From Felis catus (taxonomy: Eukaryota), in contig NC_058374.1 in assembly GCF_018350175.1 (NCBI RefSeq), positions 45,446,001 through 45,510,000 of the forward strand: DNA of 64,000 nucleotides, in the 5' to 3' direction. This document shows positions 1 to 64,000 of the stretch, piece after piece. The notes beneath the pieces were generated by a model that saw only the letters and a list, made by a program, of their open reading frames with translations, searched no databases and was not told the origin of the DNA. Every line of letters begins with the position of its first letter. Position 1 is the stretch's first letter. The translations under genes were made by a program, and so were the position numbers.

Positions 1-121
1 GTACTCCTCCCCATTCAACACATACCATATCTATTCTTATAACCAAAGTAAGCTGGTCTACATATAAGTGAAATTATATTACATATAGTTTCAATTCCTT
101 CAGTGTCTTCCCATTACACTT

Positions 122-330
122 AAAAAAATGTTTTTTAACATTTATTCATTTTTTGACAGAGAGAGACAGAGCGTGAGTGGGTGAGGGGCAGGCAGAGAGG
201 GAGACACAGAATCCGAAGCAGGCTCCAGGCCTTAAGCCATCAGCACAGAGCCCCATGTGGGGCTCCAACTCACGGACCATGAGATCATGACCTGAGCCGA
301 AGTCAGAAGACTGAGCCACCCAGGTGCCCG
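122..330 (-). mobile_element. CAN-SINE
   Basis: tRNA-like head, CT tract, A tail; TSD ttcccatta(c/t)actt. Confidence 0.92.
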
Positions 331-813
331 TTCCCATTATACTTAAATCTAAATTCCCTCTGATGACCTACATGGCTTTTTACAATCCTGCCAGTCACCC
401 CTTGCTCTGGTCCTACTCTGCTTTTACTTCTTCAGACACTTGCTCCTCAGGGTACTGGCACTCACCAGGATATTATTTGTCCAAGATGGCGCATGACTGG
501 GTTATAATTGTGACTCAAGTTTCGGCTTGAAATCTCAGTGTCTCAGGTAGGTCTAGTCTGACTACACTATGTAAAGCAATTCTTCTCCTCCAGTTATTCT
601 CAGTTGCATCAGTCATGACTTATAACCCTGAGTTTGTTTACTTGATCGTTATCAGTCTTCCATAATGTTTTCCATGACTATGCGTTACGTGAGAGCATGG
701 ACTTTATCACATTTCATCTGTATTTATAGCACCCAGGGGCATGCTTAACACGCAGATGTTCAACGTGTGAGTGTGTATGTACTTATTAAATAAGAAATAA
801 AAACAAGAAGGAA

Positions 814-1008
814 GGGGCACCAGGGTGGCTCGGCCACTTAAACGACCGATTTTGGCTCAGGTCATGATCTCACGGTTTGAGAATTTGAGCCCCGCGTGGG
901 GCTCTGTGCTGACAGCTCAGAGCCTGGAGCCTGCTTCCAATTCTGTGTCTCCCTCTCTCTCTGCCCCTTCCCCCCAAAATGAATAAACAAACAAACAAAC
1001 AAAAAGAA
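814..1008 (+). mobile_element. CAN-SINE
   Basis: ggggcaccagggtggctc head, (AAAC)n tail. Confidence 0.9.
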
Positions 1009-2809
1009 GTAATTTGTCTGCACTTTCTGTAACCAGTTGGCTATGTTCGTTCTCTTAGAGTAAGCCTAAAAAACTCTACTCCAAACACCAGGAGTAAAAG
1101 AAGTAGTACAGATGCTTCTTTCAACTCAGAGTTATTATCATTTTTGCATGATTTCTCCAAATTAATATAATCTCAGAAGCTAAGCCCCTTGTTTTGGCTA
1201 CATCATTTTCATCCTCAATACGCCAGTAAGTGGAATTATGTATAGTAAGATATTCCTAATATGGCTTCTATTTCCACCTTAGTATCCTTTGCCTGGCTGT
1301 TATTCAGAGAAATTGGATACTGAGGTGTTATTTTTGTAATGTGAGTAGACAGATGATCAAGTTTCTAGGGTCCACAATATGAAGACATCAAACATGAAGT
1401 TTCCAGGATTTCCTTTAGCCCTCAGGGGTTTTTGTTGTTGTTGTTGTTGTTGTTGTTCCCTTGCCTAATAAATCTAAATAAATTGGTCTCTGCATAGGTG
1501 GGTGGTGGGGACAGGTACTCTTTAAGTCAATATTGAAAAGAATGTAAGCTTCAGTTTATGCATCTAATTGTCTATTGTTTCTTTAACTTACAAGGCAGTC
1601 AATATACATCTTTTTAAATCTATCGGTTTAATCAATATGTATCTTGCACTGTCAGATTCAGAGAAGAAAGATTACCATATGAAACTCAGGTGGAAGTAAT
1701 TTTTATTTTTGCCAGAGTTATTGATGAGAATATTTATAAACATTTTCTCTTCTCCGCGCAAAGTTTATGGCTACTCAAGGCTGATTAATAACAGGGTCAA
1801 TCCCTCCGCAATATCCTTTCCTCAACATAAATGACATGCTGTTGTTGAAGTTTCCCAAGTAGAAATTTCATAGATAACTTATGTATGATCCAAATAGTTT
1901 TCTGGAATGTAGAGATGCTCCGTATTGAATCAATGTCTCCTTTGACAGTTTTGACGTTTTAACATCTCAGTACATAAGTTTTTGATTGAAGATCTCATCT
2001 TATGAGGGTATCACGACAATCAGTTCCCGCTATAGTCCTAGTCTGCTAAAAGCAAACTTACGCGTTGTTTGGGGGGAGAAATATACTTCAATAAGCAATA
2101 AATAGTTCTTTTTTTAGCCAACCTTGTTTTATAGAAACTTTCTATATAAACTCTCCTTCTCTCACACAGAGAATCTTTCATTCATCTATAGTCTAAAATA
2201 ATTTTTGAACTTGCTGTGACAGTATTTATTTTAATCACAATACATATCTTGCTTGTGTTAATAATCAGTATTAATTTCTGCCGCATTCCTAGAATTACAT
2301 AACATTTGATTAAGGCTGTCACCATATTGAGCTTTTTCCGAAGGTGGAGACTAGTCAGATGATCTGAGAAAAATAGTGTAAGTAGGATCATGGGGACTGA
2401 GTGAGTTGCTTTTCATAAGAATGCAAATAACAAGGGGATGCTATTACAGTTGTTCTGAATTCATTGTACATTTTTGCATCTAGAGAAATGATTTAGACCT
2501 AACTATGAAAATACTCTCTCCTCTGACAGTTGATATTAGGATATTAACTTTTATATGTTCTGAAACATGTTTAAAAAAAAAAAACTCTGAAGGGAAGGAG
2601 AGAGAGAGAGAGAGAAGAGCAAGAGACAAAGAGAAAGAGGCAAAATCGTCTCTACATGGGATTTCCTAAGTTACAATTATAGTTACATTAAATATATTTA
2701 AGAGTAATTAACCATATGAAACCAACATTAATGCAAGAACTGAAGACCGCTAAGAAACATCATGTCTTCCTTTCTAGTAAATGATTGCCTTCAGATCCAT
2801 TTGTGGTGA

Positions 2810-3745
2810 TTAGTGATTTCTTCTTTTTAGGATACACTTTACTTTCCACAGCACCCTTAGAGACGCCTGCCGTAATTTATTGTTCCCCAGAATTAGAATC
2901 AATGAATGGCTTGGATAGATGAGAGCTATCAACTCACCAATCATCACAGCTAATTCAGTCTCTGGCATAAAGTAGCTGGAGGTGGCTACGAGAAAAGCCA
3001 AATAGTAAGCAATGAAAAGGAGGAGGAAGGAGATGACAGCTTTCATGGCTCCCACATGGGCTTCTATGCTGGGGTCCCTGCACCCCGTGGCACTGATCTT
3101 CATCTGCCTGGTATGTCTCCACAGGGAGAGGAGCAAGAGGAGAAATGAGATCACGGACACGGAAAAGGGGAATAGCGTCAACAGGTTGAGACAAATCTTG
3201 ACGGAAGCATATTGGGCTTTATTTACTCTGCATTTCACAGTTATGTTTGTTTTCTTCTTTACCTTAACACAAGACCTGAAATCATCGTTCAGATTCTCAG
3301 AGACAACAAGGCTAATGAACACAGAGAAGGCCAAGCATCCCAGCAGGATCCTAGGAATCGCACTGTCAATTTTCCACTTCATCCAGAGGAAAAGGGGATG
3401 GAAGAAATTCGCGATCTTGAGGAAATAGAAGACGCTGAGGCAGGTGGCAAACCAGACATTTAGGTGGTTGGTGAGCGTCCAGAAGAAGTCAATGATTCTC
3501 ATTTTTTTACCGGTAGTATAGACATCTGGATACAGCCCCAGTATAAAATAGTCTAATAGTATGATACATAATAGACAAATTCTGGATATGGCCAGACTTG
3601 TGAGGATTAAGTCAATGGAGGCAATCTTCCTATTCTTGATCCAGTTCATGCAGTTTACCAATCCAATGAATGCATTCCCTAAAATCCCCATTGCAAATTC
3701 TCCAGCTGCTATGAGCATCAAGGTGCTCTCCACTTTATCCAGCAT
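2810..3745 (-). CDS. TAS2R7: Bitter taste receptor type 2 member 7 (311 aa, intact, single exon)
   Basis: True ATG at 3745 ([17 protein letters not shown]); the ORF-track start at 3805 is a GTG. TAS2R motifs [53 protein letters not shown] and an ECL2 sequon (NIT). Closely matches human TAS2R7 as recalled ([35 protein letters not shown]). Confidence 0.93.
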
Positions 3746-4155
3746 GGTAAAATACAGAAATCTCCAACCGTTCCTAGTTGGACTGACGTCGTTTGATAGG
3801 TACACCTACTTCTTGGACTTTGTTGTAATTTTCTTTACCTCTCTTACTGTAGTCTCTCTTGGGATGGAGACTGGAATGATAAGTAGGGACTGGAGCTATG
3901 ATCATTAAATCCTTATCAGTCTTGAGAAGTTAACGTGATTGGTAATCCCTGGCCTGGCCACCTCGTGTATCACGTGTATGTAAAACCTGTATCAGCAGGT
4001 TTTACTTTTCCACACATGGCCAGTTTAGGCTGAGCTACATTTTAGGATGCAAATTAGACCCGTTCCCTTTCATGATCCTGCACTGTCTTTCTAAGGCTAT
4101 GTTTTTTTGTAAGCTTGGGATTCATTAATCTGTGGCACATACTAGTAACCTCAGG

Positions 4156-4321
4156 AGGACTGCTAGATTTAGCAAATAGAAACACCGGACACCCAGTTAA
4201 ACCTGAATTTCAAATAAACAATGAATGATTTTTTTTTTTTTTAGCGTATGCACTAATCACATGAGATTGCTGAAGTTCAAATTTAATTGGGTATCCTGTG
4301 TTTTATCTGGCAAATCTAACC
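4156..4321. mobile_element. MER53-like palindromic hAT MITE
   Basis: Inverted arms ctagatttagcaaatagaaacaccggacacccagttaaacctgaattt / aagttcaaatttaattgggtatcctgtgttttatctggcaa. Confidence 0.75.
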
Positions 4322-4608
4322 TCCACAGATTTTTCTAGCAAATAGAAAATGGGCCAAAATCGAAATTCACTTTGCAAAATGATAATATTGATTACTACGA
4401 AAAATCTAAAGTTTGGGTTAACATTCAAAACCATAGATTTTCAGGGAATTTAAAAGGTTAACGCTAAATATAGATTATTTGGTTCTAAAAAATATTTTAG
4501 CTCATTTATCTTGGTTGTTCAGATGAACATGCACAAGGTTTCATATCATAATGCATTGTCTTATTAGTCAAGTGACATTTAATGGTCATTTAGTTTGTGA
4601 TGCTATAT

Positions 4609-4831
4609 TTGTTTTTATGTTTTTAATGTTTATTTATTTTTGAGAGAGAGAGAGGGAGAGACAGAGCACGAGCAGGGGAGGGGCAGAGAGGGAGGGAGAC
4701 AGAATCTGAAGTAGGCTCCAGGCTCTGAGCTGTCGGCACAGAGCCTGATGTGGGGCTTGAACTCACAAACCACAAGATCATGACTTGAGCTGAAGTCAGA
4801 TGCTTAACGGAATGAGCCACCCAAGCACCCC
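4609..4831 (-). mobile_element. CAN-SINE
   Basis: TSD tgtgatgctatat. Confidence 0.92.
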
Positions 4832-4838
4832 TGTGATG

Positions 4839-4840
<2 letters not shown>

Positions 4841-4868
<28 letters not shown>
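4841..4868. repeat. (AT)14 microsatellite
   Basis: Perfect dinucleotide run. Confidence 0.95.
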
Positions 4869-4871
<3 letters not shown>

Positions 4872-5534
4872 GAGATGAAGGAGTCATAATAAAAAACAAT
4901 ATCGATTACCTTTATATTTTCCCTTTTCATTTAAAAGGTACTCAAGGGCAGTTGTACACATAGAAGAAGAGAGCAAAATCCTGTGTTTTGATCTACCCTC
5001 TGCCCTCTGCCATGCCAAATTGTATCTGAGAATCTACATCCTTAGCTCTTCTAGACTATTCGGCAGGACACCGATGATGAAACTTACCTCATTCCTACAG
5101 ACGAACTCTCTTACCTTTATGCAGCTTCTCTAAATTTAGAGTTACTGAGAAACACTTTGCAACATAGTGTTTCCACGGAATAATTTTAGGGGTGCTCATA
5201 CCTTCTTTGGGAACACATATCTTCTCATCCATCCTCAAAGGACAAACCTTCATTCCTGAGATGCCGCTCTGATTTGGGGGGGAAAACATGCCTCATTCTG
5301 TAGCCATCTTCACAGATGACTGCTTTCCTCTGAGCTTAGAAATGATCCCTGACCCAAGCACATCATTTCCTTTTCCATAGTGTCCTGGTAAATAAAGGGA
5401 CTTCAGTAACTATAATCATACCTTTACCGAAATAAATTTTAGAATACGCTTTTTGGTTGTTTGCAAGTGAGAGTAGATTTTATACATAGCTGTGTAGTAT
5501 AGCATGGAATTTCTGGTGCCGGTACTATGAAAGC

Positions 5535-6348
5535 AGGATGAAAGTTCCTTGAAAGATTAAAAATACAACTATCATATGATCCAGCAAGCCCGATTCTGGG
5601 TATTTATTTATGGATAAATCTTTTTTTATGGCTCAGTTGATTAACCATCCAACTCTGGATTTCGGCTCAGGTCATGACCTCACAATTTTGTGAGATCGAG
5701 CCCCATATTGGGTTCTGCACTGACAGTGAGCCTGCTTGGGGTTCTGTCTCTCCCTCTCTCTCTCTGCCCCTCCTCCATGCATGCTCTTTCTCTCTCTCAA
5801 AATCCATAAACTTAAAACAATAAATAAATTGAAATCGGGGTCTCAACGTGATATTTGCACTCACGTTTATTGCAGTATTATTCACGACAGCTAAATGTAG
5901 AAGCACCCTAATTGCCCCCTGACATATGAGTGAATAAAGAAAATGTGTTACATACAGACAATGGATTATCATTCAGTCTTAAAGAGAAGAAAATCTTGCA
6001 ATATGCAAACACACGGGCGGACCTGGAAGACATTGGGCTAAGTGAAATAAGGTAGTTACAAGAAGGACAAATATTGCCCAGTTCCACTCATATGGGTATC
6101 TAGAATGGTCAAATCATAAAAGCAAACAGCAAAACAGTGGCTGCCAGGGCCCGAAGGGACATAAGAATGGCGAGTTGCTATCCTATGAGTATCAAGTTTC
6201 AGCTATGTGAGAAATATAGGTTCTAGAGATATGCTCTACAATATTGTGCTTACAGTTAACAACTGTTAACCATACTTTGTACACTTAAAGATTTGTGAAA
6301 AACGTAGATCTCATATTAAATGCCCTAACTACAATAAAAAAAAAAAAA
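5535..6348 (+). mobile_element. L1 (L1MB-like) ORF2 end/3'UTR with poly-A, SINE inserted
   Basis: atatgatccagcaagccc, gctaagtgaaataagg, gaaggacaaatattg, tgtacacttaaa, terminal A tract. Confidence 0.8.
5628..5835 (+). mobile_element. CAN-SINE, older, inside L1
   Basis: SINE body and tail. Confidence 0.85.
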
Positions 6349-7903
6349 CAGTAAAGAAAACAGAAAAAAAAAATTTGTGCGAGAGGGTTTGGTCACCAGC
6401 TTACTACTTTGAACCTCGGTCATGGTCAGTGGAGGTATTTCAAACACTGGAGATACAGAAAACTAAATAGGGAGGAAAGGACTTCAGACTAATGGAGGGA
6501 ACCCTTCCCAGAAGTACTAATCTTATAAACTATTTATTGCATCTAAACCTGCAGAAGAATTTAAAGTTCGTTGCAGTGAAGAATTAGCAGGTATTATGCA
6601 GAATACACTAATTTATCCCGTTAAGAGAACATCAGTTCTCCTGTCTCATACAACAAATAGCATCCAAAATGCTAGGATATTAGAAATATAGTTGATTAAG
6701 TTTATATACATAAGACTGTAAACATTGGGACTTTACGGAGTGAATTTTACATCATCATATGCAGAAAAATTGATAATCTTCAGGCAATTAATATTTTAGT
6801 TATAACAAAAGGAAATGAGTAGATTGAAATAGACCAGAATTTGACATAGCCAATGGCGGGAGCTGAAATGCACAGTCATTAACGGAACAGACGTGAATTT
6901 AGACGTGCCAGATCAAGTGTTTCAGTGCTACTCTAGTAACAAAGGATTTGTTGTTCACGGTAGAATGAGGTTTTTGTAGTGACTCTTTATTTTTCTTCTT
7001 TTTGTGTGCGTGTAATTTACTCTGTATGTGTTATGGGCATACATTGCTTTTTTACTGATAGCATGTAGTTACTCTACAATGTAATTACTCTACAATGTAT
7101 GTTAATTTCTTCTCAATGAATTGCTTTTCTAGAGTCTTGAGTGGTAAGAGCCCTTGCAGGTCTTATTAAGAAAGGAACCTGAGCAAAGCAGTCTGATTGA
7201 TATTACTTACCCCCATCCTTTTACCGAGATTGTGAAGAGCACTTAGGAATACCCTTAGGGAGAGATGCTTGAATGAGTTCTGTTCCCATCCTACTGCTGC
7301 CTGAACAGCAAGTTGTTTGTACAGAAACTTAATTTCAAGGAAAATGAATAGGAGCTTCCAGAATAAGGTCCGCCAGAATATATTATGTAGGAGACAACCT
7401 AAAGCCTCACTCACTTGGGAGGAGACAGATACATAACTAGGAAACTGAACCAGACATGGGACAGGGGAGATCCGAGTTCCTAGTTAATAATCCAAATGGG
7501 AATGACCCAACAGAGCCACCAAGGGGGCAAAATTAAGGGTCAGCAATGAAAATATGTGATAGGGAAAAAAATGAAAAAAAATCAGTGCAGTTCAGTGCAC
7601 TCTACCATGGGCCAAAGTAAAATCTTGAAAGAAAGTAACTAGGCAGTACATGCCTAACCTCTGCAGTAAGGTGGCAAAAAGAGTAAGTGTGGGCTCTGAA
7701 ATTCTCAGAGGAAAGAGTGAAGGTGAGAATCTGGGGTGTAAAGACACAGAAAGGATATATACATTCATGTGCTAATAGGCCTCAAGAGCACTTCAAGATG
7801 TGTACCCAAAATAAATGGGATAACAGGACGAAACAAGAATGTATTTTTTTTTTTTATTAGGCAACAAGATTTGGTTTTCAAGTTTACGTACAAAGCCAAG
7901 ATT

Positions 7904-8838
7904 TTACATCATGCAGACCGTTTTGCCATACCTTGGCATCCTGATAGATGCCCTGCCTCAGCTTGTTATTCCCAATAATTAAAATGAGTGAATGACCAGA
8001 AGGATAGAGAATTGGTATAGCTTCTCCAAACATCACAGCGAACTTGCGTTCTTTCATAAGGTGGCTAAAAGTCACCAAAAGGGAAACCTCATAACACACA
8101 AAAAGGAGGAAGAGAAATGAAGTCATAGTTTTCATGGCTCCCGCCTGGGCCTCTGTGCTGGGACCTCCACAGCCTGTAACACTGGGTTTCATTTGCTTGA
8201 CATGTCTCTGTAGGGACACAATTAAAAGAAAAAGTGAGATCAATGACACAGTCCATGGGACAATTGCCAACAGGTTAAAGAGGGTCAGCGGGTTGAAGAA
8301 TTGACTCTTACTCACATGGAACATTTCAGGGCAGTTGCTTTTATGTTCTGCAATTTTATGAAACTCCTAATCATAATGTGGTGTCATTGCCAGTAGAAGG
8401 CTGACCAAGGAGGAGATGGCCAAACAGCCCAGCAGAATCCAGTGAATCACTCTGTCAATTCTCCCTCTTCAGCCAGAGAAAAAAGTGGGTGGGAGAAGTT
8501 GGCTATCTTGAGGAAATAGAAAACATTGAGTCAGGTGGCAAACCATATACTTAAGTAGTTGGCAACTGTCCAGACGATATGCATGATGGCTTTTTAGTTT
8601 AGCATTTTCATAAAAATCTGGGTAGAGATATCATTATGATGATATTTACTATCATTATACAGAGCAAACACATTCTGGAGATGGCTAGACTGGGGAGGAT
8701 ATAGTCAGTTGAGGAGATCTTTTTCTTCTTAATCCAGTCAATCCAGTTTACCAGTCCAGTGTATACATTCCTCAGAATTCCTATTATGAATTCTCCAGTT
8801 ATTATGATCATGAAGATGTTGTCTTCTGTACAGAGCAT
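7904..8838 (-). pseudogene. TAS2R8P: TAS2R8 pseudogene
   Basis: ATG at 8838 (MLCTEDNIFMIIITGEF...VNWIDWIKKKKIS) and C-terminal fragment MFHVSKSQFFNPLTLFNLLAIVP match TAS2R8. Lesions: frameshifts near 8620, 8593, 8479-8484, 8463-8465 and 7951-7953; in-frame TGA 8531-8533 and TAG 8367-8369. Ancestral stop TAA at 7904-7906 after ...KTVCMM. Confidence 0.9.
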
Positions 8839-10702
8839 ATTGGTAGAGAGAACACCCTGGTCTCCATTATCACTGCAGATGGGCTAATTTACAGATTCTC
8901 AGTTGAAGGGTGGTAATAAGTTCTTCAAGTCATGAAATAATGCTTTCTTTTCATTCACTATTTGGATTTTGATATCATTCCAGGAGTACCAAGCTCTCTT
9001 TGGAAATAGGATGGCTTCTACATTTGTGAGGACTAAACCAACTGGTTGTTCCAAACATTTTGATGAGCTTTGAGGCTGGGCAAATTATAATCATCACCCT
9101 TTTAGTGAGTGGTAAGTGAAATGTTTGGTTGAAAATGCTCTCATACCCATTAAAAGAGATTCGATTTCATGAATTTGCAACAGGCTTCTTGCTATTAAGT
9201 TTTGAGTACTCCGTTCGACCTGTTGAACTGAGTTTCAAACAGGGAGCCACAGACAGCAGAAAAAAACCATGTATTCCATAAAAATCACAATGTGTAAAAT
9301 GAAAGTTCATTTTCATCACCATAAACTGTAGGCCAATCACGAGTCAGGTTTCCTGGCTCTTGGAAATGAATTTTAGTTTTGGAAATGATCAGTACAATTG
9401 GATTAGAGAAAATTAACATTCAGTCAGAGGATAATAATTTTCATTTTCATATAAATGGTTAATCAGAGAAGGATATGGTACCAATCTAATTATACATGCT
9501 ATAGTGTTATTAGTCAGGCAGGCACGTGGCAATATTTACAAATATTTTGCCTCTATGCAGTTTTTTAATAGAAGTGAAAGATGCTAGATTAAAATTTGCT
9601 AGTTTCATTTCATTGAATGTAGGAAATGCTCCCCGTCTGAAATGATCATCCCAAAATGTTGTCTCTTGGATAATACACATTTTCATATAAAATTAAGGAA
9701 GCACACTTTATTCTCTTATAATCAACTCTTTTTATAAGACTTACAACCTCACATTCTACATTGTAGTCATTTCTCCTGATGGGGCAATCACATTTTTAAA
9801 AATGTTAACCGAATAATGTTTTCAGGGAAGAAGACTAATTCTGCTATCAAATTGATTTATTCTTTCTTGGGAGACCCATTCCACAATAAATTTAAATCGA
9901 AGTAATACAAATCACAGAACGAGGGTTCTTCTTCTTGTATTTAAGTACTTAAATAATGTAAATAACATATGTAGTATATTTCCTATTTCTATTGCATATT
10001 GTGTTACAGGAAAGCATGAAATTAATAATTTAAGGAAACCTAGTTATCTGTAAAATGTTACCAGAAACAGAATAGAAAAGATAATGATGTTAAGAGAGAG
10101 AAAAAAAAAAAAACCAAACAAACAAGTCAAAGATTCTTGAGTCTAGAAGGGTAGAGAAAACATTCCAAAGAATCTTTGAGAATTGACCCTAAAGCTGGGT
10201 GGTTTTGATATACATATCCCTTAACTGTAGACCCCACACTCCTTTTCCTGGTCAAACATTTTCTTGAGATCACATCTCTTTTCCTACATTATATTTCACC
10301 CTGAAGAGGGTCTCACCCAGTGTTTTATCTCCTTCCTTAATGGGACAAATCATTCTAGAAATGGAGGGGGTAGAGCAGAAAAAATAAGAACGGACCTCCT
10401 CCGGCTCAGAAGAAGTACAGTTTCTTATAGGATCGATTTTATAGGAAGGGCTGATATGTTTTAAAACCTCTTCCCTGCAGCCTGTTTGCCTGAAATTCTT
10501 CTGCTGCTTTTTGAGCTCAAGGTTTTTACCAGAATATGACAGAAAGGAGAACCTCTTTGCCTTGGGCTCATCTTTCCTGCAGACACGAGGAAATGCACGT
10601 GGCTCCATGATAACATTTGACTTAAACAAGATGGAAATGTGAAGGAACCCAAAGGGAAATTTAGAATAATGATAGATATGCATGACTCTTAACAGCATAC
10701 AA

Positions 10703-11716
10703 TTAAGCAAATGAATGTAACCCCCGGGGAGAAGGGAGACAGTCTTTTGTTGATTTCTTTCTCCCCGTATTCAGGATTCTCTGCGGAACAAGAGGTTTCC
10801 TTCTTTTGTGGAAGCCCTTCACACACCTTAGCACCTTCAGAAAGGCCTCCCTCAGCTTGCTGTTGCCCATGATCAGGATGAATGAATGGCTTGATGGGAA
10901 AATGACAGTGACTATGCCACCAAACATCAGCACTAACCGTCCTTGGGGAATCAGGAAGCTAGAAGTGACTACAAGAAAGACTGCATAGTACATGATGAAG
11001 AAAAGCAGAAAGATGGTCACTGCCTTTATGGCCCTCATGTGTGCCTCTGTGCTACAGTCCCTGGACCCGGTGGCGTAAAGTTGCATCTGCTTAGCGTGTC
11101 TAAAGAGGGAGAAAAGTAACAAGACAAAGGAGATTAGGCACAGAGCAAAGGGAACTAGAGCCCCCAGGTTCAGGATAATCAGTTTGAAAGCGCTTGGGGC
11201 TTTACTCACTCTGAATTCCCAAGTTATGTTTTCCTCGTGATTGACTTCGACGTGACCCCAGGATCCCTCTTTCAAAAAGACACTAATAATTATGGAGGTG
11301 AGGAAGGACGCCAGAAAAAGCCCCAGGACGACTCTGGTAACGTTTAGCTTCAGCCAGAGGAACACCGGGTGGGATATGTTGGCTATCTTCAGTAAGTAGA
11401 AAATGCTGAGGCAAGCAGTGAACCAGACACTTGAATGGTTGCTCAGTGTCCAGAAAGCATCCAAGGTGTTTATTGTCTCATTTTGAGCATACGCATGTGG
11501 AGAGAGCAGCAGAACAAAGCCTTCTGCAGATACCACACACAACACACAGATTCTGGAGATGGCCAAACTCACCAGGATGATGTCAATCACGGAGCTATCT
11601 CGCCTTTGGAGCCAACCAGTGCAGTTAACCAGTACAATAAATCCATTTCCCCAGATTCCTATAGTCAATTCACCAGCAATCAAGACCATATATATTACCT
11701 CCACTGCACTTGGCAT
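10703..11716 (-). CDS. TAS2R9: Bitter taste receptor type 2 member 9 (337 aa, intact, extended C-terminus)
   Basis: ATG at 11716; MPSAVEVIYMVLIAGELTIGIWGNGF, HEENITWEFRVSK, LIPQGRLVLMFG, FPSSHSFILIMGNSKLREAF are diagnostic of TAS2R9; uninterrupted ORF. Confidence 0.93.
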   Translation of the reverse strand: MPSAVEVIYMVLIAGELTIGIWGNGFIVLVNCTGWLQRRDSSVIDIILVSLAISRICVLCVVSAEGFVLLLSPHAYAQNETINTLDAFWTLSNHSSVWFTACLSIFYLLKIANISHPVFLWLKLNVTRVVLGLFLASFLTSIIISVFLKEGSWGHVEVNHEENITWEFRVSKAPSAFKLIILNLGALVPFALCLISFVLLLFSLFRHAKQMQLYATGSRDCSTEAHMRAIKAVTIFLLFFIMYYAVFLVVTSSFLIPQGRLVLMFGGIVTVIFPSSHSFILIMGNSKLREAFLKVLRCVKGFHKRRKPLVPQRILNTGRKKSTKDCLPSPRGLHSFA

Positions 11717-12300
11717 GTCAGCAGAGTTCCTGTCTGGGATATCACCGATGATGGTGTCAGCTTTCAGCTGACCAGTGAAGGATGGTGTTTAAGTCTGCCA
11801 CTGTCGTCCTGCCGGGTAGTTGTCTTTTTCTGCCCTCTTTGTCGGCATTGATCCAGGTCACTGAGATAGCCAGGTCTGCCCCGGATGACAACGGCCTGCG
11901 TGCCGACTCCACTGATTGACCAGTCCTGGCTCTCAAGTGAAGAGATGATTGCAAGCCTCTAAGATGCAAATAGGAATGTATCTGATTTCTTGGATTTGCA
12001 CAACCTTTCTCCTTTTAAGCTCTGTATATTTTGGAGTCTTTGAATTTAAGCTTTAGACCAGGAACTGCAAGAAAGAATCAATTACTTGGAAAACGATGGA
12101 TCCAATTTAATTCGGAGACGTGGCAACATGACCACCTCTGATGACTTGCAAAGTACCCCCACGTTATGGTCCATTTTGTGCAAAATGCATGTTTGGGAGA
12201 TTAAAAACGATTGCTAATTTAGAGTGTAGATAGTTAATGTGACTAATTTCAGCCTTACAGCAATGTATTCACTTCATTAATTAGAATAACTCAGGTAGGG

Positions 12301-12506
12301 GGGCGCCTGGGTGGCGCAGTCGGTTAAGCGTCCGACTTCAGCCAGGTCACGATCTCGCGGTCCGTGAGTTCGAGCCCCGCGTCAGGCTCTGGGCTGATGG
12401 CTCGGAGCCTGGAGCCTGTTTCCGATTCTGTGTCTCCCTCTCTCTCTGCCCCTCCCCCGTTCATGCTCTGTCTCTCTCTGTCCCAAAAATAAATAAAAAA
12501 CGTTGA
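12301..12506 (+). mobile_element. Young SINEC_Fc
   Basis: Perfect 18-bp TSD agaataactcaggtaggg; CpGs intact. Confidence 0.95.
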
Positions 12507-13089
12507 AGAATAACTCAGGTAGGGCAGCTGTGGTTTTCAATTTTCTAGTAAGGACGGTTATTTTATTTCCAGCTGTTTCGCCTGGGAATGGGGAAGACTG
12601 AGCACCGAAGATATTCGAGTTGTGCCTGTTATAACACAGAATTTCACCTCGGAATCTGTACTTGTATGCAGCCGATTATGCTTTGTTAAAATCTGAGTGC
12701 GATCTTCCTTATAATGCCTCTTTAATAACGGATACCAATTTCAAAGACAAAACATACTTGATCATATTGCTAGTATTTGTGTGCATTTTTGGTTGTTTCG
12801 TGATTTAAGACACATAACATCTAAATCCACAAAACAATAAACCAAGGTATAGTAATATTCTCTTGCACTGACTTTAATGTTTCACCAACTTAACATGTAA
12901 GCTGGAGGCTTCTAGGCTTTGCTATCACTGGAGGGGCTGCTCTGTTAGAGAAAAAGGGCTTGAGGTGATGATCTCAAGCAAATGCCCAACCTCATTTGTA
13001 TACGTGTTTTACTTATGTTGGTGACAACAGACCCTGAGTCTGAAACATTGAGGACTGGAGACGAAGAGTGCCACCCATTAGGTGGGTTA

Positions 13090-13830
13090 GGAGTCAAGTA
13101 CCTTTTTACATATTTAAAAGCCATTTGAATTTTTTTTGGTGGACTACTTACATATTTGCTCATTTTTCTACCCTTTTAATGAATTTCTATGGTGTTTATA
13201 CCTTAGAGAAATTAACACTTTTCCCATGTTCTGTATCGACAATATTTCCCACTTTGCCATTTGTATTTAGCCTTTCCGCGTATTTTTTATTTTTATTTTT
13301 TTAATGTTTATTTATTTTTGAGAGTGAGAGTGACACAGCATGAGCAGGGGAAGGGCCGAGGGAGAGGGAGACACAGAATCGGAAGCAGGCTCCAGGCTCT
13401 GAGCAGTCACCACAGAGCCCAATATGGGACTCGAACTCACAAACCGTGAGATCATGACCTGAGCCAAAGTCGGTCAGCTCAACCAACTGAGCCACCCAGG
13501 CGCCCCTCCATGTATTTTTTAAATGTAAGCAAAAGTTTTCAAATTTCATATAGTTCTATTTATCAGTCTCTATGACTTCTGGATTTTGAATTATAGTTAG
13601 AAAATGTCTCCATTGAACTTTTCCTGTATTTTTCTCTTTTATTTGCACGATTTGTTTTTTTTTTTTAACACAACACTTAAAAAACAATTTGGGAATATAT
13701 ATGTATATATATCTACATTATCAAGTGTGGATCCAACTTGACTTATGGGTCCAAGATGGCTATCCACTTGTTTCAATTATATTGATTTGGTAATCCATCT
13801 TGCACCCCTGCTTGAGATGCCACCTCTATT
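13090..13830 (-). mobile_element. Old L1 (L1ME-like) fragment
   Basis: Degraded antisense L1 ORF2/3' motifs. Confidence 0.5.
13290..13506 (-). mobile_element. CAN-SINE
   Basis: TSD tcc(gc/at)gtatttttta. Confidence 0.9.
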
Positions 13831-13846
13831 TAAATGATAATTTCCC

Positions 13847-14047
13847 AGGGCACCAGTTGAGGATCTGACTTTGGCTTCGGTCATGATCTCTCAGTTTGTG
13901 AATTGGAGTCCCCCATCGGGCTCACTACCTGTCAGCAACGAGCCTGCTTCAGATCCTCTGTCTCCCTCTGTCTGCCCCTCCTACGCTTGTGCTCTCCCCA
14001 AAATAAATCAATATAAAAAAATTGTTTTAATAAAATAAAAAATAAGA
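13847..14047 (+). mobile_element. CAN-SINE, older
   Basis: TSD taaatgataatttccc. Confidence 0.9.
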
Positions 14048-14109
14048 TAAATGATAATTTCCCTTATGTATTTGCAGATGAAGTGGCTACTGTTCTTGTC
14101 TTTTAATGC

Positions 14110-14840
14110 ATTAGTAATGACTAAAAGGACTGTGAGTGGCATGGCTATTTCCACCTGCATAAGGAGAACTTATGACAAGTTGAGATTTTAAATTTCACCT
14201 CCTGACAGTCTGAAAACCAGAGGTCTGTGGTGGCCCTGAAAGATTCACTTGTTTTTTATGGCTGTAAGTCAGATCTAAAAGTTAATTGTGTAGATAAGAG
14301 ATTTACCATATCAGAGGTATTCACAGACTCATCAAGTCTCATCGAATGAAATTTAGAGCAATGATGGGAAACGAGTAGGACCTTAAAACTGGGAATGAGG
14401 ATATCTAGGTGCACTTGGATAAATAAAGCTGAGAATCTCAAACTCCTTTCTGGTGGAGGCAGTCCACCTTCCCATGTCAGAGGGAAATCTGCCTTGTTTT
14501 GCTTGAAGACCGTATAGCAACCTCACCCGGGAAAGTTACCATGCAAAGCGATGCTTATTTAAGACCCACCTCAGTCACCATTTTTGTCTCTAGACTCAGA
14601 ACCAAGGTCCTACTGCAGCGAGCTCCAGGCAGTGGGGGAGAGGACAAAGCGGGAAGATAATTACAAAATCTGACCAAGAGGGAAAACATTTATCCTCCAA
14701 AAGAATTGCAAGATTTCACACATTTGTGTTGGCTGACAGTCAAAGCACACATGTAAGAACGGACTCTAAGGATTTCAGACCAAAGAGGATAGATCCCAAC
14801 ACTGGATCTGGATCAACGTATTGATATAGCTGCCCCTTTA
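14110..14840 (+). mobile_element. ERVL/MaLR internal (gag-like) remnant, no ORF
   Basis: ggaccttaaaactgggaatgaggatatctag...tctagactcagaacc...tcctccaaaagaattgc...ggatcaacgtattgatat resembles MLT-int/ERVL internal sequence. Confidence 0.55.
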
Positions 14841-15405
14841 TAGAGTCTAGGTTCAGCATGTTCACTTGTGTCATTTCTCGAAATCTCTTGCGATCGGAAG
14901 CGCTCGAACACAAACACAGCTAGGCAGATGTTCCTTTAAATTCATTTTCTTTTCCTCGTTGAAATACGTTGTACCATTCTTTAGAATCTTACATTCTCTG
15001 TTGACATTTTCTCTTTAATTATGCTACTGATTATTGCAGGTCAAGTCAGGCAAATGACTATATTTTCCACATGTATCAAGAATGGAATGCTGCCATACTG
15101 GTCTTATTTGCAGACAGCTCGTATTTTTAATTATTCGCTGACTTCATCTACCCCCCCCCCCCCCGCCCCCGCACACACTCCAAATCCCTCGCTATGTCCA
15201 CTGCAATTCACAGTAAATCATCAGCCAGAAACTTGCGTTCTCATTCATTTTTCTGACAGTTCATTTTACCTTCTTTCTTTGAGCTCAGAAGGTCTTCAAC
15301 TTTGGCAGATTGGTGAAGACTGTGATGTCTTCAGAATAATTTTTTTTAAGTGAACAAAATGAAAATGCATGGAATCTTAGAGGAATCCAGATAAATTAAA
15401 GTATA

Positions 15406-15521
15406 TATATTGTATATATTTATGTATATTTAAGTCATCTTTATACCCAATGTGGGGATCAAACTTATGACCCCAAGATCAAAAGTCTCATGCTCTTTCA
15501 ACTGAGCCAGCCAAGTGCTCC
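15406..15521 (-). mobile_element. Short old CAN-SINE
   Basis: TSD aattaaagtata. Confidence 0.75.
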
Positions 15522-15801
15522 AATTAAAGTATATTTTTCTGTGCTTCTCTCTTCATCTGGCAGAAAGAGCAGTAATAAAGGTAAACGATAATTTGAGGTC
15601 TCTCAAACAATAGTGATTTGTGATTTCTAGAAGTAAAAATCACAGGTACTGCTAACGTTTCTAGGATTGCTACCTGCATTCATACGTAGAAAGAATGCTA
15701 GGTTTAAGTTAAAGGTTAATGAAAAGGAAGATATAATTGGGTGCCCGGACAAGTTCATAGTCCCCTCAATTTTATCCATAGATGCCTTATTTTAAGACCT
15801 C

Positions 15802-16066
15802 ACATTATGCTCAGTGAAATGAGTCAGGCAGAGAAAGACAGATACTGTATGTTTTCACTCATACGTGGATCCTGAGAAACTTAACAGAAGACCAGCGGGG
15901 AGGGGAAGGAAAAAAAAAAAGTTAGAAAGGGAGAGAGCCAAACCATAAGAGACTCTATTAAATACAGAGAACAAACTGAGGGTTGATGGGGGGAGTGGGA
16001 GGGAGGGGAAAGTGGGTGATGGGCATGGAGGAGGGCACCTGTTGGGATGAGCACTGGGTGTTGTAT
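15802..16066 (+). mobile_element. Felid L1 (L1_Fc-like) 3' fragment cut by assembly gap
   Basis: attatgctcagtgaaatgagtcaggcagagaaagacag...gagaacaaactgagggttgatgg...gggatgagcactgggtgttgtat. Confidence 0.88.
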
Positions 16067-16245
16067 NNNNNNNNNNNNNNNNNNNNNNNNNNNNNNNNNN
16101 NNNNNNNNNNNNNNNNNNNNNNNNNNNNNNNNNNNNNNNNNNNNNNNNNNNNNNNNNNNNNNNNNNNNNNNNNNNNNNNNNNNNNNNNNNNNNNNNNNNN
16201 NNNNNNNNNNNNNNNNNNNNNNNNNNNNNNNNNNNNNNNNNNNNN
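16067..16245. other. Assembly gap (179 N)
   Basis: Run of N. Confidence 1.
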
Positions 16246-16469
16246 TCCTGACTCTACTCTATGGACATTGCTTCCTCTGCACCCTTTCAAGTGGTAACTG
16301 TTCTCCCTCTCACACCCCATCGTCCAACTGAGGCAAAGCTGGCCTGGGTGTTTCCTTTCTTTGTCACTTTGAAGAGCTCATTCTCCCTACTCCCTCACAA
16401 ATCACCCAGCAACTTGGAATTTCCTGTCCTCTATCTATACATTTTTCCAGTGTAATATTGCAATCATTC

Positions 16470-16940
16470 ACCAGCCCTCCTTTTATTTTAGACTTCGGTC
16501 TATAGTTAAGTGTATTAGACTTCACCACCATTCCTTTTGCCAAAGTTCCCCCAACCATCTCTTAATTAGATAAAGTCAGCCTCTAATCTATTTCTCATGA
16601 ATGGCTAGTAGATACAGTATTTCCTGAGTCCTTGTATGTTAAAAGCATCTTCCCTTCCCCAACAACCTTGGTACTTGGAAGACAGTGTGGCTAGTTAGAA
16701 TATTATTGGCTCATGCTTTTTTCCTCGCGCTTAGTGTAAATTTTGCTCTCTTTTTCCTGTTGTGGACGAATGCTGTTGAGAAGCCGGATATCAGGTTTTA
16801 CTCTTTCCCTTTCGAGTGACTTGTTTTCTTTGCCTGTTTACTCAGAGCCGTTTATCTTTAGCATGATGAGTAGGGGTATGTCTCTGAGCTTACCTTTCTG
16901 GAACGGTTTTCCCATGTGTGCCGTCATGCCAACGTATGGC
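16470..16940 (-). mobile_element. Old L1 fragment
   Basis: Antisense L1-like gaagacagtgtggctagttagaatattattggctca...gctgttgagaagcc. Confidence 0.5.
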
Positions 16941-16956
16941 GTCAAGAAATTTATTT

Positions 16957-17161
16957 ATTTTTAATGTTCGTTTATCTTTTTAATGTTTATTCATTTTTGA
17001 GAGAGAGCTAGTTGGGGAGGGGTAAAGAGGGAGACAGAGGATCCAAAGCAGGCTCTGCAGTGACGACAGAAAGTCCAATCTGGGGCTCCAACCCACAAGC
17101 CAAGAGATCGTAACCTGAGCCGAGGTCTGACTCTCAATCGACTGAGCCACCCAGGCGTCCC
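16957..17161 (-). mobile_element. CAN-SINE
   Basis: TSD aagaaatttattt. Confidence 0.9.
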
Positions 17162-17180
17162 TTTAAGAAATTTATTTTTA

Positions 17181-17406
17181 GGGGCGCCTGGGTGGCGCAG
17201 TCGGTTAAGCGTCCGACTTCAGCCAGGTCATGATCTCGCGGTCCGTGAGTTCGAGCCCCGCATCAGGCTCTGGGCTGATGGCTCGGAGCCTGGAGCCTGT
17301 TTCCGATTCTGTGTCTCCCTCTCTCTCTGCCCCTCCCCCGTTCATGCTCTGTCTCTCTCTGTCCCAAAAATAAATAAAAACGTTGAAAAAAAAATTAAAA
17401 AAAAAA
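17181..17406 (+). mobile_element. Young SINEC_Fc
   Basis: TSD aagaaatttattttta. Confidence 0.95.
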
Positions 17407-17600
17407 AAGAAATTTATTTTTAAAACGCTTTCTTAAATCCTCTTTTTAAGTATTAGCCCATTTCCTTACTTTGTTTTTTCTCTTTAGGGAGCCAGTTATT
17501 TGTTTACGATGGCCTGCTTTTTCATATTTGCCTTTTCCTCTTTCATATTATTGTCTTTTACCATTTCTGTGTTCCTTCCTCCTTTCTTGTGTCTATCTTT

Positions 17601-17809
17601 TTTTTTTTTAATGTTTATTTATTTTTGAGACAGAGAGAGACAGAGCATGAACGGGGGAGGGTCAGAGAGAGGGAGACACAGAATCTGAAACAGGCTCCAG
17701 GCTCTGAGCTGTCAGCACAGAGCCCAACACGGGGCTCGAACTCACGGACAGCGAGATCATGACCTGAGCCGAAGTTGGCCACTTAACGACTGAGCCACCC
17801 AGGCGCCCC
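17601..17809 (-). mobile_element. CAN-SINE
   Basis: TSD tct(t/c)gtgtctatcttt. Confidence 0.92.
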
Positions 17810-18128
17810 TCTCGTGTCTATCTTTTATCTCCTTTACTACTTTGTTAGGTCTATGTGCTCCTACGCGCACTAAAATTTCTCTTCACTTCTAGGGTGGTTT
17901 TTCTTTCTTTCAATTTTTGGTTTTATTTCTATCAGCTTCTGTGTCATGTCTTCCCATTGTTTAGAACACCTCTTCTTTGAGTGTTTCATTTATGGTTCCG
18001 GGTGTTTTTCACTTGTTTCATTCTCTTGAATTCATCTTAGCACGTGTATCAATTTCCCCCTGTTTCATGGTTGTTACTTTTCTAGTGTATATTCATGTAC
18101 TGAAAATGCTGAAAAGGTTGGTTTTCCC

Positions 18129-18130
<2 letters not shown>

Positions 18131-18163
<33 letters not shown>
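18131..18163. repeat. (TG)16 microsatellite
   Basis: Perfect dinucleotide run. Confidence 0.95.
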
Positions 18164-18165
<2 letters not shown>

Positions 18166-18363
18166 CTGCTTTTTTTTCTGCCGTAGTTTTATATGTATGT
18201 AGATATTTTATTTTTGCTGTTATGATTACTGTTGTGGTGGTTCTTGGAATTTTAAGGCTATCCCTGCACCAACTACTAGCAAGGCAATTTTTTTTTTGAC
18301 AGTTGAAGGGCTAAGGTTGAAGCTGGGTGGTCTTTAGTCATTTCTCAGCTCTGGGATCTTCTT

Positions 18364-18587
18364 TTTTTTTTAATTTATTTTTAATGTTTATTTATTATTG
18401 AGAGAGAGAAACAGTGTGTGAAAGGGGGAGGGACAGAGAGAGAGAGAGAGAGATGCAGAATCGGAAGCAGGCTCCAGGCTCTGAGCTGTCGGCACAGAGC
18501 CCAATGAAGGGCTTGAACCAACGAACAGTGACATCATGACCTGAGCTGAAGTCAGATGCTTTACTGACTGAGCCACCCAGGCCCCCC
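18364..18587 (-). mobile_element. CAN-SINE
   Basis: TSD ctgggatcttctt. Confidence 0.92.
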
Positions 18588-18955
18588 CTGGGATCTTCTT
18601 GAGTTACTACCGTTTGGACATTTTCATTATTATATGTCGTTATTCTATGGACAGACTTCCTCTTATTTTTCAGTTTTACCTTGTTTCTCTTACCTGTCTT
18701 GCTTGATCTTGGCTTGTGCCTCAAAGAGATGCTGCTTCAGCTTTCTGTTGTGTCTTGCTGTCTCCCTGAGAGGCGCTGCCTGCCTGACCGTGACCTCATG
18801 CCCCAAGCATTTTGCATGCCTCTTCATTGCTACTCTTCTGTAGCCAAGTGCAGTGTGCACACAGTCTAACTCATCTTTTTCTCAGGGTGTGGACCTTATG
18901 GACGGCATCTGGCTTTTGTCACTTCTAGGGTCGTTCTAAAGCCTCTGCTTCTCTG

Positions 18956-19180
18956 GGGGCGCCTGGGTGGCTCGGTCGGTTAAGCATCCAACTTCGGCTA
19001 AGGTCGTGATCTCCCAGTTTGTGATTCAAGCCCCACGTCAGGCTCTGGGCTGACAGCAGCTTGGAGCCTGGAGCCTGCTTCAGGTTCTAGGTCACCCTTT
19101 CTCTCTGTGTCCCTCCCCCGCTCATGTTCTGTCTCTGTCTGTCTCTGAAAAATGAATAAATGTTAAAAAAACATTTTTTT
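18956..19180 (+). mobile_element. CAN-SINE
   Basis: TSD cctctgcttctctg. Confidence 0.92.
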
Positions 19181-19277
19181 TAAACCTCTGCTTCTCTGAA
19201 CAGATCACCTGGAGTTCTGAAAAACAGAATAACAATCTAATATACATAATTGTCCATTTGAAAAATATGAAAAAGCA

Positions 19278-19466
19278 GGGGTGCTGGGGTGGCTCAGTCA
19301 GTTAAGCATCTGACGACTCTTGATTTGGGCTCAGATCATGATCTCACGGTTCGTGAGACTGAGCCCCATATCGGTCTCTGTGCTAACAGCATGGGATCCC
19401 CTCTCTCCCTCTCTCTCTCTCTGCCCCTACCTCGCTGCCATGCTCTCTCTCTCTAAAATACAAAAA
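19278..19466 (+). mobile_element. CAN-SINE, older
   Basis: SINE head and body. Confidence 0.85.
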
Positions 19467-20041
19467 GTGGTTAAAATGGCATACTTTTTGTTGTATATAT
19501 TTTACCATAATAAAAAGACATTTTAAATAAAAACAAAACTTTTAAAACTTGAAACTGCAGACCAGAAAAATAAGCAACATAGGAAAGACTAGAAATAGAT
19601 AAGACAAGCTAAGCTTCTTCTTTTACTTGGGATGAAGATAAAGATATTTTTAAACCAGCACATGAAACTGTGGTATCAATAGAATATAGGAAAAGAGGGG
19701 AAGAAAATTAGAAGAAAAAAAAAAAAGAAATGAGAAGATAGAAAATTCATATAACCACATTATGGTAAGTGTAAAAATGTCCACTCAATGATCATAATTT
19801 TGAAATTCTAATATTAAACAAAGGATCAAAAATCAGATATTTGTTTTCTGCAGGAGACAATAAAAGAAAAATATAGAAATGTTGCAAATATACAGATGGA
19901 ACACACAGTAATTAAATAGGAAGCAAAGTAACAAAATTAGCGATTTTTTAACATGGACAAAAGAAAATTTAAAGAAAAAACCTACATGAATGGACAAACA
20001 GGGCTTTTAATATAAGTAAACAAAATGATAATGAAAGTACT

Positions 20042-20211
20042 GGAAATGCTCAGGTGGCTCAGTTGGTTAAGTGTCTGACTCTTGACCTCACATCATGAGA
20101 TCAAGACCTGCACTGGGCTCTGTGCTGAGTGTGGAGCCTGATTAAGATTCTCTTTCCCTCCCCCTCTGCCCCTTCCCCCCACCCCGAATCTCTCAATAAA
20201 TAAATAAATAA
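20042..20211 (+). mobile_element. CAN-SINE, older
   Basis: SINE body, (AAAT)n tail. Confidence 0.8.
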
Positions 20212-20273
20212 GTGTAACGACCACAAATGCAATTAAAATTATTAATATTGCTTCAAGTTAAATGCAGCTACAT

Positions 20274-20501
20274 GGGGCGCCTGGGTGGCTTAGTCGGTTG
20301 AGCGTCTGACTTCAGCTCAGGTCATGATCTCACGGTCTGTGAGTTTGAGCCCCGCGTCGCGTCGGGCTCTGTGCTGACAGCTCAAAGCCTGGAGCCTGTT
20401 TCAGATTCTGTGTCTCCCTCTCTCTGACCCTCCCCCAGTCATGCTCTGTCTCCCTCTGTCTCAAAAATAAATAAACATTAGAAAAAATTTTTTTAAAGAA
20501 A
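20274..20501 (+). mobile_element. CAN-SINE
   Basis: TSD aagttaaatgcagctaca. Confidence 0.93.
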
Positions 20502-20733
20502 AAGTTAAATGCAGCTACAAATGACTCATCAATCAATCAATCACTCAGTCATCATGAATGAACGCATATCGTCAATTTCAAATTAACACATAATAAACAT
20601 GGGTGTAAAAAAGCAGTATCATTAATATGGTTCATCTCATCCATGTAAGTTTGACTGTAGCACCATCAAACTCCTTTCAAGAAAACATGCAACATTCACC
20701 AAAGTAGGTCATATATTAGGCCAAATAAATCTT

Positions 20734-20957
20734 TCTTTTCTTTTTTTTAATTTTTTAACGTTTATTTATTTTTGAGAAGAGAGAGACAGAGCATGAGCGG
20801 GGGAGGAGAGAGAAAGAGGGAGACATGGAATCTGAAACAGGCTCCAGACTCTGAGCTGTCAGCACAGAGCCCAACGTGGGGCTCGAACCCACAGACCGCG
20901 AGATCATGCCCTGAGCCGAAGTCGGACGTTTAACTGACTGAGCCACCCGGGTGCCCC
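20734..20957 (-). mobile_element. CAN-SINE
   Basis: TSD aaataaatctt. Confidence 0.92.
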
Positions 20958-21519
20958 AAATAAATCTTATTCCTAGGCCAAGCATCATACAAATATGTTG
21001 CCTGACCCAACTTCAATAAAATAAAATATCAACACAGAAGCTACCTTTACAAGCCTCATATAGCTAGAGAATCATTCCGTTAACTCTTGAATTAAAAGGA
21101 AATTACAAGGAATATTTTGAAGCTCTCTGAGCTGATTGACAGTATTATAAAACTATGTGTCAACATTGCAGAACGTATCTAAATCGATATTTATGCAGAA
21201 AATATATAGCTTTGAATGCATTTACTAAAAAAAAAAAAAAAAAATAGAAGCTAGGAAAGAACAACCAACTGTTGCTTTCAAGGGTACAGAAAACCAGATG
21301 TCCGGAGAAATCCCTCCAGTCCAGAATACATTAAAAGATGGGAAAACAAGTTCATAATCACATTAAGTGCATGGCTCAGCTGCCAGGAAAATTTTTAAAA
21401 AATATTCTCAGATGCCAAAAATGGTGGGAAATTGCAGATTTTGAGGGGGAAAAAGAAGGGCTGAAAGTAGTGGGGGGAGGGGCATTTTCAACCTCCTTTA
21501 TACCAGAACATACATTTTA

Positions 21520-21752
21520 TTTTATTTTTATTTAAAAAAAATTTTTTTTAATGTTTATTTATTTTTGAGACAGAGAGAGACAGAGCATGAACGGGGGAGG
21601 GGCAGAGAGAGAGGGAGACACAGAATCGGAAGCAGGCTCCAGGCTCTGAGCCATCAGCCCAGAGCCCGACGCGGGGCTCGAACTCACGGACCGTGAGATC
21701 GTGACCTGAGCTGAAGTCGGACGCTCACCCGACTGAGCCACCCAGGCGCCCC
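21520..21752 (-). mobile_element. SINEC_Fc
   Basis: TSD agaacatacatttta. Confidence 0.93.
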
Positions 21753-22279
21753 TAGAACATACATTTTAAAGGACCATGCGCATGGCGGGTAGGGTACCTA
21801 CCTTGGGCCTCTCCACGGTTAGAAGTCAGATTGAATGCAATCAATAAAGCAAGACTCCTGAAAGGCAATCCCTTAAAAGCAAATGAAAAAACTCTGGATG
21901 CCTAACAAAAGGTTAAAATTAGGGGTATTTACTTCTCGACCGCACTGAATTGAAGGGAGAATGTAATAGATCTGTTATTCTGAGAATTTCCGAGAATAAA
22001 CTCGCCCACAAGCATATTTGTGACCAGAATTTGTACCACCAGTGCAGCCTAGAAAATCATGAACTGAAAATGCAATTTAAAGAAGTACAGGACAGGTGGT
22101 ATCCCCCCGCAGCCTCACAAGCAAAGTCACATCCTTTCTGGCAGAGGGCACTGTAAGGACACTTTACCGCTGGGAGTTCTTTAAACAATCCCCACGGGTA
22201 CAGTTCTAATGAAACCAAGTTCCAAGCAGAATCACAAAACATCCGACGACCCGGAGTCAGAATCAAGCCAGTACACGAC

Positions 22280-22443
22280 AGCAACAAGGAAAGAAACAGA
22301 TTCATAAATACGGAAAACCAGCTGATGGTTGCTAAGGGAGAGGACAACATGGGTGAAGGGGATTAGGAGGTACAAACTCCCAGTTATAAGATAAATGAGT
22401 TACTGGCAGATAAAGCACAGCGTATGGAATATAGTCCATAATG
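22280..22443 (+). mobile_element. L1 3'UTR fragment
   Basis: aaacagattcataaatacggaaaaccagctgatggttgc...ggaggtacaaactcccagttataagataaat. Confidence 0.7.
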
Positions 22444-22661
22444 TGGTTTTATGCCCAAGAGTAGGTCACTTCACTGAGTCACCCCGGCACCCCTAAAACT
22501 TTTTAATTAATGAAAGTAAAAAAAAAAAAGAGTACAAACAATTAGCTAAATTATCGGAACTGCCAAGGCAGTAGACATTGAGAGTCGGTACTTACAGTTT
22601 ATGAAAACTCTGGAAAATGTTGTTTTTATCATTCCTCAAAGAAAGTTAACCAAACAGACTT

Positions 22662-22875
22662 TTTTTATTTTTTGTTTTTACATTTATTTATCTTTGAGAG
22701 ACAGAGAGAGCACAAATGGGGAGGGGCAGAGGGAGAAGGAGACAGAATCCAAAGCAGACTCCAGGCTCTGAGCTGTCGACACAGAGCCCAATGTGGGGCT
22801 CGAACTCACAGACCGTGAGATCACGACCTGAGCCGAAGTCGGACGCTCAACCGACTGAGCCACCCAGGCGCCCCC
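22662..22875 (-). mobile_element. CAN-SINE
   Basis: TSD aaacaga(c/t)tttt. Confidence 0.9.
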
Positions 22876-23783
22876 CAAACAGATTTTATATTCATGTATC
22901 CTGTTTTTTCTTTGATTATATTTCCCTGATTACATCAATTATTGCATAAATTACAGAAAATTTTGAAATTTACAAAACGCTAAAAGAAGAAAACAAAAAT
23001 CATCTATAATCCTGCTGTTTGTGGATAAAGGACTTATCCATCTAGTTTACATATAAATGTAATCAAAACAAATTTTTAAGCAACGTACCTATGTATCTAT
23101 ACCTGTCTATTTTGAAATTTGTCTTGAAATCCACACAGAAACATGTTAACACTAGTTAGGTAAGTGTTACAAATATGCACAGTCTTAATTTCTCCTTCGT
23201 ACTCTGTGTTTTTGAATTTTAGGTGCAGTGAAACAGTTTGATTTTATAATCAGACAAAAAAATGGATGAAAGGAACATACGCCGATAAAAACAAATCAAA
23301 TGTTTTTCAAAATAGCAGTGGAAGAAATCGTAAATGTAAACAAAGGGATTTGAGTTCATATACATTACAAACTTATTGCCACAAACACCACAAATTAAGG
23401 TATTTACTGAACAGCAAATTAAGAAAAAAGATCATAACATATATGTCATAATGTTAACATATAAATTGTCAACTTGGTAAGAAACGTTACAAGGCGTGAA
23501 AAAAAAAAAACCAGAAGGAAAACAAATGAACAATTCTCCCGAATTATATGCCGTTGGTTAATAATTCTGTACAAGTGCTTAACTTCGTTAGTGATCAAAT
23601 ATATGCAAATGACAAAGATGTTTTGTGGTCAAAGTAATCACTTGAAAAATAATAATTTTGAATGATTTTGAGATTAATATAGGGTGGGTCATGTTTCTCG
23701 CTATCAAAATATTAGCTTACTGTTTCTGCGGGGCAACTTAGCAACTGCAAGGAATTTATCAAGTTCTTCCATATTGGAATTTT

Positions 23784-24006
23784 ATTTATTTTTTTATTTT
23801 TATTTTTTTAACGTTTTATTTATTTTTGAGACAGAGAGAGAGCATGAACGGGGGAGGGTCAGAGAGAGGGAGACACAGAATCGGAAACAGGCTCCAGGCT
23901 CTGAGCCGTCAGCCCAGAGCCCGACGCGGGGCTTGAACTCACGGACCGTGAGATCGTGACCTGGCTGAAGTCGGCTGCTTAACCGACTGAGCCGCCCAGG
24001 CGCCCC
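23784..24006 (-). mobile_element. Young SINEC_Fc
   Basis: TSD atattggaatttt. Confidence 0.93.
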
Positions 24007-24020
24007 CATATTGGAATTTT

Positions 24021-24229
24021 AAAAAATGTTCTATTTATTGATTTTGAGAGAGAGCGAGAAGCAAGCAGGGGAGGGGCAGAGAGAGAGAGAGGGAGAGAGA
24101 GAATCCCAAGCAGGCTACTGCCTATCAGCCCAGAGCCCACACAGGGCTCGAATGCACGACCCATGAGATCACGACCTGAGCTGGAATCACAGAGTTGGAC
24201 ACTTAGCCAACTGAGCCACCCAGGTGCCC
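24021..24229 (-). mobile_element. CAN-SINE, older
   Basis: TSD ata(t/c)tggaatttt. Confidence 0.9.
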
Positions 24230-24419
24230 TGATACTGGAATTTTTCTTTAAAAAATGATTTCAAATACTGCGCTCTCTATATACTAGTCATGCTGGACTT
24301 TCATTTCCTGCAATGCCCTCTACTCCTTGCTTTGGCACGTATGCACCCACCCCAAATCTCTCCTGTTCTGCCCACCTTACTCTAAGGCATTATTCAGATC
24401 CAAAACGAAACAAAACAAA

Positions 24420-24660
24420 AACATTTCAAGCTCAATGACACCTTCTCTACGCTCAGGACCAAATCAGGTCATTTGCTTAGCACCTTAGCACCCTTTAGTT
24501 TTTTTTCTCTCCCACCACCGTAAGTAGAATTGTTTAAATTATTGTTTGCTATGTATTTGCTTTTCTACCAGAATGTCTTACTCATTACATTGGCCTCTTG
24601 TTCAGTACTATAGCCTCGGCACCTAGCAGAGTTAGTGTTCAAAAACTATTAAATGAATTA
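24420..24660 (+). mobile_element. L2 3' fragment
   Basis: tcttgttcagtactatagcctcggcacctagcagag...tcaaaaactattaaatgaat. Confidence 0.55.
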
Positions 24661-24796
24661 AGCCCTTATATTTAGATATCTTCTAGGCCCGAGGCCATCG
24701 TATAGGGTCCATGGACTTTTACAAGTTGCCAAAATAGGTTACTCAGGTCGCATTCTGGGTTGGATACAAATATTCACTTTAAAAATCAGCATTTTA

Positions 24797-25022
24797 GGGA
24801 CACCTGGGTGGCTCAGTCAGTTGAGCGTCCGACTTCGGCTCAGGTCATGATCTCGTGGTTCGTGAGTTCGAGCCCCGCGTCGGGCTCTGTGCTGACAGCT
24901 TGGAGCCCGGAGCCTGCTTTGGATTCTGTGTCTCCCTCTCCCTCTCTCTCTCTCCCCTCTCCTGCTTACACTCCTGTCTCTCTCTTTCTCTCAAAAATAA
25001 ATAAAACGCTAAAAAAAAAATT
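24797..25022 (+). mobile_element. CAN-SINE
   Basis: TSD aaaa(t/c)cagcatt. Confidence 0.92.
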
Positions 25023-25958
25023 GAAAACCAGCATTGTAAATGTCTGTGAACGCGGGTTTGTGTGTATGAATGTAAATATGTGTAAGACCCTAGAGCAGAG
25101 CATCTCACACTTCACACTGATTCTATGCTGGCTTCAGTCTTGTGTCCCTCAACACAACTCAGTGACCCTGGTGAGTCCTTTGGATCTGTACTTCTAGCAG
25201 AATCTTCGCTCAGCTCAACTCTAGTTGGTTCATGATTTTGCTTCATCTCAAATGAGTGGGTTTGAAGAATATAAAGGCTCATTTGATCAGTGCTCTGATC
25301 CCCTGTCCCCCATGTAGACTGCTTCCTGAGCTATTTCCTACAGAACACCTGCTGCTGTCACTACTGCTGCTCCATCAAACACATGCCAGTTAAAAAAAAA
25401 AAAGGAAAAAAAAAAGAACATTAAGATTTAAACAGTGAAAATAAAAGTGATCTTTTAAAAACTTTAAAATGCACACTCAAAAGCTGCATCTCGGTCTCTG
25501 TCTCTCACATCCACATTCTAAACGGCGAGATCGATTACAATTTCTTGGTCTCGCCTTCTTTTTTCTACGGGTCTTCTGGGTGAAAGGCTGTTAGTGCTTC
25601 ACGGAAGTCAAGTCAAGCACCGTGAAAACTCTAGTTTTAGGTGCTTAGTCTCACCAGTGAAACCCTTACAGTGAATAGTCTCCAAGCTGTTTCTCCTCTG
25701 AGCGGTGTGTGGAAAGGCGTGAGTGCACGGAAACTGACCGAGCCACTGAATTTTCATGGTGAAGAGTGAAATTTCCTACAACGTAGTCAAAATAATTATG
25801 GGAGAGTTTAGTGACGCTCAATAACACAAGTACAACCGATGCGAGTATGTCGTGCAAGTGGAACAGAACTGCAGGGGCTTCCTCTTCACTAGAACATTCT
25901 CCGAGAACATCCATTTCTCCCCACGCGAGTCTCTGCGGCTGGGAGCAATCACCCTGTC

Positions 25959-26861
25959 TTAACAGCACTTGACCTGCTGCAGTGCTCTCAGAGAGGCTTG
26001 CTTTAGCTTGCTGTTTCCGAGAATGAGGATAAATGAGTGACCCCAGGGGTACAAGACTGTGGTCGTCATACCAAAAATAAACAGCAATTTTTTTTCTGGC
26101 ATTGTGAAGCATGCTATTTCTATGGCCAGGCCTATAAAATGCAAGATAAAGAGGATGATGAAAGATATCAAAACTTTCATGGCTTTCATATGCGCTTCTG
26201 TACTGGGGTCTTGGAATCCAGTGACATTCAATTGCATCCGCCTGCTGTGTCTCCAAAGGGAAATGATTAACAGGAAACATGTAATCAGGAATAGCGTGAA
26301 GAGGAGAAGGACTCCTATGTTGACCAAAATCTGCTTAGTTAAGAACTCACTCTTCGGCATGTTGAGCTGCCAGGTTGCGTTTCCATTCCCCACTTTACCG
26401 TCGCTAAGAATCTTCACAATTTGAGGGAACGTAAAGAGCCATGAAATAAACAAGGATCCCATCAGAAGGGGAAGAACCCAATTGATTCTACCCTTCAACC
26501 AGAGAAACATGTGGTGGGAAAAATTTGCTATCTTCAGGAAGTAGAAGGTGCTGAGGCTGGTGGCAAACCAGATGTTTGATTGATTGATAATTATCCATAA
26601 GTAACTAATATAATCAATTAGGTGACCAGAAGAGTACATATCTGGAGAGAATATCTTTATAAATCCATCTGCCATTACTATCAATATCAGACAAATTCTG
26701 GAAGTAGCTAAGCCGGTGAAGATGAAGCCAATCATAGAAAACTTTTTGTTCTTCACACAGTCCATACAGTTTACAAGTCCAATAAATCCATTCCCTAAAA
26801 CCCCCAGTACTGATTCACTAACTGCTATAAAAATGAGAAGGCCTTCCACTATGCTTAACAT
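25959..26861 (-). CDS. TAS2R10: Bitter taste receptor type 2 member 10 (300 aa, intact 7TM, short C-tail)
   Basis: ATG at 26861; [55 protein letters not shown] match TAS2R10; sequon NAT in ECL2; position after TAS2R9 matches human order. Confidence 0.88.
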   Translation of the reverse strand: MLSIVEGLLIFIAVSESVLGVLGNGFIGLVNCMDCVKNKKFSMIGFIFTGLATSRICLILIVMADGFIKIFSPDMYSSGHLIDYISYLWIIINQSNIWFATSLSTFYFLKIANFSHHMFLWLKGRINWVLPLLMGSLFISWLFTFPQIVKILSDGKVGNGNATWQLNMPKSEFLTKQILVNIGVLLLFTLFLITCFLLIISLWRHSRRMQLNVTGFQDPSTEAHMKAMKVLISFIILFILHFIGLAIEIACFTMPEKKLLFIFGMTTTVLYPWGHSFILILGNSKLKQASLRALQQVKCC

Positions 26862-27772
26862 ATCTGCCGATTCCCAGGATAGCTTCTGTTACATCTGTTT
26901 TAGATTACCTGCAGAATGAGACAAACGCTGGCTGCTTGATGGAAGAATTATGCTCTTCTCTTTCATTACACGAAGACTTGAAAGTGCCCCAATAATGCCT
27001 TGTGATGGAATCTGAAACGTCTTCATGGAGACCTCCTCAGGGACATCTATAAAACTTAGCCAGCCTGGAGAATGTGTGTCCAAACTGAAGGCTTACCTAC
27101 AATTTGTTAAGATGCAAATGACAGTTTCTGTGTTGGGGATTTCACTTGTCCTCCCGGGACTATTTTGCATTTGTTAGCCTGAGTTGTGGAGTAGGAGCGC
27201 CCAACGTATATCCACGGGAAACAACACATGACCGAAACAAAACTTGGACTTCATCTTTTCTATATCAACTATAACATCATTTATGTTGTGTTTATGACAG
27301 TTTAGATGTGCATAAAGGAAAAAAGTAGTTGATAGAGGCGACAAATGAATTTAGCCAGTATAGACACTTACTCTGAATAATGAAAGGCATACAGAAACAT
27401 ATTTTCAGCATTTTCCTGATAATTTAGGCAAGGTATATTTCAAGTTTCAATATAAAGAGGACAATAGGTTATAACTCAATTGTATAGAAACACTAAACAC
27501 TTGTTACTTTGTGTTACAGTAGGTATTAAAAATGATTAAAACATTAATGTAATACACTCGAATAATAATTTAATAATTTTGCTGCTCTACTAAAAACTTA
27601 AGCTCAACTCTGGGTATGCTAAATTTCACAAATATTATCTTACAAAATTGTTGCTGGGTTTTTCGTCTCATAAGTTATTCCATCTATGAATGCAGAAGAT
27701 TATGTTGACTGCTTTTGATTTCAAAGGCTTTTATTAATAATCTTTTCATCAAGGCTGTTCCACTTTGATGGC

Positions 27773-27920
27773 ATCCATTCATTCATTTAGTCAATGAGTA
27801 TTTTACTGAGTGTCTAAATATATTATGCTCTCTCCTGGACACTGAAGAAATAAAATGATACACAGGACCTCAAAGCTTGTGTGATTCATAGAGTTTATAT
27901 TCTGATGGAGGAAGCAGGAA
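27773..27920 (-). mobile_element. L2 3' fragment
   Basis: cattcattcatttagtcaatgagtattttactgagtgtcta...gagtttatattctgatggagg. Confidence 0.6.
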
Positions 27921-27993
27921 ACAATTACTTAAATCAATATATTGATCCAAACTTTTACTTTTAAAAGTAACACTTGACATTTTTTTGTGACGT

Positions 27994-28170
27994 TAATATG
28001 TTCCCAACGCTGTGCTAAGCACTTTATGGTCATTTTCTTGTTTCAATTTCACAAAACAGGCCTTTAAAATAGGCTCTCCTATTATCTTCATTTTAAAAAT
28101 GAATAAACTAAGCTTTAGAGATGAGAACTCCCACTCATCTCGGCACAAACTCTGTGCAGAAAATTTCACA
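27994..28170 (-). mobile_element. MIR
   Basis: ctgtgctaagcacttta...ctattatcttcattttaaaaatgaataaactaag. Confidence 0.65.
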
Positions 28171-28452
28171 ATGAGCTCACAATAAAATACCATCAAGCAT
28201 AGGAACAGACTACGCATGAGTTAGGAAAGCAAAACAAACACGACCAAGCAGCAAACTTAGGCTTTACATGGACTGCACATATTGGAATTGACAGATAAGA
28301 TATCTGCAGATGTAACAGCTATGTATGGAAAGTTTTAAAAAAAATAAAGGGTGCAAAGGCAATTTCAGAGAAGAACAAAAATAAGATACTGTCAGAAAGA
28401 AATGGGAACATTTGGGGACAAATCTTTTAGAAATAAAAAATAAATGATATTT

Positions 28453-28676
28453 GGGGCACCTGGGCGGTCAGTCAGTTAAGTGTCTGACTTAGGTTCAGGT
28501 CATGAACTCACGGTTTCGTGGGTTCGAGCCCTGCGTAGTTGCTCTGTGCTGACAGCTCAGAACCTGGAGCCTGCTTTGGATTCTGTGTCTCCCTCTTCTC
28601 TCTGCCCCTCCCCCCACTTGCTCTCTGCCTCTCTCTTTCTCTCAAAAATGAATAAATGTTGAAAAAAATTCAGTGA
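28453..28676 (+). mobile_element. CAN-SINE
   Basis: Full head, body and tail. Confidence 0.9.
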
Positions 28677-28753
28677 AATAAATTCTATTCCATGGAAATG
28701 TGCTAAACACTCCAAATAAAAGACTAACGTTAACAGCCAGGATTGTTAAAACC

Positions 28754-28947
28754 GTTTGTTTATTTATTTATTTTTAGGGAGGGGGAGAGAGAGAACACAG
28801 GAGAGCAGGGGAGAGAGAAAATCCCAAGCAGGCTCCATGCTGTCAGCCCAGAGCTGGACAGGGGGCTGGATCTCACGGACGACGGGATCATGACCTGAGC
28901 CGAAATCAAGAGTCAGACGCTTAACGGACTGAGCCACCAGGCGCTCC
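28754..28947 (-). mobile_element. CAN-SINE
   Basis: Full head, body and tail. Confidence 0.88.
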
Positions 28948-29189
28948 ACTGTTATGGTTTTCTAGAAGGTACAGACCTTGCACATATTTTAAAGTTAGGT
29001 ACGTCTATCTTTCCCCTTACATTGTCAAGCTCTTCCTCTGTGATTCAAAATGCCTTCTTGAGATTAAACGTACAGCTTTATTTTCTTTTAGTCCTTTTAT
29101 AGTGTTTATTAAATAAATTTTTTAAAAATTAGGGTGTTAAGCTCACACCCCCTCTTCCCCCCCAACCACCACCAAATAGTTTCCGTACT

Positions 29190-29405
29190 TACTAAGGTTC
29201 TTGGTTGCATAATCAGAAACTAACTTAATTTAAACGGAAAAATAATCTTTCAGAAGCTTGTGCGTAACTCACAGAAATGAGAAATAGACTGGAAAATCAA
29301 CCTGAGGCAATAACCAAGAAAGGGCATATACAGGTAACCTGCAGCCACAAGAAGTCGTTGTAGGTCGTCGCCTTCCCCACTGTCATGGGACACTCATGCC
29401 GTGAC
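29190..29405. mobile_element. Old MaLR (MLT1-like) LTR hosting the mini-provirus; resumes at ~31448
   Basis: Starts ggttcttggttgcataatcagaaactaac, typical of MLT1. Confidence 0.5.
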
Positions 29406-29836
29406 TGTAGGTTCACCACCTTCTCACCAGGAGCTTTGGTGGTGCAATATGAAACTGGCCCCTGTAGGCAGAAGTCAGGGAGAGGCCCAAGAAAGAGGCA
29501 GGCCAGTCCATGTTGACAAGGGGCAGCTTTAATAATAGCAAAGGGAACTTACCTACAAAGCTTGCCTTGGGCAGCAGCAAGACAAGTGAATCCCTGTACC
29601 CACTCTCCAAATCTGAAGAGTTTATAAAGAGGCCCTAATGGGGCTCATACTCCATGCATCTGCTTTCACCATCACATCACCAACTCAAGACTGTCCCAGA
29701 GCAGCCTCTGGGAGTGGAAAAGCCAAGTGGAACCCACATTCCAAGTACAGGAGAGGGAGTGAGGAAGCCTTCAAGTGTCTGGGTTCAGCTCATGGGTCAA
29801 TTGGTGTCATATCTTTTCTCCATTACCTTCCCCAAC
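29406..29836 (-). mobile_element. 3' LTR of the mini-provirus (431 bp)
   Basis: tgtagg...cccaaca termini; minus-strand TATAAA (~29610) and ATTAAA (~29530). Confidence 0.85.
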
Positions 29837-29849
29837 ACTCTACTCCTCC
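29837..29849 (-). promoter_or_regulatory. Polypurine tract
   Basis: Minus strand AGGAGGAGTAGAG directly precedes TGTTGGG of the 3' LTR. Confidence 0.75.
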
Positions 29850-29880
29850 TGACCAGTTCTTACAATCTTTTACACCCAAC

Positions 29881-30074
29881 TTTTTTCTCTTTTTTAATTT
29901 GAGAGAGAGAGAGAGAGAGGACATGTGGGAGAGAGAGGCAGAGGGAGAGAGAAACTTAAGCAGGCTCCATGCTTAGCCTGGAGCCCCACCCTGGGCTCAA
30001 TCCCCCAACCCCGGATCATGACCTAAGCCAAAATCAAGAGTCGAACACTCGACCAACTGAGACACCCATTGCCC
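29881..30074 (-). mobile_element. CAN-SINE inside the mini-provirus
   Basis: SINE body with (GA)n. Confidence 0.85.
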
Positions 30075-30206
30075 CAACATCTGCCTCTTTTGCAATGGGC
30101 CCTGAGTGGTCAGCAAGGGGCTATATTAGCATGGATGTGGTTCTTATGGAAGCGCTCTGGCTGCCTTGGAGGCTGCTGTGAGAGAAAACACCGGTTAGGA
30201 CAATAA

Positions 30207-30285
30207 TTTTTCTTCAAATGTTTATTTAAATTCTAGTTAGTTAGCATACAGAGTAATATTGTTTTCAGGAGTAGAATTTAGTAAT
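30207..30285 (-). mobile_element. Short carnivore L1 3' fragment inside the mini-provirus
   Basis: tttatttaaattctagttagttagcatacagagtaatattgttttcaggagtagaatttag. Confidence 0.65.
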
Positions 30286-30630
30286 ACATCTTTCCTGCAT
30301 ACAGAGTTGACATTCTCATGTCCTTTTCTTATCTTAGCTTGTCTTTCAACTTCTAGACATGAGTTTCAGCCTTCAGCCAGGCATCAGTGGCCAGCTAGAA
30401 CTGCCCATCATGGAGGCCAGACCACTGGCCAGACCACAGTGCTCCCTTCCTTGCCACAGTGAGTAATGTACTGTGCATTGTTCCACCAACAAGTGCATTT
30501 TCTGGCATCCCTTTGCTCACGAGGTGGTCCATATGTATCTGATATATGGGCCACCTCTCCCCACCTAGAGGTTGATGGCCAATTCGAGATCTCCCCATAG
30601 AATGCCTCTTTTCCAAGGCCCATTTCTTTA

Positions 30631-30650
30631 GACTCCTGCCTGGCTCACCA
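30631..30650 (-). promoter_or_regulatory. Primer-binding site, tRNA-Arg(ACG) type
   Basis: Minus strand TGGTGAGCCAGGCAGGAGTC versus TGGCGAGCCAGCCAGGAGTC (complement of the tRNA-Arg-ACG 3' end as recalled): 18/20, 2 nt after the LTR's CA end. Confidence 0.8.
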
Positions 30651-31080
30651 ATTGTAGGCTCACAACCCTCTTAGAAGCTTTCTTGGAAACTGGCTCCTGT
30701 ATGCAGAGGAGAGGGAGAAACCAAAGAAAGAGGCAGGCCACTCTCCATGTTGGTAGCTGGCATTTTAATAACGGCAAAGGGAATTTAAATACGAGGCTTG
30801 TCTTGAGCAGTAGTAAGACAAATGGGTCTCCACACCCACACTCTAAATCTTAGAAGCTTATAAAGAGGCACTAATCGGGCTTGGTCACATACACCATGCA
30901 GGTGTCTCACTCTGTTTTCAACATCACATTACTATCTCAAGGCCATATCTTGGGGCAGGCTCTGGGAGCAGAAAAGCAAGTGGAACCCATATTCCAAGGA
31001 CAAGGGGAAGGGTGAAGAGCCTCCAAATACCCAGGTTCAACTTTTGGGTCAATTGGCAGTCACATCTCTTTTTTTGTTTT

Positions 31081-31325
31081 TTGTTTTTTGTTTTTTTTTT
31101 TATTTAAAAAAATTTTTTTTTTCAACGTTTATTTATTTTTGGGGCAGAGAGAGACAGAGCATGAACGGGGGAGGGGCAGAGAGAGAGGGAGACACAGAAT
31201 CGGAAACAGGCTCCAGGCTCTGAGCCATCAGCCCAGAGCCCGACGCGGGGCTCGAACTCACGGACCGTGAGATCGTGACCTGGCTGAAGTCGGACACTTA
31301 ACCGACTGCGCCACCCAGGCGCCCC
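31081..31325 (-). mobile_element. Young SINEC_Fc inside the LTR
   Basis: TSD tctctttttttgtttt. Confidence 0.93.
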
Positions 31326-31341
31326 TCTCTTTTTTTGTTTT

Positions 31342-31411
31342 TAATGTTTATGTATTTATGTATTTATTTATTTATTCACTTATTCATTTATTTATTCTTG
31401 AGAGAGAAAGA
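31342..31411 (-). mobile_element. Tail-only truncated SINE
   Basis: (TTTA)n plus gagagagaaag; TSD gcagtcacatct. Confidence 0.7.
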
Positions 31412-32559
31412 GCAGTCACATCTTTTTTGATCACGTTTCCCAAGCCATCACCCCTGCCATCATTAAATTCACTGCCATGAAAAAAGAACACTTGACACCT
31501 TTGCAGTCACTCGAAAGAATCTCTAACAGACACGCATCTTTGGATCACTTCTGCAAGGTTCAAAGGAAGCTATCATCTAAAGGGAGCTCTCAGAGGTCAG
31601 AAAAAGCAGCTGCCTTGACTCAGATCCAATCCTGTATAAATCATTTTCATTGTATGACAGATTGTTGCTGCATCCACCTTGTGATATGGCGGAACTGAGA
31701 ATGTTCAATTCATGATGGGTAGCTCTGGTCTCATAGTCACTGGGTATCCCTTGGTTAGGTGTACAATCTGTACTAGGGTTTAGTAACACAGCATGAGTAG
31801 TTCTCTCTGCAGAAGGTAAGGCCTTATCCCAGTATTCTTAGGGTTCTGGGCCGCAATTCCATCAGGGCTTTCACATGACATCTTTATCTACCTCTCATAG
31901 CATTGACTCTACAAGGTCATGTGGCCCAAGTGCCAGGACAGCTTGCACCACAGACTGGACCCGCTACAGAGGCCTCCTTTGCTTCGGCCCCTTTCTCTCT
32001 TGAACACCTTCATTGAGATTAGCATAGCTTCCCCCTTCATTCATTCATGACCTTGTTCAAATGCTACCTTCTCGGTGATACTTTTCTTGGCCATCCTATT
32101 TAAAATTGCAACACTTCCACTCTCCTGCTTCATTTTCTTCATTGTAGTTATCAATATCGAATATAATTTATTTTTATTATTACTCACATATGAGTACAAA
32201 GAGGAGGGTATTTTGTTTATTTGTCTACAGCTATATCCCCAATAGACTACCAAAAATGTATTGTAATGAAAGAATAAATAAATGCTCAACTAGTATGTAA
32301 TTTCTCTTTGGAACTTCTTTGAAAAACCTGTCAATGGACTTCCAGTTTCTGGTTCCACAGGTAAGGAGCTTGGAGGTCACTATGCCACCCTAACAAGTAT
32401 AAAACTGAACATTATATTTAATGTACATATATATACGCTTATGTATACTTTTATATAGACAGCAATAATACAAGGGATGGAAGGAGTTATGATTATTTTG
32501 TAATTATAAAGTACCTGCATTATCCACGAAGTGATGCCATGTTATTTGCAAGTAGACTT

Positions 32560-32674
32560 GGGGAGAGCTTGGCTGGCTCAGTCTGTGGAGCGTGGGACTC
32601 TTGATCTCAGAGTTGTAAGTCAAAATCCCACATCGGGTGTAGAGATTATTTAAAAATTAAAAAAAAAAAATCTT
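32560..32674 (+). mobile_element. Short old CAN-SINE
   Basis: ggctggctcagtctgtggagcgtgggactcttgatctc head. Confidence 0.8.
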
Positions 32675-32675
32675 T

Positions 32676-32892
32676 GGGGCGCCTGGGTGGCTCAGTCGGT
32701 TGAGCATCCAGCTTCGGCTCAGGTCATGATCTCGCAGTCTGTGAGTTTGAGCTCCGAGTTGGGCTCTGTGCTGGCAGCTCAGAGCCTGGAGCCTGCTTCG
32801 GATTCTGTGTCTCCCTCTCTCTCTGCCCCTCCCCTGCTCATGCTCTGTCTCTCTCTGTCTCAAAAATAAACAAACATTAAAAAAAAACTTTT
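32676..32892 (+). mobile_element. CAN-SINE in the tail of the preceding SINE
   Basis: Full-length body. Confidence 0.92.
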
Positions 32893-33931
32893 TTAATCTT
32901 AAAAAAAAAGAAAGTGAACTTGGATTAATTGCAAATGAATATTGCAAATTCTTAAGCAACCATTAAAAAAGGTAATTATAAAAAAAAGAAGTATAGCTTA
33001 TATGCTAAGCAAGGAGAGAAAAAGGATTATATAAAATTTTCGGTTGAAGCCACAAAAGGCAGAAAAAAGTGGAAGACAAATATAAGAATAAAGAGCAAGG
33101 GCAACAAATAGAAAGGAGTAATAAATATAATAGATATTATCCAACAGTATCGATAATCATTTTGAATGTTAATCATCTAAATGTACCACCTAAAAGATAG
33201 AGACTGTGAGATTAGATTTAAAAAACCTAAAATATGTTTGTCTAAAAAAAAAACACTTTAAATATGAAGACACATATAGATTAAATATAAATGAATAGAG
33301 AAAAATATACCAAGCTAACACTAATCCAAAGAAAGCAGAAATAGCCGTACTGAAGTCTGGTCTGTTTTCAAAGCAAGGAAAGTTATCAGGAAGATCATTA
33401 AATAATGATAAAGGGGTCAGACTCCAAAGAGACATAATAATCCTTAACACTTTAATGCCCAAAAATAGAGCATCAAACTACACGAGGCAAATGCTGATAG
33501 ACCTGCGAGGAGAAACAGATGGATGAATACACAATAATAGTTCGATATTCCAACAGTCTTCAGTAAAGATGGACCAATCTAGCAGGCATAAAATCTGTGA
33601 GGACATAGTTGAACTCAATAACACCATCGATCAACAGGATATAATTGAAACATATAGACTCTTCATCGAACAACAGTAGATTATACATTTCTCTCAAGCT
33701 CACCTGGAATATTCATCAAAATAGACCACCCTCTCGGCCACAAAGTGCACCTTCACAAATCTAAAGAATAGAAGTCATGCAATATCTGCCTTCAGACCAG
33801 AATGGGATTAATAGTCAATAAGAGAAAGATAACTGGAAAATCCCCAAAGAGGGAGATTAAACAACACGTTTCTAAATGTGTCTAAAGCTCAAAGAAATAA
33901 TCTCAAGAGAAATTTAAAATACTTTGAACTC

Positions 33932-34160
33932 GGGGCGCCTGGGTGGCACAGTCGGTTAAGCGTCCGACTTCAGCCAGGTCACGATCTCGCAGTCTGTGAG
34001 TTCGAGCCCCGCGTCGGGCTCTGGGCTGATGGCTCGGACCCTGGAGCCTGTTTCCGATTCTGTGTCTCCCTCTCTCTCTGCCCCTCCCCTGTTCATGCTC
34101 TGTCTCTCTCTGTCCCAAAAATAAATAAACGTTGAAAAAAAAAATTTTTTTTAAATAAAA
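33932..34160 (+). mobile_element. Young SINEC_Fc
   Basis: TSD taaaatactttgaact. Confidence 0.94.
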
Positions 34161-34854
34161 TAAAATACTTTGAACTAAATAAAAATGAAAACACAACTTT
34201 TCAAAATTTGGTGGATGCAGGGAAAGCAGAGCTTAGAGGGAAATGTATAGCATTGAATGCATATATTAGAAAAGAAGAAAGACCTAAAATTGATCAACTA
34301 AGCCTCCACCTGAGGAAACGAGAAAAAGAAGAACAAATCCAACCCAATAAACAAAAGAAAAGAAATAATAAGACTTTGATCAGAAAATGATGAAATTTAA
34401 AACAGGAAATCAGTGGGCAAATATCAATAAAACAAAAAGCCGCTTCTTTGAATGGTCAATAAAACTGATAAGCTTCTTAAACTAACAAAGAAAAGAAAGC
34501 GAGGACACAAATTACTGATATCACAAATGAGAGGGACGTCACTACTAATCCCATAAAGGTTTTTAAGCAAAATCCGATCTGAAGAGTAGAGAATTTGTTT
34601 TTAGTTAGCATTGCTACAAGTTATGATTTGGTTTTTAGATGAATCAAAGTACCCACAGTTAAGACCCAGGACTCAAACTTATTATACCCACATTCTGTTC
34701 TATATAAAATTATATATGAACTACCAGGAAAATTTCCAACACTGAATATGAAAACAATTAATCTATTGACAAATATTTATAACTGTTCTGATATTACCAG
34801 GGCTCTATGGGGATGCTCTTAGTACCAAGATGGACTTGTTCTGAGAAGGTCTCA

Positions 34855-35330
34855 CAACAAGAAGCTCTCCAGACATCAACAGTTCTACCATTCAACTCAG
34901 TTCTGACATTATTTACTGGGAGATAGCATCAGACTCCACAGGTTAAGGGCTCAGTCCTGCATGACTGCACCCCTCCGCCCCCATTTCAGATGCCAGTCAC
35001 TAACCCAGGCTGTTACCTGTACCTCTGAACTAACTATAAATCGGAGATCCCTCTTTGGGTTTGCTTAATTTCCTAAGCAGCTCGCAGAACTCAGAGAAAC
35101 ATTTTACTTACTACATTATCAATTTATTATAAAAGGGTATGCCTCAGAAACAGCCAGACGGAAGAGATGCATAGGGCAAGATAGGGCAAGGTATGCAGGA
35201 AAAGGTGCAAGCTTCTGGAACCTCTCCAAGCCTGCCACTCCCCCTGAACCTCCAGATGTTTGCCAAACTCTGAATCTTGTCCTTTTCAGGTACAGAAGAG
35301 TGATTAACACATGGGAATGCTTCCTACATT
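34855..35330. mobile_element. MER21-like LTR fragment
   Basis: caactcagttctgacatt...gatagcatcagactccacaggttaagggctcagtcc...gaagagatgcatagggcaag resembles MER21. Confidence 0.65.
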
Positions 35331-35409
35331 ATTTGACAAGGTCAAATGTATTAGGTCATAATTTAAACTGTCCTTTTTTCATTGGGAATTAAGAACATTC
35401 ATAGATTCA

Positions 35410-35618
35410 GGGCAACTGGGTGGCTCAGGCAGTTAAGCATCCGACTCTTGATTTCAGCTCAGGTCATAACCTTACGATCATGAGATGAAGCCCCGCATCG
35501 GGCTCCGGGCTGAGTGTGGAGGCTGCTTGGGATTCTCTCTCTCTCTGCCCCTCCCCATGCTCAAAAATTAATAAATAAATATTAAGAAAAGCTAAAAAAA
35601 AAAAAGAAGAAGAAGAAG
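35410..35618 (+). mobile_element. CAN-SINE with (GAA)n tail
   Basis: TSD similar to aagaacatt..agattca. Confidence 0.88.
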
Positions 35619-35760
35619 AAGAACATTAAGAGATTCAAGGGACCTTGATGGTGGAACATTTCTTGGTTGGTAAACAAAAATTCCACTCAAACATCATTTA
35701 CAATTATAGTATTAATATAAGTGCGATGAAATTTTTTTTCTGTTTGCAATATATCTTTAT

Positions 35761-35877
35761 TCTTTTTCTTTTAATATATGAAATTTATTGTCAAATTGGT
35801 TTCCATACAACACCCAGCGCTCATCTCAAAAGATGCCCTCTTCAATACCCATCACCCACCCCCCCTCCCTCCCACCC
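35761..35877 (-). mobile_element. Short felid L1 3' end
   Basis: Minus strand gggtgggagggaggg...gggtattgaagagggcatc...tatggaaaccaatttgacaataaatttcat. Confidence 0.85.
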
Positions 35878-36100
35878 AAAATTGTATTAATAACAACAAG
35901 AATTCTATGAACTATGCCAGAATCCAGAAATACCTGTTTTGGTTAGATGCTCAAATTCTTTGATAAAATACACACCGTAGCATAATACTATGCCTACATA
36001 TTTTTTGTAGTAAGTGTGTGGGAGAAGAGGGGAATATAAGATAATTATTTCATTTAGCTTTCTTGCCAAAATGTTGGAAAACAAAAATGTATTTGCTTGT

Positions 36101-36323
36101 GGGGCTCCTCGGTGGCTCAGTTGGTTAAGCATCGGACCTCAGCTCAGGTCAGAATCTCACAGTCTGGGAGTTCAAGCCCTTCATGGGGCTCTGTGCTGAC
36201 AGCTCAGAGCCTGGAGCCTGCTTCGGATTCTGTGTCTCCTTCCCTCTCTCCCCCTCCGCCGTTTGTGCTCTGTCTCTTTATCTCAAATATAAATATTTTT
36301 TTTAAGTTTTAATAAAAGTTTTA
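36101..36323 (+). mobile_element. CAN-SINE
   Basis: TSD aaaaatgtat(t/a)tgct. Confidence 0.9.
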
Positions 36324-37213
36324 AAAAATGTATATGCTGGAGTCTGCATGAGGAAACACTAGATACACAAAACTATGAAAAGTAATTATTTCTGGAGGGG
36401 TTTCAGTTTGGGTTTATTTGAATTTGCACTGAAGATGTACTTCCAAAAATATCAAAGTATTGTAATATAATTGAAGATAAATATGTCTTTTGGTCTTCCA
36501 TCCATGGTTCCTGGCACACAGTTCCCAAAACTCTCGGAATTTCCTAAGTGATATGAGCAGTGGAGGCATCCTTCATTATAATTCATAGTCTCTTGTCCTC
36601 AGTTCCTGAAATTGCTTCAGAACCATAAAGGTGAAATGGGTCCACATCTGGGAAGAGTTGAAATGATACTCAGTGACACAGTACAGATACGAAAGGAAGA
36701 ATCCGGTGAATCAAGGAAGATCACACAGAATTCTTGCCGCCTTCTCTCACAGGCCGACCTGTGTAGCTGAAAGTGCCTTTCCTTTCAGATAATGCTTCAA
36801 GTGCCAAAGAATCCCCAAGAAGAATTTCCTCCGTTGGCTGTTTCCAAAAATCACGACGTGAGCGACCTGAAAGGTATAGAATTCTTATCCTGTAACCAAA
36901 CATCCAAACCAAGCCAGCTTGCTCTGCAACCAGAAATACTCCCACAAGTGTCATGAAAAAGGTCAATTGATGCAGTGCAAAGAACACAAGAAATTAAAAC
37001 ACAGTTGTTATCACTCTGAAATAGGCCTCCATGCTGGGGCCTCTCGAATCCCTGATGAGCTCAATGTGCTTCGTGTATTTCAACAAGAAACAAGCAGCAG
37101 AAAAAAAGAAAATCAAGGAAAGGGAGACGGGACAGAGGAACCTGTAGGGCCCAAAGCAGGCCGCCCCACAATGTGCCACTTTGGCATACTAATTATTTAA
37201 ATAAAAGTTACTT

Positions 37214-37388
37214 GGGGGCGCCTGGGTGGCTCAGTTGGTTGAGAGGCCAACTCTTGATTTTGGCTCAGGTCATGATCTCGCAGTCTGTGGGTTTGAACCC
37301 TGCATCTGGCTCTGTGCTGACAGTGTGGAGCCTGCTTGGGGTTCTCGTTCTCTCTCTTTCTGCCCCTCCCTCACTCACAAGTGCACCC

Positions 37389-37430
<42 letters not shown>
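37214..37430 (+). mobile_element. CAN-SINE without A tail inside the TAS2R pseudogene
   Basis: Head and body end in (TC)n that abuts TAS2R sequence; no TSD. Confidence 0.9.
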
Positions 37431-37434
<4 letters not shown>

Positions 37435-37548
37435 TTATTGTTTTTGGAGATGATATCAGAAGACATCAAAACTATGTAGCAAAGGAAAGCTCATGAACAG
37501 GAAGGTTATAGATACTGCTTTCAGCAGAAGCATGAAAACTACCTCATT

Positions 37549-37622
37549 CACCTTTTGGGATGAGCACTGGGTGTTGTATGGAAACCAATTTGTCAATAAA
37601 TTTCATATAGAAGATAAAAAAA
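37549..37622 (+). mobile_element. 74-bp felid L1 3' end inside the TAS2R pseudogene
   Basis: caccttttgggatgagcactgggtg...aataaa, poly-A; perfect 14-bp TSD aaaactacctcatt (37535-37548, 37623-37636). Confidence 0.92.
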
Positions 37623-38418
37623 AAAACTACCTCATTAATGCTCCATTTTAGCCAAAGGGAAAGCGAATCTGAGAAATAGGCATTCAGGAAGGAAAAAAAA
37701 AAAAAAAGACATCAGGACGAGTAGCAAAACAAGTGCTCAAGTGGTTGGGTAGTATCCAGATACTAGTTAGGACATGGTTTCTTTCCATAGTATGGGGGAG
37801 TTTCCCATACAACGGCACTGAACACAAATTGACAATTGTTAGCCACAACCGACTGATCCTAGCAAAGTCCGAACTAATAAGAATAAACGCAACCAAGCAT
37901 AACTTCTGAAATGTTACTTGCGAGTCCAATGAATCCAATTCCTTAAAATACCCATTATGTCCCACTTGTTACACCTATGGGAACTTTCTCCAATGTATTC
38001 AACATGGCTGCAAACGGAAGACTCTAATCTGCAGTTTGTTGACTGATACCCACATGATTTACTAGATAACGGTATGGAGTTTATGTTTAATTAGGCAATA
38101 GTATCCTACTTGTTTTTTACCGTGGCTCTTTTTTGCTATGCAGCCCAGTAACGTGCAATGCAGCTGTGGAATGACTCTCTGTAACATCCATTGAACATTT
38201 CCAACCAGCTCTGCTGAGGATTTCCAGTCTTGGTCCAGATGTCAGCCAGAAACTGTAAATAGCCTGTGTAGAGAGATGGTTCAAAGACCAGGTTCTCATT
38301 TGCTAATATGTAAATAAAGGCACGGATTAACTTTCACTCTTTTGAATAAAAATCCCTCTCCTCTTTCAAGGAGCTGCTTTGTTTGGTTTGCAAGTCTAAA
38401 TTGTGAAATAGGTACCTC

Positions 38419-38819
38419 TGTCAAATGACATAAATTCAACCGAGTGAGTAAAACTTAAAAATCGAATTGGCTTTATTAATCAATTCATGAATCAAACAGC
38501 ATCCCACCTAGCAAGTAGCGGGGAGCTCCAAAGGGTTACAGAAAAGGAAATGTTTTTAAAGGTAGACAGGAAGTGGAAAAAAAGAAGATTTTAACAAAGA
38601 TCCATTGTTTTAGGCAAGGTCACCCTCCTAAGGGGAATGGAAGGGGGCTATCAGTAAATTTCCTAGGGCTGATCAGGAGATTCCATTTTGATTGGTTAAA
38701 GGTTATATTGTAGGGTGGGTTGAAAATACAGTTAGGTTAGGTATTAAGTCTTGGTTTATTGACTTGGGAACTTAACCCAAGTGACATACCATTTTGGACC
38801 TGTGGTTTTCTTTTTAATA
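38419..38819 (-). mobile_element. Solo LTR (ERV1-like, ~400 bp)
   Basis: tgtcaa...tttaata termini, 4-bp flanks cctc/cccc, minus-strand AATAAA (ggctttattaat on plus). Confidence 0.7.
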
Positions 38820-39520
38820 CCCCCAACACTAATTTTCACCACGTTAAAATATCTCCACATGCAGGCAAAGCTAGCAATCCCTACATTTCTGATTACTATA
38901 CACTCATCGTGCAGGTCACTGCATTACAGAGTAAAACACAGGGTTTGTAATTTTCAGAAAACTTGGCAAGCAATATAGAAATCTAACCTTGGTATCATAA
39001 TTCCCAAGGAAACGTAGGCCTTTCCTTGCCTTTCCTACTAGCTAGTTTGCTAGTTGGAGGATGCTCTGGGACTAACTGAACTTTAGCACCTCACCCTCTA
39101 AACACAGACAAATCTACCATAAAGGAGAACCCACCAACAATCTACACACGGTCCAAGGAGAGTTTCACCATCCTGTTTTTTGGTAGCAAAATACGTTCGG
39201 AGGAACGTATTTCATGCCCTGAGGACCAGGGATGAAATAAGAGTTTAGGGGATTAATGACACCTCTTTTTCTCCCTCCACCCTCCAGTGTACCCAAAATA
39301 ACTCTCTTTCTCTAGTCTATTGTCTTATGTTGGATTAGTCATTCCATAGACTAGGGAGAGTTCACAAAGGCTAGTTCTTAATTTCTCAGACAAATCCAAT
39401 ATCAGTTCTGCAATTATGGCTCCTAGTCCTTTGCAGATCATCTAGTCACGGAAGCCGGAAATCTATGCCAAGCTGAGTTCCCTGCTACTCGCTACCAAAA
39501 CCAGTTAATTTCATGCTCTT

Positions 39521-39744
39521 TTTTTTTTTAATTTTTTTTTTCAACGTTTATTTATCTTTGGGACAGAGAGAGACAGAGCATGAACGGGGGAGGGGCAGAG
39601 AGAGAGGGAGACACAGAATCGGAAACAGGCTCCAGGCTCTGAGCCATCAGCCCAGAGCTTGACGCGGGGCTCGAACTCCCGGACCGCGAGATCGTGACCT
39701 GGCTGAAGTCGGACGCTTAACCGACTGCGCCACCCAGGCGCCCC
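39521..39744 (-). mobile_element. Young SINEC_Fc
   Basis: TSD aatttcatgctctt. Confidence 0.94.
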
Positions 39745-40062
39745 AATTTCATGCTCTTAATAGCTCTCAAATCTATCCTTTTTCGCCAAGCCTGTGGCAA
39801 CTATCTTAGTTCAGACTCATTTTTGCCACAGCCTGGAAGAATAGTCTCCTCATCATTCACTCGACTTACAATCTTATCCGTTTATAGCAATCCTTTCCCT
39901 CAAGTGTGTATATGGTCTTCTTTAGCGAAAACCTGACCGCTATTTCCAGGATAAAGTCCAAATGCATCGATACTTTCATGCTTTATTCCTGGCACTCATC
40001 CCTCTTCTGACTCTTGCAGATATTGTTTTAGATACAGTTGCTTCTAGAAAAATGTCCCTCTT

Positions 40063-40278
40063 GAGGTGCCTGGGTGGCTCAGCTGGCTGAGCGTCCCACT
40101 TTGGCTCAGGTCATGATCTCACAGTTCGTGAGTTCCAGCTCCGCGTGGGTCTCTGTGCTGATGAGCCTGGAGCCTGCTTCAGATTCTGTGTCTCCCTCTC
40201 TCTCTGCCCCTCCCCCACTCGTTCCCTCTCTCTCTCTCTCTCTCTGTTTCTCAAAAATAAACATACTTTAAAAAAAAG
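40063..40278 (+). mobile_element. CAN-SINE
   Basis: Full body and tail. Confidence 0.88.
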
Positions 40279-40974
40279 AAACTGACTTTTCGAAAAATCT
40301 TCCTCTTCATCTAAAATTGGATTTGGTGCCTTTTTTTTTTCCATCCTGTATCTCTCTAATTATAGTATATTTTGTGCTTTATTATTACTGTTTTGTGGGC
40401 TGTCATTTTTTGTATAGAAGCAAAATTCTGATGTTTCACTGTCAAAATCCTCTCAGTAAACGCAAAACCTGACAAATAGTAAACAATAAAATTTGCTGGA
40501 TTAGAATAAACACCATCATAGAAAGTTTTAGACATATATAAAAGTAGATAAAAATTAAAATACCAATCATGTGTTAATATTTATGCTGATTGCCTTCCAG
40601 TATTTTAATATTTAACTACTCATGAGTTATCATTATACACAGTTAGAATCATACTATTTTTGTAATGCTGACGTCTACTTTTTAATTACTAGCTTTAGAA
40701 GCTAAGGCCTTTTATGAGTTTTATAAATTGTCCACAACAATGATTCTAAGAGCCTACTAACATTACATCAGGACCTGTAACACTTTTATTTCAAGTAATC
40801 CCTTATTATGAGGGTACTTTTATCTCCTTTTTGTTCTACTTTATTTTCTCTGTTATGTACAGCACGGCAATGTTTATCTAAGTATATGTAAATATTATTC
40901 TTAGATGAAACTTCAGCCCATGAGATTATGATTTTAAATGTATAAGCATTTTTACATTTTCTGATGCATATTTT

Positions 40975-41202
40975 CTTTTCTTTTTAAATCTGTATTTTGA
41001 GAGAGACACACAGAGAGAAAGAGAGAGAAAACACAAGCGGGGGAGGGGCAGAGAGAGAGGGACAGAGAGAATCCCACACAGGCTCCACTGGCCCGATGGG
41101 CTGAGCCCAATGCCGGGCTCAAACTCTGGAACTGTGAGATCACGACCTGAGCCTAAATCAAGAGTCGATGGATACTTAACCTACTGAGCCACCCAGACGC
41201 CC
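40975..41202 (-). mobile_element. CAN-SINE
   Basis: TSD ctgatgcatattt. Confidence 0.9.
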
Positions 41203-41431
41203 CTGATGCATATTTTTCAATCCAAATTGTTATTGGCCTGTGCAAAGTTACTACCATTAGTTAATAAAAAAATACTTAATTTAGAAAGTGGAACATGGCA
41301 TTTTTCCATCGTGAAGTATCTGTTCATATTCATAACTTGTTTATTTGAGGAGTGTTAGTGATTTTCTTATGTATTTTCACCAATTCTTTTTATGTTGGAG
41401 TTGCAAGCACATTTCCTGTTTCCTCTAAAAA

Positions 41432-41464
41432 TGAATGAATGAATGAATGAAAGAATGAATGAAT
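41432..41464. repeat. Imperfect (GAAT)n microsatellite
   Basis: aatgaatgaatgaatgaatgaaagaatgaatgaat. Confidence 0.85.
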
Positions 41465-41683
41465 CTCAGTTATCATTTGCTTTTTAACTTACTTTAGAAG
41501 TTATTAATTCATATTCAAAAAATTCATTCATAGTCACCAATGGAATATTGATCAACATCTATACTCTTCCCCTTCCAGACAGAAAATCTTTAATATCTTT
41601 ACTTCCAAACTCTTTACCCCACGATTTCCACTATTGTGATAACTTGGAACTTAGTTCCAGGTTAATACTATTTTGCCTTTCTT

Positions 41684-41894
41684 TTTTTTTTTTTAACGTT
41701 TATTTATTTTTGAGACAGAGAGAGACAGAGCATGAACGGGGGAGGGTCAGAGAGAGGGAGACACAGAATCTGAAACAGGCTCCAGGCTCTGAGCGGTCAG
41801 CACAGAGCCCGACGCGGGGCTCGAACTCACGGACCGCGAGATCGTGACCTGAGCCGAAGTTGGCCGCTTAACCGACTGAGCCACCCAGGCGCCC
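41684..41894 (-). mobile_element. CAN-SINE
   Basis: TSD ctattttgcctttctt. Confidence 0.93.
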
Positions 41895-42174
41895 CTATTT
41901 TGCCTTTCTTTATTAGCTCATCAAACTGCACAGATCTAGTAACAACAGCTTTCTAAACAAAAGTTTTATTTTTCTCATCTCAAGTACAACACAGTACAAA
42001 AAAATCATATTTAAAATTAGCTGGGACACTTAAAAGAGACTTAGGAATAGAGTCAATAAAAAAAAAAAAAGCAGAACACCTAAAAGGAAAGAATAACTGT
42101 GAAATGTTATTAAATAACCTAAAAGAAGGCTTATGGAAACTAATTTGGATGTTATATTCTTAGAAGGAAATGCA

Positions 42175-42379
42175 GGGTTGCCTGGGTGGCTTGGTCGGTT
42201 AAGTGTCCGACGTCAGCTCAGGTCACGATCTCATGAGCTCTCAAGTTTGAGCCCCATGCCAGGCTCTCTCCTGGCAGTGCAGAGCCCTCTTTGGATCCTC
42301 TGTCCCCCTCTCTCTCTCCCCTCCCCAGCTTCTGCCCACTCTCTCTCTGTCTCCAAAATAATAAACATTTTTTAAAAAG
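42175..42379 (+). mobile_element. CAN-SINE
   Basis: TSD agaaggaaat(g/t)ca. Confidence 0.9.
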
Positions 42380-42907
42380 AGAAGGAAATTCAGTATGTTT
42401 TAGAGAAATCTATAACTTCAGTGCAAGTCTAGTAAGAATCCCAACAGTATATTTTATGGGATTTGAGAAGTTGATTCTGAGAATCCCTTAGAAGAGGAAA
42501 TGTTGCAGAATCGATAAGAAAGTGAAGAAGAATGAGAGGCCACACATTGGCAGACTGATCTGACAGTGACTGTTTAAAAAATAAATTTGAACATAATTAT
42601 GAGGAACACATACAAAAGTTCATCACGTTTAGCTCTAACTACCAATGTCTTCACACAGTTATACCATTCCTGGCCGCTGTGGACATTGGAGTTTGCTACC
42701 TTTACATAAAGGTACATTACTTAAAAGTTTATTGGCCGTCCATTCAAACTAGTCAGATTTCCTACCTCACAAAGTATATGAAAGTAACTAGGAGTTTGAT
42801 TGAAGATATAACAGTTAAAAAAACATGCGTACAAGACAAAAAAAAAAAACTAACAAAAAACAAAACAAACAAATTAGGGAGATATTTTTTAAAAATTGAA
42901 TGTGAAA

Positions 42908-43128
42908 GGGGTGCCTGGGTGGCTCAGTCGGTTAAGCGGCAGACTTCGGCTCAGGTCATGATCTCGTGGTCTGTGAGTTCGAGCCCCGCGTCGGGCTCTG
43001 CGCTGACAGCTCAGAGCCTGGAGCCTGTTTCAGATTCTGTGTCTCCCTCCCTCTCTGACCTTCCTCCATTCATGCTCTGTCTCTCTCTGTCTCAAAAATG
43101 AATAAACATTAAAAAAAAATTTTTTTTA
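42908..43128 (+). mobile_element. CAN-SINE
   Basis: TSD aattgaatgtgaaag. Confidence 0.93.
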
Positions 43129-43169
43129 ATTGAATGTGAAAGTCCTCTTATGAGCTGAATTCAAAATTC

Positions 43170-43320
43170 CAGAACTGGGGAGGTTGGTAGGGAATGAATG
43201 AAATAGAGGATTAAGAGGACACTTATGGTGATGAGCACTGAATAATGTATAGAAATACTGAATCATTATATTGTACACCTGAAATGAATATAACACTGTA
43301 TATTAATTATACTCAATTAA
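43170..43320 (+). mobile_element. L1 3' end
   Basis: gtgatgagcactgaataatgtatagaaatactgaatcattatattgtacacctgaa. Confidence 0.7.
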
Positions 43321-44959
43321 GAAAAACATAAAGAACAAAATCTCAGAACCATAAAAGAAACAAGGGAGAAATTTAGCACATAGAACGGAAAAATAATTCC
43401 ATGAAAAATAATACCATAGCAAAATTTTTAAAAAGAAATAATTTATTGGAAAATATTTGCAACGTTTGTGACACACAGAGATAATATTCATAATTAATGA
43501 GGGAGTCTTATGGGTTCATAAGAAAAAGTTAAATAGTCTTGTTAGAAAAGGGATAAGGTTTATGACAAGACCAATAACTAAATTAAGAAAAATTGTGCAG
43601 TATCTCAGTTTCTTTCAAGTTGTAAAGGACGCCATTTTCCCCAAAACAAGCAGTCCATCTGCCCCCACAGAAATTCTGCAAAGTCATAGCTCCACTTCCT
43701 TGTCCAACATAATTACCAGACCCAGGGTCTCCTACCCATGATGCTCTGGTCTTTAGGCAACTGGTGACTTTAACTTGGAGTGAGAAAATTGACTTTAGTT
43801 CCCTCTACCTACCAAGGCATATCCTAGATTAAGGTCATAAAATCAAATGTGCTGGATGGGAACATAAAGGTGTAATGTTGCTGAGTGCAGACCACTGAAG
43901 GTTCTAGGTGTGGAAAATTAGAGACACAATAGTTGAAAGTATAAGTATATTAGTCAAGACAAGAAACAAAACAAAAACAAACACACAAAAAACAACAACA
44001 ATGAAAATCACATACATGAGCTAAATCTTGCCCACTGATATCACCCGCAAGTATAGATATTAAAAATTCACATTGAGGCAAATCACACCAATGAAAGAGA
44101 AATACTAGCTTGAACACACAAAAGAACAAACCTTCAAGAAAATGCAGGGAATGCAAAGGACACAGAATACTAAATCAATATAACACCCAGCACTGTTGGT
44201 AGATCAGAGGAATTTGAGAGGCTTTCATAACTATATATCGATAATATTATCGCATAGTAAAATGGCAAACAGAATACTTGGAACTTAAAATCACCTCTGT
44301 CTCTTTAATTATTAGTATAGTCGTGCTGAATTAGAGAAGAGACTCTTCGGAATCTCAAATTAGTGAGCTGGAAGTTCCAGCCTAATAATTTGTGTAAAAT
44401 GTTTCAGAAGAAATAAGAAAGAAAAATTCTGACAAAGTAATGAGGACACTTGTAAAATAATAATATAATATAAATGTCTATCTGCTGGTATTTGAAAAAT
44501 ACAAGAAGATAAATGAGAAGAAATAATCAAATAATGGGGGAAAACTCTTAGCCAAATAAAACTCTGGATTGAAAGGGTATTCCAAGGGCTAAACTGAGGA
44601 CATTCTTGAGGCTTTAATAGAAAGAGAACACCCATAATTATAGTAATAATAAAAATTAAAAAAAAAACAAATAAGCAAACTCCACAGCTAGATATATTGG
44701 AGAAAGTTATAGATTGCAACAGTAAAGATCAATGCTTCAAACTTTCAAACGCTGTTTGATTCGTATACCACAGGAAAAATTACAATTCTCAGGATCAGAC
44801 TCCTAACTTAGGCTGCTACAAAAGACATCCACAGTCTCTCAACCAGTTTCTGGCTACAGTTTCAGACATCATATCTGTATTGGAGTAAATCAACATAGCA
44901 TATGCAATTATTCATCTATCAATGTTTTTGTTTTTGGGTTTTTTTGTTTGTTTGTTTGT

Positions 44960-45070
44960 TTGCTGTAGCACTGTAATAAAGTGTAACTGTGACTATAATA
45001 GCTTTTTCTGAGGTCCCTGAGCATTTCTCTGAGTCATTAAACATAAGGGTGGCCTTGGGGACCCCTGACA
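44960..45070 (+). mobile_element. LTR 3' end (MER21/MER68-like)
   Basis: ctgtaataaagtgtaactgtgactataatagctttttctgag...ccttggggacccctgaca. Confidence 0.55.
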
Positions 45071-45611
45071 TAGATGCCTACAAAAAAATGAGTCTGCATT
45101 AAAATATCTGGTATGATTGACAGCTTTCCTTAGCCAAAAGAGAACCCGAGGGGGACACTGGCTGTTTAACTTTGTTGCAATCATAAAGAAACCAAAAGCA
45201 GCAGGAATGCTGGGGAGAAGAACAAGAATCAGCAATGAAACAACCTTTCCCACATCAGGTGTTCAGGCTTGAATAGGATCTGAAAAAGGTAAGTGAGAAA
45301 AGTTGGATATTAAATGACAGATTTAAACTTTGGTTTTGGTCTGGATTGGACGCGACGTATAGCTGCTGTAGGATCTGCCTAAGGTTTTATCCTGGCAAAA
45401 GAAGAACTCAGCAAAATAGGGTTGTAGGGGCCTTGGGGGAAAGAATAAATTTGCTTTCTACTTTCATGCTACTGAAGTCCAACTTTTTGAAAATAAGGTG
45501 CATTTATACCTCACCTAGACAAAGCTTTTCAAATATTCTACCCTCTTAAAATGTAGGCATCCCATACCTAAATTAAACTGCCCAAGGAAGGAACCAAAAG
45601 CAAGTGATCAC

Positions 45612-46030
45612 TTATTATGCTAAGTAAAGTAAGTCAGGCAGAGAAAGACAAATACTGTATGTTAGTTATATGTGGAATCTGAAAAAGATGAACATGCGAA
45701 AAGAGGGGCTGGGGTTGAGGATACTGGGGAGATGTTGTGTAGGAGTACAAAGTTACAGCTAGTAGATAAATAAGTTCTGGAAGTCTAATGTACGACACAG
45801 TGATTATAGCCAACAGCGTAACTTATAAACTTCAAATTTGCTAAGAGAGTAGATCTGAATTGCTCTCAACACACCAAAAAGAACTGATAATTATGTAGCA
45901 TCATAGAGGTGTTAGCTAATGCCACAGTGGTAATCATATGGCAATATATAAATGTATCCAACCAACACTTTGTATACCTCAGACTTACACATGTCAGTTA
46001 CATGTCAGTTACATCTCCATTTTTAAAAAA
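45612..46030 (+). mobile_element. L1 3'UTR (L1MA/L1_Carn-like)
   Basis: attatgctaagtaaagtaagtcaggcagagaaagacaaatactgtatg...ttgctaagagagtagatc. Confidence 0.75.
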
Positions 46031-46484
46031 AATCAGTTCTACCCTATTCATTTTTCTATGATATATTCTATAGGCCTTTAAAACAACTTATTTTTAAAAA
46101 AAATAAATACATTTTTTCTCATACACCAATGGAAAGTCAAACAGCAAACTTAAATCCTGTTGCTTAAAAACTAGAACATCTATGAGAGAGAAAGGTGAAA
46201 TAAATAAAATAAATTTTTATTTACTGGGGGCTGGGGGTAGCAAGCAACCTCTGTCAAAACATGAGATTCCTGATAACCCAGAATTAATGAGTAATAATTG
46301 GTACCGAAACTGGCACTATACCTGGGGAATAAGAAAAATATGAAACTATTCTGCATTGTGTTTTCTGTATTTTTTTTCATACAAAATAACCTCTATAGTA
46401 CCCTAGACTTTGAGCCTTGTATTTTGGGGGGTAAGAGGCACCAAGCTATTTTATTTGAATGAACAGTACAAATGAAAGAAGTTT

Positions 46485-46594
46485 AAAAAAAATACGGAGT
46501 GCTTTGTGAATGTGTGCATCAACCTTGGGTAGGGGCCGTGCTAATCTCTGTATCATTCCAATTTCTAGTAAATGTGCTGCCCAAGTGAAGACAC
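46485..46594 (-). pseudogene. RNU6: U6 snRNA retropseudogene, near full length
   Basis: Minus strand reads GTGTCTTCACTTGGGCAGCACATTTACTAGAAATTGGAATGATACAGAGATTAGCACGGCCCCTACCCAAGG...CCGTATTTTTTTT, collinear with U6 including the ACAGAGA box, but with many substitutions and a small deletion. Confidence 0.92.
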
Positions 46595-46660
46595 CTTGTA
46601 TTTTCTAAGCCTTGTGTTTTCATTCATTTATTTATTTGAAACCACCTTTGCCATATATTT

Positions 46661-46875
46661 TTAAAAATTTTTAACGTTTTATTTACTTTTGAGAGACAGA
46701 GGGAGAGAGCATGAGCAGGAGCGGGGAAGAGAGTGAGGGAGACATGGAATCTGAAGCAGGCTCAGGGTCCGAGCTGTCAGCACAGAGCCTGACGTGGGAC
46801 TCAACCCCATGGACCATGAGATCATGACCTGAGCTGAAGTCAGATGCTTAACGACTGAGACACTCAGGCGCCCCC
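46661..46875 (-). mobile_element. CAN-SINE
   Basis: TSD ctttg(c/g)catatattt. Confidence 0.9.
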
Positions 46876-47424
46876 AACTTTGGCATATATTTAAGAAATA
46901 GTAGGGTTCTCATGGGCTCTCCAACAGGACTTCTAGGCACAGGCTGTGGATGCATCACCAAAAATTTGTCATGCCAGTTCGTTCTATGTTCATCCTTTCC
47001 CAAATACCACTTTAAGTCATGGTTAGCCATCAGCCACAGGTAATAAGGTTTTAGAATGTCCAAATATTCATTTCATGAATTCTGGGGGTTTTCTGTCTCT
47101 GAGACTTGCTACACTTAATTTTGTACAGTTGTAATCTAGCCACAAGTAAATTTCTGTCTTCCCGAGTCTTTTCTCGTCTCTCATCAAATTCCCATTGCCT
47201 TGGTGATATATTCTAATTTTACAATTAATTACATCATCACTATTCTGATGGAAACACAGCAAAATCTTTTTCTTTTAACTTATTCGAGGCAGATGTTTTC
47301 AGTAAGATGCAATGACCCTGTCGCAAAACAGAATAAAGGAAGTGGAGAGGAAGGAAAGAAACGCACATGGAGTTCTATTCATTATCTTCACTCTTGACAA
47401 AATCGCAGTCATTACAGGCATGTT

Positions 47425-48354
47425 TTATGGGCGTGTGGGTTTCCTTAGATGCAGGCACTTCAGCTTCTTCAGGACACAGAGAGAAGCCTGTTTCAATTTG
47501 CTGGTCCATAAAATCAGAAGAAATGTATGGCCAGATGGATATAAAAATACTAGTGTATTAGCAAAAATCTTTGCCACCAAACTATCTAGGATGACGTAGG
47601 CCAAATTCATCATAATAGTGCTCAAATAGTACATAAAGAAGAAGAGTAGGAATGAAATCATAGCCTTCATGGCTCTCACGTGAACTTTTGTGGTAGGATC
47701 CCCACCTCTGCCCTTCATCTGCCTGGTGTGGCTCCATAAGGAACAGATCAAAAGGACAAAGGAAGCCAGAGACACTGCAAAGGGGATGATGAACATTATG
47801 TTCAGGAGCATATGAGACAAAAATAACTCATATGTTCTCATTGTGAAACTCACTGTCCAATTTCTTTCCGCGTTTACCTTGTTTTTGATCAGACTCGTGA
47901 ACACTGTATCCTTAAAGGGAAGAGACAAGCAGAAAGAGAAGACTGCGGCCAGTACAATCGTGAGAAGCACTTTGTGAATTCTCCATTTTATCCAGAGGAA
48001 AAGAGGGTTGGAAAAGTTGGCTATCTTGAAGAAATAGAAGACACTGAGGCAGGTGGTACAGGTTATGCAGAAATAATTGGATCCTGTCCAGAGGATTTCA
48101 AACCTTATTAGTTGATTATTCTTGTTCCATATTTCTTCACAAGGTACATCTAAACCTATGCCTAAAATTATTATGCACAACAGAACTATTCTGGAAATAG
48201 CTAGGCAGGTAATAATAAAGTCAATTACGAAGAATTTCCAGTTCCTGATCCAGTCAATACAGTTAACCAATATAATGAATCCATTTCCCAAAATCCCCAT
48301 TATGAATTCTCCAGCAAACAGTATCATAAATACATTCTTCAATATGCTTGCCAT
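47425..48354 (-). CDS. TAS2R12: Bitter taste receptor type 2 member 12 (309 aa, intact)
   Basis: ATG at 48354; GEFIMGILGNGFIILVNCIDW, LWTGSNYFC, FYFFKIANFSNPLFLW, YPSGHTFLLILW; sequon NWT in ECL2. Resembles carnivore TAS2R12 as recalled (a pseudogene in human). Confidence 0.82.
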   Translation of the reverse strand: MASILKNVFMILFAGEFIMGILGNGFIILVNCIDWIRNWKFFVIDFIITCLAISRIVLLCIIILGIGLDVPCEEIWNKNNQLIRFEILWTGSNYFCITCTTCLSVFYFFKIANFSNPLFLWIKWRIHKVLLTIVLAAVFSFCLSLPFKDTVFTSLIKNKVNAERNWTVSFTMRTYELFLSHMLLNIMFIIPFAVSLASFVLLICSLWSHTRQMKGRGGDPTTKVHVRAMKAMISFLLFFFMYYLSTIMMNLAYVILDSLVAKIFANTLVFLYPSGHTFLLILWTSKLKQASLCVLKKLKCLHLRKPTRP

Positions 48355-48789
48355 GCCCGCTGATAGTCAAGCTCTCTCTTCAATACTCCTCTGATTTGTG
48401 AATTAAGTGTTATGGATTTATGGATCCAAAGCTTTAATGTTCAATAAGTTTCTTTTTCCTGTACTTTGATATCCACTGGCAAAGAGAAGATTGCCTCCAG
48501 GATGCTCCCAAAGTCTTAGTTATCTTTTGGAAAAACTACCTTTAGTCCTCTCAAGATCCGAGCTAGTGATTTTTCAAGGCAAATAGCATATTACCTGCTG
48601 CTGTCACACTGCTTGTAATTTGTATGCAAAGCTATTCATTAAGATTTGAATCCTGGTTTGTTAAAACACAAACCAGAGCTTGAGTTTTACATATTTTTTA
48701 CAACATCTTTTTTTCTTTTAAGATTCAGACGTTTTTGATTCACTCACCTCAGGTATGAGCGAGAAACCTGAAAACCCAATCTAAAAAAT

Positions 48790-49145
48790 ATGGTGACTCG
48801 GTCTGGGTGCTCTGAGAGGCAAGCAAACTACCAGGGGAAATGCCCCAGTGGGAAACGAAGGAGTGAGCAGGAGAAGGTTGGGGGAGTTGTTCTACTATAC
48901 GCAAGTCCGAGTTCTGTGGAAGAAGGAAGGAAAGGAGGTAGACCTTGGGTAGCGGAGCTATCCTAAGAGAGGTTCAAGAAAATCGGTGGGAATTTGCAAG
49001 TCCATGGCGCCCATCAGAGGTGGCCTGAGTCTCCCAGGAGTGGTCCTGCCATCGAATCTCTGCCCAGATCAATCGTGGGTGGCGAGCCGCTCATAGAAGA
49101 GGTTGGGGTGATGGGTTGCAGAGCACAGGGACACGAGCCTGCCAG
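48790..49145. mobile_element. MLT1-like (MaLR) LTR fragment
   Basis: gtctgggtgctctgagaggcaagc...gaaggagtgagcaggagaaggttggg pattern. Confidence 0.55.
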
Positions 49146-49146
49146 C

Positions 49147-49600
49147 TGTTGGGGAAATAGAATTAAAAGCAAAATCTCCTGCTAACGCAGAAAACCTCTC
49201 TGCCAAGGAAGTAGAGAAAGAAAAGAGTTTCATTATCGGACAAAGCATTAAACCAGAATCTGATGCATCATCTCACAGGAAATTTACAAAAACAGAAAGA
49301 AAGCTCACCCTTTTATATAGTGCAAACAGCTACAATCCGTTACATACATGTTCTCAAGGTAAACAATAACTAGTCCAGCAGTAGGAAACCTGGGCAGCCC
49401 TATTTAACACAGGTGGTTTGTCCTAAATTTACTTGGTATTGGGTTGACCATCTGTGTTAGTTAACGGGCTTTAGACAAAGGAAAAATAAATTCATATATT
49501 TATGACAGGAGGCAGCTTTGCAACGTGGAGTCAGGCACTAGCTGAAGTCGGGCTCTGGTCCTCTCATCGAAACTGGGAGATAGGGGTGCTTATTTCTAAT
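49147..49600 (-). mobile_element. ERV1-class LTR fragment
   Basis: Begins tgttggggaaatagaattaaaagcaaaatctcctgc; minus-strand TATATAAAA at 49311-49319. Confidence 0.6.
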
Positions 49601-49929
49601 AGGGAGAATTAAGCCACTTGTTTTCATTTGTATTTGCCCTTACGTAGCTGGTTAGGTTCCCCTGAGTCAGATTGTTTAGAGGCACATTTTCCTAACCACC
49701 ACAGGCAGCAAGTATCTTAATTTACAAAGTTTACCTTCACCTACTCACTTCACCAATACATATTATGTATAGATTACTCAAAGTTTACGTAAATACAGAA
49801 AATCTGCCGTCCAAAGTTACACCAGGATTTCTCGGAGTCTAGGGCAGCTGTGAAACGTGGCTGCAAGTGCTTTAACTCTCTCCTTTGACTGAGATCTGGG
49901 GTCTGCCATCCCTCTCCTTGAAGCGGAGT

Positions 49930-50680
49930 GGGCTTGTGACTGCCTCGCCCAATATATTATAGGGGAAATGACATTATAGGAGCTCTCAGGCTGTCCTAAA
50001 AAAGAAGCCATGCAGTTTTCGCTTTAATCACTAGAACATTTTCTCTGAGAGTCCTGAGGGGTCTGTCGGAAGTTTGACGAATCTGAGACGAGTCTGCGGG
50101 GAGGAAACCCAACCCACATGAACAGGATCATGTAGGTAATCTGGTTAAACACTCAAACTGAGCCCAGATTTTTAATCACGCCACTGCAGTGACAGATCTG
50201 TGAGTGAAGAATCTGCTTGGCGATTCCAGACTCTTCCATTTGAGCCACATTCAGCTGCTGGAGTCTTCTGAGGTTGAAGCCCCAGACATTTTGGAGCAGA
50301 GATAGGCTGTCCTGCTGTGTCCTGTCTAAATTCCTGACTCACAGCATCTGGGAGCATAATAAGATAGTTGTTGTTTTGTACCACTAAATTTTGGATATTT
50401 TATTATTTATTTATATTTTATTTTATTTTTTTCATGTTTATTTATTTTGGGAGAGAGAGACAGAGTGTGAGTGGGAGAGGGACAGAGAGGGAGGGAGACC
50501 CAGAATCCGAAGCAGGCTCCAGGCTCCGAGCTGTCAGCACAGAGCCCGGTGCAGGGTTTGAACCCACGAACCGCGGGATCATGACCTGAGCTGGAGCCGG
50601 ATGCTTAACCGACTGAGCCACCCAGGTGCCCCAAGAATTTTGGATATTTTAAAGGGCAATATGTATCCAGAACAAAATGA
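49930..50680 (+). mobile_element. MLT1-like LTR interrupted by a SINE
   Basis: gaagccccagacattttggagcagagatagg...aattcctgactcacag...gttgttttgtaccactaaattttgg is a typical MLT1 3' end. Confidence 0.65.
50403..50632 (-). mobile_element. CAN-SINE
   Basis: TSD aattttggatatttta. Confidence 0.92.
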
Positions 50681-50769
50681 CTTAGCATATAGATAGAAAA
50701 AGTCTTTTATTTTTCCAGCTGCCCATCTGTCTCTATCCCCCAACACAAATAACGTAACTTTTGTTAGAC

Positions 50770-51840
50770 AAAATTACAATACTTAAAAGATAGGCAAAGG
50801 ATTTGAACAGACATTTCTACAAGGAAGACATACAAATGATCAATAGCACATGAGTAAATACTATACGTTACTTGTCATCAGGGAAATACAAATTCAAACC
50901 ATAATGACCAGAATTCAAAAGTCAAGTAATAGCGAGTGTTGGCCAGAATGTGGAGAGATAAGAACCTCATATATTGAGAGTATAAAATAGTCCTACTGCT
51001 TTGGAAGACAGTCTAGCAGTTCCTCAAGAGATTAAACACAGAGTTACCATGACCCAGGAATTCCATACCTAGGTATAAACCCAGGAGAAATAAAACACAT
51101 GTTCACACAAACACTTGTGTATGAATTTAAAAAAAAAATTTTTTTTTTCATGTCTATTTATTTTTGACAGAGAAAGACAAAGCATGAGCAGGGGAGGGTC
51201 AGGCAGAGAGGCACAACGAGAATTCCAAACAGTCTCTGTCCTGTCAACACCGAGCTTGATGCGGGCTCGAAGCCACGAACTGTGAGATCATGACCTGAGC
51301 CGAGATCGAGAGTCAGATGCTGAACCGACTGAGCCACCCAGGCGCCCTTGTGTTATGAATTTTTATAGCAGCATTATTTGTAGTAGCCAAATGATGGAAA
51401 CAGCTCAAAATGTTCAGCAAGGGACGAATGCATAAACCAGATGTGCTCTATCCATATAATGGAGTATTGTTCGGCCATACAAAGGGGCAGAGTACTGATA
51501 CATGATGAACCTTGAGAGCATTATGCTAAGTGGAAGAAACCAGTCACGACAGACCACATATTATATGATTCTAATACGAACTAAGTTTAAAATAGGAAAA
51601 TCTATAGTTACAGGGAATAGATTCGTGGTTGCTTAGAGCTGGGGTGGGGTGGGTGTGGGATGATGAAGAGGCAGGGAGATGATGGCTAAAGGGTACAGGT
51701 CTTTGTGAGGTGAAAAAATGTTCTAAAATTGACTGGTGAGGGTTGCACGTATCTGTGAGACTCCTAAAACCTTTCAAATGTACACTTAAATGAGTGAGTT
51801 GTATGGCATGTGAATTATATTTCAACGAAACTGTTTAAGA
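50770..51840 (+). mobile_element. L1 (L1MB/MC-like) ORF2 end/3'UTR
   Basis: ggcaaaggatttgaacagacatttc, agagttaccatgacccagg, attatgctaagtggaagaaaccagtcac. Confidence 0.75.
51129..51347 (-). mobile_element. CAN-SINE
   Basis: TSD tgtgt(t)atgaattt. Confidence 0.9.
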
Positions 51841-51852
51841 AAAAAAGATACA

Positions 51853-52065
51853 GGAGCGCCTGGGTGGCTCAGTTGGTTATGCGTGTCCGACTTAGGCTCA
51901 GGTCATGATCTCATGGTTTTTGGGTTCGAGCCCCGCGTCAGGCTCTGTGCTGGCAGCTCAGAGCCTGCAGCCTGCTTCAGATTTTGTGTGTGTGTGTCTC
52001 TCTTTGCTCCTCCCCTGCTCACACTCTGTCTCTCTCTCTCTCTCAAAACTAAATAAAAGATTTTA
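51853..52065 (+). mobile_element. CAN-SINE
   Basis: Full body; first of a tandem pair. Confidence 0.9.
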
Positions 52066-52077
52066 AAAAAGGATATA

Positions 52078-52281
52078 GGGGTACCTGGTGGGGCTCAGTC
52101 GGTTGAGTGTCCAACTCCTGATTTCTGCTGCGGTCATGATCTCACAGCTCATGAGATTGAACCCAGTGTTGGACTCTGTGCTGAGTGCAGAGAGTGCTTC
52201 GGATTCTCTCTCTCCCTCTCTCTCTCTGCCCCTTCCCTGCTCTCTCTCTCTCTCAAAAATAAATAAACATTAAAAAAAAAA
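52078..52281 (+). mobile_element. CAN-SINE, older
   Basis: Full body; second of a tandem pair. Confidence 0.88.
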
Positions 52282-52504
52282 AAGGTATATAAGATGTTTT
52301 CCTTATAAACCATGAGTATAATATCTGTGTATATTTTTCATAACTTTCTTCTACATTGGAGTGATCCTATTTGCTTAGTTATGTTTAATTCTGATCTATA
52401 AATAAAAATTCTTTATTTCTGGGTTATAAATAAAAATATCAAAAACCATATTAATTTCACTTTTGCTGACTCTATTATGAAGGAGCTTTTTACTGCTCAT
52501 ATGA

Positions 52505-52875
52505 AGCATGATAGGATAGGCTATGATGTAACATCCAAAATGTCAGTTTCGTACAAGTTTCATTTCTGGGTTCACATTCCATAACCAATTTAGTTTAAAA
52601 TTGCAGGGTGGAGTAGGGGAAGTTCTCCTCCATGTAATCTCCCAGAAATGCAGGCTACTGGAATGTAACACCCAACATTTGGCCTTCAAATTACTTTCCT
52701 GGGAAAGAGAGGGACAAGGAAGTTCATGCTCAAACTGTTAAATAAATCAGTACCAAAGTGACACATAAGTTTGCTTCAAGCCCATTGGCCTGAACAAATC
52801 ACAAACCCCATACTAATTGCAAGGGCCTGGGAAATCTGAGATAGCTCAGAGATGTTCAATGTCTCTTCCACGGTT
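52505..52875. mobile_element. Old MLT1-like LTR
   Basis: ataggctatgatgtaacatccaaaat...cccattggcctgaacaaatcaca...aattgcaagggcctgggaaat. Confidence 0.55.
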
Positions 52876-53239
52876 CACACTTGTAGTCATAAAATACAAT
52901 CTCACTCCCTCCTCATTGGTGTAGAACACATTTAACTCCTCTCCCCAAGAAAGATAACCCAAAGACCAAAGCTCAAATACCTACAGCTCAAATTCTAACA
53001 TCTCTGGTCTGGACTTGGCACCTTTTGACATAGAGATTTGTAAAGTAAAACAACAGATAACTTGTTCTTATCCACTCTCCCCCCTACACATCCAGTGCTC
53101 AATAGTGACGTAGGGACAGGTTAGCTGAAAATAAACAAGCATCTTTATTCATTGTGCCTTATTGTTCTCAGACATGTTCATTTCTTTGTTTTGTTTTCCT
53201 AATACATTCCTCTAATAGAGACGATCTTAATGGTCATCT

Positions 53240-53317
53240 GGGAATCAAATCATGAGATCATGACCTGATTACAAATCAAGAGTTGGAGACTTAACTGACT
53301 GAACCACCCAGGTGCCC
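53240..53317 (-). mobile_element. CAN-SINE head fragment
   Basis: gagatcatgacctga...gaaccacccaggtgccc. Confidence 0.75.
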
Positions 53318-53349
53318 TTCTTATTAAAGAGTTTTAAGAACTCTTTATA

Positions 53350-53750
53350 GACATGCCTGGGTGGCTCAGTCAGTTAAGCCTCCAACTCTTTTTTTTTGGT
53401 AAGTTTTATTTATTTATTTGTTTTGAGAGAAAATCCCAAGCAGGTTCTGCACTATCAGCGCAGAGCCCAACTCAGAGCTCAATCCCAAGAACCATGAGAT
53501 CACGACCTGAGCCGAAATCAAGAGTCGGACGCTAAACGGACTGAGCCACCCAGGTGCCCCAAGCCTCCAACTCTTGATCTCGGCTCAGGTCATGATCTCG
53601 CAGTTAGTGAGTTCAAGCCCGGAGTTGGGCTCCTCAATGTTAGCATAGGGCCTGCTTGAGAGTCTCTTTCTCTATCTCTGCCCTTCCCCCTCCTCCGCTT
53701 TCTCTAGCATGCACACACTCTGTCAAAATAAATAAACACACAAAAAATGT
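53350..53750 (+). mobile_element. CAN-SINE split by a nested antisense SINE
   Basis: Head 53350-53390, remainder from 53561. Confidence 0.88.
53391..53560 (-). mobile_element. Nested CAN-SINE
   Basis: Perfect TSD aagcctccaactctt (53376-53390, 53561-53575). Confidence 0.92.
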
Positions 53751-53841
53751 TTTTAAAAATTCTTTACATATTTTAGATAGCAGTGAATTGTGAATATAGA
53801 TTCCTATTTTTGGCTTGCCTCTTTATTCTCTTAACAACGTC

Positions 53842-53975
53842 ATTTATTTTTTAATTTTTAATTTTTTTTAAGTTTATTTATTTTGAGAGAGTGTGTGAAC
53901 AGGGGAGGGGCAGAGAAAGAAGGAGAGAGGGAATCCCAAGCAGGCTCTGCACTGTCAGCACAGAGCCCGAAACAG
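53842..53975 (-). mobile_element. 5'-truncated CAN-SINE
   Basis: Tail and body only. Confidence 0.8.
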
Positions 53976-54457
53976 GGTTTCTATAATCCAGATTCTATAA
54001 TCCAGTTAGAGTACACTTTTGTACGTGTTGCAAGGTGTAGTTGTTTGTTTTTTTATCTTTTGCATATGGATATTTAATTGTTCTTATACGTTAGTTGAAA
54101 AGAAAATCTTTCTTCACTGAATTGTCTTTTTACATTTGTTGAAAATGAATTGTTAATACATGTAAGTCTCTTTCTTAGCTGTCTATTCTGTTCTATTCTG
54201 TTTGTGTATTTTTACACCAATACCACATTGTCTCAATCTGTGTAGATTTGTAAGTCTTGACATCAGGTAGAGTAAGTCTTCCAGATTTGTTTTACCTTTT
54301 CTTTTGTTTGTTGGTTTGTGTTTGTTATTCTGTTTCTTTGCATTCCCATATATTTTTTAGAACTAGCATGTTAATTTCTACAAAAAAAGTCTGCTGGAAT
54401 TTTATCGGGATTGCACTGAATCAATTTAAGCAAAAATGACATCTGAAAAAATACTGT

Positions 54458-54672
54458 GGGGGCACCTGGTGGCTCAGTTAAGCATCTGACTTCGGCTCAG
54501 GTCATGATCTCATGGTTTGTGAGTTCAAGCCCCGTGTCAGGCTCTGTGCTGACAGCTCGGAGCCTAGAGCCTGCTTCGGATTCTGTGTCTCTGTCTCTCT
54601 TTGCCCCTCCCCCATTTGTGCTCTGTCTGTCTCTATCAAAAATAAATAAAATGTAAAAAAAAAATTTTTTTT
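54458..54672 (+). mobile_element. CAN-SINE
   Basis: TSD aaatactgtg. Confidence 0.92.
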
Positions 54673-55237
54673 AAATACTGTGTTTTCCAATGATGAATAA
54701 TATATAGCTTTTAATTTACTTGAATGTATTGTAATTTTCAGTGTACATATTTTTTAACACTTTTTATTATGTTTGTCTTTAAGTATTTCATATTTTTATG
54801 ATATTGCAAATGATAGTTTTTTTTTTATTTCACTTTCTGATTGTTGTTGCTGGTATATAGAAATATAATTATTTTTACGTGTTGATCCTTTATCCTACAA
54901 CCTTGTCACACTCACTTATTAGTTTTAGTAGTTTTTTTATTTTGAGGTCTTTTTGTTTTTTTGTTTTGCAGATTCCATGGAATCTTCTACTAGATGGTCA
55001 TGTCATCTGTAAGTAAAGACAGTTTTATTTCCTCTTGTAGAATATGGATTCCTTCTTTTTTTTCCTTGCCTTATTGCACTGGCTACAACCTTCAGTATCA
55101 TGTTAATTAGAAGTATTGACAGTGAATTTTCTTGCTTTGTTTGGATATTAGGACAACGTGGTCAGTTCTCCTCTATTAAATATGCATTTAGCTCTGGCTT
55201 TTTCTTTGGTGCTCTGTATCAAGTTTAGAAATGTCTT

Positions 55238-55464
55238 GGGGCGCCTGGGTGGCGCAGTCGGTTAAGCGTCCGACTTCAGCCAGGTCATGATCTCGCGGTC
55301 CGTGAGTTCGAGCCCCGCGTTGGGCTCTGGGCTGATGGCTCAGAGCCTGGAGCCTGTTTCCGATTCTGTGTCTCCCTCTCTCTCTGCCCCTCCCCCGTTC
55401 ATGCTCTGTCTCTCTCTGTCCCAAAAATAAATAAACGTTGAAAAAAAAATTAAAAAAAAAAAAA
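55238..55464 (+). mobile_element. Young SINEC_Fc
   Basis: TSD agaaatgtct. Confidence 0.94.
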
Positions 55465-55881
55465 AGAAATGTCTCATCTCGTCCTAGTTTACTGGGAGGT
55501 TTTTATCAATAGAACTTGGGTTTTATCAAATGATTTTTTTGCCCTATTGAGATAACCATGTGATTTTTCTTCTTTAATCTTTTGTATGATGACATACATT
55601 GACTTTTCTAATATTAAACTAACTTTACATCTTTTGATAAACTCTACTGTGTATTGATATATTATCCTTTTTATATGCTGATGTATTTGATTTACTTTTT
55701 GTTGAGGATTTTTGCATCTATGTCCATAAGTAACTGTTGTCTATAATTTCTTTCTGGTGATATCTATGTCTGGTTTGTTTGTTTTTTAATGGTAATGTTG
55801 GCCTCATAAAGTGAGTTGGGAAATACTTCCTTGTATTCTATTTTCAGGAAGATATTGTGCAGAATTATTATTATCCTTTTT

Positions 55882-56097
55882 CTAATTTTTTTTTCAACAT
55901 TTATTTATTTTTGGGACAGAGAGAGACAGAGCGTGAACGGGGGAGGGGCAGAGAGAGAGGGAGACACAGAATCGGAAACAGGCTCCAGGCTTCGAGCCAT
56001 CAGCCCAGAGCCCAACGCGGGGCTCGAACTCCCGGACTGTGAGATCGTGACCTGGCTGAAGTCGGACGCTTAACCGACTGCGCCACCCAGGCGCCCC
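55882..56097 (-). mobile_element. Young SINEC_Fc
   Basis: TSD tattatccttttt. Confidence 0.94.
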
Positions 56098-57399
56098 TAT
56101 TATCCTTTTTCAAATATTTGGCAGACTTTGCAAGTGAAATCATCTGGGCTTGGAATTTTCTATTTTAAAAGATTTTAAATTATAAGTTTAACTTCTTTAA
56201 TAAATGTCTTTTCAGGTTATCTATTTTTTCTTGAGTGAGTTTTCATATTTTATAGAGCTCAAGGAATTGACCCATTTCATTTAGGTTGTCAAATAATGGG
56301 CAAGAGTTGTTTGTAGTATTACTGTTTAATGTCAGTAGTCTGAGGATATCTTCTTTAATTCCTAATATTGATAATTTGTGTCTCCTTTTTTCTTTATCAA
56401 TCTAGCTAGTATTTTATGAATTATATTGATATTTTCTAAAAAACTAAGTTTTTGTTTTATTGGGTTTTTTCCTTTTGTTTTACTGTTTTCAATTCCATTG
56501 ATTTCTGAACTTTTAAAAAATTATTACCATTTCCTACCTCAGCTTTCTTTGGGCTTAATTTGCTCTTTTAATTTACTTGTTTTTTTAAGTTGTAATCTTA
56601 GCCTATTGGTATAAGACCTTTCATCTTCTCTAATATAAGAATTTTCTGCAATAAATTTCCCTCGAAGCACTAGTTTAACTGCAACCTTCTAATTTTGCTA
56701 TGTTTTTTTTTTTTTACTTCAAAATGTTCATAATTTCCCTTGAGTCTTTATCTTTGATGTATTTAGAAGCATGTTGTTCTATTTTAAATATTTATGGTAT
56801 CCAGATTCTTTTTGTCTTACTATTTTTTTCATTTAAATCTTATAGTCAAATAACATACTTTGTATAATTTTAATTATTTTATTTGCTTTTTAAGGCTTGT
56901 TTTACGAGCCAGAATATGTCTACCACGGTGAAGTTTCCATGTGCAAATGAAACATGCATTCTGCTGTTGTTGGAGAGAATATTTTATTAATGCCCATTAA
57001 ACCAAGTTAATAGTGGTGTTTCAGTCTTTAATGTCCTTACTAATTTTCTGTGTACCTACTCTGTTGATTACTGAATGAAGACTGTTGTGGTTTCCAAGTG
57101 GATTGTGGGTTTGCTTTTTTCTCCTTTCAGTGCTATCAATTCATACTTCATGTATTGTGTAATTCTCTAGCTACATGTGTACGTACTTAGGACGTTTATG
57201 TCTTCTCAGGAATTGACTTTTTGTCATTTTTTAAATATTCTATCTCTAGTATTTTTTTCTTGTTCGGAAGTCTGCATTATGTGATATTAGTACAGCTTCT
57301 TCAGTTTATCTTTATTGACGTTTTCATGGTGCCACCTTTTCCATGTTTTTATCGTCAACTTACGTATGTCAACTTATTTATATTAAAGTGAGGTTTTTT

Positions 57400-57490
57400 A
57401 TTTATTTATTTTTTTTTTTTCCCCAATATATGAAGTTTATTGTCAAATTGGTTTCCATACAACACCCAGTGCTCATCCCAAAAGGTGACC
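57400..57490 (-). mobile_element. 91-bp felid L1 3' end
   Basis: Minus strand ggtcaccttttgggatgagcactggg...poly-A; 16-bp TSD taaagtgaggtttttt (57384-57399, 57491-57506). Confidence 0.92.
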
Positions 57491-57984
57491 TAAAGTGAGG
57501 TTTTTTTAGACTGCACATAGTTGGATCTTGTTTTTTCTCTAGTCAATCTGACAATCTCTGTTTTCTTTCTTGGTTTGTTTAGACCATTTATATTAAATGT
57601 GTCAGTATATTAGTCTTTAAATATATCAATTTATTATTTTTTAGATTCATTCCCTCTGGGTTTGATTCCACTGGTCTTCATTTCCCGTCCTTTAAAAATA
57701 TTAATTGCTTTTAATCTGCCATTTTATCTATTAGCTTTTTGGTTTTAGAAATTGAGCACCCAGGCTGGTTTATGCAAACCAGCCCCACAGTCTTTTCCGT
57801 CCTCTATCTAGTTTGCATCTCCTGTGAGGGTTCCAGTCAGCGCTTCACCCAAGAGCCCATGGCGACTTACTACTGCCCCCTAGAGGACTGAGGAAGTCAC
57901 TAGCAGGAGCCAGGCCTGCTCTGCCAGGAAGTACTTTGTGTTAATGACCCCTCAGAGCATGAATATCTTGAGGTGAATCTGGAG

Positions 57985-58110
57985 TCGCTTAGTCTCTCAG
58001 CCTCTCCTTTCCTCACCAGAAAAAAAAAAATGGGGATAATAATGCCTCATACACAGGATTGTGGTGAGAACCAAACAAGATAGTAGCACATGTGAAACCT
58101 TATGCTTTGG
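57985..58110 (+). mobile_element. MIR
   Basis: aaaatggggataataatgcctcatacacaggattgtggtgagaaccaaa core. Confidence 0.65.
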
Positions 58111-59390
58111 GATATTCATAGTAGTAATAGGAGATAGAAGTAGTAATAGTTGTTGCTTTTTTACTATTACCTACAATTCTCCTTCAGGATCCTGCTGGGG
58201 TTAGGATACTGTTTGCAGGAAGATGCTCCCTTTGACTCAGAATAGCCAGCAGGCTCAAAGGGCTTTTGAGGAACTGAAGCCGTGGTTAGGGGCCTCCTGG
58301 ACTAACGCTTCATGACTCACCACGATACTTGGTCTGAAATTCAGTCCTGTGCTCGGACACAAAACAGCACGTTGAGGGTTCAGTAAAGCATTGTTTGGCT
58401 CTTGCCCAGATGACAAACCTGCAACCTTGTGCCAGGAGAGGAGTCACTTCAACCATCTAGTGAAACTAGAATTTCTCCCCTGCCCCCTCTGAAAGGTGGA
58501 TAAATGGTGCTTCTGGTAAGAAGTCCATGCAACACAATTTCACAAAGGACCTTTTCAATGTTTCCTTGCTTCTTCACTCCCAGTTTCTTCTTCTGGCATT
58601 CTCTCTAGGGGCATCTCATTGCATGGTCCAGGATTTTATTTTATTTTTTTTCTTACTTCTTTCTTACTTCTTTTCTTACTTCCCCGCCCCCCCCCCCCCC
58701 GCCGCCATTCTCTTCCTCCCAGTGCTCCTTCTGTTGGCTCTCCACTTATCAGATGCTAGGTTTGAGGTTCTTTACTGCATATGAATGAATGATAAAGCAC
58801 AGTAGCTAAAAGAGAGAGCAAATGATTTTGGCCTCATTGGCAGCATGCCCATAACCTGGTCACCTAGGCTAGGCAGCCACAATGACTGGGTATCTTTCAC
58901 TGTAACTCAAAAAGACCCTGGTTATATGCTCATCAGGTCTACATGGTTATAATGTTCTTTGGCGAGCAAGCCCCCAAATGTCTGGATTGTGCATTCTATG
59001 GGAGAGACTGAAAAGTCAGGTTCTAGACTTCATCCATTAAGTGAAAAAATGGAAGGAGTAGCCCATTTTAGAGTTGATTCCATTCTGGTTTGTGCACCTT
59101 GGGAATAGCTATTTTCCTAGCTCCTTGCCCCCTTTCGGCTTTTCTTTTTAGTTTTCGTGGACCTGGAAGGCTTATAGAGGGAATGTCCTTGGAATTTTTA
59201 TTCTGTTCCAGTCTGACCAGTTCACATATAAAGGCACAGTATTGAATTCTCCCTGACACCCTCAAAGAAAGGTGGTGTAGGGGGCTCTGAGCATACTCCT
59301 GGTTGTGAGATCTTCCAGACTTTCTGCACTTGGCAGTTTAGAGACTTGTGGTGAGAGCATATTCGATTCTATGTGTGCTTTTTGTTTCAG

Positions 59391-59462
59391 ATATACCTCT
59401 CTAAAAAAGATTAGCTTGGAATGGGAACAATATAAAGATGGTGAAGATATTATTGCAAGAAA
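59391..59462 (+). other. Candidate 72-bp exon upstream of the mucin-like repeat
   Basis: Acceptor tgctttttgtttcag at 59390, donor aaa|gtaatt at 59463; open in phase 2 (YTSLKKISLEWEQYKDGEDIIARK) and joins in frame to the first AG downstream (59552-59553). Confidence 0.4.
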
Positions 59463-59563
59463 GTAATTTGACCTGTTCTTTTTTTTTTTTTTTTTTTTTT
59501 GCTTATCTACACATAATCAACAACTAAATTACTGTCACTCAACAAATATCAAGATGTGAGAAC

Positions 59564-60063
59564 TTGAGCACAACCCCAGAATCGACCACTGCCCTAGGGC
59601 CCACCACCACCACAAGGCCAACTACTACCCGAGGACCAACTACAGACCCAGGGCTGTCCACCAGCCCAGAGTTCACCAACACTTCACAGACAACCAATGG
59701 CCATGAGTCAACCTTCCTAGAGTTGACAAATGCCCTATAGTTGACCACTGCCTTAGAACTGACCCCTGCCCTTCCTAGTTGGTCATGGATCTAGAGCTGA
59801 CCAACCCCCCTTAAGATGACCACATGTCAGAGTCCACCACTGTCCTGCAGTCAACCACTGCCCCCGTATGCACCACTTCTCGAGAGTCAACCACGGCCCT
59901 AAAGTCGACCACTTCTCTAGACTCAACCACTGCTCCAGAGTTGACCACTACCCTGGCACCAGCCACGGTTCTTCAGTTGACCAATGCTCCTGAGTCAACC
60001 ACCACCCATGAATTGACCACTTCCCCTGAGTCCACCACTTGTCTAGAGTCCACCACCATCCCA
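59564..60063 (+). repeat. Degenerate 18-bp tandem repeat (~28 units, consensus GAG TYR ACC ACT GCC CTA) with mucin-like PTS coding potential
   Basis: In register it reads ESTTAL/ELTTAP-type hexapeptides. Two in-register TAG codons (59738-59740, 59776-59778) and small indels in 59770-59830 shift the frame. Confidence 0.9.
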
Positions 60064-60099
60064 GAGTATTCGAGGTGGTTGCAAATGGCAAGCTTTTGT

Positions 60100-61440
60100 T
60101 TCTTTATTTTTTATGCCAAAGTATCGGCACATCTTGCAGTTGATTTCTAGGTTTATACCACTGTGGTCAGAAAAGACGTTTGACGTGATTTCAGTCTTCT
60201 TAATTTTATCGAGACTTGTTTGTGGCCCCGCATTTGATCTATCCTGGAAAATATTCCATGTACATTTGAGAAGAATGTGTATTCTGTTTCCTTTGGATGG
60301 AATGTTTTGTATATGTCTGTAAGTCCATCTGTTCTTTTATGGTAAGTCTGTTGACAGCAAGTTCTGTTAGCTCTCTTTCATCTGAGGAACTGATTGAGTT
60401 CCTCTTCCTCTTCAGTACTGAAGGATGTTTTCACTGGATATAGCATCCTGGATTGATAGTTGTTTTAATAATTTAAAAGTATTCTGCTACTCCCCTGGTC
60501 TTCATGGTTTCTTTCTTTTTAAAAAAAATTTTTTTTTCATGTTTATTTATTTTTGAAGGAAAGAGAAACAGAGTGTGAGTGGGGGAGGGGCAGAGAGAGT
60601 GAGAGACACAGAATCCGAAGCAGGCTCCAGGCTCTGAGCCATCAGCAGAGCGCGACGCAGGGCCCGAGCTCACAAACAGCGAGATCATGACCTGAGCCGA
60701 AGTTGGACGTTCAACCGACTGAGCCACCCAGGCGCCCCTGGTCTTCATGGTTTCTAATGATACTTCCGCTGATATTCAGATTGTTTTCCCCTATAAGTAA
60801 CATTATTTCTATGTCATTGCTTTCAAGATTTTTTCTTCGTCTTTAATTATCAGAAATTTGACAATGGTGTTTCTTGGTGTAGATTTCCTTGTGCATATCC
60901 TGGTTGGGCTTTGCTCAGCTTTTCAAGCCTATAAGTTTATGGTTTGGGGCCAAATTTGACAACTTTTCAGACATTATTTCTTTGAGTACATTTTCAGGCC
61001 CATCCTCTTTCTTCTCTCTTCCTGGGACTCAGATGACATAGACCTTAGATCATTTGTTACGGTCTCTCACGTCCTTGAGGCTCTACCCATGTTTTTTAAT
61101 TATTTTATCTTGTGTTCTTCAGATTATATGATTTCCATTGATTCAAACTCAAGAGCACCGACTCTTTTCTCTGTCACTTCCTTTCTGCTATTGATTAAAC
61201 TCCAGATTTTTTAATTTTTAAAGTTCAGATTTATATTTTTAGTTCCAAAGTTCATATTTCATTCTTTTATATAGGTTCAATTTCTCTGCTGAGAAGGTAT
61301 TTTTCTTTCCATGTATTTTGAAAGCGTCTACTTTTATCTCAGAGAGGATAGCTATAGCAACTGCTCCAAAGTCTTTGATCATGCCTATATCTAAAGTTTT
61401 TGAGAGTCAGCATTCATTGATGGTTTTACCCCTTGAGAAT
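60100..61440 (-). mobile_element. Old L1 fragments directly after the mucin-like repeat
   Basis: gtggtcagaaaagacgtttgacgtgatttcagtc, atattccatgtacatttgagaagaatgtgtattctg. Confidence 0.7.
60513..60737 (-). mobile_element. CAN-SINE
   Basis: TSD ctggtcttcatggtttct. Confidence 0.93.
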
Positions 61441-62397
61441 TGCTCAGGGTTGTTTGTTTGTTTGTTTGTTTTTAACGTACAGGGATTTGCTCTGTTTCTA
61501 ACTGCCAAAAGGTTTTATAAGGAAAATTTTGGACATCAGAGAATAGAGACAACCACGCTAAATCTTGATCTATCCCCTGGTAGCAAATGGCAGGGGAGTT
61601 TGTCCCACAAACACATTTTCCTTCTTGCAGTTTTCCCCTGGATGGTTCCCTCTGGCCCTTATGAGACAAGGTAGAAGTGTTTAACACCATACTACACACA
61701 CAGATATAAAAATAACAAAAATAAGGGCATTGAGTAGTCCCAAAAGGTCCCACTCAACAAAGTTCAACTTTTTCTTCTTTAATGCAGTGTTCGTTCAGAC
61801 GTTATCAGTTGAACTCGGTCAGTTCTTCATTCTTTTTCCCCGTAACGACAGCAGAGTTAAACATCTGCTTGTTAGGGGCTATGACAGGGGATCCTGAGAT
61901 CTTCTGGGTGCGGATTTGTGGAATGCAGGAGCATGGGGCTAGGTGGAGAGGAATAGCTAGAGTATCTAGGAGGCTTTTTTCTCCTCTGGTCCCAGTGTCT
62001 GCCTCCTTTCCAGTGCACCTCCCAGTGTCTTTGGAGCCTGCAGGTTCAGGTTTTCTCTTTTTTTGCACTCCCTCCTCCCCCCGCCACAGGCCACTGTGGC
62101 TCTATCCTGTATGCCTTAGTGTTTATTGTTGTGCCCGGTGCTTCTCCACCCACCTCCTAGAACCAAGTAGAATGGTGACTTGACCGTCTATATTCAACAG
62201 AGCCCTGGGAGTTTGGGTTCTTACCCTCCTTGGTACTTTGAAACATATCTGGATGAGGGCACAGGGCCTTTGGGGCAGAGCAATCTCAACCTCAACCTAA
62301 ATTCTTAAAGAAACTGAGGTCAGAGTGGAGGGGAAGAAAGGATCAGAGAGATACGGACAAAATGTCTCTATGCCAGGAGCAAAAGACATTGACTTTC

Positions 62398-62635
62398 TTT
62401 TTTTCTTTTTAATTTTTTTAATGTTTATTTATTTTTGAGAGACAGAGAGAGATCAAGTGTGAGCAGGAGAGGGACAGAGAGAGAGAGAGAGAGAGGGAGG
62501 CATAGAATCCCAAGCAGCCTCCAGGATCTGAGCTTTCAGCACAGAACCCAATGCGGGGCTTGAACCCATGAACCATGAGATCATGACCTGAGCTGAAATC
62601 AGATGCTTATCCAAATGAGCCACCCAGGCGCCCCC
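62398..62635 (-). mobile_element. CAN-SINE
   Basis: TSD acatt(g/t)actttc. Confidence 0.9.
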
Positions 62636-64000
62636 ACATTTACTTTCAAAATCAAACACTGCAGTGGCTGCTCATGGCTCAACTGAATAAATAGCTAATG
62701 TTTTAGGTCTACCCAAAGGTCTGTACCAGCTTTGGGAAATCCTTAATCCTTCTATCTGTCACAGAGAGCAAAAAAAAAAAAAAAGTGCCATTTGAGTGGC
62801 ACACTTCAATCCTACCACCTCACTCAGCTTTCAACCACTTCTCAATCCTACTCAATAGTAAGCCACAAAATGGAGGACTGTTTGTTGAATAAATGACTAT
62901 GCAGTTTGGCCAACATGCCAGCTACCAATTCCTATGGACTTCCTCAAATACTATTAATCAGTCTGCAGAGCCCTTGACCTTGTGTCTAGAAGGCCTTTGG
63001 CAGTGCTCCAACTTTATTGCCAAAATAATTTTAAGCTAGTAAAGTAGCCCACCACTTGTAGTACAGAAGACATTAGACTATTTGTCATTCAGAGAAGAGA
63101 AGAAACAGTAGCACCCAGAGGAACATGAGAACACTGGTTCCCCAAGCTTCAATCCCCTCAGGGAGGTAAGATGACAGCCAAATGTCACATGTGCATGCAG
63201 TGAGATGCAACACCAGAGGAATGCTGAAATTAGGAAATTCTGATCTTATAAACGCTGATCGCTGTGGGTGACTTATCTATCTTCTCTTCTGGGGAAAGAA
63301 AGAGACCTTATCTTGACACTGGAGCATAAGCAAATTTCTCTAGGGAGAGAAAGAAGCTCTATCTTTAAACAAATCTGCCCTCTGACCAAGAGGGATACAC
63401 CATTGTAAAATTCCAAGCCTTCGTGCCAGGGCCAGGTCTAGAGTGAGGCAAGAGAGAAAACATTGAAGGAGGTATACCCTTAAAGGGCCCCGAAGCTTGT
63501 TAAATTTTGCCCCCTCGCTACCTTGCTTACTTCCCTCTAGCCCAGGTCTGGCCATTTGCTAATCAAGCACACTCTTTACACAGAAAAGAAGACATAGGCC
63601 ATGCAGAAGTGCAACACATCCAGGGAGATTTTCTCCCAACACATGTCACAAAGATCACGTTGACCTAAGGTGCTCAGCATCGTGGAGTCTACTGAATCAC
63701 GGTGTCTATCATGATCTGTGACAATGACGCTAAATTACCTACCCTCTGAGCATCATACAGTCAACCTGGGGTTGCCTATACCCATAATATTTCTAGTGCT
63801 TCTAATATTCCTTCCATAGGAGTATTAAATTAGTTACTTGGAGAGGGAGTGGTACAGTTACCCCGTTTAGGATAATTCTGCTTAACTTCTGCCTTATATG
63901 TTGTGAGTAGTTGTTCAGTTTCGAAGAGACTGCTCACGAAACGTGCAACAGCTAGAGGCACTGGGCACCGGCTATTAACCAAGTGTCTCCATTTAGTATC

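Follow-up and report, generated by a model that had tools for sequence, protein, structure and literature searches.

A probable dead partial duplicate of an intact PTS-repeat gene in a bitter-receptor cluster of the cat

The repeat array and its intact parent gene

The window, the whole 64,000-nucleotide stretch of Felis catus DNA analysed here, is a TAS2R cluster with five receptor frames. Two frameshifted or interrupted TAS2R pseudogenes lie at window positions 7950-8850 and at G000:C16:~45,515,200-45,516,600, more TAS2R fragments occur near 45.545 and 45.562 Mb, and ERV-like ORFs, which we take to be gag/pol/env-like, are found inside the cluster at G000:C16:~45.57-45.60 Mb (L029-L032). Three of the ERV ORF starts recur about 4 kb apart, which suggests an internal tandem duplication or an assembly artefact.

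Towards the end of the window lies an array of 28 units of an 18-bp repeat, called by TRF with periods of 18, 36 and 72 bp and delimited by unit listing (Table 1); the locus is referred to below as copy A. The initial annotation, made from the sequence alone, had described about 28 such units read in register as a PTS repeat and broken by two unit-initial TAG codons and small indels, and our data bear this description out. The units translate as T/S/P-rich hexapeptides, with P, T and S making up 55% over 137 codons. Two units, at 59738 and 59776, begin with an in-register TAG, three units shift the frame (59756, +2, 20 bp; 59794, +1, 19 bp; 59813, -1, 17 bp), and one further unit is 15 bp long.

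When the cat's own genome was searched with this region, a match of 72% emerged at a distance of 130 kb, on the opposite strand, and one of 80% to the repeat on a different contig. The former is an intact gene, for which no name was found and which we call gene B (G000:C16:~45,633,500-45,639,200, minus strand). It is inverted relative to copy A and lies beyond the last TAS2R at a distance of 22 kb; an ETS-type SAM_PNT exon that we take to belong to ETV6 follows at 45.975 Mb. Mapping a young retrocopy back onto the genome shows that the gene has six exons with GT-AG borders and that its introns within the coding part are all of phase 1: an upstream exon after a TATA-like box codes MLRKALIVTAWFTLAVAYPVILP, the repeat frame is open and ends at a splice donor, and small exons follow downstream of the repeat. 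The product, known as a 170-aa ORF via the young retrocopy, has a signal-peptide-like hydrophobic start and acidic T/S repeats. The gene B repeat contains 47% P+T+S, so that both loci carry the exonic tandem repeats rich in P, T and S that are expected of a mucin. The signal peptide and open frame equally expected of one are missing from copy A, in which exon 1 is deleted and the array carries five lesions.

The repeat unit occurs at only three other sites in the genome, namely gene B and two retrocopies. The young retrocopy (L024:1196-2125; G000:C16:133.62 Mb) was found by a search with the gene B exons and is 100% identical over three spliced pieces and 98-100% identical to gene B outside the repeat. 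Flanked by a 12-bp target duplication and ending in a poly(A) tail, it retains an intact 170-aa frame with one repeat unit fewer than gene B; its 5' end lies upstream of the TATA-like box, and it could be polymorphic or expressed. The old, broken retrocopy (L003:1380-1720; G000:C11:104.43 Mb) occupies, in antisense orientation, an intron of a gene for a cyclic-nucleotide phosphodiesterase (Pfam PDEase_I), presumably PDE5A. In both, exon 1 is joined straight to the repeat exon. The old retrocopy keeps a small exon that is present in the relatives P0024 and P0026 and absent from the young retrocopy, and it used an acceptor further upstream, which also fits the seal, pangolin and orca proteins. 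The older retrocopy and the seal and pangolin proteins point to an acceptor five repeat units upstream of the one that the gene B mRNA uses, as seen in the young retrocopy; at this more upstream site the present genome has GG instead of AG.

Words of the processed sequence were present in sequencing runs, with 20 of the 24 runs listed holding at least half of them. Fourteen RNA runs from 8 studies (1 RNA on record, 13 guessed to be so) hold 71-84%; these runs, whose samples are coded, do not separate gene B mRNA from its young retrocopy. For copy A (59340-60085), no contig was found in either of the two guessed-RNA runs that hold the processed sequence of the parent, although such absence can be false. 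A run of a second organism covered only 59340-59465 of copy A, with no differences.

Structure of copy A

A weight matrix built from gene B units only scores the copy A array at 237, against at most 11 elsewhere on both strands of the window, which places the array far beyond chance, and the gene B units detect it in the same register. The initial annotation had read a decayed plus-strand coding exon in this very frame, and the open frame of gene B confirms that choice. As to codon-position bias, by which the frame was also to be judged, the consensus shares are only weakly biased in copy A (0.78/0.69/0.65), although they fall in the same order as those of open gene B (0.78/0.77/0.63). The array represents a decayed coding exon, and the plus-strand gene to which it belonged encoded a likely secreted PTS-repeat protein with a laurasiatherian range. 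If a phase-1 acceptor like that of gene B (CCCAG/A) were used, the exon would start at 59580.

Table 1. Features of copy A, in window coordinates
Feature	Position	Strand	Basis
Duplicated upstream flank of gene B	57759..58650	+	78% identical at 57759-58256, with weaker similarity as far as the T-tract at ~58650
CTCF-type motif (predicted)	57874..57886	-	candidate pattern match, in the most strongly conserved block of the two copies
Deletion junction in T/C-rich tracts	58640..58702	+	alignment with gene B and signal-exon profile search
Intron 1 remnant	58702..59560	+	15% substitutions, K2P 0.18 vs gene B
72-bp stretch first proposed as an exon; intron 1 sequence with chance AG/GT borders	59391..59462	+	phase, gene B, retrocopies
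28 x 18-bp PTS repeat, counterpart of gene B exon 2	59561..60063	+	TRF, unit listing, gene B comparison
End of homology to gene B; no donor, no exons 3-6	60064..60330	.	gene B comparison

Homology to gene B extends well beyond the repeat, with 78-79% identity over flank and intron and a K2P distance of 0.21 for the upstream flank. About 0.8 kb of gene B is missing from copy A at ~58650, comprising the TATA-like box, the 5' UTR, the signal-peptide exon 1 and the start of intron 1; in gene B this interval also holds a SINE. Both ends of the deletion are T/C-rich tracts, which suggests a microhomology deletion. The initial annotation had found no signal-peptide exon here, because it has been deleted: gene B is the only place within 331 kb that is matched by profiles built for the signal exon (13 sequences) and for the C-terminus (15 sequences). 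Nothing near copy A in these 331 kb matches the DNA of the gene B 3' exons either, and a genome-wide search found no third gene B-type 3' end near the window. L1-like sequence, recognised by eye, begins at ~60100. A search for L1 across the duplicate, following the idea of insertion into one old L1, returned only SINE matches.

One block of the flank (57807-57926) is far better kept than the rest, with 5 mismatches between the copies in 120 columns (permutation p 0.004). At its centre is what we take to be a CTCF-type motif pattern, which occurs twice in 331 kb, once per copy; the two predicted motifs are divergently oriented, with eight TAS2R loci between them. Local gene conversion may be another explanation for the block.

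Origin of copy A

We propose that copy A is a broken partial duplicate of intact gene B, an ordinary pseudogene fragment, and we put the probability of this reading at roughly 85%. Copy A was duplicated at the DNA level and not via RNA, because intron and flank are kept. The hypothetical sequence of events is as follows: (i) an inverted duplication, at a K2P of about 0.18-0.21, would have produced copy A; (ii) a deletion between T/C-rich tracts would have taken out the promoter and the signal exon; (iii) the 3' exons would either never have been copied or have been deleted; (iv) the array would afterwards have drifted and turned over as a neutral minisatellite, and no protein would be made. 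At a substitution rate near 2e-9 per site per year, the duplication dates very roughly to 40-50 million years ago. It is probably younger than the old retrocopy, whose K2P of 0.27 to the last exon of gene B over 233 sites suggests that it predates the duplication. With retained intron and flank, a parent nearby and disabling lesions at about the neutral rate, copy A resembles other unprocessed (duplicated) pseudogene fragments and differs from them only in the better-kept block with the CTCF-type motif. The initial annotation had considered a gene lost in this lineage or a polymorphic null allele. The former is contradicted by an intact paralogue only 130 kb away that has recently been retrocopied, and the latter by the absence of promoter, exon 1 and exons 3-6 from copy A.

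It is conceivable, though we think it unlikely, that copy A was once a complete working paralogue that turned more mucin-like, is still intact in some other carnivores and was lost later in the cat lineage. Such a history would suit the array, which is longer than that of gene B (28 units vs 16-21), richer in T+S (46% vs 40%) and poorer in D+E (9% vs 24%), with Asp at unit position 5 in 2 of 24 units vs 11 of 21; its last 13 units contain neither stops nor frameshifts, and part of intron 1 as well as the upstream block are kept better than average. However, the five lesions of the array compare with 4.05 stops and frameshifts expected had it been free since duplication, an estimate that derives from the non-coding alignment of copy A and gene B (20 indels and 181 substitutions in 1156 columns), assumes a Poisson process, ignores unit turnover and thus is a weak clock of little power. 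This count fits an early death of copy A, near the duplication. The 36- and 72-bp periods suggest that recent copying of units explains the clean 3' part, the repeats of the hyena and seal proteins match those of gene B one unit after another, and a profile that included the pieces of copy A found no protein closer to copy A than to gene B among its best 7990 candidates.

Far less probable is the scenario of the initial annotation, which envisaged a separate mucin gene of salivary or tongue glands, akin to the cluster's genes for proline-rich proteins and lost or polymorphic in this felid, with a 72-bp coding exon spliced to the repeat over a 91-bp intron. The AG/GT borders, the 91-bp GT-AG gap, which contains a single AG, and the translation across the join are all present as described, the frame is open into the repeat in phase 2, and AG and GT occur at about equivalent places in gene B. 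Exon status and splicing, in contrast, do not hold. The 72-bp stretch is open in phase 2 only, which is the wrong phase for this family, phase 1 reaching a stop at codon 5, and its 65-bp counterpart in gene B has stops in all three phases. Neither retrocopy contains it, nor, by eye, do the 21 aligned proteins, and we therefore rejected it as an exon. It also belongs to the most diverged stretches of the duplicate, with 24-25 mismatches per 100, gives no Pfam match and is one of 17 candidate exons that pass the same loose rule on the plus strand of the 64-kb window. The retrocopy structures largely refute this scenario, and the salivary or tongue-gland assignment finds no support. The 72-bp stretch was also considered, and rejected, as a relic of the extra N-terminal segment in the bat and rhino proteins. 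That segment scores best against the first repeat units of gene B, and its "DGEDII" likeness to the 72-bp stretch scored only 10-20.

Least credible of all is a transposon- or satellite-derived minisatellite with no coding past, which would match the L1-like and SINE surroundings and the TRF call of a degenerate tandem repeat and is refuted by the coding paralogue gene B, by the confinement of the unit's other genomic sites to one gene family and by its protein-coding use in annotated genes of several mammals.

Likely relationship of gene B to KAP and significance

With the ORF of the young retrocopy as a query, a word-indexed search returned 6 proteins and a full HMMER search 23 at E<=0.001, two of which (P0013, a trout protein, and P0027, 1265 aa) are likely compositional matches and were excluded from alignments and Pfam scans. 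A 21-sequence profile including the two open pieces of copy A, with which only the best 7990 candidates were scored, returned 12. The named relatives are uncharacterised or mislabelled proteins of Crocuta (hyena), Halichoerus (seal), Manis (pangolins), Hipposideros and Artibeus (bats), Camelus (camel), Orcinus (orca), Moschus (musk deer) and Diceros (rhino). The source record of P0003, a pangolin relative, says "Nitric Oxide Synthase, Brain", evidently a misannotation. These proteins share a hydrophobic segment at the N-terminus, a variable array of hexapeptides and, beyond the array, a conserved motif; the correspondence of hyena and seal to gene B in individual units was noted above. From its sequence, the gene B protein would be predicted to enter the secretory pathway via its hydrophobic segment and to carry O-glycans or phosphates on a disordered T/S/E/D array.

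The Pfam KAR profile (PF15222), which stands for the kidney androgen-regulated protein (KAP; mouse gene Kap), is matched by 4 of 39 relatives (4/24 in the main scan, 0/13 further relatives and 0/2 for the gene B ORF and the hyena protein). All four matches fall on the conserved part that follows the repeats, and their E values range from 1e-6 to 0.055. One match (P0024, 29.3 bits) exceeds the curated cut-off of 27 bits, and the three others have E values of 5e-5, 2e-4 and 0.055. The Pfam scan gave no KAR match to the gene B ORF, the hyena protein or the copy A pieces, a KAR search of the cat's own genome was silent, as was its control, and no named rodent Kap appeared among the protein matches of the word-indexed, HMMER and profile searches. 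The best ESM Atlas score was 0.79, and these matches are leads only. The initial annotation had pointed to the proline-rich genes PRR4, PRH and Prp. No Pro-rich Pfam family (PRR4/PRH/PRB/Prp) is matched by the 39 relatives or the copy A pieces, in which T, E and S dominate, and the family match is to KAR/KAP; gene B is thus likely not of the PRR4/PRP type.

We consider it likely that gene B is a repeat-expanded relative of KAP that spans Laurasiatheria. We take mouse Kap to lie between the Tas2r cluster and Etv6, and KAP presumably has a hydrophobic N-terminus, as gene B has. In the accessible part of its description, KAP is a small acidic protein rich in P, E, S and T with PEST regions (PMC3182248). 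The gene B family is alike in this: the mature part of gene B has 43% P+T+S and 24% D+E, although such an acidic PEST-rich body is not specific. In contrast to KAP, the family possesses a tandem array of six-residue T/S-rich units of variable length, gene B itself scores below KAR detection, and copy A is a dead fragment. As far as the accessible text of two papers goes, KAP has no significant homologues and a nearly unknown function (PMC5701062, PMC3182248). A literature search, with subscription journals mostly outside its coverage, found nothing on non-rodent KAP relatives or on the gene B/copy A locus.

The gene B family also recalls the lineage-specific mucins that arose by exonic repeat gain, as described in the available part of Pajic et al. 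2022 (PMC9417175), in its signal-peptide-like start and in a single-exon PTS repeat whose unit number varies between species. The array of gene B differs from them in being short and strongly acidic, with only putative glycosylation, and that study, in its accessible part, concentrates on the SCPP locus. The accessible part of its supplements contains no entry for KAP, ETV6 or TAS2R and neither of the LOC identifiers searched for; the 2 shown of 9 "kap" places are immunoglobulin kappa.

A wider scenario would derive mouse KAP, as one branch, from an ancient mammalian gene which in laurasiatherians became a small acidic mucin by gaining an 18-bp exonic repeat, with a carnivore duplicate that became more mucin-like and is still intact in some species, and a dead felid copy partly kept for a CTCF site in the bitter-receptor cluster; taken as a whole, we regard it as improbable.

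In summary, copy A itself does nothing new, and its value is that of a pointer to a poorly described, probably secreted, mucin-like relative of KAP. The two germline retrocopies of different ages imply that gene B has long been transcribed in germ cells or early embryos. The gene B family would provide a further example, away from the SCPP locus, of a mucin gained through exonic repeats. If cats, bats, pangolins, seals, whales and ungulates have an intact relative with a variable PTS array, KAP would become open to comparative study through the conserved signal segment and the conserved motif after the repeats.
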